From the NCBI GenBank assembly GCA_016193335.1, contig JACPSK010000003.1:23739-87738 (forward strand): a DNA stretch of 64,000 nucleotides, read 5' to 3'. Positions within the stretch are counted from its first letter, which is position 1. Each line of letters begins with the position of its first letter. This document shows positions 1-64,000 of this stretch, piece after piece. The stretch is from Candidatus Magasanikiibacteriota bacterium. Its GTDB lineage: Bacteria; Patescibacteriota; Patescibacteriia; Magasanikbacterales; UBA922. Below the pieces are notes generated by a model. The model did no database searches, was not told the origin of the DNA, and worked only from the letters and a program-made list of their open reading frames with translations. Both the position numbers and the translations under genes were made by a program.

Positions 1-14
1 GCAAACCGGGAGAA

Positions 15-899
15 ATGATCATGACCTTTGTCTTGTACGTTACGCTGTTTGGCGTTTTGGTGGTATACATTATCGGAGAAGGTGAAACATTGTCTGCGCT
101 TTTCGGAGGGAATCCTTTCGCGTGGAGTCTTTCTTTTTTTCTTGTTTCCATAGTACTGATTTTTTTGGGTATTCGAACGGTTAAGAAAACTGAATTTTTT
201 TTGACGTTTGCTTTGCTTGTCGTTATTATTATTATTCTTTTGTGGAGTTTGCCTCATGTACGATTTTTTAACATTAAGCATTTTGATTTCGCGCGGCTTT
301 TGCTGCCTTACGGAGTTATTTTATTCGCGTTTCACGGCACCACCGCCGTCCCTGAAGCGCATAGTCTTTTGCTGCGTCGGAAATCTGCTTTCAGAAAAGC
401 CATTTTTATTTCCGGCCTTATTACCACGGCGGTTTATGTGCTGTTTGCTTTTTCAGTGGTCGGCGTTACCGGACTTGAAACCACTGAGATAGCGACCATA
501 GGTTTGGGAAACACACTCGGACCGGTTATGTTTTTTTTCGGCAATATATTCGCGGCGCTCGCCATGGGCACCAGTTTCATTATGGTGGGGTTGTCCCTCA
601 GGGATTCAATGAATTGGGATTTTAAATTAGGGCCTCTCATTTCAAATATATTCGTGGCCATGATTCCTCTCTCGGCTTTTCTTCTTGGATTGAGAGGTTT
701 TATAGAAGTTATTGATGTGATTGGTGGGGTTTTCATTAGCATAGAAATGTTCATCATTATGCTTATCTATATCCGAGCAAAACAGCGTGGAGATCTGGGA
801 ATCAGGGGCGGGTGGCTTGCCCATAGCTCTTTATTCATGTGGATTTTTGCTCTTGCTTTATTTGTTGGAATTTTGTATAGTGTTTCCAAGCAATTTTAA
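15..899 (+). CDS. Polytopic membrane transporter, amino-acid permease-like (APC/HAAAP-type); possibly complete with start at 15 or 21
   Basis: 294 aa hydrophobic ORF with about 8 predicted TM segments and an FHGTTAVPE-like permease motif. GGGAGA RBS 8 nt before the second ATG (21). Family assignment is by general resemblance only. Confidence 0.45.
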   Translation: MIMTFVLYVTLFGVLVVYIIGEGETLSALFGGNPFAWSLSFFLVSIVLIFLGIRTVKKTEFFLTFALLVVIIIILLWSLPHVRFFNIKHFDFARLLLPYGVILFAFHGTTAVPEAHSLLLRRKSAFRKAIFISGLITTAVYVLFAFSVVGVTGLETTEIATIGLGNTLGPVMFFFGNIFAALAMGTSFIMVGLSLRDSMNWDFKLGPLISNIFVAMIPLSAFLLGLRGFIEVIDVIGGVFISIEMFIIMLIYIRAKQRGDLGIRGGWLAHSSLFMWIFALALFVGILYSVSKQF

Positions 900-1332
900 T
901 TCATGGACTCTTGTTTCATGAGAATGGTGTTCGTTGTTTGTCGGTTTTATTGAGCTTTGTTTCTTTTGTCTCAAGGCTCCATTACTGAAAAACAATGTTC
1001 GTCCCCGTTTTTTTCGGGGCGTCTATTCTTCCTTTTTGTCTTTTATCTCTTCATCAATTTCGTAAAAGACAGACTCGTTTTTTTTAGAGCCATCTCAAAA
1101 ATAATTTTGAGCCAGTTTCAAAGCAGTTTTGAGCGAAAAAAGTGAAGATTGAGAGAGTCATAATGGTATTATGACGAGGAAAGCTGAACTTCTTAGAGCC
1201 GAAACTGATTGAAAATGGACCATGAATTATTTTTGAGCCGGGGTTCTAAATATTAAGATAAACAGAGAGTCCAAATCCTGCCGAGCTGTATCTCCCTTAA
1301 GTTTTTGTCAAAAGGAAGATACTCGGCCGGCA

Positions 1333-1366
1333 CCCCGGTCAGCTTGCTGCGGGGTTTATTCATTTT
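1333..1366 (+). terminator. Intrinsic terminator-like hairpin (CCCCGG..CGGGG + UUUAUUCAUUUU) abutting the metK start codon; candidate attenuator/riboswitch expression platform
   Basis: GC stem followed by a T-run ends 2 nt before the metK ATG. About 220 nt of structured leader lies upstream, containing CCAAAUCCUGCCGAGC, which resembles the SAM-I GGUGCUAAAUCCUGCAGCG region. Confidence 0.4.
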
Positions 1367-1368
1367 AT

Positions 1369-2532
1369 ATGGCAGAAAAAATGTTGTTTACTTCAGAATC
1401 CGTAACCGAGGGGCATCCGGACAAAATTTGCGATCAAATTTCAGACGCCGTGCTTGACGCGGTCTTGAAAGACGATCCGGATGGCGCTTGTTGTTGTGAA
1501 GTTTTTACTACCACTGGTCTTGTGGTGGTCGGTGGAGAAATAACCACCAAAACTTATGTGGATATTCCAGCCATTGTGAGAGGCACTTTAAAAGATATCG
1601 GTTACACCAATCCTGAATACGGAATAGATTATAAGAGTTGCGGCGTGGTGGTGGCAGTGGACGAGCAGAGCCCGGACATAGCTCAAGGAGAAAAAACAGA
1701 TCAGGGAGAACATAAAGCCCAGGGGGCCGGAGATCAGGGGATGATGTTTGGATTTGCTTGCAAAGAAACGCCTCAGCTTATGCCTTTGCCGATTATGTTG
1801 GCTCATGGCTTAACCAAGCGTTTGGCGAGAGTTCGGAAAAAAGGTGAGCTTCCCTATCTGCGGCCGGATGGCAAAAGCCAGGTAACGGTGGAGTATGAAG
1901 ACGGAAAACCAAAACGCGTGGACGCCGTGGTTATCGCGGCTCAGCATGACCCCGGTATTACGCTTGAAAAATTGAGACAAGACATCAGGGAGCATGTTAT
2001 TCTTCCGGTCTGCGGCGCTTATCTGGATGATAAGACAAAGTATTATATCAACGAGACAGGGAATTTTATTATAGGCGGTCCGCATGGAGACACGGGCGTT
2101 ACGGGAAGAAAAATAATTGTAGATACTTATGGCGGAATGGGCAGACATGGCGGCGGCGCTTTTTCCGGAAAAGTCCCCAATAAACAAGATCGTTCAGGTG
2201 CCTACATGGCTCGCTATGTGGCAAAGAATGTCGTAGCCGCTGATTTGGCAGACAAATGCGAAGTTCAGCTTTCTTATGCCATAGGATATCCTGAACCGGT
2301 GAGTATTTTGCTTGATGCTTTTGGCACTTCCAGAGTGCCGAATGAGATACTGGTAAGAGCGGTTCGTGAGGTTTTTGATCTGACTCCGGCCGGTATTATC
2401 AAACAACTGGATTTGAAACGTCCCATATACAAGGAAACCGCGGCCTATGGACATTTTGGGAGAGAAGAATTTCCATGGGAAAAGACAGATAAAATTGAAG
2501 CATTGAAGCAGGCGGTGGAAAAGTTAAGTTAA
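1369..2532 (+). CDS. metK: S-adenosylmethionine synthetase
   Basis: N-terminus [30 protein letters not shown]-like loop, 387 aa full-length MetK architecture. Confidence 0.95.
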
Positions 2533-2678
2533 ATTAAAGTATTTTTTATCGAGTTCATTTAGGTTCTGTAATTTTATATAAGAAATAAAATAACGAGCAT
2601 TGGTATGCTGGTTATTTTGTGTATCGCATTATCTTACATGGAGTATCTGTTCAGGTCCGGATGACAATTTAGATATCT

Positions 2679-3089
2679 TTAGCTTTGTCGGCTTCCTCCG
2701 CAGAGTACGTCCGCGAGCGGCTCCAGAAGTTCTGAACCAGCGTAAGGCTTGGCGACAAAGGCCAGATTTGTGTTTGCGCCCACTTGAATTCTGAACGCTT
2801 GGCGCAGAGTTTGATCTGCGTTCCCACCATGTTTAGAAATTTTCGCGCTCGTGACAACAAGAGCCCTGATCGGCCGAATCTTGGCGAGTCTACCCGCCAA
2901 TTCATCGCCGTTCATGCCAGGCATATTGTAATCCGTGATTACGGCATCGCAATCAACTGAAGCAAAAAGCCTTAGAGCGGTCTCTGCGTCAGTTGCGCTA
3001 TGCACCATGTAGCCAGCGCTTTGAAGGAAAATTTCAGTGACCCACAAAAGATCTTCTTGATCATCAATCAATAGGATTTGTACCGGCAT
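2679..3089 (-). CDS. Stand-alone response-regulator receiver domain protein (CheY-like)
   Basis: ILLIDDQ..VITDYNMPGMNG..AKP receiver signature. Start moved to the internal ATG at 3087-3089, which has an AAGGA RBS (ORF track 2679..3167). No output domain. Confidence 0.8.
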   Translation of the reverse strand: MPVQILLIDDQEDLLWVTEIFLQSAGYMVHSATDAETALRLFASVDCDAVITDYNMPGMNGDELAGRLAKIRPIRALVVTSAKISKHGGNADQTLRQAFRIQVGANTNLAFVAKPYAGSELLEPLADVLCGGSRQS

Positions 3090-3267
3090 ATTGTCCTTTA
3101 TGCCCACCCGGACCCGTCTGGACACATATACCAATTTTTTTTTGTTTTGTAAAGGCGGAGGTAGCAACAGGAATTTTTATGAACATTCGGTGTAACATCT
3201 TGTATGTTCGTCAGGATTGTTTTCCAATACAGACATTTTATAATCTGCATTGACTTTAAGAATTTAA

Positions 3268-3287
3268 AAAAGCGCGAAGCGCTTTCT
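3268..3287 (-). terminator. Palindromic hairpin AAAGCGCGAAGCGCTTT with flanking A/T runs, downstream of the receiver gene at 3326..3682
   Basis: Perfect 7-bp GC-rich stem and 3-nt loop, T-run on the minus strand. Confidence 0.45.
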
Positions 3288-3325
3288 ATTATATTGATTG
3301 GGCCGGACAAGTCCAATCGATCAAA

Positions 3326-3682
3326 CTATCGGGCCAGGTCTTTCAGAGCGCTGACATCAATGGGTTTGTCAAGGAATCCTCTCGCATGGCCAGAGGCCAG
3401 CGCAGAATCAACTTGAGAGGCAAAACGGCCTCTACTCGCAGACATCAGCCACAGCGGCATCTTGTGGCCTGACAAGTGGAGGCGAGCGGCAAATTCCAAG
3501 CCGTTCATGCCCGGCATCTCTATATCAGAGAATATTATGCGCGGGGCATGTGTTTCTACAAACACCAGTCCTTTTGCAGGGTCATCGACCCAATGGACTT
3601 TGTGTCCTGCTCCTTCAAGTGTGTAGACCATGAAAAATGCCGTTGTTGGATCGTCGTCGACGATCAGAATACCATTCCTCAA
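3326..3682 (-). CDS. Stand-alone response-regulator receiver domain protein (CheY-like)
   Basis: ILIVDDDP...IIFSDIEMPGMNG...FLDKP. 118 aa, single domain. Confidence 0.8.
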   Translation of the reverse strand: MRNGILIVDDDPTTAFFMVYTLEGAGHKVHWVDDPAKGLVFVETHAPRIIFSDIEMPGMNGLEFAARLHLSGHKMPLWLMSASRGRFASQVDSALASGHARGFLDKPIDVSALKDLAR

Positions 3683-3835
3683 TGTTGCCTCTTTTACCTT
3701 GTTTTGCTCTTTTTGATCATCCGGTTTCTTTGTCCGGGGTCAAGAGTATATCTGATTATATTCCGATTGTCAAGGAAAAAATGAAAAAAATTGTGAACAA
3801 CTACGAGTCTGTCTCTTCATCACATATTTTTGGAA

Positions 3836-3915
3836 AGCCTAGGGACGAGTGCGAGAGCGAAGCGGGCTGACTTCCGCAGGATTTATAAAATATGTTATGA
3901 AGGGGTAGACGTCAT
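3836..3915 (-). repeat. Copy A of modular intergenic repeat family (H1 module + M2 module, M2 inverted relative to other copies)
   Basis: Shares GCGAGAGCGAAGCGGGCTGA and CCTTCATAACATATTTTATAAATCCT-like modules with copies at 8684-8760, 28861-28930 and 48648-48712. Confidence 0.6.
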
Positions 3916-3962
3916 ATTTTTACAAAATATAAAAACCCCGCGCATTGATTGCTTACGGGGTT
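3916..3962 (-). terminator. Rho-independent terminator for the GC-rich receiver-like gene (AACCCCG..CGGGGTT stem, T-run on minus strand)
   Basis: 7-bp GC stem. Minus-strand downstream sequence TTTTTATATTTTGTAAAAA. Confidence 0.55.
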
Positions 3963-4107
3963 CTTGAGAAGAGGAAATGTCCGGGTGAAGCTCGCGCGGT
4001 GCTTGGTTTTCGCACTTCCCTCGTGGCTTGCCCAACAGCCGTTTGATGATCCGAACGAGCGGACCGCGGTTTGGGCTTGCCGTGGGATACTCTAGATGAG
4101 CAGGGGT

Positions 4108-4407
4108 TTAATTTCTCGAGCTCGCCAAAGGGGCGAGCAGATCTGGCAAGGCCACGATATCCGCGGCCGAGAGCGTGAAGACCATGAATTCCCTTTTTTC
4201 CAGAGAGCCGAGCTCTCTGATCAGGGTCTCCCGGTTCATAAAGCGGGAATCCACCCGCTCGGCGACGATCACGGCGACCAGGCCTGTCTCACGACGGGCG
4301 GTCTCCAGAGCGTCTTTACTCTCAGAGGCACAGAACACATCCCAGCCATGCTTGCGCAAGAGCCGGGTGAGTCCGTAGCCTCCGTTGTCAATAACGAGAA
4401 TTTTCAT
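4108..4407 (-). CDS. Atypical receiver-domain protein (pseudo-receiver: DN instead of DD pair, Glu at predicted phospho-acceptor position), GC-rich gene
   Basis: MKILVIDNGG...VAVIVAERVD..., 99 aa. Strong RBS AAGAGGAGG 6 nt upstream. About 58% GC against a roughly 42% background. Confidence 0.6.
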   Translation of the reverse strand: MKILVIDNGGYGLTRLLRKHGWDVFCASESKDALETARRETGLVAVIVAERVDSRFMNRETLIRELGSLEKREFMVFTLSAADIVALPDLLAPLASSRN

Positions 4408-4569
4408 CCCTGCCTCCTCTTAAGCGCGAGGAAGCACCCGGACAGTGCTTGGAATATAGCATGGTTAAGCCAATTTGTCAATCATAAGCATTGATTTTTT
4501 CGTTGATTTTAGATAGTATAAGCCTGTATCGGGCTTAATTTAGTGGTTAGCATTTTCTCTTCTTGATTT

Positions 4570-5379
4570 ATGAACAGTGTTCAAGCACTTGTTCTCGGCA
4601 TCATCCAAGGATTGACTGAATTTTTGCCGATTTCATCTTCCGGCCATCTTATTTTTGTACCTCGTTTATTCGGCTGGGCTGACCAAGGCTTAACATTTGA
4701 CGCGGTGGTTCATCTCGGTTCTTTGTTTGCGGTACTTGTGTATTTTCGCTCTCGGATTCTAAGCATGCTCGGGTCTTTGTGCACCAGATCTGTTGGTGAA
4801 TCAGACCGCAAAGAACGCAAGCTTGCTTTTTTACTGGCAGTCTCCATAGTGCCGGCGGCTTTGGGCGGTTTGTTTTTTCAAAATTGGATTGAAAACTCTT
4901 TACGTTCTGTTTTTATTATCTCTTTCAGCCTCATATTCTGGGGCATAATTTTGGGATGGGCAGATAGATTGGCGATAAAAAGAAATAAATCTTTTTCTTT
5001 GGACAATTTGTCTTTCTCCAAAACAGTCTTGATTGGAATTGCTCAGGCTTTGGCTCTGATCCCCGGCACCAGCAGGTCTGGAGTAACGATGAGCGCGGGT
5101 TTATTTCTTGGCCTCGACAAAAAATCAGCCGCTGATTTTTCTTTTCTCATGAGCGTGCCGATTATCGCCATAGCAGGGGCCTTAAAAATATTCGATCTGG
5201 TTCGAACCGGTTGGGGACATATCCAGATTTTGCCTTTGGGCATTGGGTTTTTTGCCGCGGCCCTGAGCGGCTTTCTCGCCATTGCTGGTTTAATGAAGAT
5301 TATTCAGAAATGGAGTTTTATGCCTTTTGTGGTTTATAGGGTAGCAATGGGAATTTTGATACTTGTTTTTTTCGTGTAA
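4570..5379 (+). CDS. uppP: Undecaprenyl-diphosphatase (BacA/UppP)
   Basis: LGIIQGLTEFLPISSSGHL and PGTSRSGVTMSAGL motifs. 8 TM. Confidence 0.9.
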   Translation: MNSVQALVLGIIQGLTEFLPISSSGHLIFVPRLFGWADQGLTFDAVVHLGSLFAVLVYFRSRILSMLGSLCTRSVGESDRKERKLAFLLAVSIVPAALGGLFFQNWIENSLRSVFIISFSLIFWGIILGWADRLAIKRNKSFSLDNLSFSKTVLIGIAQALALIPGTSRSGVTMSAGLFLGLDKKSAADFSFLMSVPIIAIAGALKIFDLVRTGWGHIQILPLGIGFFAAALSGFLAIAGLMKIIQKWSFMPFVVYRVAMGILILVFFV

Positions 5380-5385
5380 TTTTGT

Positions 5386-6801
5386 ATGACTGAACAGGCT
5401 TTATTCAAGTCAATATACGCGGTGTCAAAGACACAAGGAGTTGAAGTGTACGCGGTTGGCGGCTATGTGCGCGATACCGTGCTTGGCATTCCGTGCAAAA
5501 AAGATATTGACTTTGTTGTTCTTGGAAGCGGTCTGCTGTTTGCCAAGGCTTTTGACGAATATATGAAAGGCCAGGGAACGCTTATTGAATTTAATGATTT
5601 TGACACCGCGCGTTATGTTTTGAATGATCTTGAAATAGAGTTCGCCGGGGCCCGTTCCGAAGCTTATGATCATCAATCACGCAAACCCAGGGTTAAACCG
5701 GCTTCTTTGGAAGAGGATCTCTCGCGACGTGATTTTACGGCGAACGCGATGGCCCGCAAAGTGATTGCGTCTGGTTTGAGCAAGACTATTGTGGATCCTT
5801 ATTTGGGTTTGAGCGATTTAAATAAAAAAATGATAAGGACTCCCCTTGACCCGGACGAGACTTTTTCCGAAGATCCTCTGCGGATTCTGAGAGCCGCCCG
5901 GTTCGCGGCTCAGCTTGAGTTTGACATTGATAAGCACACGTACGATTCCCTTGCTAAAAATAAAAAACGCCTGGCCATTGTTTCGGCTGAACGAGTTAAA
6001 AATGAATTTTTTAGATTGCTTGCCGCGGCCAAACCCTCAGTCGGTTTGTGGATTTTGTATGAGAGCGGCGTTTTGGGAGAATTTTTGCCAGAAGTTTCAG
6101 CTCTCCAGGGCGTGGAGGAAATGAAAGGGTATTTGCATAAGGATAATTTATCGCATTCTTTTAAAGTGGTGGACAATATCGCGGAAATGAGCGATAAAGT
6201 CCTCTTGCGCTATGTGGGTTTGGTTCATGATATTGGAAAGCCGGACACCAAGCGTTTTGAAGAGAAGAGAGGATGGACTTTTGACATGCATGATCACTTG
6301 GGAAAAAAAATGGTCCGCCTCATAGGCAAGAGACTTCGGATGAGTAAAGAGGAAGTTGATTATGCCTGCCATTTGGTACGCTGGCATCTCTATCCCATAG
6401 CGCTTATGGATAAGGGAGTTACGGATAGTCCGGTAAGAAGACTTATCGTCAATCTTAGAGAAGACCTGGCGGATCTGCTCATTCTTTGCCGCGCGGATAT
6501 CACCACTGGAAATCAAGAACGATTGCGGCGTCGTTTAAAAAATTATGATATTTTGGAAGATCGAATCAAAGAAGTTCTGGATAAAGACAAGCTTCGCGCT
6601 TTTCAATCTCCTTTGAGGGGCGAAGAGATCATGAAACGCTGTAGTTTAAAGCCAGGACCTACCGTAGGGAAAATAAAAAAAGCCATTGAAGAGGCTATTT
6701 TGAACGGGCGTATCGTAAATGAATATCAGGCGTCTGTGGAATATTTTGAGAAGATAAAAGATGAATATCTCGCCGAAGCAGAGACCTGGGAGAACGTATA
6801 G
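5386..6801 (+). CDS. cca: CCA-adding tRNA nucleotidyltransferase / poly(A) polymerase family with HD domain
   Basis: GGYVRD..DIDF head domain, RDFTANAM, HDIGKP HD motif. Confidence 0.85.
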   Translation: MTEQALFKSIYAVSKTQGVEVYAVGGYVRDTVLGIPCKKDIDFVVLGSGLLFAKAFDEYMKGQGTLIEFNDFDTARYVLNDLEIEFAGARSEAYDHQSRKPRVKPASLEEDLSRRDFTANAMARKVIASGLSKTIVDPYLGLSDLNKKMIRTPLDPDETFSEDPLRILRAARFAAQLEFDIDKHTYDSLAKNKKRLAIVSAERVKNEFFRLLAAAKPSVGLWILYESGVLGEFLPEVSALQGVEEMKGYLHKDNLSHSFKVVDNIAEMSDKVLLRYVGLVHDIGKPDTKRFEEKRGWTFDMHDHLGKKMVRLIGKRLRMSKEEVDYACHLVRWHLYPIALMDKGVTDSPVRRLIVNLREDLADLLILCRADITTGNQERLRRRLKNYDILEDRIKEVLDKDKLRAFQSPLRGEEIMKRCSLKPGPTVGKIKKAIEEAILNGRIVNEYQASVEYFEKIKDEYLAEAETWENV

Positions 6802-6839
6802 CTGTGTTTTTGGTTTTTTAAAAATCAGAGTTCTCGGTT

Positions 6840-7170
6840 TAGGTAGCCGCGGGCGTCCGTCATCCTCACTTTGCGCAGGGGAGCCCGCGCCGTGAATTGG
6901 AATCCGAACGCCCGTGGCCGAGCTGTGTCCGCGAATAGTTAAGTACGAAGCCCGTAAAGAGGTTTGTGGCGAGGGTGAAGGGGAGGCGGCCTGGCCACTC
7001 TCGTTACGGTCTCTGCACTTTTTTTTCCGCGAAGCAGCGCAATCTAGCCTAACGCGTTTAACTCTCTCTTGTCAAATAGCTACCTTGAATACAGTGCGAA
7101 TGAAGAAGATTAATGGGCGCCAATGGAGCGCGGGGCATGAGGTCTGAACCCTGTCCTGTCTCAATCTACT
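6840..7170. ncRNA. GC-rich (about 57%) non-coding islet, candidate structured RNA (class not identified)
   Basis: 330 bp with no credible ORF (the 77-aa ORF at 6914..7147 has compositional-artifact character) and sharp GC contrast with flanks. Minus strand carries TTGACA-N18-TAGGCT promoter-like element near 7045-7075. Not matched to tmRNA, RNase P or SRP consensus by eye. Confidence 0.25.
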
Positions 7171-7236
7171 GTTTTTTGTATTGTCTGTAGATCTGCGGTA
7201 TCCGTACTATCCGTATTTTGCCTAAGTCAGGTTTGC

Positions 7237-7959
7237 GTGCTATACTGTGTATATATGATTGAGCTTTGGAATGAGCTTTTGTACAGGCCTTTATTTAATA
7301 TTCTTGTCTGGCTGTACAACAATTGGGCTGAACAAAATTTGGGCTGGGCGGTGGTGTATCTAACGCTTATGTTGCGCGTTTTGCTTCTTCCTTTTACCTT
7401 CATTACTGAACGCAATGCCATTAAGAACAGAACTCTCGTGGCAGAGCTCAGACGTATAGACAAAAGTTACCAGGGGGATCCGATCCTTAAAAAAGAAGAA
7501 ATACGCAAAACCCTGAGAAAGCGCAAAGTGCGTCCTTGGTCCAGTGCTTTTGAACTTGGCATTCAGCTTTTGGTGCTTATTTTGCTGTATCAGGTTTTTT
7601 TGCAAGGTATCAGCGGAGAGAAAGTAAAAGTGCTCAAATCTTTGTATTATTGGGTGGATTTCCCGGGTCTGATTAATACTATTTTTTACGGCTTTGATTT
7701 GGCGGCCAAGTACGACTGGCTCTGGGCCGGAATGGTAGCTTTCTTTTTCGCCGCTTACATCTACCGTGAATACCGGCATGCCAGGCGCGTTCTTCATAAG
7801 AGTGATTTGCTTTATTTCATTTTTTTCCCTACGGGCATATTCTTAACTCTCTGGTATTTGCCCATGGTTAAATCCTTGTTTGTCTTGACATCTTTGTTGT
7901 TTTCTGCTATAGTGCATCGCTTAATTCGGGTTTTTTTGAAGCCACCAAAAAAAATTTAG
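7237..7959 (+). CDS. yidC: Membrane protein insertase YidC/Oxa1 (short form); likely start at 7255
   Basis: LGWAVVYLTLMLRVLLLPF, matching the YidC GWAIILLTIIVR motif, then RKVRPWSSAFELGIQLLVLILLYQ, matching the NPlgGClPmLiQ/PIfiALY region. Confidence 0.75.
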   Translation: MLYCVYMIELWNELLYRPLFNILVWLYNNWAEQNLGWAVVYLTLMLRVLLLPFTFITERNAIKNRTLVAELRRIDKSYQGDPILKKEEIRKTLRKRKVRPWSSAFELGIQLLVLILLYQVFLQGISGEKVKVLKSLYYWVDFPGLINTIFYGFDLAAKYDWLWAGMVAFFFAAYIYREYRHARRVLHKSDLLYFIFFPTGIFLTLWYLPMVKSLFVLTSLLFSAIVHRLIRVFLKPPKKI

Positions 7960-8002
7960 ATAGTCTTTCCTGACAGGAAAATCTAATAATAATCATACTT
8001 CT

Positions 8003-8626
8003 ATGGCCGGAGATTCAATAGATAAACTCATGTATTCCTTTGTAATGGAGGATGTCTTAAAAGGCCTATTTATTTATGTGCCGCCTGGTTATGTCGCCTG
8101 CGTGTACGATTTGGGGCGTGGCGTGCTCAAAAAAGTTCTTACTCCCGGTTTGCATTTCAAGATACCATTTTGGCAAAAAGCCAAACTTTTTAACACTCAA
8201 ACTCTTGAGTACAGCATCAATCGGGAATTTGATCCTGCCAATGAAAAAGCGATGGGAGACGTGCCTATCGCGGCGGTAAGCATGGATGGCAAGCGCATGG
8301 CCGTGGAAGGAACCGTGCTTTTACGTCTGGACATTCATCAGATACCTCATATTTGGCAGACCATAGGAGAAGATTTTGTGGCAAAGATTATACGGCCCAC
8401 CATTAGGAGCAGGATTCGCATGGTCGCGAGCAGATTTGATTCAGCGGATATCGTGGGTAAAAAACGCGATTCCGTGGAAACAGAGTTAAAGAATGAGTTG
8501 GAGCGCATATTTTATCCCAGAGGCATTTACGTTGAAAATATCTTATTGAGTGAAATTTCCGGTCTCCGTGAGGCTGAAAAATCCAAACCGAAATCAGACG
8601 CTTCAGACGCCGATGAACAAAGCTGA
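8003..8626 (+). CDS. SPFH/band-7 (HflC/HflK-like) domain protein
   Basis: PGLHFKIPFWQK and the GTVLLRLD block are typical of the SPFH domain. Confidence 0.75.
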   Translation: MAGDSIDKLMYSFVMEDVLKGLFIYVPPGYVACVYDLGRGVLKKVLTPGLHFKIPFWQKAKLFNTQTLEYSINREFDPANEKAMGDVPIAAVSMDGKRMAVEGTVLLRLDIHQIPHIWQTIGEDFVAKIIRPTIRSRIRMVASRFDSADIVGKKRDSVETELKNELERIFYPRGIYVENILLSEISGLREAEKSKPKSDASDADEQS

Positions 8627-8656
8627 AATTCTTGCAATGGGTGCTACCCGACATAA

Positions 8657-8683
8657 AAATCCCGTTTATTCGGGATTTTTATA
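8657..8683 (+). terminator. Rho-independent terminator AAAATCCCG-TTTATT-CGGGATTTTTAT after the SPFH gene
   Basis: Perfect hairpin plus T-run. Confidence 0.65.
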
Positions 8684-8760
8684 AATCCTATGGAGTCAGC
8701 CCACTTCGCTCTCGCATTCGTCTTTAGGCCTTCTATAAAAATATCTTATGAAGGAACAGG
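8684..8760 (-). repeat. Copy D of modular intergenic repeat family
   Basis: GTCAGCCCACTTCGCTCTCGCATTCGTC (reverse complement of the GCGAGAGCGAAGYGGGCTGAC module) followed by CTATAAAAATATCTTATGAAGG. Confidence 0.6.
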
Positions 8761-8830
8761 CGTCGTTTCCCCCGGTTTTCTGCGCTATCCGATGCGCTCT
8801 AACTTGACAGGTTTTTGCGTCGGTGATATA

Positions 8831-8857
8831 TTATCACTCGGGTATATAGAGTGCTAA
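8831..8857 (+). promoter_or_regulatory. CIRCE operator (HrcA binding site) TTATCACTC-N9-GAGTGCTAA
   Basis: One mismatch from the consensus TTAGCACTC-N9-GAGTGCTAA, ending 1 nt before the hrcA start. Confidence 0.85.
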
Positions 8858-8858
8858 T

Positions 8859-9587
8859 ATGCAAAAACATAGTACGGTGCCGTCCCATAGATCAAATGAA
8901 ATTGCTCTTAATGAGCGAAAGCATAAGCTTTTGGGTCTTGTTATAGACCAGTATATTGAAACTACTCAGCCGGTAGGCTCCAAACTTCTCTCAGGAGAAG
9001 CTGAGGTGGATTTGAGCGCGGCTACCATTAGAAATGAGATGCGGGAGCTTGAAGAAGCCGGTTTGTTGGTTCAGCCTCATACTTCGGCAGGACGAGTCCC
9101 AACAGACAAAGGGTATAAATACTATGTTGAGCATATTTTGGAAAAAACCGAGCTTCCGGCAGTTCAGAGAAAGGCTATCAGACATATTGCCGATAAAATT
9201 ACCGATAGAAAAGACCGTTTTAAGCGCATGGGCCACTATGTGGCAGAAGAAGTTCAGTCTGCCGTAATAATTGCCTTCAATCGTGATACATTGTATTATA
9301 CCGGAATTGCGCATTTATTTGGTCAGCCAGAATTTAGAGATTATGCTTTTACTCTGAGCATGTCATCCATGTTCGACCATTGTGAACATACGGTAGATAG
9401 TCTTTATGAAATGCCGAAAGACCAAGAGCCCAGGGTCTTGATAGGTCATGAAAATCCTTTCGGAGATAATTGCGGCGCGGTGAGTATTTTTTGTCCTCAG
9501 CAGACGCTATTCGCCATCCTCGGACCTTTGCGCATGAAATATCGCAGAGGTTTGGAGCTTTTACGATACATACAAGAAATTATTTGA
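8859..9587 (+). CDS. hrcA: Heat-inducible transcription repressor HrcA (short, 242 aa)
   Basis: N-terminal winged-helix LNERKHKLLGLVIDQYIETTQPVGSKLL. CIRCE upstream, grpE-dnaK-dnaJ downstream. Confidence 0.8.
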   Translation: MQKHSTVPSHRSNEIALNERKHKLLGLVIDQYIETTQPVGSKLLSGEAEVDLSAATIRNEMRELEEAGLLVQPHTSAGRVPTDKGYKYYVEHILEKTELPAVQRKAIRHIADKITDRKDRFKRMGHYVAEEVQSAVIIAFNRDTLYYTGIAHLFGQPEFRDYAFTLSMSSMFDHCEHTVDSLYEMPKDQEPRVLIGHENPFGDNCGAVSIFCPQQTLFAILGPLRMKYRRGLELLRYIQEII

Positions 9588-9589
9588 TT

Positions 9590-10150
9590 ATGTCGGAAGA
9601 CACACAAAAAGAAATAAACAATGATCCTCAAAACTTGGTTCCTCCCTTGAGCCATAATCAAGAACCAGCCGATCAATGCGCGTCTCATATTTCTCAAATT
9701 GAAGAATACAAAGCCGGTTGGCAACGCGCTCAAGCTGATTATAAAAATTTGCAGTCTGAAATTGAAAAGAATAAATCCGAACTGGTTCGCTGGAGCGAAC
9801 GACATATCTTAGAAGAGTTTATCCCGGTCTATGATAATTTTAAAAAAGCTTTCAGAAGCAGAGACCAACATGCGCACGAAGAAGCCAAAGACAAGAGCAC
9901 GGCCTGTGCTAATTGGGTGGAAGGAATTCGTTTTATCATGAAGCAGTTTGGCGATATTTTGAAACAGCATGAGGTTGAGGAGATTCCCACGCTTGGCCAG
10001 ATTTTTGACCCAAGGTTCCATGAAGCTGTGGGAGAAGCGATATCCGAGGAGCAAGAAGACGGAATGATTACCCAAGAGATAGAAGGCGGTTATTGCATGA
10101 AAGGGAAAGTGCTAAGAGTGGCAAAAGTAGTAGTATCCAAAAAAACATAA
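9590..10150 (+). CDS. grpE: Nucleotide exchange factor GrpE
   Basis: C-terminal FDPRFHEAV...GYCMKGKVLRVAKVVVSK. Start set to ATG at 9590, immediately after the hrcA stop (ORF track 9470). Confidence 0.85.
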   Translation: MSEDTQKEINNDPQNLVPPLSHNQEPADQCASHISQIEEYKAGWQRAQADYKNLQSEIEKNKSELVRWSERHILEEFIPVYDNFKKAFRSRDQHAHEEAKDKSTACANWVEGIRFIMKQFGDILKQHEVEEIPTLGQIFDPRFHEAVGEAISEEQEDGMITQEIEGGYCMKGKVLRVAKVVVSKKT

Positions 10151-10247
10151 TCAAATTTATTATTTAAAGATTCGATCTCATACATATATATTGCTTTTAT
10201 CACCACGGTGAGGCCGGGCGGCCTGCTTGTGGGCGGAGGAACATAAT

Positions 10248-10694
10248 ATGTCATTAATTCGTTGGTCTCCTGCGTGGGATTCCTTGGCTGAAATGGAAGA
10301 ACTTATGAGCAGATTGCCGTCTGTACAAGGTCAAGGCGCCATGCAAAAAGGATTTATTCCCGCCATGGATGTCTACGAAACTCAAGATGCCGTTATAGTG
10401 GAAACGCCTCTTGCCGGAGTTCGCCCCGAAGACGTGGAGCTTAGCGTGGAACGGGGCGTCTTGACGGTTCAAGGCCGGAGTAACAAAGAGCACGAAGTAG
10501 AAGAAAAAAATTATTATAGAAAGGAAATGAGAAGCGGATCTTTTTTCAGACAGGTGGCTCTGCCTGTCCCGGTTAAGGAAGATAAAGTGAGCGCGGAATT
10601 TCAAGATGGTGTTTTAAAAATTACCTGTCCGAAAACAGCGCCTTTGAAAGCTCATAAAATAAACATACAGGTAAAAAAAGCAAAATCTAATTGA
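10248..10694 (+). CDS. Hsp20/alpha-crystallin small heat-shock protein
   Basis: MDVYETQDAVIVETPLAGVRPEDVELSVERGVLTVQG..FQDGVLKIT ACD signature. GGAGGA RBS 7 nt before ATG 10248. Confidence 0.85.
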   Translation: MSLIRWSPAWDSLAEMEELMSRLPSVQGQGAMQKGFIPAMDVYETQDAVIVETPLAGVRPEDVELSVERGVLTVQGRSNKEHEVEEKNYYRKEMRSGSFFRQVALPVPVKEDKVSAEFQDGVLKITCPKTAPLKAHKINIQVKKAKSN

Positions 10695-10775
10695 ATCTCC
10701 AAGCATCTCGGCTGAAGGTTCCAGCCGAGTTTTGGAAGATTAATTATCATAATTAAATTGCTTTATCACACGCGT

Positions 10776-12725
10776 ATGGGTAAAATTTTAGGAATTGATT
10801 TGGGCACTACAAATTCTTGCATGGCCGTAACCGAGGGAGGACAGCCTCGGGTATTGGAGAATAAGGAAGGGCATAGGACCACTCCTTCAGTGGTGGCGCT
10901 TTCAAAGACAGGGGAGCGTCTTGTCGGCCAGCTTGCCAAACGTCAAGCTGTTACCAATCCGACAAATACCTTGTATTCCATTAAACGTCTGATGGGACGT
11001 CGTTTTTCGGATCCAGAAATTTCTTTGGTCCAGAAACACGCGCCTTTTCAGATTGTGCAAGATGGTGAACGCCCTAAAGTAAAAATGGGTGATAAAACCT
11101 ACACAGCTCAGGAAATAAGCGCCATGGTTTTGCAGAAATTAAAAGCAGATGCCGAAGAAAAAATCGGTGAGAGTATCAGCGAAGCTGTCATTACGGTTCC
11201 GGCTTATTTTGACGACTCCCAGCGCCAGGCCACTAAGGACGCCGGAGAGATCGCCGGTTTGAAGGTTTTGCGTATTATCAATGAACCAACTGCCGCGGCT
11301 TTTGCCTATGGTTTTGATAAGAAAAATAATCAAAAGATAGCCGTGTACGATTTGGGAGGAGGAACTTTTGACATATCTATCTTGGAAATATCGCATGACG
11401 CTGAAGAAGGAAATTCTACGGTTGAAGTTCTCGCGACAAACGGGGACACGCATCTCGGCGGTGACGATTTCGATCAAGCGCTTATTCGCTGGATTCTGGA
11501 TGAGTTCAAGCGCGAACACGGCATAGATTTGGCCAATGATCCGCTTTCCCTGCAACGCGTAAAAGACGCGGCTGAAAAAGCAAAGATAGAACTTTCAAGC
11601 ACTTCGGAAACCGACATAAATGAGCCTTTTATAACCGCCGGCGTTGATGGACCCAAACATTTGAACATAAAGCTGAGCAGAGCAAAACTGGAAGATTTGG
11701 TTAGCGAGCTCGTGGACCGCACCATGTTGCCTTCGCGGAAGGCTTTGGAAGACGCGGGCGTTCAAAAAACAGACATACAAGAAGTTCTTTTGGTGGGTGG
11801 CATGACAAGGATGCCGCTGGTGCAAAAGAAAGTTGAAGAATTTTTTGGCAAGAAACCAAATGCCACGGTTAATCCGGATGAAGTGGTGGCAGTGGGCGCG
11901 GCTATTCAGGCCGGACAGCTTCAAGGAGACTTGGGCAAAGAGATTTTGCTTCTTGACGTGACTCCCTTATCCCTTGGCATCGAGACCATGGGAGGCGTAT
12001 GCACCAAGATTATTGAACGCAATACCACCATACCAACCAGCAAGAGCCAAACATTCTCAACGGCGGCAGACAGCCAACCGAGTGTTGAAATTCATGTTCT
12101 TCAAGGCGAACGCGAGATGTCTGGAGACAATAAAACCCTGGGCCGTTTTCATTTGGATGGTATACCGCCGTCCCCTCGCGGAGTCCCTCAGATAGAAGTC
12201 ACCTTTGACATAGACGCCAACGGTATTTTGAACGTATCAGCGAAAGATAAGGGCACAAACAGACAACAGTCCATACGTATAGAAGCTTCTTCCGGTTTAA
12301 ATGACGAAGAAATAGAAAAGATGAAAAAAGACGCGGAACTTCACGCTGAAGAAGATAAAAAGAAAAGGGAATTGGTAGAGGTAAAAAATGCCGCTGACAC
12401 AATGATATATACGGCGGAGAAGATGATGAAAGACGTGGAAGATAAAAAGCTTGAAATAAGCAAAGAGGAGCGGGAAAAAGTTGAAGAATCAATAAAGAAT
12501 CTTAAAGAGGCCAAAGAGAAGGATGATGCTGAGGCCATTAAGAAAGCTTCCGAGACTTTGTCCGGAGCCGCTCAAACCGTTGGCATGAAACTCTATCAAA
12601 AGGAACAAGCTTCTGCTTCTTCGCAAGAACCTGGCTCTCCTCACGACGCTCCCAAAGACCAGAAAGATCAAAAAGATGAAGGTCCCATTGAGGGAGAAGT
12701 GCTTGATGATTCAAAAACTTCTTGA
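10776..12725 (+). CDS. dnaK: Chaperone DnaK (Hsp70)
   Basis: [22 protein letters not shown]-terminal EEV-type tail. Full length. Confidence 0.97.
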
Positions 12726-12789
12726 TTTTTTTGTTTTTTTCAGTGATTTTTATTCAAGGTCGGAATGTTTCGGCCTTTAGCGATTATCT

Positions 12790-13422
12790 GTGCCGGATCC
12801 ATTCAATAATTTATCTGCTCTTGAGAAACGATTGGGTATTTCCCCTCAAGAGAATTCAGAATTAAATGGGTCTCGCGTACTCAAAGCTTATGAGTTCGCC
12901 AAACTCGCGCATGGAGATCAAAAGCGGGATGAAGGGACCGCCTATGTGATACATCCCCTCCGAGTAGCCCTGATTTTACTTGATGATATATGCGTAGCTG
13001 ATGAAGTCATGGTTATGGCCGCCCTCCTCCATGATGTGGTTGAAGATACTACAAAGGGCATCCAAGAAATCAAAGACTCTTTTGGCGACTCTGTGTCAGA
13101 TTTGGTGCAGGCTCTTACGCGGGTTCGCGTATACCCGGAGTCTGAACCTCACAAGTTTGCGCGCAAAGGGGACATGTTTGATTGGTATATTCATGAAGCT
13201 TCAGAAAAGGTGCGTCTGATAAAGTGCGCTGACATATTGGATAATATGCGAAGCTGGGCCTATATTCCAGATGGACACAATTCGGAAAAAAAATTCAGAC
13301 GATGGATGCGGGAAGCAGAGCTTTATTATATGCCTTTGGCAAAATTGACTCATCCGTTTTTCGCTCATGAGATTGCCGCTTTGGTAGAAAAGTACCGCGA
13401 AGAGAAACGTTTTGCGGCTTGA
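12790..13422 (+). CDS. HD-domain (p)ppGpp hydrolase, SpoT/Mesh1-like small alarmone hydrolase
   Basis: AHGDQKRDEGTAYVIHPLRVALIL....AALLHDVVEDT, the HD motif of the RelA/SpoT hydrolase domain. 210 aa, no synthetase domain. Confidence 0.65.
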   Translation: MPDPFNNLSALEKRLGISPQENSELNGSRVLKAYEFAKLAHGDQKRDEGTAYVIHPLRVALILLDDICVADEVMVMAALLHDVVEDTTKGIQEIKDSFGDSVSDLVQALTRVRVYPESEPHKFARKGDMFDWYIHEASEKVRLIKCADILDNMRSWAYIPDGHNSEKKFRRWMREAELYYMPLAKLTHPFFAHEIAALVEKYREEKRFAA

Positions 13423-13482
13423 GTCTTCATAAAAAAATTCTCTGATCTGTCAACATTTTAATGGCCTATCACATAGTGAGTT

Positions 13483-14391
13483 ATGAAAAAGATATTTATT
13501 GGAGTCCTTTTGTTTGCTGTCTTGGCAGTGGGATACTGGCTTATTTCTCCCTTATTTATTGATGTACGGGTGAATGAAGCATTTCCATCAGAAATTTCCG
13601 GAGAAATAAAAACACTGAGTAAAGAAGTGCTGAGAGACGATAGAGCAGCCTTTGTGGCAGACATGAATAAGATGGCCATGGAGGAACATGTTATGAACGA
13701 GGCCATGCCTCTCACTTCAGAGCCGAGGCTTTTGGCTGTTGGCAATTTTGAAAGTGTGGCGCATCGCGGATTTGGCACAGCCAAGCTTTTTGAAGTTCCC
13801 GGAGGGGATATTTATCTTCGTTTTGAAAATTTTGAAGTTTTGAACGGGCCAGATCTCCGTGTTTTTCTTTCAAAGAGCAGGGAAGTGAATTCTGCTGCCG
13901 ATCTCGGAGAAGATGCTTTTGAGTTGGGTTCTCTGAAGGGAAATAAAGGCGACCAAAATTATGTCATTGACGCCAAAACGGCTCAGACTGAGATTGACAT
14001 TACTGAATATCATTCAGTCATAATATATTGTAAGCCCTTTAAGGTTGTATTCAATTCAGCTTTTTTGGATTTTGACGCGGAAGAATTGATTGAATTCGGG
14101 TCCAGAGAGCAAACAGCTTCAAAAGCTGATCTGAGCGGTGGTTGGCTCATGGTCTCGAGCGAGACTTTGTCTTGGGACAGTATTATTCTTAATGAAGACG
14201 GAACTTATTTTTCGCATCTCAAGGAACGCCCCTTTGACACAGGTACTTGGGACTATTCTGACGACATTCTTGAACTCAAATCGGACGCGGGTTTGAGTAT
14301 GAATCTGAGTTTTTCGGATCTCACGCTTAAAGAAAATAAATTGGAACTTGAGCAAAATGGATTACAGACCGTATGGAATAAGGTAGAGTGA
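13483..14391 (+). CDS. Membrane-anchored DM13-domain protein
   Basis: N-terminal TM helix. HRGFGTAKLFEVPGGDIYLRFENFEVLNGPDLRVFL matches the DM13 signature. Confidence 0.55.
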   Translation: MKKIFIGVLLFAVLAVGYWLISPLFIDVRVNEAFPSEISGEIKTLSKEVLRDDRAAFVADMNKMAMEEHVMNEAMPLTSEPRLLAVGNFESVAHRGFGTAKLFEVPGGDIYLRFENFEVLNGPDLRVFLSKSREVNSAADLGEDAFELGSLKGNKGDQNYVIDAKTAQTEIDITEYHSVIIYCKPFKVVFNSAFLDFDAEELIEFGSREQTASKADLSGGWLMVSSETLSWDSIILNEDGTYFSHLKERPFDTGTWDYSDDILELKSDAGLSMNLSFSDLTLKENKLELEQNGLQTVWNKVE

Positions 14392-14417
14392 GCCATTAAT
14401 CAGTTTTTAAGAATCGC

Positions 14418-15518
14418 ATGTCAAAAGATTATTATCACCTGTTAGGGCTTGAGAAAAATGCTTCACCAGAGGAAATAAAAAAGGCTTTTCGCAAGCTTGC
14501 CCATAAGTATCATCCTGACAAGAAGGGGGGAGATGAAAAAAAGTTTAAAGAAATAAACGAAGCTTTTCAGGTTCTTGGCGATGAAGCGAAGCGCAAGCAA
14601 TATGATCAGTTTGGGGCTGATTTTGAACAGCAGGGCGGATTTGGCGGCGGCATGGGCTGGGAAGATTTTATGCGCGCGGCTCGCAGCCAGTCTGGTGCCG
14701 GTGGATTTCAGAGCAGTTTTGGAGGCAAGGACTTGAATGATTTGTTTGGAGATTTATTTGGGTTCGGTTCTTCTCAGTCTTCTTCTCAAAGTAGACGGGG
14801 TAATGACGTGCAAGTGGACATTGAGCTTTCTTTTGAAGACGCTGTATTTGGGGTAGAGCGCGAAATACGTCTTACAAAAAACAATGCGTGCGCCGTATGC
14901 AATGGTACCGGGGCTGAGCCGGGCAGCTCTATGAAGACCTGTGATACCTGCCGTGGACAGGGACAGGTGAGAAGAGTTCAACAGACCATGTTTGGCTCCA
15001 TGCAGTCAGTTGGCCTTTGTCATGATTGTCAGGGCAGGGGAACTTTGCCAAAAATTTTATGCAAACATTGCGGCGGGGTTGGTATGAAGAGAAGCGAATC
15101 TCTATACAACGTGAGAATTCCGGCAGGTATAGACCAAGGAGGAATGATAAGGCTCCAGGGCAAGGGAGAGAGCGCGGGCGCCGGCAGTCTTGTTGGAGAT
15201 CTCTATATTCGAGTTTTGCTCCGGCCTAAGAAGGGTTTTGAACGCAGAGGTTTTGACATATATACAGAAGCCCATCTTAGCTATCCCCAAGCGGCTCTTG
15301 GTGACAGCATCGCGATAGAAACCTTGGATGGAGTAAAAAAACTTGTTATACCAGCAGGCACGCAAGCGCGTCAAGAATTCAGGCTAAAAGGGTTGGGAGT
15401 ACCACATCTCAATAGGAACGGCAGAGGGGATCAGTATATAACTGTATTGGTGGACGTGCCAAAACGTTTGAGCAGAAAGGCAAAAAATTTGTTGGAGGAT
15501 TTAAAAGAAGAATTATAA
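14418..15518 (+). CDS. dnaJ: Chaperone DnaJ
   Basis: J-domain [16 protein letters not shown] region, four CxxCxGxG zinc-finger repeats. Confidence 0.95.
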
Positions 15519-15520
15519 AG

Positions 15521-15928
15521 TTAATCGTTTGTGCGTAGACTCCATTTGGTGAAAGCAGCCATTTCTTCCAGCATTTTTTTGAGGAGTCCTATCATAAGAT
15601 CTTGGCCGCGCATGAGATCATCAAAATAGTCTAGCTTCTTAAGGCGTTCTTTGATATCCACTATATCTGCATCGTGTTCAATAAGTTTTACCAAGACTCT
15701 GTCTTGTGTAGTCTCAATTTGCTTAATGTCTTTTTTCAATTCTGTCTCTACTTTTTCGATTTTTCTTTGAAGTCCTGTCTCCACTCTTTGTATTTTTTCT
15801 CCCAATTCGGTCTCAGCCCTTTGTATATCTTTCTTTACTTGGTTGATATCAGATTTCATAAGGGCGCCCAATTCATTGAGGTCTGATTTGAAAATGGCAG
15901 TACCTTTCGTTTTTTCCTCCTTTGCCAT
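15521..15928 (-). CDS. Hypothetical coiled-coil protein with tandem 11-residue repeats
   Basis: IQRAETELGEK/IQRVETGLQRK/IEKVETELKKD/IKQIETTQDRV, encoded by about 33-bp tandem DNA repeats at roughly 15700-15850. Confidence 0.5.
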   Translation of the reverse strand: MAKEEKTKGTAIFKSDLNELGALMKSDINQVKKDIQRAETELGEKIQRVETGLQRKIEKVETELKKDIKQIETTQDRVLVKLIEHDADIVDIKERLKKLDYFDDLMRGQDLMIGLLKKMLEEMAAFTKWSLRTND

Positions 15929-16086
15929 AGATATTTTTTACTTATGTTAAGTCTGCTTCGAGTATACTCAGCTCTTTTTTGTCGGTCAAGAGATTACATT
16001 AATTTTTTCTAAAATGAAATTTTTAGAAGTCTGTTAACTAGCAAGGACAGTGCGTTTTTTCACTCTTCTGGCTTCAAAACTACCCT

Positions 16087-16515
16087 CTATGGAGCATTTT
16101 GGGAAAGGATCTCTTCAAGATCGCCATTGATGACACGGGGTTTCATGGCAATAATTTCGGTTTCATAGTAGGGCATTTTTGGGATTTGGTATAAAAGGTA
16201 TATTGGTTTATTGAGTATATAAGCAAAACCCATTTCGAGAAAGCTGTTTCCTCCTACATATCCGGGGATTCCATGTTTTTCATAATTTAAAATCAATACG
16301 ACGTCGGATTTTTGTATCAATTTCCAATGTTCGCGGATGGCGTCTTGTTCGTATTTTTGTTTTAATTTCAAAATCTCTTTTTCTTCATCGGTGAGTCCCA
16401 CGAATTCTTTTGAAAATGTGGAAGGGTAGGCTTTGTGTCCGCGCGTTTTGAACCACTCGGCTACTTCTATGGCGCGTTCGGCGTACTGCATGGAGTGGCA
16501 TAAGGTGATGATCAT
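16087..16515 (-). CDS. Nucleoside 2-deoxyribosyltransferase-like (YtoQ-type) protein
   Basis: VVLILNYEK..GGNSFLEMGFAYILNKPIYLL resembles the D.GT.fE.G.A...kPv motif of the NDT-like Rossmann family. Confidence 0.45.
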   Translation of the reverse strand: MIITLCHSMQYAERAIEVAEWFKTRGHKAYPSTFSKEFVGLTDEEKEILKLKQKYEQDAIREHWKLIQKSDVVLILNYEKHGIPGYVGGNSFLEMGFAYILNKPIYLLYQIPKMPYYETEIIAMKPRVINGDLEEILSQNAP

Positions 16516-16536
16516 AATAGCATTCGACCGTTTTTA

Positions 16537-16830
16537 CTAAAAATCGGTCGAAGGAGGCGCGACTGTTGTTTTGTTTTTGTCTTTGTAAATAAGCCTTTGA
16601 ATGCATAAGGTGAGCCAGAGCGTGCCGGTAAGAAATGTGATGACAGAGGAAAAATACAGACGCAGCGTTATATAGGTGAAAGACATTGTATAGAGACCAA
16701 TGAAGGTTGGGATAGAAGTTTGGTATGAAATTGGTCCTGTTTTCGTCTTAAAACCGGACCAGATTTGCGGTATGAGCGCCGCAGAAAACACGATGGTGAC
16801 GCTCATAATGACTAGGTCTTGCCAGGGCAT
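16537..16830 (-). CDS. SemiSWEET-like small PQ-loop membrane protein (3 TM)
   Basis: 97 aa, three TM helices, PQ motif in TM1 (SAALIPQIWSGFKTKT). Confidence 0.5.
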   Translation of the reverse strand: MPWQDLVIMSVTIVFSAALIPQIWSGFKTKTGPISYQTSIPTFIGLYTMSFTYITLRLYFSSVITFLTGTLWLTLCIQRLIYKDKNKTTVAPPSTDF

Positions 16831-16848
16831 AGTATGTCTGTAAGGTAA

Positions 16849-17250
16849 TTATATGTTTTGATCCAAGGTTTTATTGACTTCGGCATCAGCCTCTTTATTT
16901 TTCGCGCGTAGCACATGCAGGATACGCACTTTCTTAAATTTTTGCATCTCATTCCATGCTTGGATAAATAGTTTTTGAAGATTCGGCTCTTTTACTTTCC
17001 ATCGGCGGTTGAGCTGTTCACATACGAGTTTACTGTCTACCATAAGCTCAACTTCGTCAGCACCAAATTCCCGTGCTTTTTTGAATGCTGAGATCGCGGC
17101 AGAGTACTCGGCGAAGTTGTTTGTTTGCGGGCCCAAATATTCCCCATAGTTGGCGATTATTTTTCCTTCTGCATTTTTTATGACCACACCGGTGGCCGCT
17201 GGTCCGGGATTCCCCCGCGCGCCGCCGTCGGTGTACAAAGAAAGTTTCAT
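16849..17250 (-). CDS. rnhA: Ribonuclease HI
   Basis: LYTDGGARGNPGPAATGVVI..., 133 aa. Confidence 0.9.
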   Translation of the reverse strand: MKLSLYTDGGARGNPGPAATGVVIKNAEGKIIANYGEYLGPQTNNFAEYSAAISAFKKAREFGADEVELMVDSKLVCEQLNRRWKVKEPNLQKLFIQAWNEMQKFKKVRILHVLRAKNKEADAEVNKTLDQNI

Positions 17251-17286
17251 AGAATGAATTTAGTAGAGCCGGACTCTCGTTTAGGT

Positions 17287-19077
17287 CTATCCCGTCTTTC
17301 GCAAATCCACGATCGTCAGTTGCAATTCTCGATTCCCATTCCATTCATTTATACCTACCTCAAATACCATATCAATTTTTTCACCGGGCTTCAACTCTTT
17401 TGACCAGTCTTTTCCGTCTCCCGCGTTTTCATTGCACAGATGCCATCCTATGGTTTTTCGGATCACCTGAGAATTGTGTTTCACCAGAATACGTAAGTGT
17501 TTGCTGTCTTTGCCGATTGGTTCCAACCGATGTACGGTAAGTCCTTCTGCCAAGTATTTTGGTTCAGGATTGCCCATTCCAAAAGGTTTGAAGTCTTTGA
17601 GAATATCATAAAATTCCCATGTCACTTCTTCCAAACTGATTTTCGCGTCTATATCAAGTCGCGGGCCTTTGTCGGTGTTTTTTGTTTCTTCCGTGGATAA
17701 AGCCGTTAAGCGTTTTTTGAATATGTCGAGTTTGTTCGGGTCTACAAGGGTAAATCCACAGGCCATCGGGTGGCCTCCGAATTTTCCGAATAATTCCGGC
17801 ATACTTTGGAGCGCTTTGATCATATTGAATTCTTCAATACTCCTGCCAGATCCCATGAGTTCGCCTTTATTATAAGTCATGGCTATTGTTGGTTTTTCGT
17901 AGCGTTCTTTTATTCTGCTCGCGATGAGCCCAACGACGCCGCTCGACCATTCTTTTCCGAGCACAAACAAAACAGGCGATTTTTCTGAATCCATCTTTTT
18001 TACTTGCTCTATCGCTTCTTTTACAAAAAGTTCGGTCATTTCGCGTCGTTCATTATTATTTTGTTCCAGTTCAAAAGCCAAATCAACGGCATCGGTGGCC
18101 TTTTCCGCTACAAAAAGTTTGTATCCGACATTGGCGTGATTCACCCTGCCCGCGGCATTGATTCGGGGCGCGATATGAAAACCTATCGTGTGCGCGTCAA
18201 TTTCGCGTTTTATTTTTCCGTCCCCTTCCATGAGGCCTATTTCCTCAAGAAGTTTGCGCATGCCTACGCGTTTTGCTTTGTTCATTACAATAAGCCCGTA
18301 TTTGGTAAGCGTTCTCGATTCACCGATAAGCGGCACCATGTCCGCCACGCTTGATAGGGCCACCATATCCAGCTGCCATTTTTCAAATCCTTCATGGCTC
18401 TGTCCGTCTGACAAGTTTTCATGAGATTCGGCGTGGTGTTTTAAGAGAGCCTGCATGAGTTTAAAGGCTACGGCGCCCCCGGCCAAGTTTTTGTCCGGAT
18501 AAGGCTCGCCGGGGATTTTGGGATGAATGATCGCAAAAGCTGGAGGCAATTCGACCGGTATGCTATGATGATCGGTTACAATTACATCCATGCCAAGCTC
18601 ACGGGCCCGTTCGATTTCCGGTTTATTGCTGATTCCGCAATCGCAGGTGATAATCAATGTGGTGCCTTGTTTGTGTAGAAGCTCTATCGTATTCATGTTG
18701 AGCCCGTATCCATCGCTTTCTCGATGCGGGAGAAATACGTCGAAGCGTTCATGCCCCAGGGCTTTAAATATCTGATGCAAGATAACCGAACCGGATACGC
18801 CATCGGCGTCGTAGTCTCCGTGTATTGTTATATGTTCCTTCTGCTCGAAAGCCTGGAAAATACGTTCCACCGTCTTTCTCATGTCCTGAAATAAGAAAGG
18901 ATCATGGACGTCTTGAGAATAGTCTGGATTCAAAAATTCATCAATTTGTGATTGAGTTTGGAGGCCTCTGTTATACAAGAGAGCTGCCACGGGTCTTGGC
19001 AGTTCGGGATGTTCTTCGAGGAATACGCGTGGAGGCTCAGGGAGCAGAGTCCAAATTTTTTGCATAATGAAAGACAA
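17287..19077 (-). CDS. recJ: Single-stranded-DNA-specific exonuclease RecJ
   Basis: DHH motifs ITIHGDYDADGVSGSVIL, CDCG, DHH. DHHA1 C-terminal region. Confidence 0.9.
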   Translation of the reverse strand: MSFIMQKIWTLLPEPPRVFLEEHPELPRPVAALLYNRGLQTQSQIDEFLNPDYSQDVHDPFLFQDMRKTVERIFQAFEQKEHITIHGDYDADGVSGSVILHQIFKALGHERFDVFLPHRESDGYGLNMNTIELLHKQGTTLIITCDCGISNKPEIERARELGMDVIVTDHHSIPVELPPAFAIIHPKIPGEPYPDKNLAGGAVAFKLMQALLKHHAESHENLSDGQSHEGFEKWQLDMVALSSVADMVPLIGESRTLTKYGLIVMNKAKRVGMRKLLEEIGLMEGDGKIKREIDAHTIGFHIAPRINAAGRVNHANVGYKLFVAEKATDAVDLAFELEQNNNERREMTELFVKEAIEQVKKMDSEKSPVLFVLGKEWSSGVVGLIASRIKERYEKPTIAMTYNKGELMGSGRSIEEFNMIKALQSMPELFGKFGGHPMACGFTLVDPNKLDIFKKRLTALSTEETKNTDKGPRLDIDAKISLEEVTWEFYDILKDFKPFGMGNPEPKYLAEGLTVHRLEPIGKDSKHLRILVKHNSQVIRKTIGWHLCNENAGDGKDWSKELKPGEKIDMVFEVGINEWNGNRELQLTIVDLRKTG

Positions 19078-19339
19078 GATTTAGTCCGCCATTCTTATTC
19101 CGCGACAGACTCATTATTATAGAGAAACAAAGAAAAAGGCTCTTTCTTATCCCAGAGCCTGTTAAAATTTCGTGCTAGGGAATATTAAAATCCCCCATAA
19201 AAAGCCGGAAGCAAAGAAAAAAAGATCATGGCGAATACTCCGATAATCGCGATGACCGTCCAGAGCCTGTGGAATTTTTTGTTATTGTACATATAAACAT
19301 GAAGTATAACAAATATAAGGAATTATAACGAATTAAGCT

Positions 19340-21139
19340 TCATCTCTTCAAGACTGCCAAGTAGGCCTCGGTTGGAATATCCACTTTGCCTTTTCCATGA
19401 GCAAGCATTTTTTTCTTTCCTTTTTTTTGTTTTTCAAGGAGTTTACGCTTTCGAGTTACATCTCCACCGTAAAGTTTGGCCGTTACGTCTTTACGCAGGG
19501 CGGAAATCCGTTCGGCCGCTATAATTTTTCCGCCTATGGCCGCTTGAATTTTTAGGACGAATTGTTGCTTGGGTAAAGTATCTTTTAGCGAATTGACTAT
19601 TTTTTTGCCGATTCCAAAAGCTTGTTCACGCCAAACCAGAGTAGCGAGAGCCTCCACCGCCTCATCGGCGATAAAAATGTCCATTTTCACTACATCGGCT
19701 TTTCGATATTCTTTGAATTCATAATTTAAAGAAGCATAGCCGCTCGTGACTGTTTTTAACTTATCGTAAAAGTCAGTAATAAGAGAGGCAAGAGGCATTT
19801 GGTAATGCAGCATGGCGCGCTGTTCTCCTGTCGTAGAACTTGAGGAAGCGCTTAGATATTCGGTATTTATGTATTGCCCTTTGCGTTCTGAAACAAGACT
19901 CATTATATTTCCTATGAAAGATTGGGGCACAATGATATCCACGTTCATCCAAGGCTCTTCAATATGTTCTATCTCTTGAATGCTCGGGAGACCTTGCGGA
20001 CTTTTTATGGTTTGCTCTGCGCCGTTTGTTTTGAAGACATGATACGCTACGCTTGGAACGGTGGCGATTATGTGGAGGCCGAATTCGCGGCGCAGGCGTT
20101 CTTGAAAAATTTCCAGATGTAGCATGCCCAGAAATCCGCAGCGAAATCCAAAACCGAGCGCCTGTGATTGTTCTGGTTCATATGCCAGAGCTGAATCGCT
20201 GAGTTTCAGTTTTTCCATCGCTTCACGCAGAGCGGAATAGTCGTCTCCTTCTTGAGGAAAAATTCCAGCGAATACCATCGGTTTTACTTTTTTATAACCG
20301 GGCAAGGCTTGGTTCGCTTGATTTTTTTCAAGAGTAATCGTGTCTCCCACGCGCACTTCCCCCAGTTCCTTGAGTCCGCTCACCACATAGCCGATTTGTC
20401 CGTTTTCAAGTTTTAAGTCGGCCTTCAAATCGGGGTTGTAGTGGCCGACTTCCAAAACCTCGGCTCTGGCCCCTGTACTCATAAATTGTATTCGGTCCCC
20501 TTTGGAAATGGCGCCGTCTTTCACACGGACTGAAGCGATTACGCCGCGGTAATCGTCGTAAAAAGAATCGAAAATGAGGGCCCGAGTTTTGTGTTCTTCG
20601 TTGCTTGGCGGCGAAGGAATAAGATCTAAAACTGCTTGGAGCAATTCTTCCACCCCCTGACCGGTTTTACCGGAGCAGGTAAGAATGTCTTCGCGTTTGC
20701 ATCCGATGAGATGAACGATTTCGGCTCCCGCTTTTTCTGTGTCTGCGTTTGGCAAGTCAATTTTATTCAAAACCGGAATAATAACAAGGTTTTGTTCGAG
20801 CGCGAGATAAAGGTTTGCTATGGTCTGAGCCTGCACGCCTTGGCTGGCATCCACCAGCAGAATAGCTCCTTCCACCGCAGCGAGGGAACGGGAGACTTCA
20901 TAAGTAAAATCCACATGGCCGGGAGTATCTATAAGGTTCAGCAGGTGATTTCTAAACTTCATGCGCACAGGCTGGAGTTTTATGGTGATGCCCCGTTCTT
21001 GCTCCAGTTCCATCTGGTCCAGGATTTGATCTTTCATGTTTCTTTTGTCTATGGTTCCGGTAATTTCTAAAAAACGATCCGCAAGCGTGGATTTGCCATG
21101 ATCTATGTGGGCTATGATGCAGAAATTGCGGATGTTCAT
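19340..21139 (-). CDS. lepA: Elongation factor 4 (LepA)
   Basis: IRNFCIIAHIDHGKSTLADR G-domain, LepA-specific C-terminal domain. 599 aa. Confidence 0.95.
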   Translation of the reverse strand: MNIRNFCIIAHIDHGKSTLADRFLEITGTIDKRNMKDQILDQMELEQERGITIKLQPVRMKFRNHLLNLIDTPGHVDFTYEVSRSLAAVEGAILLVDASQGVQAQTIANLYLALEQNLVIIPVLNKIDLPNADTEKAGAEIVHLIGCKREDILTCSGKTGQGVEELLQAVLDLIPSPPSNEEHKTRALIFDSFYDDYRGVIASVRVKDGAISKGDRIQFMSTGARAEVLEVGHYNPDLKADLKLENGQIGYVVSGLKELGEVRVGDTITLEKNQANQALPGYKKVKPMVFAGIFPQEGDDYSALREAMEKLKLSDSALAYEPEQSQALGFGFRCGFLGMLHLEIFQERLRREFGLHIIATVPSVAYHVFKTNGAEQTIKSPQGLPSIQEIEHIEEPWMNVDIIVPQSFIGNIMSLVSERKGQYINTEYLSASSSSTTGEQRAMLHYQMPLASLITDFYDKLKTVTSGYASLNYEFKEYRKADVVKMDIFIADEAVEALATLVWREQAFGIGKKIVNSLKDTLPKQQFVLKIQAAIGGKIIAAERISALRKDVTAKLYGGDVTRKRKLLEKQKKGKKKMLAHGKGKVDIPTEAYLAVLKR

Positions 21140-21449
21140 ACCTCTTCTTTGTTGTGTAGTGTGATGATTTTATCTAATGTAAGGTTTTTTTGCAAATATT
21201 TTAGTTCATGGTAAGGTTAAGAAAAAAGTAGACGAATTATCGATTTTTGGACTCTGTAGGGTTGTCTCCATGGGCCTTGAAAAACAGACATGGGCCTTGT
21301 TTTTGTCGACAGTGTCTCTGCTCTCATTCAGAGTGACACTTGAGCTCTTAATGAGCTTCAGAGAGATCTTTGTGAGATACCATACCTGATGGGGAGATCT
21401 GGGGAGAAAAGTACCGACCCGAGGACGGCGACTGAGCAGATATATCTGC

Positions 21450-23057
21450 TCATTTTGTTTGCTCGAGAGAAGTATCTGTCCCGGCCAATTTGAGCCAGCG
21501 TTTTCTGAGACTTTTTTTGATAAGTTCCAACTCTTCGAGTTTCAGCCAATGGCATATCAATATATAGGTAAAGAGACCTATCAAAGCTGAAACCGCGCCT
21601 TGGATAAAAATTCCCCAAAAGCGGGTCATATCAACAAGCGCCGCGAGCGGAGTTTTCATATATTGGACCATGGTAGCCATCATAAAGGCTGCCAATGAAA
21701 TTTTTAACAAACTTTTAAGCATACTTCGTTCGTGGAGGGTTTTGAGTTTAAAGCGAAGCGCGATCCAGGTAAGAGCAAGCTGTATGGCTCCTGATATAGA
21801 AAAAGCGAGAGCCAGACCGGCAACTCCGAAATGGTCTCTCAAACTCAGACTTAACATGAAGTTTAATATGACTCCGGCGGCACTGAGTAAAAAAGGTGTC
21901 CATGTGTCTTGTAGCGCGTAGAAGGCACGGGCAAGGATCAGTATCAAACATTGAGCGAAAAGCGATAATGAGAAGAAGGCGAGGGTGTCTGCGGTCGCTA
22001 TGGTGGAGTTCCAGTCGAATTTTCCTGAACCCAAAACCACGCGCACAATTTGGGCGCGCAAGAGGAGAAAGATAATCGTGGCCGGTACTATAAAAAAAAT
22101 AATTTGTCTCAGACTAAAGGACAGCTGAGATATCATTTCATCTCTTTGACCTTCTGCCATGAGTTTCGCAAGAGTGGGAAAGGCCGCTATGGCGAATGAA
22201 TGGCCGATGATGCCAACCGAGAAGAATTGCAGGTTATTGGCCAGGTTGAATATAGCGATGCTCCCTGCGGCCAAGCTTGAAGCAAGTACCGTCATGATCA
22301 GGAGATTAATTTGTTGAGTGGCAAGGCCCAAAGTCCGTGGCACTATGAGTTTGCCCACTTTCCGGACCAGAGGGTCTTTGAGCGAAAAAATCGGTTTTAA
22401 ACAAAATCCATAATGGAAAAGGGCGGGTATTTGTATAGAAACGTGGAGTATCGCTCCAAGCACTACGCCCCAGGCCAAGCCCGCGGGTCCCAGCCGGGGC
22501 ACAAAAAAAAGAACCCCGAGTATGATTCCGAGATTATACAAGATGGGGCTGAGAGCGAATACTATAAAATTTTTAAAAGAATGCAAAACACTGCTTATCA
22601 CACTGCTCAAGCCAAGCAGAACGGGACTCAGAAACATGATCCGGGTGAGTCTAATGGTGAGTTCCAGTTTTTCGGGAGGAAAATTATTGACCATCTTGCC
22701 CATCAGAATTGGAGTAAGCGCGTACAGCACGGCGCATACGCACAGAAAACCGAGACTGACGATAGTGAGTATATTGTTGGTGAGTTTCCATGCTCTGTCT
22801 TTATCTTTTTGCCAAATTTCCAGGAATACGGGAATAAAACCGGCTGACAAAGCTCCCGCAATGAGTAAATTGAACACAAAATCAGGGATACGAAAGGCGG
22901 CGTAATAGGCATCCAAAATATCCCCGGCTCCAAAGTAATGGGCCAATATTCTGTCTCGCAGCACTCCGATGATCCTGCTTAGAAAAGACGCCGCTCCTAG
23001 AATGATGGCGGCGCCTGTGATGGTTTTTGACTGGGACGAAAATAACTGTGTAATCAT
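21450..23057 (-). CDS. murJ: Lipid II flippase MurJ (MviN)
   Basis: SRIIGVLRDRILAHYFGAG..DAYYAAFRIPDF N-terminal signature, 14 TM. Start set to the internal ATG (ORF track extends to 23195, overlapping corA). Confidence 0.85.
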   Translation of the reverse strand: MITQLFSSQSKTITGAAIILGAASFLSRIIGVLRDRILAHYFGAGDILDAYYAAFRIPDFVFNLLIAGALSAGFIPVFLEIWQKDKDRAWKLTNNILTIVSLGFLCVCAVLYALTPILMGKMVNNFPPEKLELTIRLTRIMFLSPVLLGLSSVISSVLHSFKNFIVFALSPILYNLGIILGVLFFVPRLGPAGLAWGVVLGAILHVSIQIPALFHYGFCLKPIFSLKDPLVRKVGKLIVPRTLGLATQQINLLIMTVLASSLAAGSIAIFNLANNLQFFSVGIIGHSFAIAAFPTLAKLMAEGQRDEMISQLSFSLRQIIFFIVPATIIFLLLRAQIVRVVLGSGKFDWNSTIATADTLAFFSLSLFAQCLILILARAFYALQDTWTPFLLSAAGVILNFMLSLSLRDHFGVAGLALAFSISGAIQLALTWIALRFKLKTLHERSMLKSLLKISLAAFMMATMVQYMKTPLAALVDMTRFWGIFIQGAVSALIGLFTYILICHWLKLEELELIKKSLRKRWLKLAGTDTSLEQTK

Positions 23058-23119
23058 AAACGCGCCCTTTCGCTGATTTAGGGCCTTTTTTACGGGAGAA
23101 AAGAGAAAAGGCCAAAGTT

Positions 23120-24040
23120 TTAAAGCCAATTCCTTCGTTTTAACATTCCTATCGTGATGAGTATAACGCTGAGGAGGACTATGAACATAGTCCATACATA
23201 ACTTGCTTTATGGGCGAAGGGCAAACCTTCTATGTTCATGCCATAGATTCCGGACAATAAAGTAAGCGGTAGCAAGGCCACCGAAATAACCGTGAGCGTG
23301 CCGATTACTTTGTTGGTCCTCCGATTTATGATTGATTCAACCGTTAAATGAAGACCGGAGATCGTTTCTTTGTACGTTTCGATGATAGCCCAGAGTTTAT
23401 CCATGTAGTCTCGCAAATCATCGAAATAAAGAGACAGGTGTTCATCCAGGAATGTTTTTCGTGTGTTGGAGAGATTGGACATGAGGTATCGCTGCGGTTC
23501 TATGATCCTTCTGAAATGAAGGATATTTCTCCTATGTACTGCGAGTTCTCTGATCATGGAAGTGTCCGGCTCATCGCTGAATATTTCATTTTCCAATATA
23601 GACACATGTTTTCCTATATTGTTGAGTATTGGTCTGGCCTCGTGAAACAAAGATTCTATGAGCTTATAAAGCAGATAAGCCGCGTCGTCGTTAAACCATT
23701 CTTTGTTGACGTTTCTGTTGTTCATGCAACGGTAGAAGAAATTTTTTATTTCCTTACTTTTTTTATTTTGTATGGTAATAAGGTATCCATCTCCCAAAAA
23801 TATATTGAGTTCGTGTGTTTTTACTTGTTTTTCAAAATTCTGCCAAGCGGGAAAATGCAGGACTAGGAAGAGATAATCTTTGTAAATGTCAATTTTAGGA
23901 GTTTGACTTTCACTTTGTATGTCTTCAATATCAAGATGGTGGAACTTGTAGTTTTTTTTGAGATAAGAAATCGCCTCTGCGTCTACTTGATCTATATTTA
24001 TCCAGGTGATGTTGTTTTTTTTGAATTCTTTGATCATCAT
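23120..24040 (-). CDS. corA: CorA-family magnesium/cobalt transporter
   Basis: C-terminal two TM helices with YGMNIEGLP (the GMN motif). Confidence 0.8.
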   Translation of the reverse strand: MMIKEFKKNNITWINIDQVDAEAISYLKKNYKFHHLDIEDIQSESQTPKIDIYKDYLFLVLHFPAWQNFEKQVKTHELNIFLGDGYLITIQNKKSKEIKNFFYRCMNNRNVNKEWFNDDAAYLLYKLIESLFHEARPILNNIGKHVSILENEIFSDEPDTSMIRELAVHRRNILHFRRIIEPQRYLMSNLSNTRKTFLDEHLSLYFDDLRDYMDKLWAIIETYKETISGLHLTVESIINRRTNKVIGTLTVISVALLPLTLLSGIYGMNIEGLPFAHKASYVWTMFIVLLSVILITIGMLKRRNWL

Positions 24041-24064
24041 AGAATTGAGAAAGCTTTCTTGATT

Positions 24065-24748
24065 TTACTCAAGAGAAGTGGTAACGGTCAGAAACAACGC
24101 GTCGGTTGTTTCTGTGCTCGGATCGTCTTGTATAAATATGAGGCCGTCTATTCCCGTTTTACTAAAGGTAAATTGGCGCGTCAATTTGTTTGAGCTGGTT
24201 ATTCCTATTTTGAAATTGCGTTTTTTAAGTTCTGTTCTGTAGTATTCTTCCAAAAAGTCCGCGCTGGCGTCGAGCTGTTCCCATTCTATGCTGACGACAT
24301 CTCGGTGATCTGCGATGGGAGCTTTCATGAAAGCCACCAGGCGCCGGGCCAGACTGAGGGATTGTTCTGTTATGCCGTTGTCTTTTTTCGCTGTGGAGCT
24401 GAAATCATTGTCTCGATCCAATATGAGGACAACAGGGGATATGAACAGCTTGGGGAGAAAGGCCGCGTATTCGGCTCCTTTATTACGTTCCACCCCTTTT
24501 GTGAGCTTTATGAGTTTGGTCCCTTCTATATCGTAGGTTGGCACCAATTCGGCGAAAAGACTTGGCAGATCTTTGATTTCCACCGGTTTGGGCCTGAGGG
24601 TAAATTTTAAAAGTATCAAAGAAACAATAATCACTACCCCCAGACATCCCAAGCAGCTGACACAGGCTCTGCGCAAACACGATTTTTTTTTCGTGAGTTG
24701 TTCGATGGGCGGTTCTTTTATTTCGACTTTTGAAAATGCTGGAGTCAT
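24065..24748 (-). CDS. Hypothetical membrane-anchored protein (single N-terminal TM, extracytoplasmic domain)
   Basis: Cys-rich TM anchor CLRRACVSCLGCLGVVIIVSLILL. No recognisable domain. Start likely at internal MTPAFSK (ORF track to 24859). Confidence 0.4.
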   Translation of the reverse strand: MTPAFSKVEIKEPPIEQLTKKKSCLRRACVSCLGCLGVVIIVSLILLKFTLRPKPVEIKDLPSLFAELVPTYDIEGTKLIKLTKGVERNKGAEYAAFLPKLFISPVVLILDRDNDFSSTAKKDNGITEQSLSLARRLVAFMKAPIADHRDVVSIEWEQLDASADFLEEYYRTELKKRNFKIGITSSNKLTRQFTFSKTGIDGLIFIQDDPSTETTDALFLTVTTSLE

Positions 24749-25009
24749 ATTGAGATTATCGAATCTATTGTAGCAAAATAGTTTGAATTTGTGTAGGGAC
24801 AAGAATATATGTCCTTCATGTGAACTTTGGGATAGCGTATCCTGACCGGCCCGGGCCATAATCTAGGTATTATTGCCGAGCCTGCTTCTGTATTGTACTA
24901 TGTATCACATGAGTACAGGCCTGTCTAAAGGCGCTTGTGGAGGGTCTGGGTAATTTGATACTGCCGGTGGCGTTTAGCGCTCATTAATAATTTTTATTGT
25001 CATTTAATT

Positions 25010-26362
25010 ATGAAATTATCATTTTACGGGGCCGCGCACGAAGTAACCGGATCATGCTATTTGCTTGAGACAAACGGGAAAAAGATTTTGGTAGATTGTG
25101 GCATGTTCCAAGGTTCCGATTTCAACGCGGGCAAAAATCATGATGCTTTTCCTTTTGATCCTTCTTCCATAGATTGCGTTTTGGTGACGCACGCGCATCT
25201 TGATCATACCGGACGTATACCGAGACTGATACATGATGGTTTCAAAGGAAAAATATACATGACCAAGGCCACCCTCGAATTGGCGCGGATTGTGTGGGAA
25301 GACGCCTTGAATATTATGCTTTCTGATCGAGAAGAATTTCAACTGCCCGTATTGTATGATATGGGTGATATAGAAACTGCTTCAGAACATGGTGAGGGTG
25401 TTTCCTATGGCGCGACTGTAAATGTGGGCCAGGACATAAGCGCTGTTTTCAAAGACGCGGGCCATATTTTTGGTTCGGCTTTTATTGAAATTTTTTCAGA
25501 AGGGAAAACCATAGCTTTTTCCGGCGATATTGGAAATAAAGACGCGCCCATACTTCGTGAGACCGAAGCCTTGGGATCTATCGATATTTTGCTTTGCGAA
25601 TCCACCTATGGAGCCCGGAATCATGAATCTGTGGAAGAACGCGACCACCTATTATTGGAGCTTATACGTGAGGGTTGTAAAAAGGGAGGTACCATTATGA
25701 TGCCGGCCTTTTCCATAGAGCGCACACAGGAGATCTTGTATCGTTTGGACCGTTTGAGCGAAGAAGAAAAAACGCTTCCTAAAATTCCTATTTTTTTGGA
25801 TAGTCCCATGGCGATAAACGCTTTGTCGGTTTATAAAAAATATCCAGAATATTATGATGAGGAAGCCTGCAAGAAATATATGAAAGGGAATGATTTTTTT
25901 GATTTTCCTCAATTGAAAATCACCGCTACCGTGGATGCTTCAAAACATATCAATTCAGTAAAAGGTCCTAAAATGGTAATTGCCGGAGCGGGTATGATGA
26001 ATGGGGGGCGTATTTTGCACCATGCGCTCAGATACTTGCCAGATCCTCATTCAACGCTTATCATTGTGGGCTATCAGGCCTACGGCACTTTGGGACGCAG
26101 ACTCTACGAGGGCGCGGACACGGTCAATATTTTTGGCAAGAAGATAAAAGTTGCCTGTACCATAAAAGCCATAGGCGCCTTGTCCGCCCATGCTGACCAA
26201 GAAAAACTTTTGAGTTGGATAGCGAGTGCCGGGAAAAGGCCTGGAAAAGTATATTGCGTCCATGGAGAAGCCGAATCGGCAACAGCATTTGCTCACAAAT
26301 TGAGAGATGTCTTCGGTATCACTGCTCTGGTGCCTGAGTATGGAGAGACGGCTCTTGTTTGA
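25010..26362 (+). CDS. MBL-fold beta-CASP ribonuclease (RNase J/CPSF-like)
   Basis: VDCGMFQG, HAHLDHTG motifs, beta-CASP region. 450 aa. Confidence 0.8.
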   Translation: MKLSFYGAAHEVTGSCYLLETNGKKILVDCGMFQGSDFNAGKNHDAFPFDPSSIDCVLVTHAHLDHTGRIPRLIHDGFKGKIYMTKATLELARIVWEDALNIMLSDREEFQLPVLYDMGDIETASEHGEGVSYGATVNVGQDISAVFKDAGHIFGSAFIEIFSEGKTIAFSGDIGNKDAPILRETEALGSIDILLCESTYGARNHESVEERDHLLLELIREGCKKGGTIMMPAFSIERTQEILYRLDRLSEEEKTLPKIPIFLDSPMAINALSVYKKYPEYYDEEACKKYMKGNDFFDFPQLKITATVDASKHINSVKGPKMVIAGAGMMNGGRILHHALRYLPDPHSTLIIVGYQAYGTLGRRLYEGADTVNIFGKKIKVACTIKAIGALSAHADQEKLLSWIASAGKRPGKVYCVHGEAESATAFAHKLRDVFGITALVPEYGETALV

Positions 26363-26384
26363 AAATTATAACAGTACTTTATTA

Positions 26385-28556
26385 ATGGAATTCAAATTAC
26401 AAGCTCCATATAAACCCTCAGGAGACCAACCAAAGGCCATGGTGGGCCTTATTTCAGGTTTTTCTAAACAAGAAATGAGACAAACTCTTCTTGGCGTTAC
26501 AGGTTCGGGCAAGACCTTTACCGTGGCCAATGTCATACAAGCTCTACAAACACCCAGCCTGGTTATAGCGCACAACAAGACTTTGGCCGCGCAGCTTTGC
26601 AATGAATTTAGAGAGTTTTTTCCAGACAACGCGGTAGAGTATTTTGTGAGTTATTATGATTATTATCAGCCAGAGGCCTATATGCCTGGCTCTGACACAT
26701 ATATAGAGAAAGAAGCCCAGGTAAATGAAGAAATAGATCGGCTCCGTCACGCGTGCACCCAAGCTTTGTTGAGCCGTCGCGATGTTATCATTGTTGCTTC
26801 GGTTTCAGCCATTTACGGCTTGGGCTCTCCAACCGAATATGAAAAAATTGTGCTTCATCTCGAACTTGGACAGCGCTTGGATCGTCGAACTTTGATGGAA
26901 CAGCTCGTTGAAATGCAATTTGAGCGCAATACTTTGGAAGTGAAGCGCGGCACTTTTCGAATGCGTGGCCAGGTTTTTGAAATTATGCCGGTGAATGAAG
27001 AGCGCGTCTACCGACTTGAAATTACAGACAGAATCGAAACAATAGAACAGATTGATCCGGTAAGCAGATCAGTGCTCCGTTCTTCTCGCGGTGAAGCAAG
27101 AGATCCAGGCCTTGTTTCTCAGCCAGGAACCAAGGCGCTTGCTGATCTTTGGTTTTTTCCGGCAAAACATTATGTGGCAGGTCCCAAGGCAAGAACAGAA
27201 GCGATCGGACGCATAGAGTCAGAGCTTAATGAACGATTATCTTATTTTAAGAAACAGGGGAAGGTTTTGGAGCATGAACGCCTGAAACGTCGGGTTCGGC
27301 ATGATCTGGAACTTATCAAAAATCTTGGTTATTGCAATGGGATTGAAAATTATTCCAGACATTTTGAAGGGAGGGCTGAAGGGGAGCCGCCTTTTACTTT
27401 GCTGGATTATTTTGAGCGAGCGGCGGGCAGGGACGGTTTTTTGACGGTGATCGACGAATCCCATGCTACGATTCCGCAGATTCGAGGTATGTATCATGGA
27501 GACAGAGCGCGTAAGGATACTTTGGTGGAACATGGATTCCGTCTACCCAGCGCTCGAGACAATCGTCCCTTGACCTTTGAAGAATTTGATACAAAGGTTT
27601 CCAAGGTTTTGTATGTTTCAGCCACGCCGGCCGAGTATGAGATCAAAAGCAGTTCTCGTGTGGTTGAACAGATTGTGCGTCCCACCGGGCTCGTTGATCC
27701 AGAGGTTTTGCTGAAACCTATCACGGGCCGTTCATTTTCAGAAAAGAGCAAGAAAACGGCGGGAAAAGAATCTCTATCGCAGGTTGATGATGTGATTTTG
27801 GAAATACAAAAGACGGTAGAGAAAAAAGAACGAGTTTTGGTTACCACTCTCAGCAAAAAGATGGCTGAAGATTTGACCGAATATTTGAAAAAAAAGAAAT
27901 TGAAAGTCACCTATTTGCACAGTGACATACATACTTTAGAAAGAATCAGTATTATACACGCGCTCAGGAAAGGTGAAATAGATGTTATTGTGGGCGTAAA
28001 TTTGCTCCGCGAGGGTCTGGATATTCCGGAAGTTTCTCTGGTGGCTATTTTAGACGCTGATAAGGAAGGATTTTTGCGGAGTGAAACCAGTCTGGTCCAG
28101 ACCATAGGGAGAGCCGCGCGGAATGTAAATGGGAGGGTTATATTATATGCCGACGAAATGACCGGTTCTATTGAGAGAGCTCTTGGAGAAACGAAGCGCC
28201 GTCGCGAAATTCAGCTCGTCTACAATAGAGAACATGGGATTAGTCCCAAGACCATTGAAAAACGTATTCGTAATATATTGGCGGAGTTTGGCATTGGCGA
28301 TGAAAAGGGGATTAGCACAGATAAAAGAATGAAAAAAAGAAGGGTGGAAATCGCCAGACTCGATACTCTTGGCGACGAGCGCGACATCAAAGAGATCATC
28401 AAAGATAAAGAGCAAAAAATGAAAGAAGCGGCCCGAGGGCTTGAGTTTGAGTTGGCCGCCCTTCTTCGGGATGAAATTCGCGAATTGGAAGCCAGAGGCA
28501 AAGTTTCCAAGATGCTGAAAACAAAAAAACGGCAGAGCCGCGGTGTAAGAGTTTGA
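26385..28556 (+). CDS. uvrB: Excinuclease ABC subunit B
   Basis: GVTGSGKTFTVANVIQ Walker A, helicase motifs, C-terminal UVR motif ELAALLRDEIRELE. Start at the internal ATG after the preceding gene's stop. Confidence 0.95.
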   Translation: MEFKLQAPYKPSGDQPKAMVGLISGFSKQEMRQTLLGVTGSGKTFTVANVIQALQTPSLVIAHNKTLAAQLCNEFREFFPDNAVEYFVSYYDYYQPEAYMPGSDTYIEKEAQVNEEIDRLRHACTQALLSRRDVIIVASVSAIYGLGSPTEYEKIVLHLELGQRLDRRTLMEQLVEMQFERNTLEVKRGTFRMRGQVFEIMPVNEERVYRLEITDRIETIEQIDPVSRSVLRSSRGEARDPGLVSQPGTKALADLWFFPAKHYVAGPKARTEAIGRIESELNERLSYFKKQGKVLEHERLKRRVRHDLELIKNLGYCNGIENYSRHFEGRAEGEPPFTLLDYFERAAGRDGFLTVIDESHATIPQIRGMYHGDRARKDTLVEHGFRLPSARDNRPLTFEEFDTKVSKVLYVSATPAEYEIKSSSRVVEQIVRPTGLVDPEVLLKPITGRSFSEKSKKTAGKESLSQVDDVILEIQKTVEKKERVLVTTLSKKMAEDLTEYLKKKKLKVTYLHSDIHTLERISIIHALRKGEIDVIVGVNLLREGLDIPEVSLVAILDADKEGFLRSETSLVQTIGRAARNVNGRVILYADEMTGSIERALGETKRRREIQLVYNREHGISPKTIEKRIRNILAEFGIGDEKGISTDKRMKKRRVEIARLDTLGDERDIKEIIKDKEQKMKEAARGLEFELAALLRDEIRELEARGKVSKMLKTKKRQSRGVRV

Positions 28557-28564
28557 TGTATTCT

Positions 28565-28615
28565 CCGTCCGTGTTCCCTGGGCCTATAAAGAGGTCCAGG
28601 GACCGGACGGGTATG
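28565..28615. terminator. Strong inverted repeat (about 15-bp stem CCGTCCG.GTTCCCTGG / CCAGGGACCGGACGG) between convergent uvrB and the small peptide gene
   Basis: Near-perfect inverted repeat directly after the uvrB stop. No clear T-run. Confidence 0.5.
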
Positions 28616-28625
28616 TTCGGTCGGC

Positions 28626-28718
28626 TTATGGAGCCGCCAGCGCGTAGACGAGAAGTGGCACGGCCACAGCGAAGATTGTGACGACGAGGGTGCTGATCAA
28701 TTTTTCACGCTTGCCCAT
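28626..28718 (-). CDS. Small hydrophobic peptide (30 aa, MGKREKLISTLVVTIFAVAVPLLVYALAAP) on a GC-rich islet
   Basis: GGGAG RBS 7 nt upstream. Upstream TTGACA-N17-TACACT promoter near 28812-28840 gives about 95-nt 5'UTR. Single TM helix. C-terminal LVYAL resembles KdpF-like and type I toxin-like peptides. Confidence 0.35.
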   Translation of the reverse strand: MGKREKLISTLVVTIFAVAVPLLVYALAAP

Positions 28719-28860
28719 GGTGTTCTCCCTATCCTGCGTTACGAACCCGGAAGCCTTTGCGCCGAACCGCTTTTGCGATGTCAGCTCAATGGACCGAACG
28801 GACAAAGTGTAGAGGGGGGGCGGCATTTTGTCAATGGTTTTTTTACATGGTTGCTGTGTA

Positions 28861-28930
28861 TATCTTCAAGCCTATCCCTTCATAACATATTTCAAACTGA
28901 CATATCGTCATGGAGAGTATACGCGAGCTA
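28861..28930 (+). repeat. Copy C (partial) of modular intergenic repeat family
   Basis: GCCTATCCCTTCATAACATATTTCAAA H1 module plus a degenerate CTCGCATTGG fragment. Confidence 0.45.
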
Positions 28931-28980
28931 TCGACTTTGATCTCGCATTGGAGTATGCCCCTTTGTGTGCATAATATATT

Positions 28981-29610
28981 ATGATTTCTTTCATTCATGT
29001 AAAGTCCGCCGTAAAAAGGCTGTTTTTTCTATCAGTTTTTTTATTTGTTGCTTTAGTGATTTTTGCCAATGCCCGTGTACTCGGCGATTATTCGGATCTC
29101 ATATATGCGGAGCCAGAAAAGAGTCCCAGCTCTCCATTGGCTTTGGTTTTCGGAGGCGGCATGCGGGGCAAAGGCCTCCAGACAGATATGCAATACGATC
29201 GCGTTAAACAGGGGATTGAACTCTATCATACCAAAAAAATTCAAAAGCTCATGTTTACCGGAGACGATGGCGCCCTGAGAGCAGATGAAATTTCGGCCAT
29301 GAAGCAGATGGCTTTGGACGCCGCTGTGCCGCCACAGGATATTCTCATTGATCCTCACGGATACAGAACATATGAAAGTTGTAGACGGGCTCGTTTTGAG
29401 TACGGTTTGAATGAAGTGATCGCTATTTCTCAGTCTTTTCATCTGCCTCGGATACGATATTTGTGCGAGCATTTTGGGGTTCGCACGATTGGCCTGTCTG
29501 CTGATCTCAGAGATTATGAAGAAGTTTGGACGCCTTATCTGCGTGAGGCGCTTGCTCGCGTGAAGGCTTGGTCCGAACTGTTTCGATATGATGTTACGCA
29601 TCCGCAATGA
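28981..29610 (+). CDS. DUF218 (SanA/ElyC/YdcF-like) membrane-anchored protein
   Basis: N-terminal TM, then LVFGGG...MFTGDDGA...HGYRTYESC pattern typical of DUF218. Confidence 0.55.
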   Translation: MISFIHVKSAVKRLFFLSVFLFVALVIFANARVLGDYSDLIYAEPEKSPSSPLALVFGGGMRGKGLQTDMQYDRVKQGIELYHTKKIQKLMFTGDDGALRADEISAMKQMALDAAVPPQDILIDPHGYRTYESCRRARFEYGLNEVIAISQSFHLPRIRYLCEHFGVRTIGLSADLRDYEEVWTPYLREALARVKAWSELFRYDVTHPQ

Positions 29611-29663
29611 GTTTACGACACCATTTTTTTACTTCAGGCCGTTCATTCATTTGGCTCATCAAA

Positions 29664-29695
29664 TAAAAAAGGACGGATACTCCGTCCTTTTTGCT
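29664..29695. terminator. Bidirectional rho-independent terminator AAAAAAGGACGGATACTCCGTCCTTTTT
   Basis: 7-bp stem GGACGGA/TCCGTCC flanked by an A-run and a T-run, between convergent genes. Confidence 0.65.
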
Positions 29696-29700
29696 TTTTT

Positions 29701-30186
29701 CTATTTTATCTCCACTTCCATCTGTTCGCTGTACGCCGCGCATTCCTTGTCTATCACCACGCAGGCGCGGAGATATTTTTTACCCAAGGGAAGCCCGGTC
29801 CAAGTTTTTTCTTTATACGTTGGTCCGAGTTCATACCAATAGCCTTTGGTTGGCCATTCTGGATTTGCTTCGCTTGATAAGAGCAGGCGATAGCCGTCTG
29901 CGTCATCATCATAACTTTTTGCAGTGAGTAATTCTATTTCAAGAGTCCCATTTCCCACTGCCTCGGCCTTCGTTATTCTGATATCTCCGTTCGCGCTGCT
30001 TGTCCCTCCGGTTGCGGCTTCGGTATTGATAGTAGTGGTGAGCGGATCTGTTTTTGTTTCGGCCGATTTGCTGGCAGCTTTATTTTCCTCGCCATTGTTT
30101 GCGTTAGATCCTCCCTTAACGCATCCGGCTCCGGCAAGCAAGAGAAGTACTGAACATATTCCTAAGACTTTCCAAGTTTTTCTCAT
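29701..30186 (-). CDS. Secreted/lipoprotein-like hypothetical protein
   Basis: Signal peptide MRKTWKVLGICSVLLLLAGAGC followed by a low-complexity T/A/G-rich linker. Confidence 0.45.
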   Translation of the reverse strand: MRKTWKVLGICSVLLLLAGAGCVKGGSNANNGEENKAASKSAETKTDPLTTTINTEAATGGTSSANGDIRITKAEAVGNGTLEIELLTAKSYDDDADGYRLLLSSEANPEWPTKGYWYELGPTYKEKTWTGLPLGKKYLRACVVIDKECAAYSEQMEVEIK

Positions 30187-30342
30187 AAGAAATTTGCTTA
30201 ATAATATATGTATAGTATAGATTTCGGAGATGTTTTAGTCAAATGGGTCATGGATCGATCTTACTTGAGATTGATAGTCCGTTCACATTAATCGACGTAT
30301 GGTGTATACTAGCCTCAATTTAAATAATTTTGGTTTTTATAT

Positions 30343-31956
30343 ATGAAAAACTTTTTGCGTCCATATATTTTAGTTTTTGTTTTTTTGGCACTGTTTTATT
30401 TCATCCAAGAAGCCAATGCAGAAGTAAAACTTCCGTATTATCAGGCCTTAAGCGGGTACGGACAGTATGCCGCTTATGACAAAGGCGGTGATATTTATCT
30501 GTTTGATGCCGAAACAAAAACAGAGAAAAAAATAAATACTCACAATTCATTGAACGGATATGCTGGTATCACTGTTCTGTCCACGGGAGTATTCTGGGGA
30601 GAGGGTGCTGTGGGCGCGGATATTTATAGCTATGATTTTTTAACCCAGAAAACGAGCAAGTTACTCTCAACAACGGCAATAGGGACAATGGAAAAAAAGG
30701 CTGAACTTCGTTCATTTAGGATGTTGTCTCCGACATTTTTTGAGTATCGTCTTTTGCCGGCTGGTTCTGAAGATTCTGTGTATAGCAAAAATAAATATTA
30801 CAATATTGCCAATAAAAAAATTTACGGCCAAACCGATTTTGACGCAAATACGGCGCAAGGCACCAAAACGTACGGGGATGAATTTGAGATATTTAGATTG
30901 AATGCGGGAGAACCGTTTGGCGCGGGGCACATTTATGGTTTTTCCGTAGTTGCCGTAGACGGAGATGAATTGCTTATGTTCGGTTATGGCAATGACAATT
31001 CTGGCACCAAAGAAGGTGAGTATATTGAATACCGCATTCATAATCTAAGCAACGCCAACACACTACAATTTGGGTCTGCCAGCCAAAAAATTCTTTATAC
31101 CAGCTTTATTACCCCAAATAATCAATTTTCGTATACCAATTTTATATTTGGTCTTTCTGGGGATGAAAAAAATGGGACTGAATCATATTATCGTTTGGAT
31201 AGAAAATCGCCATATACATCTGAATTAGTTACTACACTAATTCAGTCTTCAAACAGCGGCTATACACAGGCACAGGCGTACGGAGCAGACTCCTTGGTTT
31301 GGGAGAAGACGAAGGGTTCGGGGATTCATCAATGGTATCGTGTGGATGATAAAAAAACCTGCATTTTGGCAAAATCACTTCCCGTACCGCCTAGCCTTAG
31401 GGTAGTAACTCGTAGTCATTTTTTTTGGCTTGAAGGAAACACAATAAAGGGGCAAAAGCTTGTTTGTCAGGGAGAAAATGTAAGCAATGTTCAAGAAAAT
31501 CAGAACAAAACGGCTGTGACTAAAGACCTTATCAAATCAAGTGCTTCTCCGGCCGTGTATTACTTGGGCGCGGATGGCAAACGTTATGTATTTTTCAATG
31601 CCGATTTATACTTTACCTGGTACAGTGATTTTTCATCCGTCAAAACCATCTCGCCAAATGAACTCAGTAACATCATGATTGGCGGGAATGTCACATACAG
31701 ACCGGGCACATTGGTAAAAATTCAAACTGACCCTCGTGTCTACGCCGTTGATCGCGGTGGAGTTTTGCGTTGGATAAATGGTGAACAAGTGGCTAAATCG
31801 ATTTTTGGATTGAATTGGGCCGCTAAAATAAAAGTAGTGCCCGATTTTCTGTTTACGAATTATCGCTTGGGGGATGCTATTTCTTCAAATAGTGACTTCA
31901 ATTCCGAGCAAGCCGAATCCGGTTCACCTGATATCAATACTGACAAAGGACTATAG
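30343..31956 (+). CDS. Large secreted hypothetical protein (537 aa)
   Basis: Cleavable signal peptide ending ...QEANA. No recognisable catalytic motif. Possible beta-rich repeats. Confidence 0.45.
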   Translation: MKNFLRPYILVFVFLALFYFIQEANAEVKLPYYQALSGYGQYAAYDKGGDIYLFDAETKTEKKINTHNSLNGYAGITVLSTGVFWGEGAVGADIYSYDFLTQKTSKLLSTTAIGTMEKKAELRSFRMLSPTFFEYRLLPAGSEDSVYSKNKYYNIANKKIYGQTDFDANTAQGTKTYGDEFEIFRLNAGEPFGAGHIYGFSVVAVDGDELLMFGYGNDNSGTKEGEYIEYRIHNLSNANTLQFGSASQKILYTSFITPNNQFSYTNFIFGLSGDEKNGTESYYRLDRKSPYTSELVTTLIQSSNSGYTQAQAYGADSLVWEKTKGSGIHQWYRVDDKKTCILAKSLPVPPSLRVVTRSHFFWLEGNTIKGQKLVCQGENVSNVQENQNKTAVTKDLIKSSASPAVYYLGADGKRYVFFNADLYFTWYSDFSSVKTISPNELSNIMIGGNVTYRPGTLVKIQTDPRVYAVDRGGVLRWINGEQVAKSIFGLNWAAKIKVVPDFLFTNYRLGDAISSNSDFNSEQAESGSPDINTDKGL

Positions 31957-32227
31957 GCGAAAGATATATACCGATAAGAGCAGCACGGATTTGTCGGGGG
32001 TCTTGTATTTGCCAACAAAACAGATTTTTAATTTGTTTTCTTTTATTTGATGTCGTGGGTTCCTAGAGCAAGATGATGTCTGCTTTACACTAAGCTCACT
32101 TGATTGACATCGAGTGAGAAAAACGGTATGATCCCCCCTTATTACCCCCTTTTTAGGGGGCTTTTGGGCTATTAACTCATGCCGTCAAGGTGGTTGGAAT
32201 TCTGTAATTTCTACCCTGTAACATACT

Positions 32228-34870
32228 ATGCAAAATAAAATCATTATAAAAGGCGCCCGTGAACATAATCTTAAAAACATCAATCTTGAATTGCCTCGCA
32301 ATAAAATGATTGTGTTTACCGGTCTCTCTGGCTCGGGCAAATCTTCTTTGGCTTTTGACACCATTTTTGCCGAAGGTCAGCGCAGATACATAGAGAGTTT
32401 GTCGGCTTATGCTCGGCAGTTTTTGGGCAATATGCAGAAACCGGACGTGGATGAAATCGAAGGTTTGTCCCCGGGCATTTCCATTGATCAAAAGGCCCAC
32501 GGCGCCAATCCACGTTCCACCGTGGCCACCATTACGGAGATTTATGATTATCTCAGGGTTCTCTTTGCCCGTATCGGACGCCCCTATTGCCCGCTATGCG
32601 GCCAAAAAATAGAGAAAATGGCTGTGGATGAAATTAAAGAACGGATTTTGTCTGATATAGAAATACATGGCCTGAGTTTAGTGAAAAAGAAATCTGAGCG
32701 CGAGTTGATTTTGTTTGCCCCGGTCGTGCGTGGCCGCAAAGGAGAATATTATCAGATGCTGTATGACATGTATAACAGTGGTTTTTTGGAAGTGCGCCTT
32801 GACGGTAGATTTAAAAGTTTGCGAGATAGGATAACTCTCTCAAAGCACAAAAAACACAATATAGATATTGTCATAGACAAGATTCCTCTTGCCGGAGGGC
32901 ATCTGGCATCTCATGATTCATCGCGGCTTGCCGAGGCCATTGAAACGAGTGTGGATTTGTCAAATGGTTTATGTTCCATCATATATCCCGACGGCTTTGA
33001 GCATATTTACAGCACCGAATATTCATGCCCGCGGGATGGCTTCAGTTTTCCTGAGATTGAACCCCGTCTTTTCAGTTTCAACAGTCCATACGGATATTGC
33101 GCATTGTGCACCGGACTAGGGACCAAGGAATTATTCAGTGAAGAAATCTGTCCCAGATGCGAAGGACGTCGTCTTAATGAGAACGCGCTCAGCGTGAAAA
33201 TTAATGAAAAAAATATCTGGGAATTGGTACATCTCAGCATAGACGAGGCTCAGATTTTTTTTGACACCTTGCATGTCATCCTTTCGGCGAAGGAAAAAGA
33301 AATAGCCGGGCCGGCGCTTAGAGAAATTCTCAATCGCTTGAGTTTTATGCACGACGTGGGGCTTCATTATCTTTCTTTGGAACGAAGAGCAGGCACCTTA
33401 TCCGGTGGAGAAGCTCAGCGCATCAGACTGGCTTCCCAAGTTGGCCAGCGCCTGGTGGGCGCCATGTATGTGCTTGATGAGCCAACCATTGGCCTGCACC
33501 AGCGGGATAATGACCAGCTTGTCTCCACCTTGCGCAATCTCTGCGACGCGGGGAACACCATTATCGTGGTGGAGCATGATGAAGATACTATTTTGGTCAG
33601 CGATTGGCTTGTGGACATAGGCCCGGGCGCCGGGTCTCACGGAGGAGAAGTGGTATATTCAGGTCCTTTGGATATCTTGCTGGACAAAGACACGAAAATA
33701 AAAAATGCTCGTTCGGCTCCGGCCACGGTGTTTGATTGCCAGATTGCCGGGAACGCGAAGGAATCGCTTACCGGTAGCTATCTTCGAGGGGACAAGAAGA
33801 TAGAAATTCCCAAACAGCGGCGGAAGGTTGACGCCCGTTCAACTTCATTTTTGAAAATAAAAGGAGCTCGTGAGCACAATTTGAAGAATATAAACGTAGA
33901 CATACCTTTGCGTCGTTTTTTGTGCCTTACCGGTGTGTCCGGATCAGGAAAATCCACGCTCATGAATGATATTTTGTATCGGTCAGTGGCCAATAAACTC
34001 AACCATGTAAACAAACGGGTGGGTGAACATTTGAGCGTGCAAGGCATGGAATATATAGATAAAATTATCCGTATAGATCAAAGCCCCATCGGGCGCACGC
34101 CGCGTTCCAATCCGGCTACCTATACCAAAGCCTATGATTTTATACGCGATCTGTTCTCCGCTACTCCGGAAGCAAGAATTCGCGGCTACAAAAAAGGCAG
34201 ATTCAGCTTCAACAGGCCGGGCGGACGTTGCGAAAATTGCGAAGGACGCGGTTCTCTGGAGATTGAAATGCATTTTTTGCCGAGTGTTGAAATAAGCTGT
34301 GATGTTTGCCGCGGTAAAAGATTCAACCATGAGACCCTTCAGGTGCATTATAATGGTAAAAATATTTTTGACGTTTTGAACATGACTATAGAACAGGCGG
34401 AAGATTTTTTTAAAGATATTCCGCCGATTTATGATAAGCTCAGGGTTCTCAATGAAGTGGGTTTGGATTATCTCACCCTTGGACAGTCTGCCACTACTTT
34501 ATCCGGAGGTGAAGCTCAGCGCATTAAACTCAGCAAAGAATTGGGGAAGAGAGATACTACCAAGACTTTGTATTTACTTGATGAACCCACTACGGGATTG
34601 CATTATGATGATGTGCGCAAATTGGTGGATGTTCTCCAGCGCTTGGTGTCGCGCGGCAACACCGTGATGGTGATAGAACATAATCTGGATCTTATCAAAT
34701 GCGCCGATTGGATCATTGATCTCGGCCCTGAGGGAGGAGACAAGGGAGGAGAATTGCTGAAAGCCGGTACTCCCGAGGAACTTTCTAGATATGCCAAGAG
34801 TTACACAGGACAATATCTCAAAAGATACTTTTATGACTCTTCGTCCGGCACACATAAAAAAACTTCCTGA
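32228..34870 (+). CDS. uvrA: Excinuclease ABC subunit A
   Basis: Two ABC ATPase modules ([18 protein letters not shown]), zinc fingers, LSGGEAQRI signature twice. Confidence 0.95.
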
Positions 34871-36101
34871 CGCGCCAGGGATTTATCTTTTTTATAATAC
34901 AAAAGGGATTTTGTTGTATGTGGGAAAGGCGACTTCGCTTCGGGACAGGGTGAACAGTTATTTTATTGGAAAGAGAAAAACATCACGGCCCATTGAAGAG
35001 CTCATTCATCATGTGGCGCGGATCGCGCATAAGCAGACTGATTCGGTGCTTGAGGCAGTGATTCTCGAGGCCAATTATATAAGAAAATATAAACCAAGAT
35101 ACAATGTACTCGGAAAAGACGATAAAAGCTGGAATTACATCGTTATCACAAAAGATCCCTTTCCTCTTGTTGAGACTCTGCGTCAACATGAATTCGTACT
35201 GCTCAAAAGTAAGAATACTAAGGCGTTCAAGCGTCTTGCTTATGTGTTTGGGCCTTATCCGGGTCTCAACTCCAAAGCGGCGATAAAGATTTTGCGCGGC
35301 TTGTTCCGTTTTTCAAACTGCCAAAAATCGTTTTCCCCGCGATACAAAAAGCAAAAATCCTGTCTCTATTATCAGATGGGAGAATGTTTGGGAGTCTGTA
35401 CCGGGGAAATAAGATCACAAGAGTATGCGGAAAGAGTGATTCGTCCTCTCGTCTCTTTTTTGAAGGGGCGCAAAAAATATCTCGTTTTTTCTCTAGAAAA
35501 AAAAATGCGAAGCGCCGCCCGACAACAGGATTTTGAAGAAGCGACTCGGATACGGGATCAGATTGTTTCTCTCAGACGTATTCAGGATATATCCTTGTTG
35601 AATACATATTTTTTCAATGAACCCGCTGGAGAGATCGGTTCTTCATCGATTGAAAGAATCGAGGGATACGATATATCCAATTTGGGATCTGTCGATAAAG
35701 TGGGGAGTATGGTTGTTTTTAATTCTCTTCATGCTTTGAGGTCGGATTATCGTAGATTCAAAATTAAGGGGGTGTCGGGGCAGAACGACCTTGCGTGTCT
35801 GGCTGAAGTTCTGGAACGGAGATTGACCCATGCTGAATGGCCCCTGCCCCATTTATTTTTGGTTGACGGCGGTCTGCCCCAAGTCAATGTAGCATCTCGT
35901 GTATTAAAAAAAAATAAAGTTAGTATCCCCATCATCGGCATAGCCAAAGGACCGGACCGGAAGAAAAATGAATTCATTATCAAAACAAAAGATAGAGAAC
36001 TCATAAAATGGATCGCGGCTCATAAACTTTTGCTTATTCGCGTGCGGGACGAGGCGCATCGCTTTGCCATACAGTACCAAAGAAAGCTGAGACAGATATA
36101 A
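34833..36101 (+). CDS. uvrC: Excinuclease ABC subunit C, short form lacking C-terminal (HhH)2
   Basis: GIY-YIG (GIYLFYN..LYVGKA), Cys-rich region, UVR motif FEEATRIRDQI, RNase H-like endonuclease domain IEGYDISNL. Ends about 150 aa short of typical UvrC. Overlaps the uvrA 3' end. Confidence 0.85.
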   Translation: MTLRPAHIKKLPDAPGIYLFYNTKGILLYVGKATSLRDRVNSYFIGKRKTSRPIEELIHHVARIAHKQTDSVLEAVILEANYIRKYKPRYNVLGKDDKSWNYIVITKDPFPLVETLRQHEFVLLKSKNTKAFKRLAYVFGPYPGLNSKAAIKILRGLFRFSNCQKSFSPRYKKQKSCLYYQMGECLGVCTGEIRSQEYAERVIRPLVSFLKGRKKYLVFSLEKKMRSAARQQDFEEATRIRDQIVSLRRIQDISLLNTYFFNEPAGEIGSSSIERIEGYDISNLGSVDKVGSMVVFNSLHALRSDYRRFKIKGVSGQNDLACLAEVLERRLTHAEWPLPHLFLVDGGLPQVNVASRVLKKNKVSIPIIGIAKGPDRKKNEFIIKTKDRELIKWIAAHKLLLIRVRDEAHRFAIQYQRKLRQI

Positions 36102-36292
36102 TGTTTGATTCTGATCCCCACACTCTGTTTAGATATTATCATTGTCTAAAAATCAAAAATTATACATTTCAAATTTTCTCTTCCATCAAGAAGCCGGTCA
36201 TGCCGGTCTTTTTTTACGTATCTTCATCGGGGCTCATTGTTGGTAAATATTTGGGATGGGGATAAGTATGGTTGTTTGGTATATAAAAGTGG

Positions 36293-36326
36293 TATATAAT
36301 GGATTTGTGTGGGGAAAAGTGGGGAA
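36293..36326 (+). promoter_or_regulatory. Putative mraZ promoter (-10 TATAAT) with GTGGGG direct repeats at 10-bp spacing (MraZ-box-like)
   Basis: GTGGGGAAAAGTGGGGAAAA directly downstream of TATATAAT. MraZ is known to bind TGGGN direct repeats in its own promoter. Confidence 0.4.
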
Positions 36327-36400
36327 AATGCTTGTCTCTCTACTTAATTCATCAAGCTTTGTGAATGCACAGAGCTTAAGTCTTTTTCAGCTTCTTTCCT

Positions 36401-36832
36401 ATGTTTATTGGAGAGTATTCCCACAGTATAGATGAAAAAGGACGTTTGGCAGTGCCAAAGAAATTTCGTCATATCCTCTCAAAAGGCGCGGTCGTTACCA
36501 GGGGTTTGGACAATTGTCTTTTTTTGTACACCCAAGCCGAATGGAAGAAATTGGCTGATAAATTGGCGAATCTGCCTTTTGCCCAGGCAAATACACGAGC
36601 TTTTGCTCGGCTTATGTTGGCCGGAGCCATGGACGTGAAGCCGGATAAACAGGGGAGGATTATGCTTCCGGAATATTTAAGAAATTTTGCGGCTCTTTCC
36701 AAAGAAACCATTGTCGCCGGGTTGTATAATCGTTTGGAAATTTGGGATTCCAAAGCCTGGTCTGAATATACCAAGAAAACCGAGCAAGAAAGCTCAAAGA
36801 TCGCTGAGCAGATGTCTGAGTTGGGTGTTTAA
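36401..36832 (+). CDS. mraZ: Transcriptional regulator MraZ
   Basis: MFIGEYSHSIDEKGRLAVPKKFR..., duplicated SpoVT/AbrB-like halves. 143 aa. Confidence 0.9.
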   Translation: MFIGEYSHSIDEKGRLAVPKKFRHILSKGAVVTRGLDNCLFLYTQAEWKKLADKLANLPFAQANTRAFARLMLAGAMDVKPDKQGRIMLPEYLRNFAALSKETIVAGLYNRLEIWDSKAWSEYTKKTEQESSKIAEQMSELGV

Positions 36833-36860
36833 TTGAAGAGGAGAATTTTTATCCTGAGCT

Positions 36861-37787
36861 ATGAAGCATATCCCGGTTTTACTTGATGAGATTATTTTTT
36901 CCTTGGAGCTCAAGCCTGGCATGAACGTGGTGGACTGTACCATAGGTGATGCGGGGCACGCCGAAGGAATTTTGAAAGTCACGGCTCCACATGGGAGCCT
37001 GCTCGGTATAGACGCAGATCCTGAGAGCCTACTCCGTGCCAAGCAGTTCCTCTATGAGTATGGCCATAGGGTAACGCTTGTACGTAGTAATTTCTCAAAA
37101 TTCTCTTCTATACTCGATGAAGAAAAATTTGGCCCGGTGCATGCCGTGCTTTTGGATCTTGGCTGGTCTACACAGCAGTTTAAAGAACGCGGCAGGGGTT
37201 TCAGCTTTGAAAAGGATGAAGCTTTGGACATGAGATACGACAAGCAATCCACTGAAGAATTTTATGGCATGTCTTGCCCTACCGCGGCCGACCTTTTGAA
37301 TCGATTGGCTGAAAAAGAAATTGCGGATATTTTTAAGAGCTATGGTGAAGAAGCTTTGAACAAAGAGATTGCCGCGGCAGTGCTTGAATATCGCAGAAAT
37401 AAGGAAATCGCTCTTACTGGAGAACTTGTTGACATTATTGGCCGGGTTTATAAAAAAAAATTGGGTTCAAAAAAAGATATACCATGGATAGGCGGGATTC
37501 ATCCGGCAACCAAAGTATTTCAGGCTCTGCGCATTGCCGTGAACCAGGAGTTGACAATGCTCGAACGTGTCTTGCCCCAGGCCATTGACCGATTGGAATC
37601 AAGAGGACGTCTGGCGGTTATTAGCTTTCATTCTTTGGAAGATGGGATCGTGAAACACTTTTTCAAAAGACAGCAGGGCAAGACCCTAAACATAGTATAC
37701 AAAAAGCCAATCCGAGCCTCGGAAGATGAATTAGAAAGAAATCCATCTGCCAGGTCGGCAAAACTGAGAGTAGCTGAAAAATTATGA
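36861..37787 (+). CDS. rsmH: 16S rRNA (cytosine1402-N4)-methyltransferase RsmH (MraW)
   Basis: HIPVLLDEI..VDCTIGDAGHA...DLGWSTQQ signature. Confidence 0.9.
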   Translation: MKHIPVLLDEIIFSLELKPGMNVVDCTIGDAGHAEGILKVTAPHGSLLGIDADPESLLRAKQFLYEYGHRVTLVRSNFSKFSSILDEEKFGPVHAVLLDLGWSTQQFKERGRGFSFEKDEALDMRYDKQSTEEFYGMSCPTAADLLNRLAEKEIADIFKSYGEEALNKEIAAAVLEYRRNKEIALTGELVDIIGRVYKKKLGSKKDIPWIGGIHPATKVFQALRIAVNQELTMLERVLPQAIDRLESRGRLAVISFHSLEDGIVKHFFKRQQGKTLNIVYKKPIRASEDELERNPSARSAKLRVAEKL

Positions 37788-38128
37788 ATGCTTATCTGAA
37801 AAAAAAGACTACCTTGCGTGAAAAAAAGATGCGCCTCAAGCGTTTCATGTATAGCGTCTCTTTTAGAGTAAGCATTCTGTTTTGTGTTTTTGTTTTTTCT
37901 TTTTTCTATATTTGGCAGACAAATTCTGTTTCAACTAAAGGATATGAAATGAGCGAACTTGAAGAAAATATCCAAGATCTAAGGCGAGAAAATAGAGAAA
38001 TTGAAGTCCGCATAGCAGAGAACACTTCCATGGAGGCCATTCAGCGGCGTTTGAAGAGTATGAATTTGGTGCCGGCGGGTAAGATTGTGTATCTTGTCCA
38101 AAGTAAACCGAGCGTGGCGCAGAGATAG
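37784..38128 (+). CDS. ftsL: FtsL/septum-formation-initiator-like small membrane protein
   Basis: Position after rsmH. Single TM followed by a coiled coil (ELEENIQDLRRENREIEVRIAE). Confidence 0.55.
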   Translation: MNAYLKKKTTLREKKMRLKRFMYSVSFRVSILFCVFVFSFFYIWQTNSVSTKGYEMSELEENIQDLRRENREIEVRIAENTSMEAIQRRLKSMNLVPAGKIVYLVQSKPSVAQR

Positions 38129-38324
38129 TTTGCGCCTTGATAGTATTTTATTTTCTGTCTTTGAATTTTAATGAGAGGGCTTTGATCAGGAAAAGCGGCC
38201 TGACTTCATAATGTTGCTTTATCCACTGAGCTTAGCTCTATGAGTCCTTGTACTCTCTTCGGAGAGTTTTTTATTTTTTCGTTTTTATGATACCATTATA
38301 AGATAAAGAAAAAGGATTTTTTTT

Positions 38325-38678
38325 ATGTTTTTACTTGCCTTGCGGCGTTTGGCTTTTGATGTGCTTATTGATTTTTTTCGTTTTCCTGTCTGGTGGTTTG
38401 GAGGCGGCTTGAAACGAAGTTTTTTATTTTGCCTTGATTTGTTTAAAGTCGCGAATGCCTATCTTGCCCCCGGGCTCTGGCTCGCCAATATATTTGTTCC
38501 CATGTACGGCCAGCGTGACATCCAAGGCAGAATCACCAGTTTTTTTGTGCGGCTGGTAAACGTCATATTCAGAAGTCTTCTCTTGTTTTGTTGGGCTTTA
38601 TTGTGTTTAAGTATTTTTGTGTTATGGATTTTTATTCTGCCTTTTGTATGTTACATGTTTATTATTTCACTCTGGTAG
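38325..38678 (+). CDS. Hypothetical small membrane protein
   Basis: 117 aa, 3-4 hydrophobic segments, no recognisable motif. Confidence 0.35.
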   Translation: MFLLALRRLAFDVLIDFFRFPVWWFGGGLKRSFLFCLDLFKVANAYLAPGLWLANIFVPMYGQRDIQGRITSFFVRLVNVIFRSLLLFCWALLCLSIFVLWIFILPFVCYMFIISLW

Positions 38679-38801
38679 GATCGATTTTTGACATTGAATT
38701 GCCAAACTCCATACCTTGTTTCTCCACTGAAGGCAGCGAGCCTAAATAAGAAAAAATGAGAGAATGGGATTTCCTAATTCAAAGTCTTTAGCTTCCTTGC
38801 T

Positions 38802-41555
38802 ATGTTGTTCAAGAAAAATGAAGGTTTCCAATTGCTCGTTTGTTCCTCTTGTGGCGCTCTTGGGTATAAGGGGGCCAGAGTTTGTCGGGAGTGCAAAGGG
38901 AGGAGCCTCGGTCGTTTCACTCCCGGCTTTTTTTTGTATTATGGGGAAGCTCTCACTCGTTATCATATTGTTTTGAGAAAATTGAGAGTGAAATTATATA
39001 TATTTCAGATCATAGGAGCTCTGATTTTTTTGTTCGGAGGCATCGCTTTGTTTTTTTGGCAGGTTTACGCGAATGCTTTGTTTGCCGATGTACTCTCGTA
39101 TGAGTTTTGGTTTGCTTACCGGTTCCCCGCTCGGGCGCTTTTTTGGATTTCAGCGGCTTCTGCTTTATATTTATTTTATCAAAAACAGAGTTCCCGTCTT
39201 CGTCAAGAGGATACAGGAGAAATCACCTATGGCGAAGAACCTCGAGCCCTTCTTCAACATCAGCCTCTCGACTGGAAGGATGTCAATTTATTGGATAAAG
39301 ACCATCTGCGAGACATTTCTCAGTTTTTTACCCGTTCGGCGAAAGATACCTTGGAACAGGCTTATGCTTTGGCGGATGAACAGGGCGCGGAGGAGCTGGG
39401 TTCAGCCCATCTTTTTTACGCGCTTCTCTCTGACGCTCAAGTTTCACATATTTTTGCTCGTTTGGGTCTTCCGGCCAAACTCATACAAGCAAAAGTGGCC
39501 GCGGCTCTTTCAAAAAAGAAACGAAAAGATCCTCCCCGCCTTTCCAATGATCTGGCGCAAATATTATTTCATGCCTATGAATTTGCTCTCGAAACCAAAG
39601 ACCGCTATGTGAGAGGCAGCGCGCTTTTGGCCGCCACGGTTGGCCAATCGGAACCTGTTCAGGAATTTTTGTATGATCTGAAAGTAGATCAAAGAAAACT
39701 GTATAACGTGATTGCTTGGGTTCGAATTCGGGAACGCCTCTCAGAAGAACACAGGCTATTTCGCGAAGCGGCCGCGCATTGGAGCAAGTACGGCATGGAC
39801 CGAGCCATGACCGCCGTTGCCACTCCTTTTTTAAACAGCATCAGCCAGGATATTACTTTGGCGGCCAAATATGGGAATCTTTCTCCTTGCGTTGCTCGGG
39901 ACAAAGAAATTCAAGAAATATTCAGAATCATAGAAGGGGGTCGCAACAGTGTTTTGTTGGTGGGCGATCAAGGGGTCGGCAAAATGAGTATTGTGGAAGG
40001 TATTGCTCAGCTCATGCTTCGCGGCGAGATTCCGGTTCGTCTTAAGGAAAAACGACTTGTTCAGATTTCCACTTCCGCTCTCTTGGCAGGCACTACGGTA
40101 AGCGGGGCTCAACAGCGCGTATTACAATTGATGAATGAAGTGGCCAAAGCGAAGAATGTCGTTTTGTTTGTACGCAATATCCACGATTTGATGGGTTCTT
40201 CCGACAGTGGTGGGTCTCAAGGTCTCGACGTTTCCGAAACCTTGGCTGAATATCTGGGCCCGGGCCGTTTTTTGACTCTCGCGACCGCAAGTCCGGAAGC
40301 TTATAAACGTTCTATGGCTCGTTCGGCGATTTCCAAAGTTTTTAGCAAAGTGGATGTGGCCGAGATGACTACTGATCAGGCCATACAGGTTTTGGAATCA
40401 AAAGCAGGTTTTGTCGAGTATCAACAGCATGTGTATTTTTCGTATGACGCGCTTGAACAATGCGTGGATTTGTCGAATAAATTTTTTCATGATCAGAATC
40501 TTCCGGAGAGCGCTTTGTCTCTTATGAGTGAAGTCGCGAGTTTTGTGCGTAGCGAGAGGGGAGAGGGCCAATTGGTAAACCCCGAAGATGTGGGGACTGT
40601 CGTGGGTCAAAAAACCGGAATTCCGGCCAGTAGCATCACAGAGGCCGAATCAGAAAAATTACTGCGTCTGGAACAAGAAATGCACGAGCGGATCGTGGGT
40701 CAGGATGAAGCGGTCATTTCGGTGGCCAATGCTTTGCGTCGCGCCAGAGCACAAATTCGTTCGCAAAAACGCCCTATCGCCAATTTTTTGTTTCTTGGTC
40801 CTACCGGAGTTGGGAAAACCGAGCTCGCCAAAACGATAGCAGACGTGTATTTTGGCGGAGAAAATCGCATGATCCGCGTGGACATGAGCGAATATCAAGA
40901 CAAAACAGGGGTTTATCGTCTCATAGGACAGCCCGGAGAGCAGGGGAGCGGCATTCTCACCGAAGCTGTGCGCGGGAATCCTTTCTCTTTGTTGCTTTTT
41001 GATGAGTTGGAAAAAGCGGATCCGAACATTTTGAATTTGTTTCTTCAAGTTTTTGACGATGGCAGGCTTACGGACAGCGTGGGGAGAGCCGCTGATTTTA
41101 CCAATACCATTATTATAGCCACTTCAAACGCGGGAACGGCCTATGTACAAAAACGCATCAAGGAAGGAGCTCCTTTGAAAGAAATAAAAGAAGAATTGAT
41201 GCGAGATAAACTCCAAGAATATTATCGTCCGGAATTTCTCAATCGTTTTGATGGTATTGTTTTATTTAAACCTCTTGGCCGTGACGAAATCAAAATTATA
41301 GCTTCTTTCATGCTCAAGCGGGTAGCCAAAGATTTGGAACAGCGCGGAGTGGGGCTTCGCGTGGAGGACAGCGCTCTCGAAGCCTTGGCCGCGGTTGGCT
41401 ATGATCCTGAGTTTGGAGCCCGCCCTATGCGCAGAGCCATACAAGACATGGTGGAAGACAAATTGGCTTCTCTCATACTAGAAAATAAACTTAAGCGCCG
41501 GGACACGGTGGTGCTTGGGGAGGGGGCGGAAATAAGGGTGGAATCAGGGCGCTGA
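38802..41555 (+). CDS. Clp/Hsp100-family double AAA+ ATPase with N-terminal C4 zinc-ribbon and two TM helices (membrane-anchored)
   Basis: CxxC-x10-CxxC, two TM helices, two Clp_N repeats, D1 Walker A GDQGVGKMSIVEG, D2 GPTGVGKTELAK plus DELEKA. No long M-domain and no obvious IGF/LGF loop. Confidence 0.8.
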   Translation: MLFKKNEGFQLLVCSSCGALGYKGARVCRECKGRSLGRFTPGFFLYYGEALTRYHIVLRKLRVKLYIFQIIGALIFLFGGIALFFWQVYANALFADVLSYEFWFAYRFPARALFWISAASALYLFYQKQSSRLRQEDTGEITYGEEPRALLQHQPLDWKDVNLLDKDHLRDISQFFTRSAKDTLEQAYALADEQGAEELGSAHLFYALLSDAQVSHIFARLGLPAKLIQAKVAAALSKKKRKDPPRLSNDLAQILFHAYEFALETKDRYVRGSALLAATVGQSEPVQEFLYDLKVDQRKLYNVIAWVRIRERLSEEHRLFREAAAHWSKYGMDRAMTAVATPFLNSISQDITLAAKYGNLSPCVARDKEIQEIFRIIEGGRNSVLLVGDQGVGKMSIVEGIAQLMLRGEIPVRLKEKRLVQISTSALLAGTTVSGAQQRVLQLMNEVAKAKNVVLFVRNIHDLMGSSDSGGSQGLDVSETLAEYLGPGRFLTLATASPEAYKRSMARSAISKVFSKVDVAEMTTDQAIQVLESKAGFVEYQQHVYFSYDALEQCVDLSNKFFHDQNLPESALSLMSEVASFVRSERGEGQLVNPEDVGTVVGQKTGIPASSITEAESEKLLRLEQEMHERIVGQDEAVISVANALRRARAQIRSQKRPIANFLFLGPTGVGKTELAKTIADVYFGGENRMIRVDMSEYQDKTGVYRLIGQPGEQGSGILTEAVRGNPFSLLLFDELEKADPNILNLFLQVFDDGRLTDSVGRAADFTNTIIIATSNAGTAYVQKRIKEGAPLKEIKEELMRDKLQEYYRPEFLNRFDGIVLFKPLGRDEIKIIASFMLKRVAKDLEQRGVGLRVEDSALEALAAVGYDPEFGARPMRRAIQDMVEDKLASLILENKLKRRDTVVLGEGAEIRVESGR

Positions 41556-41619
41556 AAGAAGATTATCACGGCTATTGCTATTGGATAGTGGGATTTGCTA
41601 TAGTACATTGTCATTATAT

Positions 41620-41645
41620 GAAATTTTCAATTTATAATTTTTAAA
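41620..41645 (+). repeat. 26-mer GAAATTTTCAATTTATAATTTTTAAA (copy 1 of 2)
   Basis: Identical except 1 nt to 44831-44856. Contains a TATAAT hexamer. Upstream of the GT4 transferase gene. Confidence 0.6.
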
Positions 41646-41683
41646 TTTGTAATGACACAGTTTCCAATGATATAAACAAAATA

Positions 41684-42811
41684 TTGTTATCTGAAATATA
41701 CTGCGCAGGCTCAGTCATTAGAAATTATTTATTGAAAATTTACAGAATTATGTACCTCGGTTATTTCATTGTGTCTTCTCTTCTTTCTCTTCTCATAACC
41801 CCCTTCGTCTATTATGCCATGTATAAGGTCGGGGCGGTGGATAGTCCCCAAGGAGAAAAAAGAAAAATTCATAAGAAAAAAATTCCTCTAGGAGGCGGTT
41901 TGGCCATTTTTTTGAGTTTTTTCATTATCGTTTGGATTGTTTTTTTCGGTTCCGAGGAGCTGGGATCTTACGTGGGTTTTAGACATATCTTGGGCCTTTT
42001 TTTGGCGGGCTCAGTGCTTATGTTTGGCGGTTTTCTTGATGACAAGTGGAGGCTGTCTCCTTCGAAACAACTTTTTTTTTCGATTATCGCGGCTTTACTT
42101 ATTATTGTCTTCGGGATAGGTCCTCACAGTTTTAGCAATCCTTTTGGCGGCTCTTTTGATTTGTCCGGTTTACAGATTAATGTCGGCAATCTTGGACGCT
42201 TGGTAGTTTTCGCGGATTTGCTGGTTTTCGCCTGGCTCATGGGCATGATGTTCACAACCAAATTTTTGGATGGGCTCGACGGTTTGGTTACGGGATTGGT
42301 TATGATAGGGTCTTTGTTCATATTTTTTTTGAGTCTTCAAGATCAATGGCGTCAGCCGGAAGTGGCTCTGTTGTCCATTATTTTCGCGGGGGCTTGCCTC
42401 GGTTTTTTGGTTTGGAACTGGCATCCGGCGAAAATATTTTTGGGAGAGGGAGGTTCTTTGTTCACCGGTTTGGCTCTTGCGGTGCTCGCCATTATTTCAG
42501 AAGGTAAAATAGCGACCACGCTTTTGGTTATGGGCTTGCCTGTTCTCGATGTTTTGCGGGTTATCGTGAGAAGGATGCAGAAAAAAAGATCCATTTTCCA
42601 TGGAGATGATGAGCATTTGCATTTTAAACTTTTGGCTTCAGGTTTGAAACAACATCAGGCAGTGCTTCTCATGTACGCCATTTCTCTTTCTTTCGGGCTG
42701 AGCGCCTTTTTTTTGCAAAGCACTCAGAAAGTATTGGCCCTACTTTTGCTTTTGTTGCTTATGATTTTGCTCGGTGTTTGGTTCGACCGAAGGGAGAAAG
42801 CTTTGCTATAA
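41684..42811 (+). CDS. Polyprenyl-phosphate sugar-1-phosphate transferase, MraY/WecA (GT4) family, WecA/TagO-like
   Basis: KIHKKKIPLGGGLAIF, DDKWRLSP motifs, 10-11 TM. Likely start at the internal ATG near 41750. Confidence 0.8.
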   Translation: MLSEIYCAGSVIRNYLLKIYRIMYLGYFIVSSLLSLLITPFVYYAMYKVGAVDSPQGEKRKIHKKKIPLGGGLAIFLSFFIIVWIVFFGSEELGSYVGFRHILGLFLAGSVLMFGGFLDDKWRLSPSKQLFFSIIAALLIIVFGIGPHSFSNPFGGSFDLSGLQINVGNLGRLVVFADLLVFAWLMGMMFTTKFLDGLDGLVTGLVMIGSLFIFFLSLQDQWRQPEVALLSIIFAGACLGFLVWNWHPAKIFLGEGGSLFTGLALAVLAIISEGKIATTLLVMGLPVLDVLRVIVRRMQKKRSIFHGDDEHLHFKLLASGLKQHQAVLLMYAISLSFGLSAFFLQSTQKVLALLLLLLLMILLGVWFDRREKALL

Positions 42812-42814
42812 TCT

Positions 42815-43291
42815 ATGCGGACATCAGAAATGAAAAAGCATCCGAAACACGTAAAAATGGTCTTTGTTCTTTTCATTTCCGCTTTGGTTTTTCTTCAACT
42901 TTGGAAATTTTATTGGCCAAGCTTGGATCTTGGACTTAAAAATGAGAATCTTCATGTTTTGCACGCCAAGACCTTGTTTCAACAGTATCGGGGCCTTGGA
43001 AAGAGAGAATCTTTGGGCCGCTTTGATGGGATGCTCTTTGTTTTTGATGTCTACGCCAAACACGGGATCGTTATGAGAGATATGATGTTTCCCATAGACA
43101 TTGTGTGGCTGAGGGACGCCAAGGTGGTGGATATTGCTCCGGACGTGCAGACTGAACCCGGGACGCCTGAAAAATATTTGCGCCGGTATTATCCCAGGAT
43201 AGAAGCCAATATGGTTCTTGAACTTCCGGCCGCCTGGGCGCAAAAACATGAGCTAAAGATCGGTGATGAATTGAGAATTTTGGACCCTTAG
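42815..43291 (+). CDS. DUF192-domain protein
   Basis: GMLFVFDV....MRDMMFPIDIVWL..VVDI pattern typical of DUF192 (COG1430). Confidence 0.55.
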   Translation: MRTSEMKKHPKHVKMVFVLFISALVFLQLWKFYWPSLDLGLKNENLHVLHAKTLFQQYRGLGKRESLGRFDGMLFVFDVYAKHGIVMRDMMFPIDIVWLRDAKVVDIAPDVQTEPGTPEKYLRRYYPRIEANMVLELPAAWAQKHELKIGDELRILDP

Positions 43292-43360
43292 CCGGGGTTT
43301 GTTGCGCTAGGATTTACTTTTATAAAGAGATAGGGGCTTGTCTCAGCCCACAACGTGGCC

Positions 43361-43392
43361 CTTGACTTTTTTCTCTCGTCTCTATATACTGT
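43361..43392 (+). promoter_or_regulatory. Putative sigma70-type promoter of rplU (TTGACT-N17-TATACT)
   Basis: Near-consensus hexamers about 35 nt upstream of the L21 start. Confidence 0.35.
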
Positions 43393-43426
43393 CCACATTC
43401 CTTTTGAATTTTTAATTCATACATGT

Positions 43427-43738
43427 ATGATCGCGGTCATCGCAACAGGCGGAAAACAATATCTTGTCAAGACCGGAGAGACGCTTAAAATCGAGAAAAT
43501 TAAGGGCGAACCCGGGGAAGAAGTAATCTTTGACAAAATTTTGCTTTTGGCGAAAGATGATGGTTCTGAAGCTCAGATTGGCACGCCGTATCTTGAAGGT
43601 GTCTCTATATCGGCCAACCTGGAAGAGCAGGGGAGATCCCGCAAACTGAGAGTCGTCAAGTTTAAAAGAAAGGTAAGATATAAGCGTGTTCACGGACACA
43701 GACAGCATTTCACGAAAGTGAAAGTGAAGACGGCTTAA
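43427..43738 (+). CDS. rplU: 50S ribosomal protein L21
   Basis: MIAVIATGGKQYLVKTGETLKIEK... Start at the internal ATG (ORF track 43355). Confidence 0.9.
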   Translation: MIAVIATGGKQYLVKTGETLKIEKIKGEPGEEVIFDKILLLAKDDGSEAQIGTPYLEGVSISANLEEQGRSRKLRVVKFKRKVRYKRVHGHRQHFTKVKVKTA

Positions 43739-43758
43739 GAACGGTTTACCTTGATACC

Positions 43759-43795
43759 AAAACATCCCTTGCGCGGGGATGTTTTATTTTGGGCG
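43759..43795 (+). terminator. Rho-independent terminator (CATCCC-TTGCGC-GGGATG + TTTTATTTTGGG) after rplU
   Basis: Hairpin plus T-run. No rpmA follows; the next gene is convergent recR. Confidence 0.65.
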
Positions 43796-43848
43796 CGCCC
43801 ATTAAAGTGATAAAAAGTATTTTGTCACTTAGCCTGGTGGAAATGTAC

Positions 43849-44457
43849 TCAACTCTGTTGTCTGTTTTTTAAGGCGCTGCTCAAGGTGATCTCATCCGCG
43901 TATTGCAGATCGCTACCCATGGGAAGGCCTCTCGCCAGACGACTCAGTTTCACCGGAATCTCCGATTTTTTGATTTGCTGTTCCAGATACATCATCGTTG
44001 TTTCACCCGGCAGGTCCGGGTTGAGAGCAAGAAGGATTTCTTGAATTTTATCTTGAGATATTCTTTTGAATAATTCAGCAGACTTCAGATGGGCTGTCGG
44101 GTGCTCTGCTTCGCTGTCCAAAGTTCCTCGCAATATATGGTAGAGACCTTTGAATTGACCGGTGCGTTCTATGGCGCGCATGTCTTGCGGCTCTGCCACT
44201 ACGCAGATGAGAGATCTGTCCCGACTGCCGTCAGCGCAGAGGCGGCAAGGTGAAGTATCTGAGAAATCCCAGCATGATTCACAGCTTTTTATGCTCTGCA
44301 TAATATTGCCGAGAGCTTGGGAGAGCTCGGCCACTTCTTTTTTGCCTGATTTTAAGAAGAAAAATACAAAACGTTCGGCGCTGCGTCTTCCCACGCCTGG
44401 TAATTTTTCAAAGCATTTAATCAAAGATTCTATGGCTATGGGATAGGAGGGTATCAT
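43849..44457 (-). CDS. recR: Recombination protein RecR
   Basis: HhH LPGVGRRSAERF, C4 zinc finger CESCWDFSDTSPCRLC, Toprim domain. Confidence 0.9.
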   Translation of the reverse strand: MIPSYPIAIESLIKCFEKLPGVGRRSAERFVFFFLKSGKKEVAELSQALGNIMQSIKSCESCWDFSDTSPCRLCADGSRDRSLICVVAEPQDMRAIERTGQFKGLYHILRGTLDSEAEHPTAHLKSAELFKRISQDKIQEILLALNPDLPGETTMMYLEQQIKKSEIPVKLSRLARGLPMGSDLQYADEITLSSALKNRQQS

Positions 44458-44516
44458 ACAAAAAAATTTGAACTTTTCGCGCGAGGAATACTGCGGAGCT
44501 CAGTTTGAAGGCTGGT

Positions 44517-44822
44517 TTAATTGCTTTTCCCGAAGATATTGGGAAGTCCGCCCATTTCTTTCATTTTCATGGCCATGATGCGCTGTATTTTTTTCAGTGC
44601 GTCTTTGTGAGCTTCTTTGATCGCTTCCTGGAGTTTTTCTTTTTTCGAAGGATCCAAAAGTTCTTCATCTATGGCGAGGCCTGTCATCTGGAGATTGCCA
44701 TCCATGCTCAAGACTACTTTGTCTCCGGCGCTTTTTACGGTTACTGATTCTTTTTCAAGAGCGCTCTGCATTGTTTTGGCTTGGTCTCTCATGTCTTTGA
44801 ATTGTTTGAGTTTGTTGAACAT
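44517..44822 (-). CDS. ybaB: Nucleoid-associated protein YbaB/EbfC
   Basis: MFNKLKQFKDMRDQAKTMQ...MAMKM, 101 aa. recR neighbour. Confidence 0.9.
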   Translation of the reverse strand: MFNKLKQFKDMRDQAKTMQSALEKESVTVKSAGDKVVLSMDGNLQMTGLAIDEELLDPSKKEKLQEAIKEAHKDALKKIQRIMAMKMKEMGGLPNIFGKSN

Positions 44823-44830
44823 ACTTACTT

Positions 44831-44856
44831 AGAAATTTTTAATTTATAATTTTTAA
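44831..44856 (+). repeat. 26-mer GAAATTTTTAATTTATAATTTTTAAA (copy 2 of 2)
   Basis: See 41620-41645. Here it lies about 10-35 nt upstream of the ybaB start, on the opposite strand. Confidence 0.6.
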
Positions 44857-44883
44857 ACAATTTTTAATTCTTTTATGCGATAT

Positions 44884-46320
44884 TTAGAAATGGGGGACAG
44901 GAGCCTGGGCTCTCGGAACACTTGCCTGGGGCCGTGGCGCTTCTTCAAGTTGGTTATCCAAATTTTTGAAGCTCGCCCGTTCTTCTTCAAAGAACACACT
45001 TACTTGGCCAGTGGGTCCGTTTCTATGCTTTGCTATGTGCAGTTCGGCGATATGCCGTTCATCGGGCGGGATATCATCAAGGCGGTAGTTTCGATCCGCG
45101 GCTTTGCGATAGATAAAGAGCACCACATCGGCATCTTGCTCAATACTACCAGATTCTCTGAGGTGCGACAACTTGGGAATGGCTGGTTTTGTTTGTTCCA
45201 CCGCGCGAGAAAGCTGAGACAAAGCAAGCACCGGTACGTTCAATTCTCTGGCTATACCTTTTAGATTTCTGGTCATTTCCGCCACCTCCTGCACTCGATT
45301 GTCAGAACCGTGTTTGGTATGAGATTCCATGAGCTGCAAATAGTCTATTACGATGAGGCCAAGGCCGTGCTCTGCCTGGAGTCGCCGAGCCTTGGTTCGT
45401 ATTTGCATCACATTATTACCGGGAAAGTCATCTATAAAAATTTGAGCATCTGAAAGTACACCCATGGCATGGCCGATTCTTGGAAAATCATTGCTATCCG
45501 GCCTGTCCGACAAATTGCCGGTGCGCATTTTCCATAAGTCCACTCCCGCTTCGGCGCAGAGCAGGCGATCTACCAGTTGTTCTTTGCTCATTTCCAAGGA
45601 AAAAAAACCAACCGGAGCTTTTACGCGCACAGCCACATGACGCACGATATCTAGAGCGAGAGAGGTTTTCCCAACAGAAGGACGGGCCGCGAGAATGATG
45701 AGGTCTGATTTTTGGAGTCCTGCCAGGAGATTATCCAGGCGTTTAAATCCGGTTGCCAAGCCCCGGAGTTTGCCCCGTTCCCGATGCAATTCATCTATGC
45801 GTTCAAAAGCATCGCTCAAAACGCCTCTGATGGGGACGAAATTTTGTTTTATGTGTTTTTGCGTTACGCTAAACAATTGTTTTTGAGCTTGGTCGAGGAG
45901 GGATTCTATGTCTTCGCTGTCTTCTTGGTATCCCAGTCTTGATATTTCATGAGCCGATTGCAAAAGTTTTCGGAGCGTTGATTTGCGTAGTACGATGTCG
46001 GCATAGTGTTTTATATGAGCCGCGGTGGGAACATTGTTGGACAGCCTCACGAGATAACTTCTGCCCCCTATGGTTTCGACTTGTTTTTTTTCTTCGAGTC
46101 TATTTCCCAGAGTGAGGATATCTATAGGTTCGCTTTTTCTATAGAGTTCTTGCATGGCCTCGAAGATATCGGCATGAGCTTTTTTATAAAAATCCTCGGC
46201 TCCGATAGTGTCGGCGATTTTTAGCATGGCTTCTTTATCCAACAAAACAGAGCCGAGCAAAGACATTTCGGCTTCCAAATTTTGCGGGGGCATTTTTTCG
46301 ACTTCAGTTATGCTTGGCAC
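44884..46320 (-). CDS. dnaB: Replicative DNA helicase DnaB
   Basis: N-terminal LEAEMSLLGSVLLD. Walker A GARPSVGKTSLALD and RecA-like helicase motifs. Confidence 0.9.
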   Translation of the reverse strand: MPSITEVEKMPPQNLEAEMSLLGSVLLDKEAMLKIADTIGAEDFYKKAHADIFEAMQELYRKSEPIDILTLGNRLEEKKQVETIGGRSYLVRLSNNVPTAAHIKHYADIVLRKSTLRKLLQSAHEISRLGYQEDSEDIESLLDQAQKQLFSVTQKHIKQNFVPIRGVLSDAFERIDELHRERGKLRGLATGFKRLDNLLAGLQKSDLIILAARPSVGKTSLALDIVRHVAVRVKAPVGFFSLEMSKEQLVDRLLCAEAGVDLWKMRTGNLSDRPDSNDFPRIGHAMGVLSDAQIFIDDFPGNNVMQIRTKARRLQAEHGLGLIVIDYLQLMESHTKHGSDNRVQEVAEMTRNLKGIARELNVPVLALSQLSRAVEQTKPAIPKLSHLRESGSIEQDADVVLFIYRKAADRNYRLDDIPPDERHIAELHIAKHRNGPTGQVSVFFEEERASFKNLDNQLEEAPRPQASVPRAQAPVPHF

Positions 46321-46470
46321 AGAGCTTTCTAATAAAATATACGTTCACTTTAGGCTCTCTAGATCGAGCGTTTGTATGGTAGCCTATTTGCAGGAGGCCT
46401 TCAAGACTGAATTTTGCCGAGTGTGGGGAACTTGTTGATATGAGGTGCGCTCCTTGAAAAATGGCATGGA

Positions 46471-47397
46471 GTGTCATATACTTGCGCCATACAAACTATG
46501 CCGGATTTTTTTGATCCTCAATTTTCTTCTCATATATATAAAGAGAATCCCGAGATTTTCCTCTGTTGGCCTTCGGATATGAACGATTTGGCGAAGGCTG
46601 AAGCAGAACACCACGACCATGATCATGAAGACCCGTTTGAAGTCCATCAGTTGGAGTCTTGGCGCAACCGGTTTTATCATAGGCGTATTTGGAAACTGCT
46701 CCAAAAAATGCCTGTCAGCTCGCGAATTTTGGAAGTCGGCGCAGGGAGTGGATTTGACGCCAAAGAACTTTTGGGGAGAAACTATGAATTGGTGCTCGGC
46801 GATGTATCTCCGGAAACTTTGAATCGGCTTTCACAGCGTCTTGGTCTTTTATCCGATGAACGAGTTTATTATGTGGCTCTTGACGCGGAACATCTGCCCT
46901 TTCTCAGTAATTCCTTTGAAGCCATGTATATGATAGCCACCTTTCACCATGTAGAGAGCCCGATCGCCGCGCTTGCGGAAGCCGAGAGGGTGCTTAAGCC
47001 CGATGGCCTCCTTATACTCGGTGTTGAGCCAAACCTAACGTACTTTAGACCCATCCGGTGGTTTAAAGGAATTTTGTATAGACTTTCGCATACTGACCCG
47101 GAGCACATTTCAAAAGCAGACGCTCAAATGGAGGGCTTTTCCAAAAGCCAGCTTGACCTGCTGTTTAAAGGAAAAGAATGGAAAGACCTTTCGATACGCC
47201 CCATGTGGTTTATCGCGGGTTTCTTTCATTATGTGATGGAATTTATGTTTCGAGCTTTAAAGCTGTCAAAACGTCTGCGCTTGCCGCTTTGGTTTGAGAA
47301 GTTTTTGGTACGGCTTGATGAATTTTTATTTAAAATTCCAGGGTTTTCTTATCTCGCTTGGCACTGGGTTCTGACAGCGCGCAAACGAGAATCATAA
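46471..47397 (+). CDS. Class I SAM-dependent methyltransferase
   Basis: ILEVGAGSGFDAKEL motif I, LGDVS, DAEHLPF motif. Confidence 0.7.
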   Translation: MSYTCAIQTMPDFFDPQFSSHIYKENPEIFLCWPSDMNDLAKAEAEHHDHDHEDPFEVHQLESWRNRFYHRRIWKLLQKMPVSSRILEVGAGSGFDAKELLGRNYELVLGDVSPETLNRLSQRLGLLSDERVYYVALDAEHLPFLSNSFEAMYMIATFHHVESPIAALAEAERVLKPDGLLILGVEPNLTYFRPIRWFKGILYRLSHTDPEHISKADAQMEGFSKSQLDLLFKGKEWKDLSIRPMWFIAGFFHYVMEFMFRALKLSKRLRLPLWFEKFLVRLDEFLFKIPGFSYLAWHWVLTARKRES

Positions 47398-47410
47398 GCA
47401 TAACGCAGGC

Positions 47411-48610
47411 ATGAAAATTTGCATCATCAATAATATATACCCCCCCTACGATAGGGGAGGAGCCGAACAAGTGGTGGTAAAAACCGTGGAAGGCTTGCTC
47501 GAGGCGGGACAGGAAGTCGTGGTGATAACGAGTTCTCCTGAAGATAAGGATTTGGAATTAGATGGAGCTCTCAAAATTTATCGCAAGCGTCCTCCTAATA
47601 TTTTTTTTTATACCGAAGCCCATGATCATGCGTGGGCCAGCCGTTTTCTTTGGCATGGCATCGATACCTTCAATGTTTTTTGCGCGAACTGGGTCCGTGA
47701 TATTTTGATCAAAGAAGCCCCTGACGTGGTGCATACCCACAACTTGATGGGGTTGAGTTTTTTGATACCCAAAATTATTCGTTCTCTGGGTTTGAGACAT
47801 GTGCATCATGTGCACGATGTGCAGCTGGTAGAGCCGAGCGCCATGATTTTTAAAGCCAAGGAATCTTCGTGGAGATATAATGGATTGCCAACCAGATTTT
47901 ATACTTGGATCATGAAAGGACTCATGGGTTCTCCGTCTGTAGTCGTTTCTCCTTCTCAGTTTTTGAAAGATTTTTATGGATCTCGGGGTTTTTTTTCTCA
48001 TTCTCGATTTGAAATAGTGCGCAATCCGGTTACTTTTCCGATCAGTTCTGAAATTCGCTCAGAAATAAAACACGAAGATAGAGCTTTTAATTTTTTGTAT
48101 CTCGGCCAAATTGAATATCACAAAGGCGTTTTGCTTTTGATGCGAGCTTTTGTGGAGGCCGTCAAAAAATACGGACTTCGAGCAGACTTGCATGTGGTGG
48201 GGGACGGTTCTTTGCTGGATACGCTCAAATCTCTGGCGGCTTCTTATTCTTTTGTGCATATATATGGAAAAAAGGACCGGGCCGCAATCCCCGATTTATT
48301 CCGAATTATGGATATGACTGTGGTGCCTTCCCTCTGTTATGAAAATTCTCCCACGGTTATTTTTGAAAGTTTTGCTTTTGGTGTGCCGGTTCTTGCCAGT
48401 GATAGCGAAGGAATAGCCGAGCTTATAGAAGAAGGAGCCAATGGTTTGACTTTTGAACCGGGTGATCAGGCATCTTTGGAAGAAAAAATTGCCTACTGTG
48501 TTTTCAACAAAAAAGAAATTTTTGAAATGGGCAAAAAAACAAGACGTTCGCTCAAGGGCTTATTGGAGGGAGAATACATAGGCACACTTATGTCTTTGTA
48601 CACTCCTTAA
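47411..48610 (+). CDS. GT-B glycosyltransferase, family 4 (Glycos_transf_1)
   Basis: N-terminal PPYDRGGAEQVV. C-terminal E-x7-E region (FESFAFGVPVLASD..GIAELIEEG). Confidence 0.8.
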   Translation: MKICIINNIYPPYDRGGAEQVVVKTVEGLLEAGQEVVVITSSPEDKDLELDGALKIYRKRPPNIFFYTEAHDHAWASRFLWHGIDTFNVFCANWVRDILIKEAPDVVHTHNLMGLSFLIPKIIRSLGLRHVHHVHDVQLVEPSAMIFKAKESSWRYNGLPTRFYTWIMKGLMGSPSVVVSPSQFLKDFYGSRGFFSHSRFEIVRNPVTFPISSEIRSEIKHEDRAFNFLYLGQIEYHKGVLLLMRAFVEAVKKYGLRADLHVVGDGSLLDTLKSLAASYSFVHIYGKKDRAAIPDLFRIMDMTVVPSLCYENSPTVIFESFAFGVPVLASDSEGIAELIEEGANGLTFEPGDQASLEEKIAYCVFNKKEIFEMGKKTRRSLKGLLEGEYIGTLMSLYTP

Positions 48611-48647
48611 CACGGCTGTTTCGCCGGAATTATTTGTGGATCGATGT

Positions 48648-48712
48648 AAGCCTATCCCTTTACAACATATTTTAGAAATCCTAAGAACGAACGCGAGAGC
48701 GAAGCGGGCTGA
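48648..48712 (+). repeat. Copy B of modular intergenic repeat family
   Basis: GCCTATCCCTTTACAACATATTTTAGAAATCCT + AAGAACGAACGCGAGAGCGAAGCGGGCTGA. Sits between convergent genes. Confidence 0.6.
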
Positions 48713-48722
48713 AATGTGCCTT

Positions 48723-50867
48723 TTAATCCTGAGCCGATCGGGCTTGATAAGTAAATATTACAAGAGTTCCATTATCAATCGAGGTCCAGTTATCCGCGCT
48801 GAGCTTTGCCCCTTCGGCTATCTCATCAAATTTTTTCCAGAAGGAACTCAGCACAAAATAAGCTTTCTCTGCGCCGGTTTTTTTCATGATGTCTTCCATG
48901 TATTCTCTTTTTTGTCCTTCATACAACATACGCTGATAGACCTGAAAGGCATAGGCTCCCGTGGGAATGGAATAGTAAAACATCGGCCCCTCGTTTGTGT
49001 CAAAATATTTCGCGAAACTATATTCTGTGATTGCGGCCGCCGCGGTGACAGGATTTGAGAGAACCATGTAGCGGTAATCGGCATTATCCTCGTGTATCCA
49101 TTGCACGGCTTTGAAATCGGACTCGCTTACATGGTAGCCGGGGAAATGAACTTTCGGATTTTCCTGAGGGTAACTCAGATATAATGAAAGTGTCAGAACG
49201 AATCCTCCCAAACCGCAGACGATAATTTTTATCATTTTTTTGTGACAATAAAGTGCCCTTATTCGTTTTGATTCAAACCAGCTTTCGATTTGTGTTATCA
49301 CGTTATAGAATCCATACATGGCAAAAGGAAGGAGAAATATGACGCTTGAAGTCAATAGTCTCGTGGGGTATCCGCCCTGTTCAAAAGCCCCCACATTGGG
49401 GAATACAATCCAGCTTCTCAAGAGAAAGGCCCCAATGATAAACCCCAGCGCCGCGGCTGGGTAGATATAGTATTTTATTTTTTTGTTTTGCCACTTGGTA
49501 AAACCATAGATGGAGAAACCTAAAACGACAGGAGTTATTAAAGTTTGCCAGCCGTAAAGTAGCTCAAACAGGAGCGGAGACTCCTTTGAATACCAATAGG
49601 GCCTTTTGAATAGTTCCAGGAAAAGATTTATTTTATCAAAAGGATTTATAAAATGAGGCATTTCGAAGCCGTTCAACAAGATATAGAGCGTGAACATCGC
49701 GGGAAACAAAAACGCGAGCCCGGTGCCTATCAAGGCGAGCAGTCCGGTTGAGATTTTTGTTTTATATTCGCTGGCTTCCAACAAGCGGGCTGTCAAAACG
49801 AACAAAACAGCGGGTGCTCCTAAAAGTGGATGAATCATAAGCCCTGCCAAAGCGAGTATTCCTACCCTAAACCAGGATCTGTGTTTTTCTTGGCAAGACA
49901 GAACTCCGCATACGATCAATATACTGAGGAGAATAAGCAGATTGTGCGGGGTACTGAGATGCAAAGAAAGAAAAAATATAAAAGGGATGAACCATACCAG
50001 ATTGACTGACGCGGATTCGGGTATATTCCATGTTTTTTTTAGAGTATCGGAAATGATGAGAGGAAGGCTGAGAGCCGATAAAACAGGCAAAAGCATTATG
50101 TCTATATATTGGAGAGGCAGAGCGCTGATATTGGAAAGCCAGACCACAAAACTATACTGGCCGATATAAATTGGCTGTCTCGGAAGTATAAAACCATTAC
50201 TTTGAATTAAGAGTTCGGTAGCTCTATGTATGAGCCCGTCGAAACCAAATCCGAGAGGATACATCACCAGAGCGATTGAGTAGGTGAAAAATATATGCAG
50301 TATCGTGGCCGCGTAGCGTGTCATTTTGGAAGATGTTTCAGAAACGAGATACAGGAGAAAAGCCGTACTGATGCCATACCCGATGAAAAAAAATGGCCCT
50401 AGCTTGAGCCAGGGAGAGTTTGCCCCGTTCGTTATTGGATGAGACAGCAGAATAGAAAATAAAGCCATTTCCAAACAGACGAAGAGGTACATGGTAAGCC
50501 AAGAGTTTTTTTGTTTCTTCCATTCCGTGCTTATAAAGCCTTCTTCGATTTTGGTTTTTTTAAAGAAGATCAAAAGGGGGACAGCGAGCAATAATACTGA
50601 GCTTATTTTTGTGATGCCAAAAATATAATAGAGCGCCGTTCCTACAATAAAAAGCACACTCAACAAAGTGAGAAGATCCCAGATTGCTGAGGATTTTTTT
50701 TCTTTGCTGAACCAATGGCCGAGCGCGCTGCAAAGACACCCAAAATAAAAAACCGTAAGAGGGAATCCCAAGAAAACATTTTTTATGTATAAGGTATTCA
50801 AGACGAGAACGCCGCAAGAGCAGAGGGCGCCGTAGAAAATAAATTTTTTACTAATCCGTATTTTCAT
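48723..50867 (-). CDS. Large polytopic membrane protein (about 16 TM) with C-terminal soluble domain; possible glycan polymerase/GT-C-like, function unknown
   Basis: 714 aa, very hydrophobic, no diagnostic motif recognised. Confidence 0.45.
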   Translation of the reverse strand: MKIRISKKFIFYGALCSCGVLVLNTLYIKNVFLGFPLTVFYFGCLCSALGHWFSKEKKSSAIWDLLTLLSVLFIVGTALYYIFGITKISSVLLLAVPLLIFFKKTKIEEGFISTEWKKQKNSWLTMYLFVCLEMALFSILLSHPITNGANSPWLKLGPFFFIGYGISTAFLLYLVSETSSKMTRYAATILHIFFTYSIALVMYPLGFGFDGLIHRATELLIQSNGFILPRQPIYIGQYSFVVWLSNISALPLQYIDIMLLPVLSALSLPLIISDTLKKTWNIPESASVNLVWFIPFIFFLSLHLSTPHNLLILLSILIVCGVLSCQEKHRSWFRVGILALAGLMIHPLLGAPAVLFVLTARLLEASEYKTKISTGLLALIGTGLAFLFPAMFTLYILLNGFEMPHFINPFDKINLFLELFKRPYWYSKESPLLFELLYGWQTLITPVVLGFSIYGFTKWQNKKIKYYIYPAAALGFIIGAFLLRSWIVFPNVGAFEQGGYPTRLLTSSVIFLLPFAMYGFYNVITQIESWFESKRIRALYCHKKMIKIIVCGLGGFVLTLSLYLSYPQENPKVHFPGYHVSESDFKAVQWIHEDNADYRYMVLSNPVTAAAAITEYSFAKYFDTNEGPMFYYSIPTGAYAFQVYQRMLYEGQKREYMEDIMKKTGAEKAYFVLSSFWKKFDEIAEGAKLSADNWTSIDNGTLVIFTYQARSAQD

Positions 50868-51101
50868 AATTGGTTTTTTTCGATTTTGTGGAGTATAATG
50901 GGCTTTGTAGCATGAAACGAATGAACTGCATCGCAGTCATATTCAGACTAAGCCAGCACTTGAAAAAATGAGGATCAATAGAGCTCGTCTCAAAATTATT
51001 TTTGAGAGCTGCTCTAATAAAGTAACGACATCTAAACAGAGTGAATCATATTCTTCTTTGCTGTCTGTATTTTCGTCTCCTCATTCATTGTAGACAAAGC
51101 C

Positions 51102-51734
51102 ATGCGCTTATTCAATAGACTCTCAGCGTTAAAAGATAAACATCCTGCTCTTTTTGAATATCTTCCTGCAAAGGAAGTTTTTCCTCATGATTATTTCATG
51201 GATCGTTTTGTCCTTCGTTTTTTGCCTGCTCGCAGCACCCCGAACGGGATCACCATTCTGAGAATTTGTCTTACTCCTTTTGTTTTTTTGGTAACTTTGT
51301 ATGGCCATTATCGTTTCGGAGTTATTTTATTTTTACTGACCGCTTTTACGGACGCCATTGATGGCTCTTTGGCCCGTACCCGAAATAAAATAACTCGTTT
51401 TGGCATGCTTTTTGATCCTTTGGCCGATAAACTTTTGATCGGGTCCATGGTTTTGCTTTTGGTGTTTCGCTATCTGAATGTTTTCCTTGGCATCGCGATT
51501 TTGGGGATTGAAATTATATTTATTGTCAGTGCTTTGGTCGCCAAAATAAAATTTAAAACAGTAAAGATGGCCGACCGATGGGGGAAGCTCAAAATGTTTT
51601 TTCAAGTTATTGCCATGTCTTTGATCATGATAGCCTTACTCATTGATTTTCCTTATTTATTGACCGTCGCGGCATGGGTCTTTGGTTTGGCGATCGGATT
51701 TGCTATATTAAGTCTATTTAGACATGGTATATAA
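51102..51734 (+). CDS. CDP-alcohol phosphatidyltransferase family protein
   Basis: DAIDGSLARTRNKITRFGMLFDPLADK, the D-G-x2-A-R-x8-G-x3-D-x3-D motif. Confidence 0.8.
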   Translation: MRLFNRLSALKDKHPALFEYLPAKEVFPHDYFMDRFVLRFLPARSTPNGITILRICLTPFVFLVTLYGHYRFGVILFLLTAFTDAIDGSLARTRNKITRFGMLFDPLADKLLIGSMVLLLVFRYLNVFLGIAILGIEIIFIVSALVAKIKFKTVKMADRWGKLKMFFQVIAMSLIMIALLIDFPYLLTVAAWVFGLAIGFAILSLFRHGI

Positions 51735-51747
51735 AAGTCCTTTATAA

Positions 51748-51773
51748 CGAATGAACCCGTCCGACGATTCGTG
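51748..51773. terminator. Bidirectional hairpin CCCGTCCGACGATTCGTGGGACGGG between convergent CDP-alcohol phosphatidyltransferase paralogs
   Basis: About 12-bp stem with one mismatch, A/T flanks. Confidence 0.5.
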
Positions 51774-51781
51774 GGACGGGC

Positions 51782-52519
51782 TTAAAAACGAGCTCTGCGC
51801 CGTGCCGCTCTCCTGAGTTTGATCTTGTGCCAGAGGCTGGCAAGACCAAAAAGAAGGGCGACTGCAAAGAACAAAGCCGCCAGGATAACGAAGAACCCGT
51901 GCAGCTCTGGCATGGCAAGAACCAGAGCCCCGACCCCGCAGGTCTCGGCGAGCATCTTGATCTTGCCCGAGCCAGGGGCTTTCAAGCTTATGCTTGAATG
52001 GCCTGCTTTTGCCCGGATTAAATCTTGTACTCTCACGACCGTGAGGAGGATTTCCAAGGCAACAACGCCGAGAGCGAGTGGCAGAGCGATGATGCTCATC
52101 ACCAAGCCAAGTGTGCTCACCTCCTGGAATCGGGCCGCGCTGAGCGGCAAGAGGGCCAAAACCGTGATGATGAGGCCCTTGTCGCAGAGGGCGTCAACCG
52201 CGGCTCCGATGACTTCGTCGTCGCCGCAGTTATGGTACACCTTGCGCCAGTGCGCCAAGCGTCCGTCAAACCAATCGGTGAGGGATGCTACCGCGAAGAG
52301 CGCGAAAGCCTCCCATACACGGCCGCTCGCCGCGATGAAAGCAATGGGCACCGCGAGGACTACTCGCGACAGCGAGACCCAATTGGGCCTGATGTAAGCC
52401 CAGAGTTTCCAAGGGCCTACTTTTTCATCAAGCCTTGCGTTCAATGCTTTGACGCGGGCCATAAGCTGACCGCTGAACGGCCGCACGGCCGCGCTCGCGC
52501 TTTTAAGCACTTGATCCAT
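51782..52519 (-). CDS. CDP-alcohol phosphatidyltransferase family protein, GC-rich paralog (about 57-60% GC)
   Basis: DWFDGRLAHW....GAAVDALCDK variant of the CDP-OH-P-transferase motif (the Arg position is His). Compositionally foreign. Confidence 0.65.
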   Translation of the reverse strand: MDQVLKSASAAVRPFSGQLMARVKALNARLDEKVGPWKLWAYIRPNWVSLSRVVLAVPIAFIAASGRVWEAFALFAVASLTDWFDGRLAHWRKVYHNCGDDEVIGAAVDALCDKGLIITVLALLPLSAARFQEVSTLGLVMSIIALPLALGVVALEILLTVVRVQDLIRAKAGHSSISLKAPGSGKIKMLAETCGVGALVLAMPELHGFFVILAALFFAVALLFGLASLWHKIKLRRAARRRARF

Positions 52520-52556
52520 GTATTGCCCCCAATTTTGTTCTACCCTAGCGGGATAG

Positions 52557-54287
52557 TTGTATCATAGTTGTTCCTCTTTGGCAATCTTCCTTATGTTCAA
52601 CGAAAAACGAATATATACGATTATTCTCTCTTCATGTTCATTGATATTTTTTTTCGTGTATATTTTTCTCTATACGGACCTCGACCGTCTCGTTTCAAGC
52701 AAGTCTCTATCTATTTCTCCTCCCTTTATCATTCTAAATCAGCCGGACGAGGCGATGAATTATTTTTTTATCAGAACATTTGTATTGGAATCTCGCTTCA
52801 GAGTTCCTCAAGCATATTCAGAAATAGCCTTCAGTCAGGTTCACCCGCGCAGTAGCACCGTGATTGAGAATTCATTGGCGCCGATTGGGTTTCCCGGCTT
52901 TATCATTCTCTGCGGTTTACTGCTTAAAATTTTGGTGTTTTTATTTGGAGATAGTTTTTTCAATATATTCGCCATTTCTCTTACGCCTTTCCTCGCTGCT
53001 CTGGCTCCTCTTTTTGTGTTTTTTTCGCTCAGACGCTTGTTTGAAGAGAAAACGGCTTTTTTTTCCGCTCTTTTACTCTACATCATGCCGGCCTGGTGGT
53101 ATTACGCGAGCAGGCCTTTTCAGCATAATACTATTTTTGTTTTTTTCTTGATCCTTTTTTTATATATGTATAGTTTTTTTCTTGAACAAGGCAAACTTTC
53201 TTCTGTTAAAATATTTTTTATGGGTTTGTTTTTGTCTCTTTGTGTGTATATTCGTTCTTCAGAGGTTTTGTGGCTCTTCGTTTTGGCCGGGGCGCTTTGT
53301 TTTCTAAGTCGAAAATTTTGGAATTTCAAAAAATATTTTTACGCCAGTCTGGGAGTTTTGTTGGTCCTTGTTTTGTTTTTCGCCACTCAATACCTGTATT
53401 ATGGCCACCCTCTGGGGAGCGGCTATGTAGTCCCTCGTAATGGTTTGGCAGGCCTGATAACAAGCGGTCCGCAAGGAATTCCATTTTTGCAGGCTTTGGT
53501 GGCGCCTTTTGGTTGGCATCCTTTTGCCATCTTTTATAATGTATATCATTATTTCGGCGTTTTGTTTTGGCCTTGGTCTCTCAGCTTTGTTTTTTTTCTT
53601 ATTTCACTCATTTTCTTTTTATATCGCAAGGATCCAACAAAATGTCAGGATATTTCCTCGAAACGCCTTTACAGCTATCTGGCTGTGTTTGCTTTCGTTT
53701 CACTGTATCTTTTGCTTTATTACGGTTCTTGGTCTTTTTTTGATAATTTGGCGGGAAAACCCTCTGTAGCTTCTTCTCATGTCCGTTATTTTTTGCCCTT
53801 GTATCTTGGAGCATTGCCATTTTTTGGTGTATTTTTTTCATGGCTGAGTTCATATTTTAAAAGAATAGGTTTCGTCTTGAGCATCTTGTGGATTTTTGGG
53901 CTGTCTCTATTATCTTATAGAGTTGTCTTTAATTCCTTTGAGGGATTGAATCATATCAAACAAACAGTCAGTTCCTATTATAATTGGCAAAAAGAGATAC
54001 TTTTTTATGTGGAGCCTGGCGCTGTAATTGTTACGCAGTACGCGGATAAGTATCTGTTTCCTCATAGAGATATAATCCCTGGGTTAACTTCTGATATGAG
54101 TTTCCAAGCTGTACAAGCGCTTTTGGATAATAATAAGCAGGTTTTTTATTATGATTTGAAGCTTAATACAGATGATCGGGTCTTGGGTGAGAATATGCAG
54201 AGATATGGGTTTGGCCTTTTGGCTCCTCTCTGGTCTGTTCAGGATCTTGAACTTAGACGTATTGAAAAAAATACTGGCCTGCGCTAG
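52557..54287 (+). CDS. GT-C fold glycosyltransferase (PMT/ArnT-like, GT39/83-type)
   Basis: Multi-TM protein with an acidic DE motif in the first extracytoplasmic loop (NQPDEAMNYF). About 12 TM. Confidence 0.5.
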   Translation: MYHSCSSLAIFLMFNEKRIYTIILSSCSLIFFFVYIFLYTDLDRLVSSKSLSISPPFIILNQPDEAMNYFFIRTFVLESRFRVPQAYSEIAFSQVHPRSSTVIENSLAPIGFPGFIILCGLLLKILVFLFGDSFFNIFAISLTPFLAALAPLFVFFSLRRLFEEKTAFFSALLLYIMPAWWYYASRPFQHNTIFVFFLILFLYMYSFFLEQGKLSSVKIFFMGLFLSLCVYIRSSEVLWLFVLAGALCFLSRKFWNFKKYFYASLGVLLVLVLFFATQYLYYGHPLGSGYVVPRNGLAGLITSGPQGIPFLQALVAPFGWHPFAIFYNVYHYFGVLFWPWSLSFVFFLISLIFFLYRKDPTKCQDISSKRLYSYLAVFAFVSLYLLLYYGSWSFFDNLAGKPSVASSHVRYFLPLYLGALPFFGVFFSWLSSYFKRIGFVLSILWIFGLSLLSYRVVFNSFEGLNHIKQTVSSYYNWQKEILFYVEPGAVIVTQYADKYLFPHRDIIPGLTSDMSFQAVQALLDNNKQVFYYDLKLNTDDRVLGENMQRYGFGLLAPLWSVQDLELRRIEKNTGLR

Positions 54288-54433
54288 TATATAGACATAC
54301 GGATGGCCAATTTCGGTCAAGACCTTGCTATCGCGTCTTTCGAGGTCCGTATCCCTTAGTAAAGGCCCGGCCGGATTGGAAAGCTTAATTTGGCCCCTAA
54401 GGCCTGGACAAATTAAAATTAAGAGACCTTTCT

Positions 54434-54838
54434 ATGCTTGATTGTGTTTTTTGTAAAATAGTTAGAGGGGAGATTCCAAACTACAAGGTCTATGAAGACG
54501 ATCATGTTTTGGCATTTCTCGACATACATCCTCAGGCTCTTGGTCATACGGTGCTTATACCAAAACTGCACGCGGAGCGTTTTTTTGATCTGAACGAAGA
54601 GCTTTTGAAACATGTTTTGCCCGGAGTGCAAAAAACCATGGAACGCATAGAACGTGTTTTGAATCCAGACGGCTACAATGTGGGCTGGAATGACGCTGAA
54701 ATCGCGGGCCAGGCTGTTCCGCATATGCATTTTCATATTCTTCCCCGTTACCGCGGAGACGGCGGGGGCAGTATGCATTCTATAGTACATAAAGTGGACA
54801 AGCGATCTCCTGCAGAGCTTGCCCAGCTTTTTTCTTAG
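54434..54838 (+). CDS. HIT-family (histidine triad) nucleotide hydrolase
   Basis: CVFCKI..., HMHFHILPR histidine triad. Confidence 0.85.
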   Translation: MLDCVFCKIVRGEIPNYKVYEDDHVLAFLDIHPQALGHTVLIPKLHAERFFDLNEELLKHVLPGVQKTMERIERVLNPDGYNVGWNDAEIAGQAVPHMHFHILPRYRGDGGGSMHSIVHKVDKRSPAELAQLFS

Positions 54839-54852
54839 CCGGCCGCTTTCAT

Positions 54853-55395
54853 ATGGTCAAACGGCTAAAAAAAATAGAAGAAGAATTGATTCATCAAAAT
54901 CCGTGGTGGTCCTACAAACACGACAGATATGAAAAACCTGATGGCCAGATAGGAGATTATTGGTACGGATCCACCGAAGGTGTTGTGATGATTGTCCCGG
55001 TGATGGAAGACGGCAGTATTCTTCTTACGCTTCAATATCGTTACCTCGAAGATAAGCAAAGCATTGAATTTCCCGCCGGTGGTATTTTGCAAGGGATGGG
55101 TTTGCTCGAATCAGTCCAAAGAGAGCTCAAAGAGGAGACAGGATGTCTTGCTCGAGAATTTACCAAAATAGGTTCTTTCCAACCTTCGAACGGGTTTATC
55201 CGCGACGAGACTCATGTATTCGTGGCAAAGGTTGTTTCTCAGGGAATTCAAGAACTTGATGACACTGAAGAAATAGAGCTTTTGTATAGAAGGCCGGACG
55301 AAATAGAGGACATGATACGCCGCAACGATATCTGGGATGGACAAAGCATGGCCTCTTGGTCTTTGGTCAGACATTATTTTATCGACGAGCAGTAA
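54853..55395 (+). CDS. Nudix hydrolase
   Basis: Nudix box GGILQGMGLLESVQRELKEETG. Confidence 0.8.
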   Translation: MVKRLKKIEEELIHQNPWWSYKHDRYEKPDGQIGDYWYGSTEGVVMIVPVMEDGSILLTLQYRYLEDKQSIEFPAGGILQGMGLLESVQRELKEETGCLAREFTKIGSFQPSNGFIRDETHVFVAKVVSQGIQELDDTEEIELLYRRPDEIEDMIRRNDIWDGQSMASWSLVRHYFIDEQ

Positions 55396-55422
55396 ACTTT
55401 ATCTTTTACTTACCTATGTCAT

Positions 55423-55842
55423 ATGCCGGCTAAACAAAAAAAACCCAAACACAATCCATTTGTGCAGGTGTTTCATTTTAAGCACGACAAGACCAAAGAG
55501 GGCCGTCTTTTGTCCAGCGTAAAAATCGGGGATGTGTATATGTCCAGGCTTACTATAAAGCCGGGGATTATCACAGGAAATTATTTTAGGAAGAAAAACA
55601 TGCTCATGTTTTATGTGGAGAGCGGGAATGTTTTTTCTGTTTGCGAACATGCGCAATCGAAAGAACGCAAAGAATTTCATCTTAAACCGGGCGAACAAGT
55701 GGTGCACGTCCCGCCCATGGTTTCTCTGGCGACAAAAAATATAGGCAAGACCACCGCTATTTTGGTTTTTTTCAGCACCAGACCCATACGAGACGAGACT
55801 GATTATTTTTCTTATGTTGTGATGGGAAATGTGGAGACATAA
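55423..55842 (+). CDS. Cupin-fold protein, possible dTDP-sugar epimerase/isomerase (RmlC/WxcM-like)
   Basis: Small beta-rich protein of cupin size located immediately upstream of rmlB. No canonical RmlC motifs confirmed. Confidence 0.35.
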   Translation: MPAKQKKPKHNPFVQVFHFKHDKTKEGRLLSSVKIGDVYMSRLTIKPGIITGNYFRKKNMLMFYVESGNVFSVCEHAQSKERKEFHLKPGEQVVHVPPMVSLATKNIGKTTAILVFFSTRPIRDETDYFSYVVMGNVET

Positions 55843-55956
55843 AGAAGACGGGATTTGTTGCTATTGAAATCTATCTCAAAAATAAATTTTGCTTCATTTT
55901 GGGTCACTTTGGGCTGAAATTATTTTTGAGATATATTCTAAGAACCAGTTGAACGT

Positions 55957-56979
55957 ATGAATCTAGTGGTAACTGGAGGAGCGGGGTTTATCGGCTCCCA
56001 TTTTATTAGGTATTGGCTTTCGGGCCACAGAGATGACCATATTATAAATTATGACGCTCTGACCTATGCCGGGAATTTAGAAAATTTGCGGGATGTGGAA
56101 GCAAATCCCAATTATGAATTTGTGCACGGCGACATCTGCGACCGTGAAAAGGTTTTTGATGTAACACAACGGGCAGACTTGATGGTACATTTCGCGGCCG
56201 AAAGCCATGTAGATCGTTCCATCATGGATTCAGCTGTTTTTATTCGGACAAATGTGCAAGGTACTCAGACTTTGCTTGAAGCGGCCAAGACTTTTAAAAA
56301 GCGTTTTCATCATGTATCGACCGATGAAGTCTTTGGAGCTCTGGGCCCCCAGGACCCACCATTTTCAGAGAAGACACCGTACGCTCCACGGAGCCCTTAT
56401 GCCGCTTCAAAAGCGGCCGCAGACCATCTGGTACGAGCGTATTATCATACATACGGCCTTGAAATAAGTATTTCAAATTGCTCCAATAATTACGGGCCTT
56501 TCATGTTTCCGGAAAAAATCATTCCGCTTTTTATTTCACATTTATCTGAAGGGAAAAAAGTTCCTGTGTATGGCGATGGAGGACAGATAAGGGATTGGAT
56601 ACATGTGGATGATCACAGCCGCGGGATAGAAGCCATACTTGAGAGAGGAAAAATCGGAGAAACCTATTGTTTGGGCGGAGCGCACGAAATGAGCAATCTT
56701 GAATTGACGAAAAAACTTATTGCTCTCATGGGCAAAGACGAAACAAGCATAGAATTTGTCCGTGATCGTCCGGGACATGACCGTCGTTATGCTATTGATT
56801 TTTCCAAGGCAAAAAAAGAATTGGGCTGGGAGCCTCGGATAGATTTTGACGAAGGTCTCGCCGCAATGGTAGGCTGGTATGCCGAACACGGCGACTGGGT
56901 GGCTCGCTGTAAGAGCGGGGCGTACAGAGAATATTATGACAGGTGGTATTATGGGCAAGGAAGGCATTCTTCGCATTAA
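55957..56979 (+). CDS. rmlB: dTDP-glucose 4,6-dehydratase
   Basis: VTGGAGFIGS, YDALTYAGNLENL, YxxxK (YAASKAAAD). 340 aa. Confidence 0.9.
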   Translation: MNLVVTGGAGFIGSHFIRYWLSGHRDDHIINYDALTYAGNLENLRDVEANPNYEFVHGDICDREKVFDVTQRADLMVHFAAESHVDRSIMDSAVFIRTNVQGTQTLLEAAKTFKKRFHHVSTDEVFGALGPQDPPFSEKTPYAPRSPYAASKAAADHLVRAYYHTYGLEISISNCSNNYGPFMFPEKIIPLFISHLSEGKKVPVYGDGGQIRDWIHVDDHSRGIEAILERGKIGETYCLGGAHEMSNLELTKKLIALMGKDETSIEFVRDRPGHDRRYAIDFSKAKKELGWEPRIDFDEGLAAMVGWYAEHGDWVARCKSGAYREYYDRWYYGQGRHSSH

Positions 56980-56994
56980 TACTATATAAAATCT

Positions 56995-57864
56995 ATGTCC
57001 ATACTTATTATTGGCAATGGCTATATCGGCAGACGTTGCAGATCTGCTTGGAAAGACGCCGTGCTTGCTGATACGCGCATCAATACCAAAGAAGACATGC
57101 TGTCATTGATAGACCTTCACAAACCAACCGCGGTCTTGAACGCCGCGGGTGTCCGCGGCACGCCAAACGTGGATTGGTGCGAGGATCATCAGATGGAGAC
57201 TATTTCTGGAAATACCAAACTGCCCATACTTCTCGCCGAAGCTTGTGAGGAGAGGGGAGTATATTTACTTCATATAGGTTCAGGCTGTATTTTTTATGGA
57301 GATTCGCCGCATCCGGATACATATTGGCGGGAGTATGATTTCGGCAATCCGGCGCCGGTATATTCCCGAGCCAAATGGGCCGCGGATTTGGTGCTCTCTA
57401 CTTTGCCGAATACTGGCATCGCCAGAATACGTATGCCTGTAGATTGGATTCCTTCACCGCAGAACATGATAGACAAACTGACAACATATCCGAAAGTTAT
57501 AGATGTAAAAAACAGCGTCACTATTGTGGATGATATGGTGGAAGTATTCAAGAAATTATTGGATCTGAAAGCAGAAGGGATTTTTCATGTTATCAACCCG
57601 GGTATCCTGACGCACCGGGAGATAGTGACTTTGTATGAAGAGCTCGTGGACTCGGAACACAGCAATGAATGGATTAGTAATGATGATTTGGTAAAACAAG
57701 GATTGGCCACCAAAGGGAGATCGAATAATTTTTTGAAATCAGAACATCTCGCGCAGATCGGTATTTCCATGAGAGAGGTGCATGAAGCTTTACGAGATAC
57801 TATGCTTAAATACGCCCAAGCAAAAAAGGAAGGCAAAGATTCTGAGCATCTATTGTCCTGCTGA
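56995..57864 (+). CDS. dTDP-4-dehydrorhamnose reductase-like (RmlD substrate-binding domain family)
   Basis: Rossmann N-terminus ILIIGNGYIGRR, YSRAKWAAD (YxxxK). Size 289 aa. Position after rmlB. Confidence 0.55.
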   Translation: MSILIIGNGYIGRRCRSAWKDAVLADTRINTKEDMLSLIDLHKPTAVLNAAGVRGTPNVDWCEDHQMETISGNTKLPILLAEACEERGVYLLHIGSGCIFYGDSPHPDTYWREYDFGNPAPVYSRAKWAADLVLSTLPNTGIARIRMPVDWIPSPQNMIDKLTTYPKVIDVKNSVTIVDDMVEVFKKLLDLKAEGIFHVINPGILTHREIVTLYEELVDSEHSNEWISNDDLVKQGLATKGRSNNFLKSEHLAQIGISMREVHEALRDTMLKYAQAKKEGKDSEHLLSC

Positions 57865-58040
57865 AGGACTGGTGTATTTTTGCCTTTCGCTCTTTGGTTA
57901 TTTGGCTGGGATATTTTCCAAACTGAGATCGTGTGGAATAGCCGGGCTTAATTATTTTGAGTCTTTTTTATTTATATTTTTTTAATTTCTCTATTTTATA
58001 TTTGAGACGGAGGATTTCTAGGTAAAGAAAGGAATCTAAG

Positions 58041-58418
58041 ATGAGAAATCAGGCAGAACTTTGTACCGGGCCTTTGCTCCGAGAGCCTGTGGAATGCGCT
58101 ATGCCGGAGGGAGATTTTTTCCTGGATTATTCCAATTTGGGCATTGGCTCTGCCCTGTGTTTTCAGATCCGAGCTTCAAGAGAATGGCGTTTGGAATATA
58201 AGCGTCTCTATTTGAACAGAGGGAACAGACCTTACGATGAAATTCTGAGCTGTCACCATGGGGGCATCCGAGTGCTCGTTGATATCGGATTTGGTCTGCG
58301 AACTTGTATATTGAATCGAGGTTCAGCTCTCGTCCTACCCCGCTATATGCCTTATTGGGCGGAGACAGGTTGGGCTTCCGGAGCTTTTGTACAGGTTCAC
58401 TTGGGTTCTCTCCGCTAG
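58041..58418 (+). CDS. Hypothetical protein ORF-A on GC-rich island (no recognisable homology)
   Basis: 125-aa ORF with AAGGA RBS-like sequence 8 nt upstream. About 53% GC. Same frame as ORF-B. Confidence 0.3.
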   Translation: MRNQAELCTGPLLREPVECAMPEGDFFLDYSNLGIGSALCFQIRASREWRLEYKRLYLNRGNRPYDEILSCHHGGIRVLVDIGFGLRTCILNRGSALVLPRYMPYWAETGWASGAFVQVHLGSLR

Positions 58419-58484
58419 AAATCCTCCCGATTCCATTTCTGTCTTGACAGGTGTTTTTGTTGTTGTTAATCTTCTTGCTGTTTT

Positions 58485-58895
58485 GTGGCAGAGCAGACGG
58501 TCTGTTTTGCCTTTCAAAGCATGGCCGCGATGGAGGCACAGATGTTTCAGATTTTCGAGATGGCTACTCAGAGTTTGAAGGTCGCGGATGCGATCGCCAA
58601 ACTGGACTTTCTAGTGGTCACTACCGTTCGAACGCCCCCACTGCGCATCTTGATTTGTATCGGTGAGCAGTCTTGGAGCCGTTGCGTGAGGCTCAAGGAT
58701 ACAACGGTAGCTGATGAACAACCTGTCATTGAGATTCTCTCCGATGAGGGGGGCCGTTTGGTGGACATGATCTATCGCCCTTCCGTGGTGGAAAGTGAAG
58801 TTCCCTTGTCCGACTTTATGGCCGGCGGTTATGTCTCGATCAGGAACCGCCTGGGTGCAGATAATCATCGGAACACCCGCCTGGCATTTGATTAG
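58485..58895 (+). CDS. Hypothetical protein ORF-B on GC-rich island (no recognisable homology); stop codon fused to G10 tract
   Basis: 136-aa ORF (GTG start; first ATG at 58521). Protein-like composition. An antisense 121-aa ORF (58611..58976) overlaps fully. Confidence 0.3.
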   Translation: MAEQTVCFAFQSMAAMEAQMFQIFEMATQSLKVADAIAKLDFLVVTTVRTPPLRILICIGEQSWSRCVRLKDTTVADEQPVIEILSDEGGRLVDMIYRPSVVESEVPLSDFMAGGYVSIRNRLGADNHRNTRLAFD

Positions 58896-58904
58896 GGGGG
58901 GGGG
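58895..58904. repeat. Homopolymeric G10 tract (C10 on minus strand)
   Basis: Ten consecutive G. The first G is the third base of the ORF-B TAG stop. On the minus strand it encodes PPP within an antisense ORF. Confidence 0.9.
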
Positions 58905-58975
58905 TTGGACAAGATTTGTTTGATGCTTCGTCGTGAGAAAGAATCTGAGGGGAAGTACCACGACGACGCGATACA

Positions 58976-59010
58976 AAAATAGCCCGGCTTGGCCGGGCTA
59001 TTTTTGTTGT
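58976..59010 (+). terminator. Rho-independent terminator AGCCCGGC-TTGG-CCGGGCT + TTTTTGTTG
   Basis: 8-bp GC stem and T-run, preceded by an 8-bp inverted repeat TCGTCGTG...CACGACGA. Confidence 0.65.
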
Positions 59011-59082
59011 TTCGTTTCGCTTGCTCTTGCTTTTTGTTGTCTATGTAGTTACTATGAATCGTATAATAAATTCGTGTAGATA

Positions 59083-59961
59083 ATGCAATTTATGGATCTT
59101 TCAGTAATTACGGTAACATGGAATTCTTCAGAATTGATCGGAGGACAAATACAGTCCGTTATTTCAGGTTTTTCGGATATTTCTTGCGAGCAGATTGTTG
59201 TTGATAATAATTCTTCTGATAATACTGTTTCCTTGATTAAAAATAATTTTTCACACCTTACTCTTATAGAAAACAAGAGCAATTTTGGCTTTGCCGCGGC
59301 GAATAATCAGGGTTTTAACATTTCATCGGGTGAATATATATTGTTTCTGAATCCTGATATGCGACTTGAAGAGAAGAGCCTCGACAGAATCATCGCTTGG
59401 ATGCGGCGGAACCCAAAAGTTGGCATCGCCAGTCCGCGACTGGTTGACGAAACAGGAAGACTGAATCTTGACGCCAAACCGCGCAGATTTCCCACTTTGT
59501 TGAATCAGCTTGCTTTGATTTTGAAAATACCGCATCTGTTTCCCCGAGTATTGGATTCATATTTGATGAAAGATTTTGATCCGGACAAAGAACAAGAGCT
59601 TGACTCTGTGCGTGGTTCTTTTATGCTCGTGCGGCGGGATTTTTTGGACAAGCTCGGCTGGGCTTTTGATCCTCGATATTTTTTTTGGTTCGAAGACGTT
59701 GATCTGTGCAGAGAAGCCAAAAGACTCGGCTACACGGTAATGTACACGCCCGTTGTTTCTTGTTTGGATTATGTGGGCCAGAGCATTAAGAAAAGAGATT
59801 CTCTATGGAAACAGAAGATGTTTACCCGAAGTATGCTTAGCTATTTTCAAAAATGGGAACCCTGGTATATTTGGATCTGGATTGCCCTATGTCGGCCTTT
59901 GGGGATCGCTTTGGCCTGGATCGCCGGCATGGTTCACCGGTTAAACAAACGGCGAGCTTGA
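59083..59961 (+). CDS. GT2-family glycosyltransferase (rhamnosyltransferase-like)
   Basis: VITVTWNS...VVDNNSSDNT, DxD-like FLNPDMRL. Confidence 0.8.
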   Translation: MQFMDLSVITVTWNSSELIGGQIQSVISGFSDISCEQIVVDNNSSDNTVSLIKNNFSHLTLIENKSNFGFAAANNQGFNISSGEYILFLNPDMRLEEKSLDRIIAWMRRNPKVGIASPRLVDETGRLNLDAKPRRFPTLLNQLALILKIPHLFPRVLDSYLMKDFDPDKEQELDSVRGSFMLVRRDFLDKLGWAFDPRYFFWFEDVDLCREAKRLGYTVMYTPVVSCLDYVGQSIKKRDSLWKQKMFTRSMLSYFQKWEPWYIWIWIALCRPLGIALAWIAGMVHRLNKRRA

Positions 59962-60029
59962 GTATTTGTCAGTTTTTGTTTTTTCCTTTATAGTTGGCAC
60001 AGAGAGATTGCAAGAGAAAGGGCCAAATC

Positions 60030-60527
60030 ATGAGCGTCAAGCGGGCGGTGCTTTGCTACGTCATCAAAGACGGAAAGGTTCTTATGATCCGTGGCCGCGA
60101 AAAGTACGCGCCGCATTACCAGCTTTGGAACGGCCTTGGTGGCAAATACGAGCCAGAAGATGGCGAAGATCCTATTATCTGTCTCAGGCGGGAGCTTGCG
60201 GTTGAAGGCGGCATTGTCCCGCTTGGACTCGATAGAGTTGGGACTCTGCGGGTATCCGGTCTGTCTGAGGACGTCGATTGGGTCGTCGATTTGTATCGAG
60301 CCTACGATTATGAGGGGAGCGTTTTGGCCTCTAGCCGAGAAGGGGATCTCCGTTGGTTCGATATGAACAGGCCCGAAGCCATTGATACTCTGCTCGGAGA
60401 CCAGTATTTTTTGCCTTGGGTTTTTTGCGGCAGATATTTTGAGGCTACTGTGCTCTATGAACGTGGGACTTTTTTGACTTTTTCCTGCGTTTTTACACCC
60501 CAGACTTCTGGATCTCTCGTGGTCTGA
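60030..60527 (+). CDS. Nudix-like hydrolase, GC-rich gene
   Basis: Degenerate Nudix box GGKYEPEDGEDPIICLRRELAVEGGI. About 52% GC against AT-rich flanks. ORF track 59994..60527. Confidence 0.45.
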   Translation: MSVKRAVLCYVIKDGKVLMIRGREKYAPHYQLWNGLGGKYEPEDGEDPIICLRRELAVEGGIVPLGLDRVGTLRVSGLSEDVDWVVDLYRAYDYEGSVLASSREGDLRWFDMNRPEAIDTLLGDQYFLPWVFCGRYFEATVLYERGTFLTFSCVFTPQTSGSLVV

Positions 60528-60549
60528 CAGGTGAGGATCCTGTCAGACC
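60516..60549. other. Perfect 11-bp inverted repeat GGTCTGACAGG-N8-CCTGTCAGACC spanning the stop codon of the Nudix-like gene
   Basis: Direct reading. No T-run follows. Confidence 0.7.
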
Positions 60550-60726
60550 ATAGGCTTGATTTTGAATCCCGGTTTTTGACGAGGTTTCAATTCGGTCGGC
60601 TTCTTGCGGAGAATTTGCTTGACATAAAAAGTGGATCGTTTCCTTTATATGATTCTGGATTCAGTGTAGATTCAATCTCCGCTTATGATTCGGCCGGCCT
60701 TTCATTGATATATTTTTTTACGTGTC

Positions 60727-61794
60727 ATGAAACTAAGCATTCAGCTCGTTACCTGGAACGGAGCTGCGTATATTCCTTATCTTTTTGATTCTCTGCGCAA
60801 GCAGAATTTTTTTGATTGGAAACTGAGTATACTTGATAATGCTTCACAAGATAATACCGTGGAACGAATCAAGCATGAACTCAGCTCTGTTTCCATTCCC
60901 TTTGAATTCATAGAAAACAAAGTCAATGAAGGCTTCGCCGGAGGCCACAACAGACTGTTTAAAAAGAACTGTTCCGAATATGTCCTTTTGCTCAATCAGG
61001 ATATGTATCTTGGGCCAGATTGCCTCCAACGCATGCTCGCGTATCTTGAAACACACGCTGAGATCTCGGCTGTTTCCCCACGGCTCATGCGTTGGGATTT
61101 TCGTCTTTTGGAAAACGCGGACAGCAAGGCCGGGATAGATCAGGAATTGTTAAAACGCAGTTTCACCGATCAGATTGACGCGCTTGGTCTAAAGATATTC
61201 AGATCGAGAAGAGTGGTAGAACAATATACTCGTCAAAATTGGAGCGAGATAAGGCATATGTTTGTTGGGAATAATGTCCTTGTTTTTGGACTCTCGGGAG
61301 CCTTCCCTCTGTACCGTTGTTCTGATTTAAAGGAATCGCTCTATGCCAACGGCTCTTTGTTCGACGAAAGCTATCACGCGTATAAAGAAGACGTGGATCT
61401 TGCCTACCGTTTGCTTTCTGCCGGCAAGTCTTCCCTGGTTTTGCTCGATATTTTTGCCTATCATGATCGCTCTGGCGCCGGCCCCCGTGAAATGGAGGAT
61501 ATGGAAGCGGCCAAAAATAAAAGGCTGCAATCCGAATGGGTACGTTATCATAGTTATAAAAACCATCTGATGACTCTTTATAAAAACGAATACGGTTTTA
61601 ATTTTTTACTTGATTTTTTTTGGATTTTATGGTATGAGTTAAAGAAGTTTTTTTGGCTTCTCATATTTGATAGAAAGGTTTTAAAGGGATTTTCTGAGAT
61701 TTTTAGAGAGCGCGGAGCTTTACAAGAAAAAAGAAAGTATATAAAGGCAAAAAGACGCCTGTCGTGGAGAAATCTTCGGCCATGGTGGCTTTAA
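60727..61794 (+). CDS. GT2-family glycosyltransferase
   Basis: LVTWNGAAY..LDNASQDNT, LNQDMYL DxD. Confidence 0.8.
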   Translation: MKLSIQLVTWNGAAYIPYLFDSLRKQNFFDWKLSILDNASQDNTVERIKHELSSVSIPFEFIENKVNEGFAGGHNRLFKKNCSEYVLLLNQDMYLGPDCLQRMLAYLETHAEISAVSPRLMRWDFRLLENADSKAGIDQELLKRSFTDQIDALGLKIFRSRRVVEQYTRQNWSEIRHMFVGNNVLVFGLSGAFPLYRCSDLKESLYANGSLFDESYHAYKEDVDLAYRLLSAGKSSLVLLDIFAYHDRSGAGPREMEDMEAAKNKRLQSEWVRYHSYKNHLMTLYKNEYGFNFLLDFFWILWYELKKFFWLLIFDRKVLKGFSEIFRERGALQEKRKYIKAKRRLSWRNLRPWWL

Positions 61795-62717
61795 TGAATA
61801 TGCTTACCCAAACTCAATTTTCAACTCGCATGGATTGGGCATCCGGCCCTTTTCCAGAAGATCATTCTTCTTCTATTAAGGATATACATATCGTTTTCCT
61901 CAATTATTTGATGAAAGAAGATATCATAAACGCCGTCAGATCTCTTTATGATGATATAGCCGACTGTCCTTACGAGGTTCAAATCACGGTGGCGGATAAT
62001 TCAGAAAATCAGGATCATATTCAAGAAGAACTCAGGGAACATTTCCCCGGAGTGCTTTATATAGACTGCGGAGGAAATCTGGGCTTTGGCAAAGGAAATA
62101 CGCTCGGCTTCCAAGCCGCGCCTGCCCGTTATTATTTCGCACTCAATAGAGATACCATTATCCCATCGGGGACCAAAGTGATTGAACGGATTGTTCGTTT
62201 TATGGATCAACACCCCAAAATCGGCTGCATGGGTCCCAAACTTCTGAATATGGACGGCAGCTTGCAATACTCCTGCTATCGCTTCGACCTTCCTTCGATA
62301 CTTATCAAACCTCTTAAACAGATAAATTTTGATCAAAAATATTCTTGGGTAAGAAGACGCACTGATGGCCTTCTTATGAAGGATTTTGACCATGAATCCA
62401 CTCGTCCCGTGGACTGGGTGCTTGGCGCGGCTCTAGTGGTTCGCAAAGAAGTGGTAGATCAGATCGGCTGGTTTGATGAGCGGTATTTCATGTATTTGGA
62501 AGATGCCGACTGGTGTCGCCGCATGTGGGATGCCGCCTGGCCGGTGTATTATGTCCATGATATAATCATCAAACATTCTCACGCCAGGGGCTCGGCGCAA
62601 GTGCCGGGTATATTCAAGGCTTTGATAAAAAATAAACTGGCGAGAGTACATCTAAAAAGTTGGTTTTCGTTTTTGTGGAAGTGGAAAGGAAGCTTTATTT
62701 ACTACCGCGGGGATTAA
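61764..62717 (+). CDS. GT2-family glycosyltransferase
   Basis: VADNSENQD, ALNRDTII. GT-A fold pattern. Confidence 0.7.
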   Translation: MEKSSAMVALMNMLTQTQFSTRMDWASGPFPEDHSSSIKDIHIVFLNYLMKEDIINAVRSLYDDIADCPYEVQITVADNSENQDHIQEELREHFPGVLYIDCGGNLGFGKGNTLGFQAAPARYYFALNRDTIIPSGTKVIERIVRFMDQHPKIGCMGPKLLNMDGSLQYSCYRFDLPSILIKPLKQINFDQKYSWVRRRTDGLLMKDFDHESTRPVDWVLGAALVVRKEVVDQIGWFDERYFMYLEDADWCRRMWDAAWPVYYVHDIIIKHSHARGSAQVPGIFKALIKNKLARVHLKSWFSFLWKWKGSFIYYRGD

Positions 62718-62720
62718 AAT

Positions 62721-63824
62721 ATGCGAGAATATCCGAAAATCGCTATCGTTTATCTACTCTTTTATCACAATGAATCCTATGTGGAGGATACTGTTTCGGC
62801 TTTAAAAAAATTGACGTATCCGAGAGACAAAGTGGAATGTATTATTGTAAGCAATCCTCATCCTGAGCATGGATCTTTTGTGCCATATATAGAAGATAAC
62901 GTTCTACCGCTTTCGGGTAAAGAAATTCCCCATGTCACTGTTTTGCCCCAGACCGAAAATTTGGGTTTTGCCGGCGGTAACAATAAAGGCGCGGCCTGGG
63001 CGATAGAGCATGGGTTTGAGTATATTTTTTTTCATAATAATGACGGTTTCCTCGCCGCGAACGCGCTTGAGCCTTTGATCGATGCTTTTCAGACCGACAA
63101 GCGCATCGGTATGGCTCAGTCTCTTATGCTTCTTCATCCAGACACCGAACGCGTAAACAGCATGGGGAATTCTTTTCATTATTTGGGTTTTGGTTTTTGT
63201 AATGGATATAGAACTCTCTTGGCCGAACTCAGTCTTCCATCCATAAAAGATATAGACTACGCGAGCGGAGCCGCCCTTATGATTCGGGCCGATCTTGTCA
63301 AACGATTTGGCGCCTGGGATGAAGATTTATTTTTGTATCATGAAGATTTGGAATGGTCACTCAGACTTCGTTCGGCGGGATATCGCGTGGTTTTGGCTCG
63401 AGATTCTGTTTTTTACCACAAATATCAATTTGGCAGAAGCATTGAAAAGTTTTTTTGGATGGAACGAAACCGCCACGCGGTGATGCTTATGTTTTTTCGT
63501 TGGCCCACCTTGTTGCTTCTCACTCCCATAGCTCTGATGCTTGAAGCCGGTCTTTGGCTATTCAGCATCAAAAATGGCTATGCTCTGAAACGTTTTGAAG
63601 TGTATCAATATTGGTTTAATCTGAAACATCTCTCTTTATGGCTCAAAAAGAGGCGTCGCGTTCAAAATGAAAGGGTTGTTTCGGATCGCGAATTGCTTCG
63701 CCATTCGGTTCCGGTTATTTTGTTTCAGGAAAAAGAGATGGAGAATCCTATGCTGAATTTCATAGGTAATCCTATTATGAAGGCTTATTATTACCTAGTG
63801 GTGAGAGGATGCATCTGGTGGTGA
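62721..63824 (+). CDS. GT2-family glycosyltransferase with C-terminal TM segments
   Basis: IVSNPHPEHG, GFAGGNNKG, FFHNNDGF (DxD-like). Confidence 0.7.
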   Translation: MREYPKIAIVYLLFYHNESYVEDTVSALKKLTYPRDKVECIIVSNPHPEHGSFVPYIEDNVLPLSGKEIPHVTVLPQTENLGFAGGNNKGAAWAIEHGFEYIFFHNNDGFLAANALEPLIDAFQTDKRIGMAQSLMLLHPDTERVNSMGNSFHYLGFGFCNGYRTLLAELSLPSIKDIDYASGAALMIRADLVKRFGAWDEDLFLYHEDLEWSLRLRSAGYRVVLARDSVFYHKYQFGRSIEKFFWMERNRHAVMLMFFRWPTLLLLTPIALMLEAGLWLFSIKNGYALKRFEVYQYWFNLKHLSLWLKKRRRVQNERVVSDRELLRHSVPVILFQEKEMENPMLNFIGNPIMKAYYYLVVRGCIWW

Positions 63825-63865
63825 GCAGTTTATTATCGAGTATTTTTTGATTTGAACTGACATTT

Positions 63866-64000
63866 ATGAATATTCGCAAGGCAATACTTACCGGAGGCGG
63901 CCATGCCACCCGCCTTTACCCCATTACCACGACTATAAATAAACATTTGCTTCCTTTGGCCAATAAGCCCATGATTTTTCATGCCATAGAGAAAGTGGTG
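63866..64000 (+). CDS. rmlA: Glucose-1-phosphate thymidylyltransferase (N-terminal fragment, runs off window)
   Basis: MNIRKAILTGGGHATRLYPITTTINKHLLPLANKPMI, matching the RmlA G-x-G-T-R-L-x-P-x-T motif. Confidence 0.8.
   Translation, partial: MNIRKAILTGGGHATRLYPITTTINKHLLPLANKPMIFHAIEKVV

What the first reader, a model, noticed from the sequence alone, without database searches (positions are those of the whole stretch)
2679..4440. Three tandem single-domain receiver genes on a GC-elevated block, the third a pseudo-receiver with Glu at the phospho-acceptor position, and no kinase or output domain
Three minus-strand genes (2679-3089, 3326-3682, 4108-4407) each encode only a CheY-like receiver domain. 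The first two have canonical DD...D(MPGMNG)...KP signatures.

The third has DN instead of the acidic pair and the pattern VAVIVAERVD, where Glu replaces the phosphorylatable Asp. That is a phosphomimetic or pseudo-receiver configuration. It also has a strong GGAGG RBS.

The block is 52-58% GC against roughly 42-46% in the flanking metK and uppP. This suggests acquisition as a module. No histidine kinase, Hpt, chemotaxis or output-domain gene is within 60 kb on either side.

Each gene has its own terminator, and a dispersed-repeat copy separates genes 2 and 3. Stand-alone receivers usually act in phosphorelays or as phosphate sinks. An orphan trio with a built-in pseudo-receiver is unusual and may be a novel signalling or sequestration module.
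Basis: partly seen in the sequence, partly recalled or inferred. Interest (0 to 1): 0.6.

Follow-up and report, generated by a model that had tools for sequence, protein, structure and literature searches.

The report
Truncated pseudo-receiver beside two stand-alone receivers
Three small, separately transcribed signalling-receiver genes sit between uppP and metK in a Magasanikbacteria (CPR) genome: two look like ordinary phosphorylatable receivers, and the third belongs to a tiny lineage-specific family of shortened pseudo-receivers that probably cannot be phosphorylated, so this is a modest variant of a known theme that built up stepwise and was not acquired as one module.

Summary
The three minus-strand genes are real. 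g1 (2679-3089) and g2 (3326-3682) match Pfam Response_reg and keep all five active-site residues.

g3 (4108-4407) has no Pfam hit, but it is a genuine coding gene (dN/dS about 0.25-0.3). It is receiver-derived by profile-profile alignment (96.9%) and by fold search on an AlphaFold model (pLDDT 81.5). Its active site is degenerate: D7=D12, N8=D13, E50=D57, S80=T87, and no Lys at K109. The model has only four beta-alpha units, with no beta5/alpha5.

Asn and Glu at these two positions are the usual bacterial pseudo-receiver substitutions.

The "acquired module" reading is not supported:
- Each gene has its own promoter-like site and terminator hairpin.
- The g3 family has only five protein clusters; the two whose source is named are Magasanikbacteria.
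- In distant relatives, the g3 homologue is the only gene between uppP and metK.
- A closer relative has g3 and g2 but not g1.

No kinase or Hpt gene was found in about 79 kb of the contig. The rest of the genome could not be searched.

Two results remain unexplained. The g3 transcription unit is a GC island (GC3 70% against 45%) with roughly 3-7-fold lower synonymous divergence than its neighbours. A g3 homologue elsewhere is also flanked by unrelated receiver genes.

The parts
4108..4407 (-). g3: 99-aa truncated pseudo-receiver (D7, N8, E50, S80, no Lys; predicted (beta-alpha)4)
   Evidence: ORF. No Pfam hit. dN/dS 0.25-0.30, with substitutions concentrated at codon position 3. hhalign to a receiver profile 96.9%, with E50 = CheY D57. 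AlphaFold pLDDT 81.5. Foldseek top hits are receiver domains.
4408..4481 (-). g3 promoter-like site (TTGACA-17-TATATT with TG, 4481-4453) and 5'UTR with GAGGAGG RBS that can pair with an upstream CUUCCUC
   Evidence: Promoter scan, 11 of 12 matches. Sequence. Fold -16.3 kcal/mol but z only -0.96. Conserved in L012 and L013.
3925..4107 (-). g3 GC-rich 3'UTR ending in a strong intrinsic terminator (hairpin about 3931-3965 plus U-run)
   Evidence: Fold -17.8 kcal/mol, z -3.93. Whole-UTR fold z -2.5. 75-78% identical to L012, against 55-63% for other intergenic stretches.
3809..3890 (.). Copy of a dispersed repeat of about 80 nt between g3 and g2; absent from the related locus L012
   Evidence: BLAST copies at window 8677-8759, 48649-48712 and L001 19728-19787. 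Alignment. No supported structure.
3745..3773 (-). g2 promoter-like site (TTGACA-17-TATACT)
   Evidence: Promoter scan, 11 of 12 matches.
3326..3682 (-). g2: 118-aa canonical stand-alone receiver (TTG start; D9, D10, D53, S81, K106)
   Evidence: Pfam Response_reg 7.7e-20, profile positions 1-109 of 111. Residue mapping. Orthologue in L012.
3262..3287 (-). g2 terminator hairpin (AAAGCGC-UUC-GCGCUUU plus U-run)
   Evidence: Fold -9.6 kcal/mol, z -2.5. The palindrome was also picked up by the scan.
3288..3315 (-). Possible g1 promoter (TGGACT-16-TATAAT); uncertain because it lies just upstream of the g2 terminator hairpin
   Evidence: Promoter scan, 10 of 12 matches.
2679..3089 (-). g1: 136-aa canonical stand-alone receiver (D9, D10, D53, S81, K114) with an extra segment of about 8 residues between beta4 and beta5; absent from L012
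   Evidence: Pfam Response_reg 8.6e-15. Residue mapping. Window 2669-3254 has no counterpart in L012.
2585..2620 (-). AT-rich hairpin plus U-run between the convergent g1 and metK (terminator-like)
   Evidence: Fold of 2560-2680, z -2.49.

Best explanation
**Overall reading.** The uppP-metK interval of this Candidatus Magasanikbacteria genome holds three independently transcribed genes of the CheY-like receiver superfamily. They accumulated stepwise and are not an operon or a co-acquired module.

**g3** is probably the original occupant of the slot. It belongs to a very small family of proteins of about 100 residues, seen so far only in Magasanikbacteria-type loci.
- The proteins are receiver domains shortened to four beta-alpha units, lacking beta5/alpha5.
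- In this lineage the second metal-binding Asp is Asn, the phospho-acceptor is Glu, and the catalytic Lys is missing.
- Inference: g3 cannot be phosphorylated and works as a small binding protein.
- The most likely binding target is a partner of two-component signalling. That could be a kinase's docking surface or a neighbouring stand-alone receiver, contacted through the conserved alpha1/beta2 face.

**g2, and later g1,** are canonical stand-alone receivers with a complete active site.
- They were added downstream of g3 at different times.
- Inference: they receive phosphate from a histidine kinase encoded elsewhere in the genome, or from small phosphodonors.

**Shown:** gene reality, receiver homology, residue mapping, predicted truncation, separate promoter-like sites and terminator hairpins, and the phyletic pattern.

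**Inferred:** non-phosphorylatability of g3, its binding role, and the remote kinase.
For: **Homology**
- g1 and g2 match Pfam Response_reg and have the full residue quintet.
- g3 is coding: dN/dS 0.25-0.30, an in-frame 3-nt indel, and third-position bias.
- The g3 family aligns to a receiver profile at 96.9% probability, E 2e-10, g3 residues 1-81 to CheY 6-88. The mapping is D7/N8/E50/S80 to D12/D13/D57/T87, with no Lys.
- The AlphaFold model built on 5 sequences has pLDDT 81.5 and a beta1-alpha1-beta2-alpha2-beta3-alpha3-beta4-alpha4 topology.
- Foldseek top hits are nearly all receiver domains: probability 1.00, TM 0.6-0.7, rmsd about 2.1-2.8 A over 80-85 columns.

**Family size**
- Only 5 clusters were found among 5.8 billion proteins, and 3 representatives among 1.84 billion.

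**Synteny**
- P0007 (33% identical, keeps Asp and PGM) is the only gene between uppP and metK in L014-L017.
- L012 has g3 and g2 but lacks g1 and the dispersed repeat.

**Transcription**
- Each gene has its own promoter-like site and terminator hairpin.

**Literature**
- Asn at DD2, Glu at D and Arg at K are the commonest pseudo-receiver substitutions (PMC12632262).
- P0007 and P0008 have Arg-Pro where receivers have Lys-Pro.
Against: - Pfam and NCBIfam do not recognise g3. Foldseek E-values are only 2e-3 to 4e-2.
- The first AlphaFold run was poor, pLDDT 65.6.
- The g3 alignment is based on 5 sequences, so the exact register around E50 could be off by one. An HMM-only alignment stopped at I47.
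- No binding partner or kinase was identified. Only about 79 kb of the genome could be inspected.
- A g3 homologue in L018 is also flanked on the same strand by receiver-type genes. This argues for some functional coupling, which the 'independent accretion' reading underplays.
Confidence: 0.6

Rival explanations
1. The three genes form a functional module. The pseudo-receiver g3 would modulate or sequester the two phosphorylatable receivers, or compete with them for a kinase, forming a phosphate-sink or decoy circuit.
For: - They lie in tandem on one strand.
- g3 and g2 are kept together in L012.
- In L018 a 33%-identical g3 homologue lies between a divergent receiver-like ORF and a canonical 163-aa receiver on the same strand.
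- So g3-family genes are followed by stand-alone receivers in 3 of 4 lineages.
- Exposed alpha1 residues (L13, T14, R18) are invariant across the family.
Against: - Each gene has a separate promoter-like site and terminator.
- The neighbouring receivers are not orthologous between lineages.
- L014-L017 have the g3 homologue alone, and g1 is absent from L012.
- The three genes differ in GC3 and in dS.
Confidence: 0.2
2. The GC-rich, slowly diverging g3 segment owes its oddities to a second function of the nucleic acid, such as a structured RNA or an antisense transcript or ORF. The small protein would then not be the main product.
For: - GC3 is 70% in a background of 45%.
- pS is 0.22 against 0.45-0.68 in flanking genes.
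- A 132-aa antisense ORF at 4096-4494 stays open in the relatives.
- The 3'UTR folds with z -2.5.
Against: - No Rfam family matches, even at E<=10.
- Substitutions fall on sense codon position 3, which is antisense position 1 (coordinate arithmetic).
- dN/dS is 0.25 in the sense frame.
- Open antisense frames are expected in GC3-rich genes.
Confidence: 0.08
3. g3 is not derived from a receiver. It would be an unrelated small flavodoxin-like or Rossmann-like protein whose resemblance is generic.
For: - No Pfam or NCBIfam receiver hit.
- The first fold search returned mixed flavodoxin-like folds.
- PDB sequence hits are at noise level and include ankyrin designs.
Against: - hhalign gives 96.9% over 77 columns, with motif-by-motif correspondence.
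- The homologue P0007 keeps the 'TDEILPGM' acceptor motif and scores 24.7 bits against a receiver HMM.
- The sensitive search hit N-terminal receivers of P0006 and P0009.
- The second fold search is dominated by receivers.
Confidence: 0.06
4. g3 is a decaying remnant of a once full-length receiver and has no function.
For: - It lacks beta5/alpha5 and three of the five catalytic residues.
- It is followed by a long untranslated stretch of about 140 nt before the terminator hairpin.
Against: - It is under purifying selection.
- The length of about 100 aa and the C-terminal motif (A/G-x-P-D/E-x-L) are kept in homologues only 33% identical.
- It has a near-consensus promoter and a strong RBS, conserved in relatives.
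Confidence: 0.05

Closest known systems
Bacterial pseudo-receiver (PsR) / aspartate-less receiver (ALR) domains, as reviewed in PMC12632262 and PMC4395418
   Same: - Receiver-derived fold with catalytic residues lost.
- g3 carries the typical substitutions: DD2 to Asn and D to Glu. Its homologues carry K to Arg.
- No adjacent kinase is encoded, as for most characterised atypical regulators.
   Different: - Not recognised by PF00072, nor by any other Pfam model (which includes the minor PsR families) at E<=1.
- Predicted to be truncated to four beta-alpha units, about 99 aa.
- Stand-alone, with no output domain.
- The family is only five clusters; the two with a source name are Magasanikbacteria.
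Stand-alone single-domain response regulators (CheY, Spo0F, DivK/CpdR type; Pfam PF00072)
   Same: - g1 and g2 consist of a receiver domain only, with the complete DD/D/S/K quintet.
- The closest solved sequences to g1 are the RpfC receiver domain, a 116-residue PDB chain annotated only as 'response regulator', and CheY proteins.
   Different: - No che, Hpt or kinase genes nearby.
- Scores are far below the NCBIfam cut-offs for CpdR (about 36-37 bits against 180) and, for g2, the DivK-like family (36.6 against 160).
- No close relatives above about 48% identity in 185,579 species genomes (searched with g2) or in JGI metagenomes (searched with g1).
FrzS receiver of Myxococcus and plant pseudo-response regulators (Glu at the acceptor site)
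   Same: - Receiver folds that are not phosphorylated at the acceptor position (PMC1974792 and PMC12632262); from my own knowledge they act through protein-protein contacts.
- FrzS appears among the Foldseek hits.
   Different: - From my own knowledge, those are full five-stranded receivers fused to other domains.
- g3 is a shortened, free-standing protein.

Membership tests
Response_reg receiver domain (PF00072): g1 and g2 | Score above the Pfam gathering threshold over nearly the whole model | tested here: met
   g1 scores 55.3 bits (profile positions 1-107 of 111). g2 scores 71.6 bits (1-109 of 111). The cut-off is 30.2.
Response_reg receiver domain (PF00072): g1 and g2 | Five conserved active-site residues (DD, D, T/S, K) | tested here: met
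   g1: D9, D10, D53, S81, K114. g2: D9, D10, D53, S81, K106. Both from an alignment with CheY, Spo0F and PhoB.
Response_reg receiver domain (PF00072): g3 | Score above the Pfam gathering threshold | tested here: not met
   No Response_reg hit at E<=1. The homologues P0007 and P0008 also have none.
Pseudo-receiver (PsR/ALR): g3 | Recognisably homologous to receiver domains | tested here: met
   hhalign 96.9%, E 2e-10. A custom receiver HMM gives 14-25 bits. Foldseek hits are dominated by receivers. Standard domain software does not detect it.
Pseudo-receiver (PsR/ALR): g3 | [quoted passage not shown] | tested here: met
   N8 at D13, E50 at D57, and no Lys at K109 (L87-P88 in its place).
Pseudo-receiver (PsR/ALR): g3 | Complete (beta-alpha)5 receiver fold | tested here: not met
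   The AlphaFold model has four strands and four helices and ends at residue 99. The local hhalign match ends at CheY residue 88. This is a prediction only.
Pseudo-receiver (PsR/ALR): g3 | Not phosphorylated in practice | not testable with these tools
   Needs biochemistry.
Phosphorelay (Spo0F-type) or chemotaxis (CheY-type) system | Hpt/Spo0B, CheA/CheW/MCP or a histidine kinase encoded with, or near, the receivers | tested here: not met
   None found in record positions 56,096-135,108, by precomputed Pfam hits, fresh Pfam scans, and tblastn with a histidine kinase taken from a contig carrying a close OmpR-regulator homologue (L162).
Single operon or co-acquired module | Co-transcription and a shared phyletic pattern and composition | tested here: not met
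   Separate promoter-like sites and terminators. g1 is absent in L012, and both g1 and g2 are absent in L014-L017. GC3 is 48%, 53% and 70%. dS is 0.26 for g3 against 1.76 for g2.

The most novel reading that the evidence does not exclude
The g3 family may be a CPR-specific minimal adaptor derived from a receiver domain. Under this reading it is a four-unit pseudo-receiver that docks on two-component partners. It is repeatedly paired with interchangeable stand-alone receivers (window, L012, L018). It also moves between Magasanikbacteria species as a small cassette, which would explain why the g3 transcription unit is a GC island (GC3 70% against 45%) with roughly 3-7-fold lower synonymous divergence than its neighbours.
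Probability: 0.15. Interest if true: 0.5.

Novelty: new variant of a known kind. Interest (0 to 1): 0.3.

Why it matters
Pseudo-receivers are common, but how they work is mostly unknown. A free-standing version of about 100 residues, shortened to four beta-alpha units and retained under purifying selection in reduced CPR genomes, would be a very small system for studying what a receiver fold does without phosphorylation. The finding also illustrates that a run of similar small genes with raised GC need not be one acquired module. Here, synteny and divergence show three separate histories. In itself the locus does not overturn anything known about two-component signalling.

Tried and rejected
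- **GC-rich non-coding RNA instead of g3.** Rfam at gathering threshold on the whole window, Rfam at E<=10 on 2400-4700, and ARAGORN all found nothing.
- **Antisense ORF 4096-4494 as the real gene.** Rejected, because substitutions fall on its codon position 1.
- **First AlphaFold run (3 near-identical sequences).** pLDDT was 65.6 and the fold search was uninformative. It was superseded by the 5-sequence run.
- **PDB sequence search with the g3 profile.** Only noise-level hits.
- **Locating a kinase in this genome.**
  - I searched with the OmpR-type regulator that lies near the syntenic slot in L014. The hit list was saturated with Patescibacteria regulators 55-62% identical, and none could be assigned to this genome.
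  - Two follow-up look-ups (L162, L163) came from other samples.
- **Close relatives of g2 and g1.** A search of 185,579 species genomes with g2 and of JGI metagenomes with g1 gave only generic receiver similarity, at most 48% identity over partial length. No donor or paralogue could be named.
- **g1, g2 and g3 as recent tandem duplicates.** Rejected.
- **Conserved RNA structure in the dispersed repeat.** Not supported.
- **GC-rich gap 6802-7236 as a known RNA.** No Rfam match, fold z -1.6.
Full report
**Source of the window**

The window is positions 61,989-125,988 of contig CAYOIR010000004.1 (135,108 bp) of assembly GCA_964404105.1. An identical copy of the g3 protein is named by NCBI as a hypothetical protein of a Candidatus Magasanikbacteria bacterium, a member of the candidate phyla radiation (CPR).

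**Observation check**

- The three minus-strand ORFs are present: g1 2679-3089 (136 aa from the ATG), g2 3326-3682 (118 aa, TTG start) and g3 4108-4407 (99 aa).
- g1 and g2 match Pfam Response_reg at 8.6e-15 and 7.7e-20 over nearly the whole model.
- Aligned with CheY, Spo0F and PhoB, both keep all five catalytic residues. g1 has D9, D10, D53, S81, K114. g2 has D9, D10, D53, S81, K106.
- They match no specific NCBIfam family. For example, CpdR scores about 36-37 bits against a cut-off of 180.
- g3 gives no Response_reg hit even at E<=1, so its receiver nature had to be tested separately.

**Is g3 a real gene?**

Yes.
- Two diverged orthologues exist: P0002 in locus L012 (87% identical) and P0003 in L013 (90%).
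- Pairwise dN/dS is 0.25-0.30. Differences concentrate at codon position 3 (7/6/17 and 13/6/21). The only indel is one in-frame codon.
- The 132-aa ORF on the opposite strand (4096-4494) also stays open in the relatives. However, the variable positions are its codon position 1, so it is not the coding frame.
- Rfam and ARAGORN find no RNA gene here.

**Is g3 receiver-derived, and what sits at the acceptor position?**

- A HMMER search of 1.84 billion representative proteins found only seven hits at E<=0.001.
  - Three are the query's own representative and two remote homologues of about 100 aa, P0007 and P0008.
  - Two are the N-terminal receiver domains of a hybrid kinase (P0006) and of a triple-receiver protein (P0009).
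  - The other two are repetitive proteins.
- P0007 retains the motif TDEILPGM, that is, the acceptor Asp with the usual PGM.
- I aligned the five family members against a receiver alignment headed by CheY, using hhalign. The result was probability 96.9%, E 2e-10, with g3 residues 1-81 aligned to CheY 6-88.
- The residue mapping is D7=D12, N8=D13, E50=D57, S80=T87.
- No Lys corresponds to K109. g3 has L87-P88 there, whereas P0007 and P0008 have R-P.
- The first AlphaFold run used three near-identical sequences and was poor, pLDDT 65.6.
- The second run used five sequences and reached pLDDT 81.5, pTM 0.74. Its topology is beta1 (2-6), alpha1, beta2 (23-27), alpha2, beta3 (43-49), alpha3, beta4 (75-79), alpha4 (81-96).
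- E50 therefore sits just past the end of beta3, where the acceptor Asp lies in receivers. There is no beta5/alpha5.
- Foldseek against the PDB returned almost only receiver domains at the top: PmrA, ArlR, PorX, RssB, FixJ, KdpE, CheY and FrzS. Probability was 1.00, TM 0.6-0.7 and rmsd about 2.1-2.8 A over 80-85 columns, although E-values were only 2e-3 to 4e-2.
The addition is that the domain is predicted to be truncated and also lacks the Lys.
- According to a 2025 review, Asn at the second acidic position, Glu at D and Arg at K are the commonest substitutions in bacterial pseudo-receivers. Most characterised atypical regulators are orphans (PMC12632262).

**Family size and synteny**

- The g3 family comprises five 90%-identity clusters among 5.8 billion proteins. 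The two clusters that carry a source name are Magasanikbacteria; the other three come from unnamed contigs.
- In a distant, high-GC Magasanikbacterium (GW2011 lineage; loci L014-L017), the homologue P0007 is the only gene between uppP (BacA) and metK. It has the same orientation as g3.
- In L012, a closer relative, the slot holds g3 and g2. g1 (window 2669-3254) and the dispersed repeat are missing.
- Only the window's species has all three.
- g1 and g2 are 34% identical over 64 residues. g3 resembles neither in pairwise comparison, so they are not recent tandem duplicates.
- Neither g2 nor g1 has close relatives. The best matches were 42-48% identity over partial length, in 185,579 species genomes (g2) and in JGI metagenomes (g1).
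- The simplest history is that g3 is ancestral to the slot, g2 was added before the split from L012, and g1 was added later. Loss in the other lineages cannot be excluded.

**Transcription units**

- g3 has a near-consensus promoter-like site, TTGACA-17-TATATT with an upstream TG, at 4481-4453.
- g2 has TTGACA-17-TATACT at 3773-3745.
- g1 has a weaker site at 3315-3288, which lies awkwardly just upstream of the g2 terminator.
- Hairpins followed by U-runs lie after g3 (-17.8 kcal/mol, z -3.9), after g2 (z -2.5), and after g1 (AT-rich, between g1 and the convergent metK).
- The three genes therefore look monocistronic.

**Composition and divergence**

- Gene GC in the window averages 44.6% (sd 3.3) and GC3 averages 45%.
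- g1 is 50.1% GC (GC3 48%), g2 is 51.8% (GC3 53%) and g3 is 57.0% (GC3 70%, z = 5.2). The spacers inside the 'block' are 30-46% GC.
- The block is therefore not uniformly GC-rich. Only the g3 transcription unit, roughly 3925-4440, is a clear island.
- In L014 the whole region is 56% GC, so the homologue there is unremarkable. In the low-GC relatives L012 and L013, g3 is again 58-59% GC with GC3 of 70-72%.
- Against L012, g3 has dS of 0.26 (pS 0.22). The neighbours have dS of 0.94-1.76: uppP, cca, metK, Band7, hrcA and g2. Even the adjoining 40 codons of uppP have pS of 0.46.
- A binomial test of the g3 synonymous differences against a pS of 0.6 gives p = 4e-11.
- The g3 3'UTR is 75-78% identical to L012, whereas other intergenic stretches are 55-63% identical.
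- Two explanations remain open. One is recent lateral exchange of the g3 cassette, from or among higher-GC relatives, replacing the resident allele. The other is constraint on synonymous sites. I favour the first but could not test it.

**Kinase search**

- I combined precomputed Pfam hits for the called genes with fresh Pfam scans of the remaining and unannotated ORFs.
- I also ran a six-frame tblastn with a histidine kinase taken from L162, a contig that carries a close homologue of the L014 OmpR-type regulator.
- None of these found a HisKA, HATPase_c, Hpt, CheA/CheW or output-domain gene in record positions 56,096-135,108. That is about 69 kb on the uppP side, to the contig end, and 8.6 kb on the metK side.
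- 'No kinase nearby' stands. 'No kinase in the genome' is untested.
- In L014 an OmpR-type regulator and a kinase lie about 8 kb beyond metK.

**An observation that favours some coupling**

- In L018, the 33%-identical homologue P0008 lies on the same strand between two other receiver-type genes.
- The upstream one is a partial, divergent receiver-like ORF ('DLIITD', 'DYVQRF').
- The downstream one is a canonical 163-aa receiver (Pfam 4.5e-11) that is not orthologous to g1 or g2.
- g3-family genes are therefore followed by stand-alone receivers in three of four lineages.

**Mechanism**

- Most likely (confidence about 0.6 for the overall reading), g1 and g2 are ordinary phosphorylatable stand-alone receivers served by a remote kinase or by small phosphodonors.
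- g3 would be a non-phosphorylatable binding protein derived from a receiver. Invariant residues in alpha1 and beta2 (L13, T14, R18, D23, V24, C26, A27) point to a conserved interaction surface. From general knowledge of receiver-kinase complexes, this is the face receivers use to dock on kinases.
- Whether Glu50 acts as a phosphomimic is doubtful, because the Lys it would engage is absent.
- The rivals are a true three-gene module (0.2), a second nucleic-acid-level function of the GC island (0.08), a non-receiver origin (0.06) and a dead remnant (0.05).

**Verdict**

- The pseudo-receiver interpretation is right.
- The 'acquired module' interpretation is not supported.
- The locus is a modest new variant of a known kind: a truncated, free-standing, lineage-restricted pseudo-receiver next to orphan stand-alone receivers. 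Interest is 0.3.

Noticed in passing
window 3925-4440 (g3 transcription unit), compared with L012 and L013: The g3 coding sequence has GC3 of 70% against a genome value of 45%. Its synonymous divergence from L012 is 0.26, against 0.94-1.76 in flanking genes. Its 3'UTR is also more conserved than other intergenic DNA. Either the cassette was exchanged recently or its synonymous sites are constrained; this is unresolved.
   Followed up: partly
L018 1-1510: A g3 homologue (P0008, 504-815) is flanked on the same strand by a divergent receiver-like ORF (1-339) and a canonical 163-aa receiver (1011-1502). Neither is orthologous to g1 or g2. This is a second, independent 'receiver trio'.
   Followed up: partly
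window 3809-3890, 8677-8759, 48649-48712; L001 19728-19787: A dispersed intergenic repeat of about 80 nt with a conserved core (…GCGAGAGCGAAGCGGGCTGA…). It is absent from the corresponding site in L012. It has no Rfam match and no supported secondary structure.
   Followed up: partly
window 51782-52519 (-), next to 51102-51734 (+): A second strong GC outlier (GC 58%, GC3 68%) encodes a CDP-alcohol phosphatidyltransferase. It lies beside a paralogue that is not among the window's high-GC genes, which suggests a foreign or recently exchanged copy.
   Followed up: no
window 4408-4452 (-): In the g3 5'UTR the Shine-Dalgarno GAGGAGG can pair with an upstream CUUCCUC (-16.3 kcal/mol). Both arms are conserved in L012 and L013, but the fold is not better than shuffles (z -0.96).
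   Followed up: partly
L014 9707-11360: In the distant relative, an OmpR-type regulator and a multi-pass membrane histidine kinase lie about 8 kb from the uppP-g3-metK slot. The equivalent position in this genome lies beyond the DNA that could be fetched.
   Followed up: partly
window 48723-50867 (-) and 30343-31956 (+): Two large ORFs (714 aa and 537 aa) have no Pfam match at E<=0.01.
   Followed up: no
window 6802-7236: A 435-bp gap between cca and yidC is GC-rich (51-54%) and has no called gene. It is poorly conserved in L012 (55-63%), has no Rfam match, and folds with z -1.6.
   Followed up: partly
g3 residue C26 (window about 4330-4332): A Cys at the end of beta2 (motif DV-x-CA) is invariant in all five family members. 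Some atypical regulators are redox-controlled through a Cys, but at a different position.
   Followed up: no

What the first reader, a model, noticed from the sequence alone, without database searches (positions are those of the whole stretch)
6840..7170. Compact GC-rich non-coding islet between cca and yidC, candidate structured RNA
About 330 bp at roughly 57% GC is embedded in 35-45% GC DNA. It has no ORF of plausible composition and a promoter-like TTGACA-N18-TAGGCT on the minus strand. Several short helices are visible, for example GCGGGCTCCCCTGCGC.

In AT-rich genomes, housekeeping RNAs such as RNase P RNA, tmRNA, SRP RNA and 6S stand out exactly like this. The length fits RNase P RNA or tmRNA. 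I could not match the P4 consensus (GGAAAGUCCGGGCUCC...ACAGAANCCGGCUUA), a tRNA-like tmRNA end or the SRP domain IV motif by eye. It may therefore be a divergent or novel RNA.
Basis: partly seen in the sequence, partly recalled or inferred. Interest (0 to 1): 0.6.

Follow-up and report, generated by a model that had tools for sequence, protein, structure and literature searches.

The report
Orphan two-hairpin RNA-like islet
The GC-rich stretch between cca and yidC is real, non-coding and strongly self-pairing, and probably gives a ~220-base RNA read from the opposite strand, but it matches no known RNA family and has no detectable relative, so it stays a modest, lineage-specific curiosity.

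Summary
Positions 6840-7170 are 55.6% GC and the core 6826-7040 is 60.5%, in a 44% GC window. The segment lies between a CCA-adding enzyme gene and a small yidC in a Candidatus Magasanikbacteria (CPR) genome.

The minus strand carries TTGACA-N18-TAGGCT (7075-7046). That pattern is enriched in the window, 11 matches against 2 expected. The 215-228 nt downstream fold into two rod-like hairpins, 6920-7040 and 6845-6919 (MFE -93 kcal/mol, z -4.5).

It is not RNase P RNA, tmRNA, SRP RNA, 6S RNA or a tRNA: there was no Rfam match even at E<=10 and no ARAGORN call. No credible ORF exists.

No homologue was found in any related locus (13 resolved cca-yidC junctions, cca 62-73% identical), in one metagenome pattern scan, in viral contigs, or in phage and plasmid records.

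In relatives the same slot holds a minus-strand tRNA operon ending in a GC-rich rod hairpin. Two pairs of relatives show compensatory changes in those rods, so this slot does encode selected minus-strand RNA structure.

Best reading: a tRNA-less, lineage-specific small RNA unit of that kind, function unknown. The main rivals are a long cca terminator or 3'UTR on the plus strand, and a decaying remnant. Interest is low to moderate.

The parts
7046..7075 (-). Sigma-70-type promoter-like element TTGACA-N18-TAGGCT. The predicted transcription start is near 7039.
   Evidence: Exact pattern match. TTGACA-N16-19-TAnnnT occurs 11 times in the window against 1.97 expected, with 0 of 100 shuffles reaching 11. 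By my reading against the ORF list, about eight of the other ten matches, representing about seven distinct sites, lie just upstream of an ORF. The -10 hexamer is weak (3 of 6), and the stricter consensus scan did not list this site.
6920..7040 (-). Hairpin 1: a 121-nt imperfect rod. It has a closing stem, an internal loop (A-run against UUAACUAUU), a long inner stem and a C-rich apical loop.
   Evidence: MFE and centroid structures are identical. As expected for a hairpin, model R1 also matches it weakly on the plus strand.
6975..6989 (-). Apical loop of hairpin 1, CCGCCUCCCCUUCAC. It is unpaired and C-rich and contains CCUCC, which is complementary to a GGAGG-type ribosome-binding site.
   Evidence: Loop coordinates. 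That it acts as a pairing surface is inference only.
7019..7026 (.). A8 on the minus strand, where it lies in the internal loop of hairpin 1. On the plus strand it is T8 directly after the inner stem, which looks like a terminator for cca.
   Evidence: T8 runs are common in the window (48 found, 33 expected), so this is weak evidence alone.
6845..6919 (-). Hairpin 2: a 75-nt rod at about 69% GC with apical loop CUCC (6880-6883). It starts 44 nt after the cca stop codon and is followed by ACC.
   Evidence: It occupies the same relative place as the GC-rich trailer rods of the tRNA operons in relatives.
6820..6844 (-). Unstructured 3' tail ACCUAAACCGAGAACUCUGAUUUUU. The U5 run is the only candidate 3' end on the minus strand, and there is no canonical terminator.
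   Evidence: (no terminator-like site found).
5386..6801 (+). cca (CCA-adding enzyme or poly(A) polymerase family with an HD domain), convergent with the minus-strand unit. Gene callers place the start at 5446.
7218..7959 (+). yidC with its own promoter TTGCCT-N17-(TG)TATACT at 7218-7246. The likely start is ATG 7257, so the islet is not in the yidC leader.
   Evidence: The same promoter-to-ATG layout occurs in relatives.

Best explanation
The islet is a single-copy, non-coding, independently transcribed minus-strand unit.

Proposed mechanism:
- RNA polymerase starts near 7039 from TTGACA-N18-TAGGCT (inferred).
- It makes an RNA of about 220 nt that folds into two rod-like hairpins, 6920-7040 and 6845-6919 (predicted).
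- The RNA ends somewhere between the base of hairpin 2 and the U5 run at 6820 (inferred).

The unit sits in the slot where related Magasanikbacteria carry a minus-strand tRNA operon. That operon runs: TTGACA-N17-TAnnnT promoter, one to four tRNAs, a 60-90-nt GC-rich rod, then a terminator next to the cca stop codon. I read the islet as a tRNA-less, lineage-specific version of that RNA operon.

Hairpin 2 is the positional counterpart of the trailer rod. It would act as a stable 3' structure that stops or protects the transcript and buffers it against convergent cca transcription. Hairpin 1 is the cargo. Its only exposed surfaces are the C-rich loops (CCGCCUCCCCUUCAC and CUCC), which could pair with G-rich ribosome-binding sites.

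Shown: composition, promoter-pattern enrichment, predicted fold, absence of coding capacity, positional correspondence, and selection on RNA structure at this slot in relatives.

Inferred: transcription, RNA ends and any trans-acting function.

It is not RNase P RNA, tmRNA, SRP RNA, 6S RNA or a tRNA.
For: Structure and strand:
- The minus strand folds at -93 kcal/mol, z -4.5; the plus strand gives z -2.1.
- The minus-strand fold has 67 pairs with 7 G-U; the plus-strand fold has 64 pairs with 5 G-U.

Promoter: the pattern is enriched 11 against 2 expected, mostly upstream of genes.

Composition: 60-69% GC is kept in a 44% GC genome.

Coding: no ORF, Pfam hit or homologue, and gene callers left the gap empty.

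Relatives:
- L001, L003, L012/L030, L013, L014, L020, L023 and L006/L031 carry minus-strand tRNA or tRNA-like genes plus GC-rich rods in the same cca-yidC gap. In L001, L003, L012, L013, L014, L020 and L023 an outward-facing TTGACA-type promoter precedes them.
- These structures are under selection on the minus strand. L006/L031 have 73 predicted pairs, 9 with compensatory double changes and none broken, including conserved G-U pairs.
- The L013/L023 trailer rod has 4 compensatory pairs of 12 in its basal helix.

Calibration: L006 and L031 have 88% identical cca proteins but only 77% identical RNA regions. Failing to align the islet at 62-73% cca identity is therefore expected even if it is functional.

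A second unit in the same window, 28565-28834, has the same layout: a minus-strand TTGACA promoter, a short cargo, and a GC rod abutting the stop codon of a convergent gene.
Against: No homologue exists, so there is no covariation for the islet itself. Same-species contigs are 100% identical and uninformative.

The -10 hexamer TAGGCT is weak, and the stricter promoter scan did not list the site.

No canonical terminator follows hairpin 2 on the minus strand.

Strand preference from G-U pairs is slight, 7 against 5.

Some coding regions of the window score similarly in the GC-corrected MFE scan.

The minus-strand promoter lies about 180 bp from the yidC start, against 55-90 bp in relatives, so it may not be the same ancestral promoter.

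Relatives L002, L016, L008 and L026 have no insert at all, so whatever sits here is dispensable.

No expression data are available.
Confidence: 0.45

Rival explanations
1. The structure works on the plus strand, as the 3'UTR and intrinsic terminator of cca. The inner stem of hairpin 1 (about 6933-7018), followed directly by U8 (7019-7026), would terminate cca transcription about 220 nt after the stop codon. Hairpin 2 would be a stabilising 3'UTR structure.
For: T8 lies immediately 3' of a very stable stem on the plus strand.

The window lacks the short A/T-flanked bidirectional terminator that relatives have right after the cca stop, so cca needs a terminator somewhere here.

The plus strand also folds well, at -90.5 kcal/mol.
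Against: The plus-strand z-score is only -2.1, against -4.5 for the minus strand.

The stem is far longer than this genome's usual terminators, which have 12-17-bp arms, and the terminator scan did not call it.

T8 runs are frequent, 48 in the window against 33 expected.

An outer helix closes around the T-run, which is unusual for a terminator.

This reading does not explain the enriched minus-strand promoter pattern.

The two readings are not exclusive: convergent overlapping transcripts are possible.
Confidence: 0.2
2. The islet is a decaying, functionless remnant. The ancestral minus-strand tRNA operon lost its tRNA genes in this lineage, or foreign GC-rich DNA was inserted. What is left is a relic promoter and leftover hairpins.
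For: No tRNA or T-loop motif remains.

No conservation was found with any relative.

The slot is empty in L002, L016, L008 and L026, and holds unrelated genes in L004, L005, L007, L027 and L028, so its content is dispensable and turns over fast.

The -10 hexamer is weak.
Against: A neutral relic in a 44% GC genome should lose both its GC content and its pairing. Instead it shows 60-69% GC, 67 pairs and z -4.5.

Rods at this slot are demonstrably under structural selection in two other sublineages.

No donor sequence was found in phage, plasmid or viral collections.
Confidence: 0.25
3. The islet is a highly divergent housekeeping RNA (RNase P RNA, tmRNA, SRP RNA or 6S RNA) that the Rfam models miss in CPR bacteria.
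For: It is a GC-rich non-coding islet in an AT-richer genome. Hairpin 1 is a rod with a roughly symmetric internal bubble, loosely like 6S RNA.
Against: No match to any of these families even at E<=10 with permissive filters. No tmRNA or tRNA-like end.

The two separate rods lack P4-type long-range pairing, a GNRA-capped domain IV and any tag ORF.

An essential RNA would be conserved in relatives at 62-73% cca identity, yet nothing in the related loci matches.

At about 200 nt split into two domains, it is too short for RNase P RNA or tmRNA.
Confidence: 0.03
4. The islet is a palindromic mobile or repeat element (MITE, REP or ERIC-like) inserted between the convergent units.
For: Hairpin 1 is a long imperfect palindrome with terminal inverted repeats (GCTGTGTCCGCGAA / GCTGCTTCGCGGAA). 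The slot is hypervariable.
Against: No second copy or fragment exists anywhere in the 64 kb or in related loci. No match was found in the collections searched.
Confidence: 0.05
5. The islet encodes a small protein.
For: There is a 77-aa GTG ORF on the plus strand (6914-7147) and a 19-codon GTG ORF on the minus strand.
Against: No Pfam hit and no homologue; even the identical sequence is absent from gene calls on same-species contigs. No convincing ribosome-binding site is present. The ORF spans the hairpins and the minus-strand promoter.
Confidence: 0.02

Closest known systems
Trailer or spacer structures of bacterial tRNA operons, including functional 3' external transcribed spacers such as 3'ETS-leuZ of E. 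coli (from my own knowledge)
   Same: The islet occupies the position of a minus-strand tRNA operon in relatives. Those operons carry a structured, non-tRNA GC-rich rod between the last tRNA and the terminator. That rod is under structural selection in L006/L031 and L013/L023.
   Different: No tRNA is present in the window unit. There are two rods rather than one. There is no sequence or covariance-model similarity to the relatives' rods.
C-rich-loop base-pairing sRNAs of Firmicutes (RsaE/RoxS type; Rfam RsaE; from my own knowledge)
   Same: It is a small non-coding RNA of one to two hundred nucleotides. Unpaired C-rich motifs sit in the hairpin loops (CCUCCCC and CUCC) and could mask G-rich Shine-Dalgarno sequences.
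   Different: No Rfam match. It is about twice the length. There is no canonical terminator, the phylum is different, and no target or conservation evidence exists. This is a functional analogy only.
Rho-independent, bidirectional terminators and REP-like stabiliser hairpins
   Same: A GC-rich hairpin lies between convergent genes, with T8 after the inner stem on the plus strand.
   Different: The stems are 3-6 times longer than this genome's own terminators. The terminator scan did not call it. An outer helix encloses the T-run. It is single copy.
6S RNA
   Same: Hairpin 1 is a rod with a central internal loop and a terminal loop.
   Different: Hairpin 1 is 121 nt with a 12-bp closing stem, against roughly 150-200 nt for 6S (from my own knowledge). 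A second, separate hairpin is present. There is no Rfam 6S match at E<=10 and no conservation.

Membership tests
Bacterial RNase P RNA (Rfam RNaseP_bact_a/b) | Match to the covariance model; conserved P4 pseudoknot strands; length of about 330-400 nt with a multi-helix core | tested here: not met
   No hit at gathering thresholds or at E<=10 over 6600-7400. The fold is two independent rods of 121 and 75 nt with no long-range pairing.
tmRNA | tRNA-like domain (acceptor stem, T arm, 3' CCA end) plus a tag-peptide reading frame | tested here: not met
   ARAGORN found no tmRNA in the window. There was no Rfam hit. No T-loop motif occurs in the islet.
Bacterial SRP RNA (4.5S or Bacillus type) | Domain IV with a GNRA tetraloop and conserved symmetric and asymmetric loops; match to the Rfam model | tested here: not met
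   No Rfam hit at E<=10. The apical loops are a 15-nt C-rich loop and CUCC, not GNRA.
6S RNA | A single rod of about 150-200 nt with a large central bubble; match to the Rfam 6S models; conservation across relatives | tested here: not met
   No Rfam hit. There are two separate hairpins. No homologue was found in relatives. Binding to RNA polymerase cannot be tested here.
tRNA or tRNA pseudogene | Cloverleaf structure with a T-loop (GTTCRANYC); ARAGORN or Rfam tRNA score | tested here: not met
Independently transcribed bacterial small non-coding RNA | Own promoter | tested here: inconclusive
   TTGACA-N18-TAGGCT is present and the pattern class is enriched 11 against 2 expected. However, the -10 hexamer is weak and the stricter scan did not list the site. 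Transcription cannot be tested with these tools.
Independently transcribed bacterial small non-coding RNA | Defined 3' end or terminator | tested here: not met
   No terminator-like site on either strand by the scan. Only a U5 run lies 20 nt after hairpin 2.
Independently transcribed bacterial small non-coding RNA | No coding capacity | tested here: met
Independently transcribed bacterial small non-coding RNA | Conserved sequence and structure, with covariation, in related genomes | tested here: not met
   No homologue was found by blastn or nhmmer, by covariance model R1 with default filters and with filters off, or by pattern scans. The nearest available relatives have only 71-73% cca identity, so the test has little power.
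Trailer-rod RNAs of the Magasanikbacteria cca-yidC tRNA operon (described here) | Minus-strand position between the yidC-proximal promoter and the cca stop codon; GC-rich rod of 60-90 nt | tested here: met
   Hairpin 2 (75 nt, about 69% GC) lies 44 nt from the cca stop. Compare the rods in L001, L012, L013, L014, L020, L023 and L006/L031.
Trailer-rod RNAs of the Magasanikbacteria cca-yidC tRNA operon (described here) | Sequence or model similarity to a rod family with demonstrated covariation (L006/L031 model R2; L013/L023 model R3) | tested here: not met
   R2 and R3 match only their own source loci. Neither matches the islet.
Intrinsic (Rho-independent) terminator | GC-rich stem-loop immediately followed by a U-tract | tested here: inconclusive
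   On the plus strand, the inner stem of hairpin 1 is followed directly by U8. However, the stem-loop is about 85 nt, the scan did not call it, and T8 runs are common.
MITE or REP-type repeat | Multiple dispersed copies | tested here: not met
   The element is single copy in the 64 kb and absent from related loci. The whole genome was not available.

The most novel reading that the evidence does not exclude
The cca-yidC slot of Magasanikbacteria would encode a fast-evolving class of stable, rod-shaped small RNAs. They would be born in, or co-transcribed with, a tRNA operon. The window's islet would be a free-standing two-rod member that has shed its tRNAs and acts in trans, for example by masking G-rich ribosome-binding sites with its C-rich loops or as an RNase III-processed regulator. 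That would make it one of the first regulatory sRNAs proposed for a CPR bacterium.
Probability: 0.12. Interest if true: 0.5.

Novelty: new member of a known kind. Interest (0 to 1): 0.25.

Why it matters
CPR/Patescibacteria have tiny genomes, and to my knowledge few if any characterised regulatory RNAs. A transcribed, structured orphan RNA would be a small addition to that sparse list.

The more useful result is contextual. The gap upstream of yidC in this clade is a hypervariable minus-strand RNA locus. It holds odd tRNAs, a tRNA-like RNA with a giant extra arm, and GC-rich rods with compensatory changes. Standard tRNA and Rfam tools only partly annotate it.

For the islet itself, the practical message is negative. 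It should not be annotated as RNase P RNA, tmRNA, SRP RNA or 6S RNA. Its function cannot be resolved without expression data or closer genomes.

Tried and rejected
- Rfam at gathering thresholds on the window and on 8 loci, and at permissive E-values on the islet and on 5 loci. Only ordinary tRNAs in relatives were found; nothing matched the islet.
- ARAGORN on the window and on all loci. No tRNA or tmRNA in the window.
- blastn, blastn-short and nhmmer of the 435-bp gap against the syntenic gaps of relatives. Chance-level hits only.
- Covariance model R1, built from the islet fold, against 30 loci with default filters and against 9 loci with filters off. Only noise, E>=1.2.
- Models R2 (L006/L031 rod) and R3 (L013/L023 rod) against the window. 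No hit in the islet.
- Two-anchor loop pattern in the metagenome contigs: zero matches.
- Loop patterns in viral contigs: one chance match inside a coding region of a 65% GC phage.
- blastn against phages and plasmids: none.
- Same-species Logan contigs: 100% identical, no information.
- A second protein-guided scan of the metagenome contigs. It gave more relatives but none closer than 73%, and L030 proved identical to L012.
- Coding test: six-frame translation, Pfam, and a protein search with the 77-aa ORF. Negative.
- Pairwise Smith-Waterman comparison of rods against shuffles, and MAFFT/RNAalifold on four rods. No robust alignment. The by-eye similarities between L013, L014, L020 and L023 were confirmed only for L013/L023.
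- A full z-score scan with shuffles timed out. It was replaced by a GC-regressed MFE scan.
- An attempt to characterise Shine-Dalgarno usage by picking best-scoring starts was biased by design. It is not used beyond noting AAGGAG upstream of the called cca start.
- Two literature searches returned nothing specific to CPR non-coding RNAs.

Full report
**Context.** The window is about 44% GC. The protein encoded at 5386-6801 has PolyA_pol, RNA-binding and HD domains, so it is a CCA-adding enzyme. The next gene (7237/7257-7959) is a small YidC. The best-annotated homologues of the cca product come from Candidatus Magasanikbacteria and Parcubacteria, that is CPR/Patescibacteria. Apart from 100% identical copies in a few Logan assemblies, the nearest homologue among 5.8 billion proteins is only 71-72% identical, and a partial metagenome locus reaches 73%. 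The organism therefore has no close sequenced relative, which limits all comparative tests below.

- Positions 6840-7170 are 55.6% GC, the core 6826-7040 is 60.5%, and hairpin 2 (6845-6919) is about 69% (measured on 6845-6918). The two flanking genes are 42-45%.
- In 200-bp windows the local maximum is 0.615, against a mean of 0.440 (sd 0.053). It is one of the three highest GC peaks in the 64 kb.

**Is it coding? No.**
- The only sizeable ORF is a 77-aa GTG frame on the plus strand (6914-7147). It has no Pfam match and no homologue at all.
- Gene callers left the cca-yidC gap empty on three independent same-species contigs.
- Downstream of the minus-strand promoter there is no ORF of 30 aa or more.

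**Is it a known RNA? No.**
- Rfam 15 found nothing in the entire window at gathering thresholds.
- With permissive filters at E<=10 over 6600-7400 it found only two noise hits, a microRNA and an archaeal snoRNA.
- ARAGORN found no tRNA or tmRNA in the 64 kb, and T-loop motifs are at chance level with none in the islet.
- RNase P RNA, tmRNA, SRP RNA, 6S RNA and tRNA are each tested and not met.

**Anatomy.**
- The minus strand of 6815-7042 folds at -93.0 kcal/mol. The MFE and centroid structures are identical, z = -4.5, and 0 of 200 dinucleotide shuffles fold as well.
- Hairpin 1 (6920-7040, 121 nt) has a 12-bp closing stem, an internal loop (A-run against UUAACUAUU), a long imperfect inner stem and a 15-nt C-rich apical loop, CCGCCUCCCCUUCAC.
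- Hairpin 2 (6845-6919, 75 nt) has a CUCC apical loop and is followed by ACCUAAACCGAGAACUCUGAUUUUU.
- The plus strand folds almost as well in absolute terms (-90.5 kcal/mol) but with z only -2.1.
- The minus-strand fold has 67 pairs with 7 G-U; the plus-strand fold has 64 pairs with 5 G-U. The strand call from structure alone is therefore weak.
- In a 120-nt sliding scan of the whole window the islet has the third lowest MFE. It ranks 11th of 4260 after regressing out GC. It is in the top 0.3%, but some coding segments score alike.

**Promoter and terminator evidence.**
- TTGACA-N16-19-TAnnnT occurs 11 times in the window against 1.97 expected (0 of 100 shuffles reach 11). By my reading against the ORF list, about eight of the other ten matches, representing about seven distinct sites, lie just upstream of an ORF. 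The class is mostly genuine promoters, which lends credibility to the 7075-7046 site even though its -10 hexamer is weak and the stricter consensus scan skipped it.
- yidC has its own promoter, TTGCCT-N17-TGcTATACT at 7218-7246. It sits so close to the likely ATG at 7257 that the islet cannot be a yidC leader.
- On the minus strand no canonical terminator follows hairpin 2.
- On the plus strand the inner stem of hairpin 1 is followed directly by T8 (7019-7026), so it could terminate cca transcripts.
- Three points weaken the terminator reading. T8 runs are frequent, 48 found against 33 expected. The stem is several times longer than this genome's ordinary A/T-flanked bidirectional terminators. 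An outer helix encloses the T-run.

**Comparative evidence for the islet itself is negative.**
- Same-species contigs are 100% identical across the gap.
- I resolved 13 distinct cca-yidC junctions with cca 62-73% identical. None contains anything similar to the islet by blastn or nhmmer, or by a covariance model of the islet fold with default filters or with filters off.
- A two-anchor loop pattern found nothing in the metagenome contigs.
- Loop patterns in viral contigs gave one chance match inside a coding region of a 65% GC phage.
- Phage and plasmid collections gave nothing.
- There is no second copy in the window.

**What sits at the same place in relatives is informative.**
- In L001, L003, L012 (= L030), L013, L014, L020 and L023 the cca-yidC gap (350-780 bp, GC-enriched) holds a minus-strand transcription unit.
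- That unit starts from a TTGACA-N17-TAnnnT promoter 55-90 bp upstream of yidC.
- It continues with one to four tRNA genes of varying identity (Trp; Gln; Ser-Cys-Thr plus one more; Thr; Leu-Gly), several of them atypical.
- Then comes a 60-90-nt GC-rich rod hairpin, and in most loci a short bidirectional terminator abutting the cca stop.
- L006 and L031 carry a tRNA-like RNA, a small hairpin and a rod in the same place.
- L002, L016, L008 and L026 have no insert. L004, L005, L007, L027 and L028 have an acyltransferase gene there instead. L029 has that gene followed by a minus-strand tRNA-Leu. In L017 and L024 other genes follow cca.
- The slot is thus a hypervariable, dispensable RNA locus read from the minus strand.

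**These RNAs are under structural selection.**
- L006 and L031 have 88% identical cca proteins and 77% identical RNA regions. They share 73 predicted pairs, of which 9 carry compensatory double changes and none is broken, including conserved G-U pairs that fix the minus strand.
- L013 and L023 share a tRNA-Thr and a trailer rod. The rod's basal helix has 4 compensatory flips in 12 pairs, with conserved flanks GGAGGG and CCAACC.
- This calibration shows that at 62-73% cca identity an RNA of this kind would already be unalignable. The negative searches therefore do not argue strongly against function.
- However, models built from either rod family (R2, R3) match only their own source loci and not the islet. 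Four other rods could not be aligned at all. I therefore cannot file the islet as a member of either rod family. The correspondence is positional and architectural only.

**Interpretation.**
- The best-supported reading (confidence about 0.45) is an independently transcribed minus-strand non-coding RNA of about 220 nt. It would be the tRNA-less counterpart of the relatives' RNA operon.
- Hairpin 2 would be the 3' trailer rod next to the convergent cca gene. Hairpin 1 would be the cargo.
- A second unit in the same window has the same layout. At 28565-28834 there is a minus-strand TTGACA-N17-TACACT promoter, a 30-codon hydrophobic ORF, and a near-perfect GC rod 9 nt after the uvrB stop.
- The only exposed sequences in the islet RNA are C-rich loops containing CCUCC and CUCC. 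They could pair with G-rich ribosome-binding sites, as the C-rich motifs of RsaE/RoxS do (my knowledge). This is an analogy, not a test.
- Rivals are a plus-strand cca terminator/3'UTR (about 0.2, and not mutually exclusive with the best reading) and a decaying relic of a tRNA operon or insertion (about 0.25). The retained 60-69% GC and 67 pairs argue against the relic. Smaller rivals are a repeat element (0.05), a divergent housekeeping RNA (0.03) and a small protein (0.02).

**Verdict.** The feature is real and probably RNA-level, but it is an orphan with no detectable homologue, no covariation and no expression data. I rate it a new member of a known kind (a lineage-specific small structured RNA or tRNA-operon-type trailer), interest 0.25. 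The surrounding comparative picture, a hypervariable minus-strand RNA slot with unusual tRNAs and covarying rods, is arguably more interesting than the islet itself.

Noticed in passing
window 28565-28834: A second GC-rich intergenic islet lies just after uvrB. The minus strand has TTGACA-N17-TACACT (28834-28806). It is followed by a 30-codon hydrophobic ORF, MGKREKLISTLVVTIFAVAVPLLVYALAAP, with a GGGAGAA ribosome-binding site, and then a near-perfect GC rod (28565-28612) 9 nt after the uvrB stop. The minus strand folds with z -3.3. This is a candidate small membrane peptide or type I toxin-like gene.
   Followed up: partly
L006 5490-5822 (-) and L031 3935-4262 (-): These loci share a homologous tRNA-like RNA that ARAGORN and Rfam both miss. 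It has an 8+4-bp acceptor-like stem, a type-II D arm, a 6-bp 'anticodon' stem with a 6-nt loop (UUCAUC against UUAACC), an extra arm of roughly 85-100 nt and a normal T arm. A small hairpin and a GC rod follow. There are 73 predicted pairs, 9 compensatory and none broken, at 77% nucleotide identity.
   Followed up: partly
L012 4566-5087, L013 4644-4972, L014 4712-4960, L020 3891-4061, L023 3842-3915, L001 5585-5659, L003 6410-6483 (all minus strand): Relatives carry a hypervariable minus-strand tRNA operon between cca and yidC, and many of its tRNAs are atypical. ARAGORN places anticodons at positions 36-39 and reports one two-base 'anticodon'. One tRNA has a ~28-nt insert in the anticodon loop (L012 4989-5087). 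One has a 12-nt anticodon loop (L014, about 4712-4780).
   Followed up: partly
L013 4542-4626 (-) and L023 3756-3835 (-): The trailer rod after tRNA-Thr(GGT) is conserved between these two genomes. Four compensatory base-pair flips occur in its basal helix, and the flanks GGAGGG and CCAACC are conserved. Model R3 finds it only in these two loci.
   Followed up: yes
window 7218-7260; L012, L013, L001, L003 upstream of yidC: yidC appears to be leaderless or nearly so. An extended -10 element (TGcTATACT) ends 6-10 nt before the ATG in the window and in relatives. Gene callers chose an upstream GTG (7237) that overlaps the -10 element.
   Followed up: partly
window 1-64000: ARAGORN and Rfam detected no tRNA gene or any other Rfam family anywhere in the 64 kb.
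   Followed up: yes
window 3931-4480: A 60% GC segment contains a 99-aa minus-strand ORF (4108-4407) with no Pfam match. It has its own TTGACA-N17-TATATT promoter (4481-4453). Unannotated ORFs of 160-200 aa occupy the same place, between a response regulator gene and bacA, in relatives L012, L014, L016 and L020.
   Followed up: no
window 51102-52519: Two CDP-alcohol phosphatidyltransferase genes lie tail to tail. The minus-strand copy (51782-52519) sits in the highest GC peak of the window (0.645), unlike its neighbour. This may reflect horizontal acquisition.
   Followed up: no

What the first reader, a model, noticed from the sequence alone, without database searches (positions are those of the whole stretch)
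38802..41555. Membrane-anchored Clp/Hsp100 ATPase with N-terminal C4 zinc ribbon
The 917-aa ORF has complete ClpC/ClpB-type architecture: two Clp_N repeats, then AAA+ D1 (GDQGVGKMSIVEG) and D2 (GPTGVGKTELAK, DELEKA) modules. It is preceded in-frame by about 130 residues containing a CxxC-x10-CxxC zinc-ribbon and two strongly hydrophobic helices (LYIFQIIGALIFLFGGIALFFW, ALFWISAASALYLFY).

Canonical Clp unfoldases are soluble. A zinc-ribbon plus TM anchor would localise this unfoldase at the membrane. Neither a long ClpB-type M-domain nor an obvious ClpP-docking IGF/LGF loop is visible.

The gene sits just after mraZ-rsmH-ftsL and before a WecA/MraY-family transferase. That position suggests a role in quality control of envelope or division membrane proteins, replacing an absent FtsH-like activity or acting with it.
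Basis: partly seen in the sequence, partly recalled or inferred. Interest (0 to 1): 0.65.

Follow-up and report, generated by a model that had tools for sequence, protein, structure and literature searches.

The report
Membrane-tethered Clp ATPase lacking gripping loops
A conserved gene of tiny groundwater bacteria (Patescibacteria) encodes a Clp/Hsp100-type ATPase that is anchored in the membrane but has lost the parts such machines normally use to grip and unfold proteins, so it is a new variant whose job is probably not classical unfolding.

Summary
The 917-aa ORF (38802-41555, +) is real and its start is correct. The N-terminal extension is conserved from Met1 in over 150 species of Candidatus Magasanikbacteria and related Patescibacteria.

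Architecture:
- a DnaJ-type CxxCxGxG zinc finger
- a two-helix membrane hairpin
- a disordered linker of about 45 residues
- a ClpA-like N-domain, then D1 and D2
- no M-domain and no ClpP-docking loop

1. D1 is a pseudo-ATPase: Walker A is GKM, Walker B is RN/NN instead of DE, and the Arg fingers are lost.
2. Neither ring has the aromatic pore-1 loop. D1 has KYR replaced by TVS, and D2 has a four-residue deletion that removes GYVG. This holds in 0/80 orthologues, while the D2 catalytic motifs are about 100% conserved.
3. The tightest genomic link is not ftsL. It is an uncharacterised 117-aa C-terminally anchored membrane protein immediately upstream (83/83 long-form loci, often translationally coupled). 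A WecA-like GT4 transferase lies downstream in most loci.

A D2-less short form of about 600 aa exists in other lineages.

Best reading: a membrane-tethered, D2-driven, non-threading Hsp100 derivative, Torsin-like in logic, that works with the small membrane partner. Its function is inferred, not shown. It is a new variant of a known kind.

The parts
38802..41555 (+). 917-aa membrane-tethered Clp/Hsp100-like ATPase (whole gene)
   Evidence: ORF. Family hits. 100%-coverage homologues. AF2 model with pLDDT 83.7.
38841..38894 (+). C4 zinc module (C14, C17, C28, C31), DnaJ-type CxxCxGxG finger
   Evidence: PF00684 matches 15 of 25 family N-termini, best E 1e-4. Anti-TRAP and BSD2_CRD also match. 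The motif is present in 83/120 and 67/80 orthologues and in nearly all distant representatives.
38904..38993 (+). Beta-hairpin plus conserved juxtamembrane motif (G37...FLYWGEPLTRYHIxLRKARR)
   Evidence: This is the most conserved N-terminal stretch. AF2 gives strands 35-40 and 43-47, a helix from residue 53, and pLDDT of about 90.
38994..39059 (+). TM1 (residues 65-86)
   Evidence: KD19 is 2.46 and WW-octanol is -13.7 kcal/mol. Mean K+R before it is 4.2 against D+E 0.5.
39060..39128 (+). Short extracytoplasmic aromatic loop (residues 87-109, invariant W103)
   Evidence: AF2 places a short helix at 100-104.
39129..39182 (+). TM2 (residues 110-127; invariant or near-invariant W115 and Y126)
   Evidence: KD19 is 1.16 here and 1.65 for the family median. 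WW-octanol is -8.1 here and -12.7 for the family median. AF2 gives a helix at 110-130.
39183..39314 (+). Disordered charged tether (residues 128-171)
   Evidence: pLDDT is 43-70 and the sequence is poorly conserved.
39315..39779 (+). Clp_N double-repeat N-domain (residues ~172-326)
   Evidence: The ClpA model aligns from residue 178. AF2 shows eight helices. The Pfam Clp_N hit is weak.
39837..40571 (+). D1 pseudo-ATPase module (residues ~346-590). Walker A is GDQGVGKM (39963-39986), the pore loop is AGTTVSGAQ (40086-40112) and the Walker B position is LFVRNI (40164-40181).
   Evidence: Alignment to ClpC and ClpB. Census of 80 orthologues. Representatives.
40644..41552 (+). D2 active ATPase module plus D2-small (residues ~615-917). 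Walker A is at 40797-40820. The shortened pore loop IGQPGEQGSGIL is at 40923-40958. Walker B DELEK is at 40989-41015. The R-finger R815 is at 41244-41246 and sensor-2 R874 at 41421-41423.
38325..38678 (+). 117-aa conserved partner gene ('sm117'). It has a cytoplasmic amphipathic helix, an invariant loop NIFVPMYGQxDxQGR, and a C-terminal TM anchor (residues ~85-117).
   Evidence: It is present directly upstream in 80/80 Magasanikbacteria loci and 3/3 divergent long-form loci. The gap mode is 0-10 nt. It has no Pfam or NCBIfam family. AF2 pLDDT is 93.5.
41684..42811 (+). WecA/TagO-like polyprenyl-phosphate sugar-phosphate transferase (GT4). The true start is probably the ATG at 41750.
   Evidence: PF00953. 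WecA scores 92 bits against MraY at 63 bits, both below cut-off. It lies downstream of the Clp-like gene in 66/80 loci and in 6 of 7 divergent loci.
42815..43291 (+). DUF192 protein, the next gene in the Magasanikbacteria cluster
   Evidence: 68/80 loci.
38252..38277 (+). Terminator-like hairpin plus T-run between ftsL and sm117
   Evidence: consensus match only.

Best explanation
Shown:
- The gene encodes a Patescibacteria-specific derivative of the Clp/Hsp100 double-ring AAA+ family.
- A DnaJ-type zinc finger and a conserved juxtamembrane motif sit on the cytoplasmic face.
- A two-helix hairpin (N-in, C-in) anchors the protein.
- A flexible tether of about 45 residues carries a ClpA-like N-domain, D1 and D2.
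- D1 is a conserved but catalytically dead module. D2 keeps every catalytic motif.
- Neither ring has an aromatic pore-1 loop. There is no M-domain and no ClpP-docking loop.

Inferred:
- The protein forms a ring whose N-domain face points to the membrane.
- D1 serves assembly and D2 acts as an ATP-driven switch.
- It does not thread or unfold polypeptides processively, and it does not feed a protease.
- It instead remodels or regulates a membrane partner.
- The obligately co-encoded partner, often translationally coupled, is the 117-aa C-terminally anchored membrane protein. It co-occurs only with D2-containing forms.
- The likely functional target area is lipid-carrier-dependent envelope glycan synthesis, because of the adjacent WecA-like GT4.
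- The logic resembles Torsin, a pore-loop-less Clp-like AAA+ protein controlled by transmembrane cofactors.
For: Architecture and conservation:
-.

D1 degeneration and pore-loop loss:
- HMMER alignments to ClpC 6em9 and ClpB 6oax.
- 0/80 orthologues have an aromatic residue in either loop. D1 Walker B is never DE. D2 Walker A, Walker B, sensor 1, R-finger and sensor 2 are about 100% conserved.
- The replacement loops are themselves nearly invariant, so they are functional rather than decaying.

Missing accessory elements:
- M-domain: ClpC residues 406-461 and ClpB residues 405-530 have no counterpart.
- ClpP loop: none in 79/80.

Topology:
-.

Partner gene:
- 80/80 plus 3/3 loci, with gaps of 0-10 nt.
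- Absent from loci encoding the D2-less short form.

GT4 adjacency:
- It persists across different flanking contexts, including L092, where both flanks differ.

Short forms:
- Forms lacking D2 keep the zinc finger, TM hairpin, Clp_N and D1. The core role therefore cannot depend on a threading motor.

Torsin precedent:
- PMC5425593.
Against: - No experiment supports any step of the proposed function.
- The ring geometry, with the entry face toward the membrane on flexible tethers, is what a membrane-protein extractase would need.
- A few distant long-form members keep GAPPGY or GAPPGF in D2, so the ancestor probably threaded substrates.
- A nearly invariant Tyr705 lies five residues before the shortened D2 loop and might partly substitute for the lost pore Tyr.
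- Downstream synteny (GT4, L21, recR, dnaB) is broadly conserved in these streamlined genomes. Adjacency to GT4 could therefore be inherited gene order. One divergent locus (L090) has no GT4 downstream.
- Hexamer formation and any physical contact with sm117 or GT4 were not modelled.
Confidence: 0.5

Rival explanations
1. Membrane-protein unfoldase or extractase. The tethered ring pulls damaged division or envelope membrane proteins out of the bilayer, like FtsH or Msp1 but without its own protease.
For: - The protein is membrane-anchored, and the N-domain (entry) face points toward the membrane.
- The D2 ATPase is intact.
- The Clp_N domain and the DnaJ-type zinc finger are client-binding modules in other chaperones.
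- Envelope genes lie nearby.
- Some distant relatives keep a D2 pore Tyr or Phe.
Against: - No aromatic pore-1 loop in either ring in 80/80 orthologues, and the GYVG segment is deleted.
- D1 is dead.
- D2-less short forms keep the same N-terminal and D1 architecture and the same GT4 neighbour.
- The ftsL linkage is lineage-specific.
Confidence: 0.25
2. Membrane-localised ClpB-like disaggregase that cooperates with DnaK/DnaJ.
For: - The best NCBIfam hit is ClpB, and the D2 region is about 45-50% identical to ClpB D2.
- In two short-form loci the gene directly follows hrcA-grpE-hsp20-dnaK-dnaJ.
- The window carries the dnaK cluster about 23 kb upstream.
- The zinc finger is DnaJ-type.
Against: - The M-domain, which couples ClpB to Hsp70, is absent.
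- Pore tyrosines are absent.
- The score is 556 bits against the ClpB cut-off of 1232.
Confidence: 0.1
3. ClpP-coupled protease ATPase, as the public annotation says ('ATP-dependent Clp protease ATP-binding subunit').
For: The names come from NCBI and JGI annotation. There is general homology to ClpC and ClpA.
Against: - The helix-loop-helix carrying IGF/LGF is deleted, and no [ILMV]G[FLIM] occurs in that region in 79/80 orthologues.
- There is no pore loop to deliver substrate.
- No clpP motif occurs in the window.
Confidence: 0.03
4. Start-codon artefact. The hydrophobic N-terminus is not translated and the real protein is a soluble Clp ATPase.
For: - There is no obvious Shine-Dalgarno sequence before 38802, and the upstream gap is an unusual 123 nt in this genome.
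- About 15 of 120 database entries are called about 35 residues shorter.
Against: - The N-terminus is conserved from M1 and F3, through the zinc finger, to both helices in more than 100 homologues.
- A profile of residues 1-175 alone retrieves 208 cluster representatives.
- AF2 pLDDT is 82-95 over residues 1-130.
- Even the shorter calls retain both TM helices.
Confidence: 0.02

Closest known systems
ClpA (E. coli-type class I Clp ATPase)
   Same: The order is N-domain, D1, D2 with no M-domain. The whole of residues 178-903 aligns collinearly to the ClpA model and to PDB 1ksf.
   Different: - No IGL ClpP loop.
- D1 is catalytically dead.
- No pore tyrosines.
- Extra zinc finger and membrane hairpin.
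- The score is 475 bits against a cut-off of 993.
ClpB/Hsp104 disaggregases
   Same: It gives the best profile score. D2 and D2-small are highly similar and, like ClpB, there is no ClpP loop.
   Different: - No M-domain.
- No KYR or GYVG pore loops.
- D1 is inactive.
- Membrane-anchored.
ClpC / ClpE (Gram-positive)
   Same: The top PDB sequence and fold matches are ClpC. ClpE also starts with a C4 zinc module.
   Different: - No M-domain and no (L/V)GF loop.
- The zinc module here is DnaJ-type and is separated from the ATPase by two TM helices.
- ClpE and ClpC are soluble, active unfoldases.
Torsin ATPases with LAP1/LULL1 (eukaryotic ER and nuclear envelope)
   Same: Torsins are AAA+ proteins related to Clp/Hsp100 D2. 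They lack aromatic pore loops, are membrane-associated, and depend on transmembrane partner proteins (PMC5425593). This is the same logic as a pore-loop-less ring with an obligate small membrane partner.
   Different: - Torsin is a single ring, luminal, and lacks its own Arg finger.
- Here there are two tiers, the protein is cytoplasmic, and the D2 Arg finger is retained.
- No homology beyond the AAA+ core is claimed.
FtsH and Msp1/ATAD1 (membrane-anchored AAA+)
   Same: An N-terminal membrane anchor holds a cytoplasmic AAA+ ring next to the bilayer.
   Different: Those have aromatic pore loops, and FtsH also has a protease domain. They belong to the classical AAA clade, not to Clp/Hsp100.
ClpI (Actinomycetota; PMC10149685)
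   Same: This is another recently recognised Clp class found by sequence analysis. Its ClpIb subtype lacks the LGF loop.
   Different: ClpI keeps intact ATPase and translocation motifs and a short M-domain. It is soluble.

Membership tests
Clp/Hsp100 class I (double AAA+) | Clp_N domain followed by two AAA+ modules, with a ClpB_D2-small C-terminal domain | tested here: met
Clp/Hsp100 unfoldase (functional sense) | Aromatic-hydrophobic pore-1 loops (KYR in D1, GYVG in D2) | tested here: not met
   TVS replaces KYR. A four-residue deletion removes GYVG. 0/80 orthologues have an aromatic residue in either loop.
Clp/Hsp100 unfoldase (functional sense) | Two active nucleotide sites (Walker A GKT/S and Walker B DE in both D1 and D2) | tested here: not met
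   D1 has GKM and RN/NN, and ERRF is replaced by SKVF. D2 is intact.
ClpB | Long coiled-coil M-domain inserted in D1-small | tested here: not met
   ClpB residues 405-530 have no counterpart. AF2 shows no insertion. TIGR03346 scores 556 against a cut-off of 1232.
ClpC | Short M-domain plus an LGF/VGF ClpP-docking loop | tested here: not met
   ClpC residues 406-461 are unmatched. The loop region is gapped.
ClpA | N-D1-D2 without an M-domain | tested here: met
   The alignment is a single collinear stretch.
ClpA | IGL ClpP-docking loop and the curated model score | tested here: not met
   No tripeptide is present. The score is 475 bits against a cut-off of 993.
ClpE | N-terminal zinc finger directly preceding D1, with an M-domain and a ClpP loop, in a soluble protein | tested here: not met
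   The zinc finger is followed by two TM helices and a Clp_N domain. There is no M-domain and no loop.
DnaJ-type zinc finger (PF00684 CxxCxGxG) | Paired CxxCxGxG motifs | tested here: inconclusive
   15 of 25 family N-termini match, with best E 1e-4, all below the gathering score. The window protein itself matches only generic zinc-ribbon models at E 0.04.
Integral membrane protein (N-in/C-in hairpin) | Two TM helices predicted by a dedicated tool, or shown experimentally | tested here: inconclusive
   Hydropathy, positive-inside bias and AF2 helices all support the hairpin. TMHMM and DeepTMHMM were not available.
Torsin-like (works-like comparison only) | ATPase controlled by a transmembrane cofactor | not testable with these tools
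   Only the gene linkage to sm117 is shown.
ClpP-dependent protease system | clpP present in the genome | not testable with these tools
   No ClpP motif occurs in the 64-kb window.
Anti-phage defence system | Match to a known defence protein family in a defence-island context | tested here: not met
   PADLOC gives only partial AAA+ domain matches. The neighbouring genes have no hits. The locus is core and syntenic.

The most novel reading that the evidence does not exclude
The small C-terminally anchored membrane protein, the pore-loop-less membrane Hsp100 ring and the WecA-like GT4 form a Patescibacteria-specific three-gene machine. In it, an unfoldase scaffold has been converted into an ATP-driven regulator or assembly factor of lipid-carrier glycan initiation. 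This would be a bacterial counterpart of the Torsin-cofactor principle. The D2-less short forms would represent a purely scaffolding version.
Probability: 0.2. Interest if true: 0.8.

Novelty: new variant of a known kind. Interest (0 to 1): 0.6.

Why it matters
Hsp100/Clp proteins are the textbook example of ring machines that pull polypeptides through a pore with conserved tyrosines. This lineage keeps the double-ring scaffold and one working ATPase under strong selection in over 150 species. It has also been bolted to the membrane, has lost both gripping loops, the M-domain and the protease-docking loop, and has acquired an obligate small membrane partner.

If the non-threading reading is right, it is a natural experiment in what an Hsp100 ring can do besides unfolding. 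It would also be a bacterial parallel to Torsins, whose mechanism is still unresolved.

The finding flags a systematic mis-annotation ('ATP-dependent Clp protease ATP-binding subunit'). It also identifies a candidate envelope-biogenesis module in Patescibacteria, whose cell biology is almost unknown.

Tried and rejected
- **Literature.** Searches for any prior description found nothing on this family. Terms covered Patescibacteria or CPR with ClpB, ClpP, FtsH, Hsp100 and Magasanikbacteria. Only comparators turned up: a Torsin review and the ClpI paper. The lipocone paper mentioning Patescibacteria and ClpP is unrelated.
- **Protease partners in the window.** Six-frame motif scans for ClpP, FtsH, Lon and canonical pore loops found none. 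This says nothing about the rest of the genome.
- **Locus search with the N-terminal alignment.** The search for related loci failed because no stretch was conserved enough. It was replaced by a D1-linker alignment.
- **Fold search of sm117.** The PDB search gave no match better than E 1.9. The afdb50 library was unavailable.
- **sm117 in short-form loci.** An sm117 HMM found no hit.
- **Anti-phage defence reading.** PADLOC gave only generic AAA+ domain hits, so this reading was rejected.
- **MraY reading of the downstream GT4.** Rejected as unproven. The mraY model scores 63 bits against a cut-off of 192, and WecA scores higher.
- **ftsL linkage as the functional clue.** Rejected because it is lineage-specific.
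Full report
**Observation**

The window carries an uninterrupted 917-codon ORF at 38802-41555 on the + strand. G+C is about 43-45% and flat across the region.

- Pfam finds AAA_2 (657-817, E 4e-49), ClpB_D2-small (825-904), AAA_lid_9 (524-588), and only a weak Clp_N hit (187-235, E 0.004).
- NCBIfam gives ClpB, ClpA, ClpG/K and ClpV models, all far below their curated cut-offs (ClpB 556 against 1232, ClpA 475 against 993). The ClpA model aligns in a single stretch, 178-903.
- An identical protein is recorded from a Candidatus Magasanikbacteria MAG. At least 120 homologues of 54-62% identity cover 100% of the query, N-terminus included.

**Start codon and N-terminus**

- In an alignment of 120 homologues, M1 and F3, the segment G37...FLYWGEPLTRYHIxLRKARR, both hydrophobic helices, and W103, W115 and Y126 are conserved or invariant.
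- A profile of residues 1-175 alone retrieves 208 cluster representatives from 1.84 billion.
- In orthologous loci the start lies 0-10 nt after the stop of the upstream gene, or overlaps it by 4 nt.
- The window is unusual only in having a 123-nt gap and no obvious Shine-Dalgarno sequence.

**Anatomy of the N-terminal module**

AlphaFold2 with a 106-sequence alignment gives pLDDT 83.7 overall and 82-95 for residues 1-130. The model shows:
- a small beta-rich module (11-47)
- one long helix (53-90)
- a short helix (100-104)
- a helix at 110-130
- a disordered stretch (131-157)
- an eight-helix Clp_N domain (178-326)
- D1 and D2, with no insertion between them

Scanned member by member, 15 of 25 family N-termini match the DnaJ CxxCxGxG model (best E 1e-4). 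Others match Anti-TRAP and BSD2_CRD. The module is therefore a DnaJ-type zinc finger rather than a generic ribbon. The window protein's own copy is slightly off-pattern.

The four cysteines are present in 83/120 and 67/80 orthologues and in nearly all distant relatives. A minority, including the closest homologue, have lost them.

Membrane helices and topology:
- TM1 is strongly hydrophobic (KD19 2.46).
- TM2 is weaker here (KD19 1.16, family median 1.65). On an octanol scale it is clearly membrane-like (-8.1 kcal/mol, family median -12.7, against -2.2 for the best soluble segment).
- Lys and Arg are enriched before TM1 (4.2 against 0.5 acidic residues) and after TM2.
- This fits an N-in/C-in hairpin that keeps the zinc finger and the ATPase in the cytoplasm.
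- The scales were coded by me. No dedicated predictor was available.

**The ATPase rings**

HMMER alignments to S. aureus ClpC (6em9) and E. coli ClpB (6oax) show the following.

| Element | Canonical | This protein |
|---|---|---|
| D1 Walker A | GEPGVGKT | GDQGVGKM |
| D1 pore loop | AGTKYRGEFE | AGTTVSGA-QQ |
| D1 Walker B | LFIDELH | LFVRNIH |
| D1 Arg fingers | ALERRFQ | AISKVFS |
| D2 pore loop | GAPPGYVGHDDGG | GQP----GEQGSG (the GYVG tyrosine is deleted) |

D2 Walker A and B, sensor 1 (TSN), the Arg finger (PEFLNRFD) and sensor 2 (GARPMRR) are intact.

ClpC residues 406-461 and ClpB residues 405-530, the M-domains, have no counterpart. The ClpC segment carrying the ClpP-docking motif falls in a gap.

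In 80 species-level orthologues:
- 0/80 have any aromatic residue in either pore-1 segment
- D1 Walker B is never DE
- D1 Walker A is mostly GKM
- the D2 catalytic motifs are 93-100% identical
- 79/80 have no [ILMV]G[FLIM] in the ClpP-loop region

The replacement loops (AGTTVSGAQ, IGQPGQQGTG) are themselves almost invariant. This is a selected state, not decay. Fold search returns ClpC, ClpB and ClpC1 as expected.

**Family breadth**

The N-terminal profile finds two groups:
- about 40 full-length representatives (876-963 aa)
- a distinct class of about 590-631 aa that ends naturally, at ...VPYTKILK, just after D1

The short forms have the zinc finger, TM hairpin, Clp_N and D1, with no D2.

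Named members come from Candidatus Magasanikbacteria, Falkowbacteria (both forms) and Komeilibacteria, and from unclassified Patescibacteria.

Across these representatives:
- the zinc finger is nearly universal
- D1 is variably degenerate
- D1 never has a pore aromatic
- the D2 loop is shortened, except in a few that retain GAPPGY or GAPPGF

A pattern search of GTDB species genomes found 152 genomes with the Magasanikbacteria-type protein.

**Genomic context**

In 80 Magasanikbacteria loci, a homologue of the 117-aa ORF at 38325-38678 is immediately upstream on the same strand in 80/80. The other neighbours are less constant:

| Neighbour | Loci (of 80) |
|---|---|
| 117-aa ORF (sm117) | 80 |
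| rsmH | 71 |
| mraZ | 68 |
| DUF192 | 68 |
| ftsL | 67 |
| GT4 | 66 |
| L21 | 65 |

- Three divergent long-form loci also have an sm117 homologue directly upstream (HMM E 1e-41 to 8e-24), although mraZ and ftsL are absent. These loci are Falkowbacteria L091, L092 and L090.
- In L092 both flanks differ (DUF218 upstream; YceG and ribosomal genes downstream). The triad sm117, Clp-like gene and GT4 is still kept, with gaps of 2 and 6 nt.
- Four independent short-form loci all have the GT4 directly downstream but no sm117. Two of them follow dnaK-dnaJ.
- sm117 therefore tracks D2-containing forms, and GT4 tracks both forms.

The GT4 scores best against WecA (92 bits) and less against MraY (63 bits). 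Both scores are below cut-off.

sm117 itself:
- It has no Pfam, NCBIfam or PADLOC family.
- All homologues are annotated 'hypothetical'.
- AF2 models it confidently (pLDDT 93.5) as two long helices joined by the invariant loop NIFVPMYGQRDxQGR.
- Only the last ~33 residues are TM-grade hydrophobic, so it is a C-terminally anchored protein with a cytoplasmic head.

A terminator-like hairpin lies between ftsL and sm117.

**Interpretation**

Shown:
- The protein is a Clp/Hsp100 homologue that is membrane-anchored and conserved.
- It has a dead D1 and a live D2.
- It has no aromatic pore loops, no M-domain and no ClpP loop.
- It is genetically coupled to sm117 and usually to a WecA-like GT4.

Inferred:
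- D1 serves ring assembly. This rests on established knowledge that nucleotide-binding but non-hydrolysing tiers do this in NSF D2 and ClpA D1.
- D2 acts as an ATP switch.
- The ring does not thread substrates. Pore tyrosines are required for translocation in Clp/Hsp100 proteins, as summarised in PMC5425593 and PMC10149685.
- sm117 is a cofactor or client.

The nearest functional analogy is Torsin with its transmembrane cofactors. I put about 0.5 on this reading.

The geometry fits it, and some relatives keep a D2 aromatic residue. A ClpB-like disaggregase role gets about 0.1, a ClpP partner role about 0.03, and a start-codon artefact about 0.02.

**Novelty**

No paper in the searchable library describes this family. 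Public annotations call it a Clp protease ATP-binding subunit or an AAA family ATPase. It fails defining features of ClpA, ClpB, ClpC and ClpE, so it should not be filed under any of them. It is a new variant within the Clp/Hsp100 kind.

**Limits**

- There was no dedicated TM predictor, no multimer modelling and no access to whole genomes. The presence of clpP, ftsH, canonical clpB or mraY elsewhere is therefore unknown.
- Synteny in these streamlined genomes is broadly conserved, which weakens the GT4 inference.
- All functional statements are inference.

Noticed in passing
window 38325-38678 (+): An uncharacterised 117-aa protein with invariant motifs FPxWW and NIFVPMYGQxDxQGR and a C-terminal TM anchor. 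It matches no known family. It is always encoded directly upstream of long-form Clp-like genes.
   Followed up: yes
L004-L009 (e.g. L006:8001-9896): A short form of about 600 aa in Falkowbacteria and other Patescibacteria. It has the zinc finger, TM hairpin, Clp_N and D1 only, and ends at ...VPYTKILK. GT4 lies directly downstream, and dnaK-dnaJ lie directly upstream in two loci.
   Followed up: partly
window 38252-38277 (+): A terminator-like hairpin (ACTCTCTTCGGAGAGT plus a T-run) lies between ftsL and sm117. It suggests that sm117 and the Clp-like gene form a transcription unit separate from mraZ-rsmH-ftsL.
   Followed up: no
window 39780-39815 (residues 327-338): The segment SKYGMDRAMTAV is nearly invariant across the family, yet AlphaFold2 gives it pLDDT below 50. 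It may be a conserved linear motif or an inter-subunit contact.
   Followed up: no
window 40914-40916 (Tyr705): A nearly invariant tyrosine lies five residues before the shortened D2 pore loop, where ClpB and ClpC have Ser. It might partly replace the lost pore Tyr.
   Followed up: no
window 41684-41750: The mechanical GT4 ORF starts at TTG 41684. The conserved protein probably starts at the ATG at 41750 (MYLGYFIV...).
   Followed up: no
window 21450-23195 (-), 4570-5379 (+), 7237-7959 (+), 8003-8626 (+): The window also encodes MurJ (lipid II flippase), BacA/UppP, a YidC-like insertase and an SPFH/Band-7 protein. The organism therefore handles undecaprenyl-linked precursors, although no bona fide mraY is seen in the window.
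   Followed up: partly
L010, L011, L016-L019 and others (record titles): Many GTDB records carrying this Magasanikbacteria-type locus are titled 'uncultured Gammaproteobacteria bacterium'. OZ246405.1 (L011) is the same contig as L001. These titles look like placeholder mislabels.
   Followed up: no
L002:15874-16236: In one related genome a bAvd/23S_rRNA_IVP-family gene sits between recR and ybaB. It is absent at the same place in the window (44457-44517).
   Followed up: no
window 34791-34870: The mechanical uvrC ORF overlaps the end of uvrA by 80 nt. The true uvrC start is probably further downstream.
   Followed up: no
L001:5687-6547: An IS1595-family DDE transposase lies just upstream of mraZ in a related closed genome. 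This may explain the variable upstream context.
   Followed up: no
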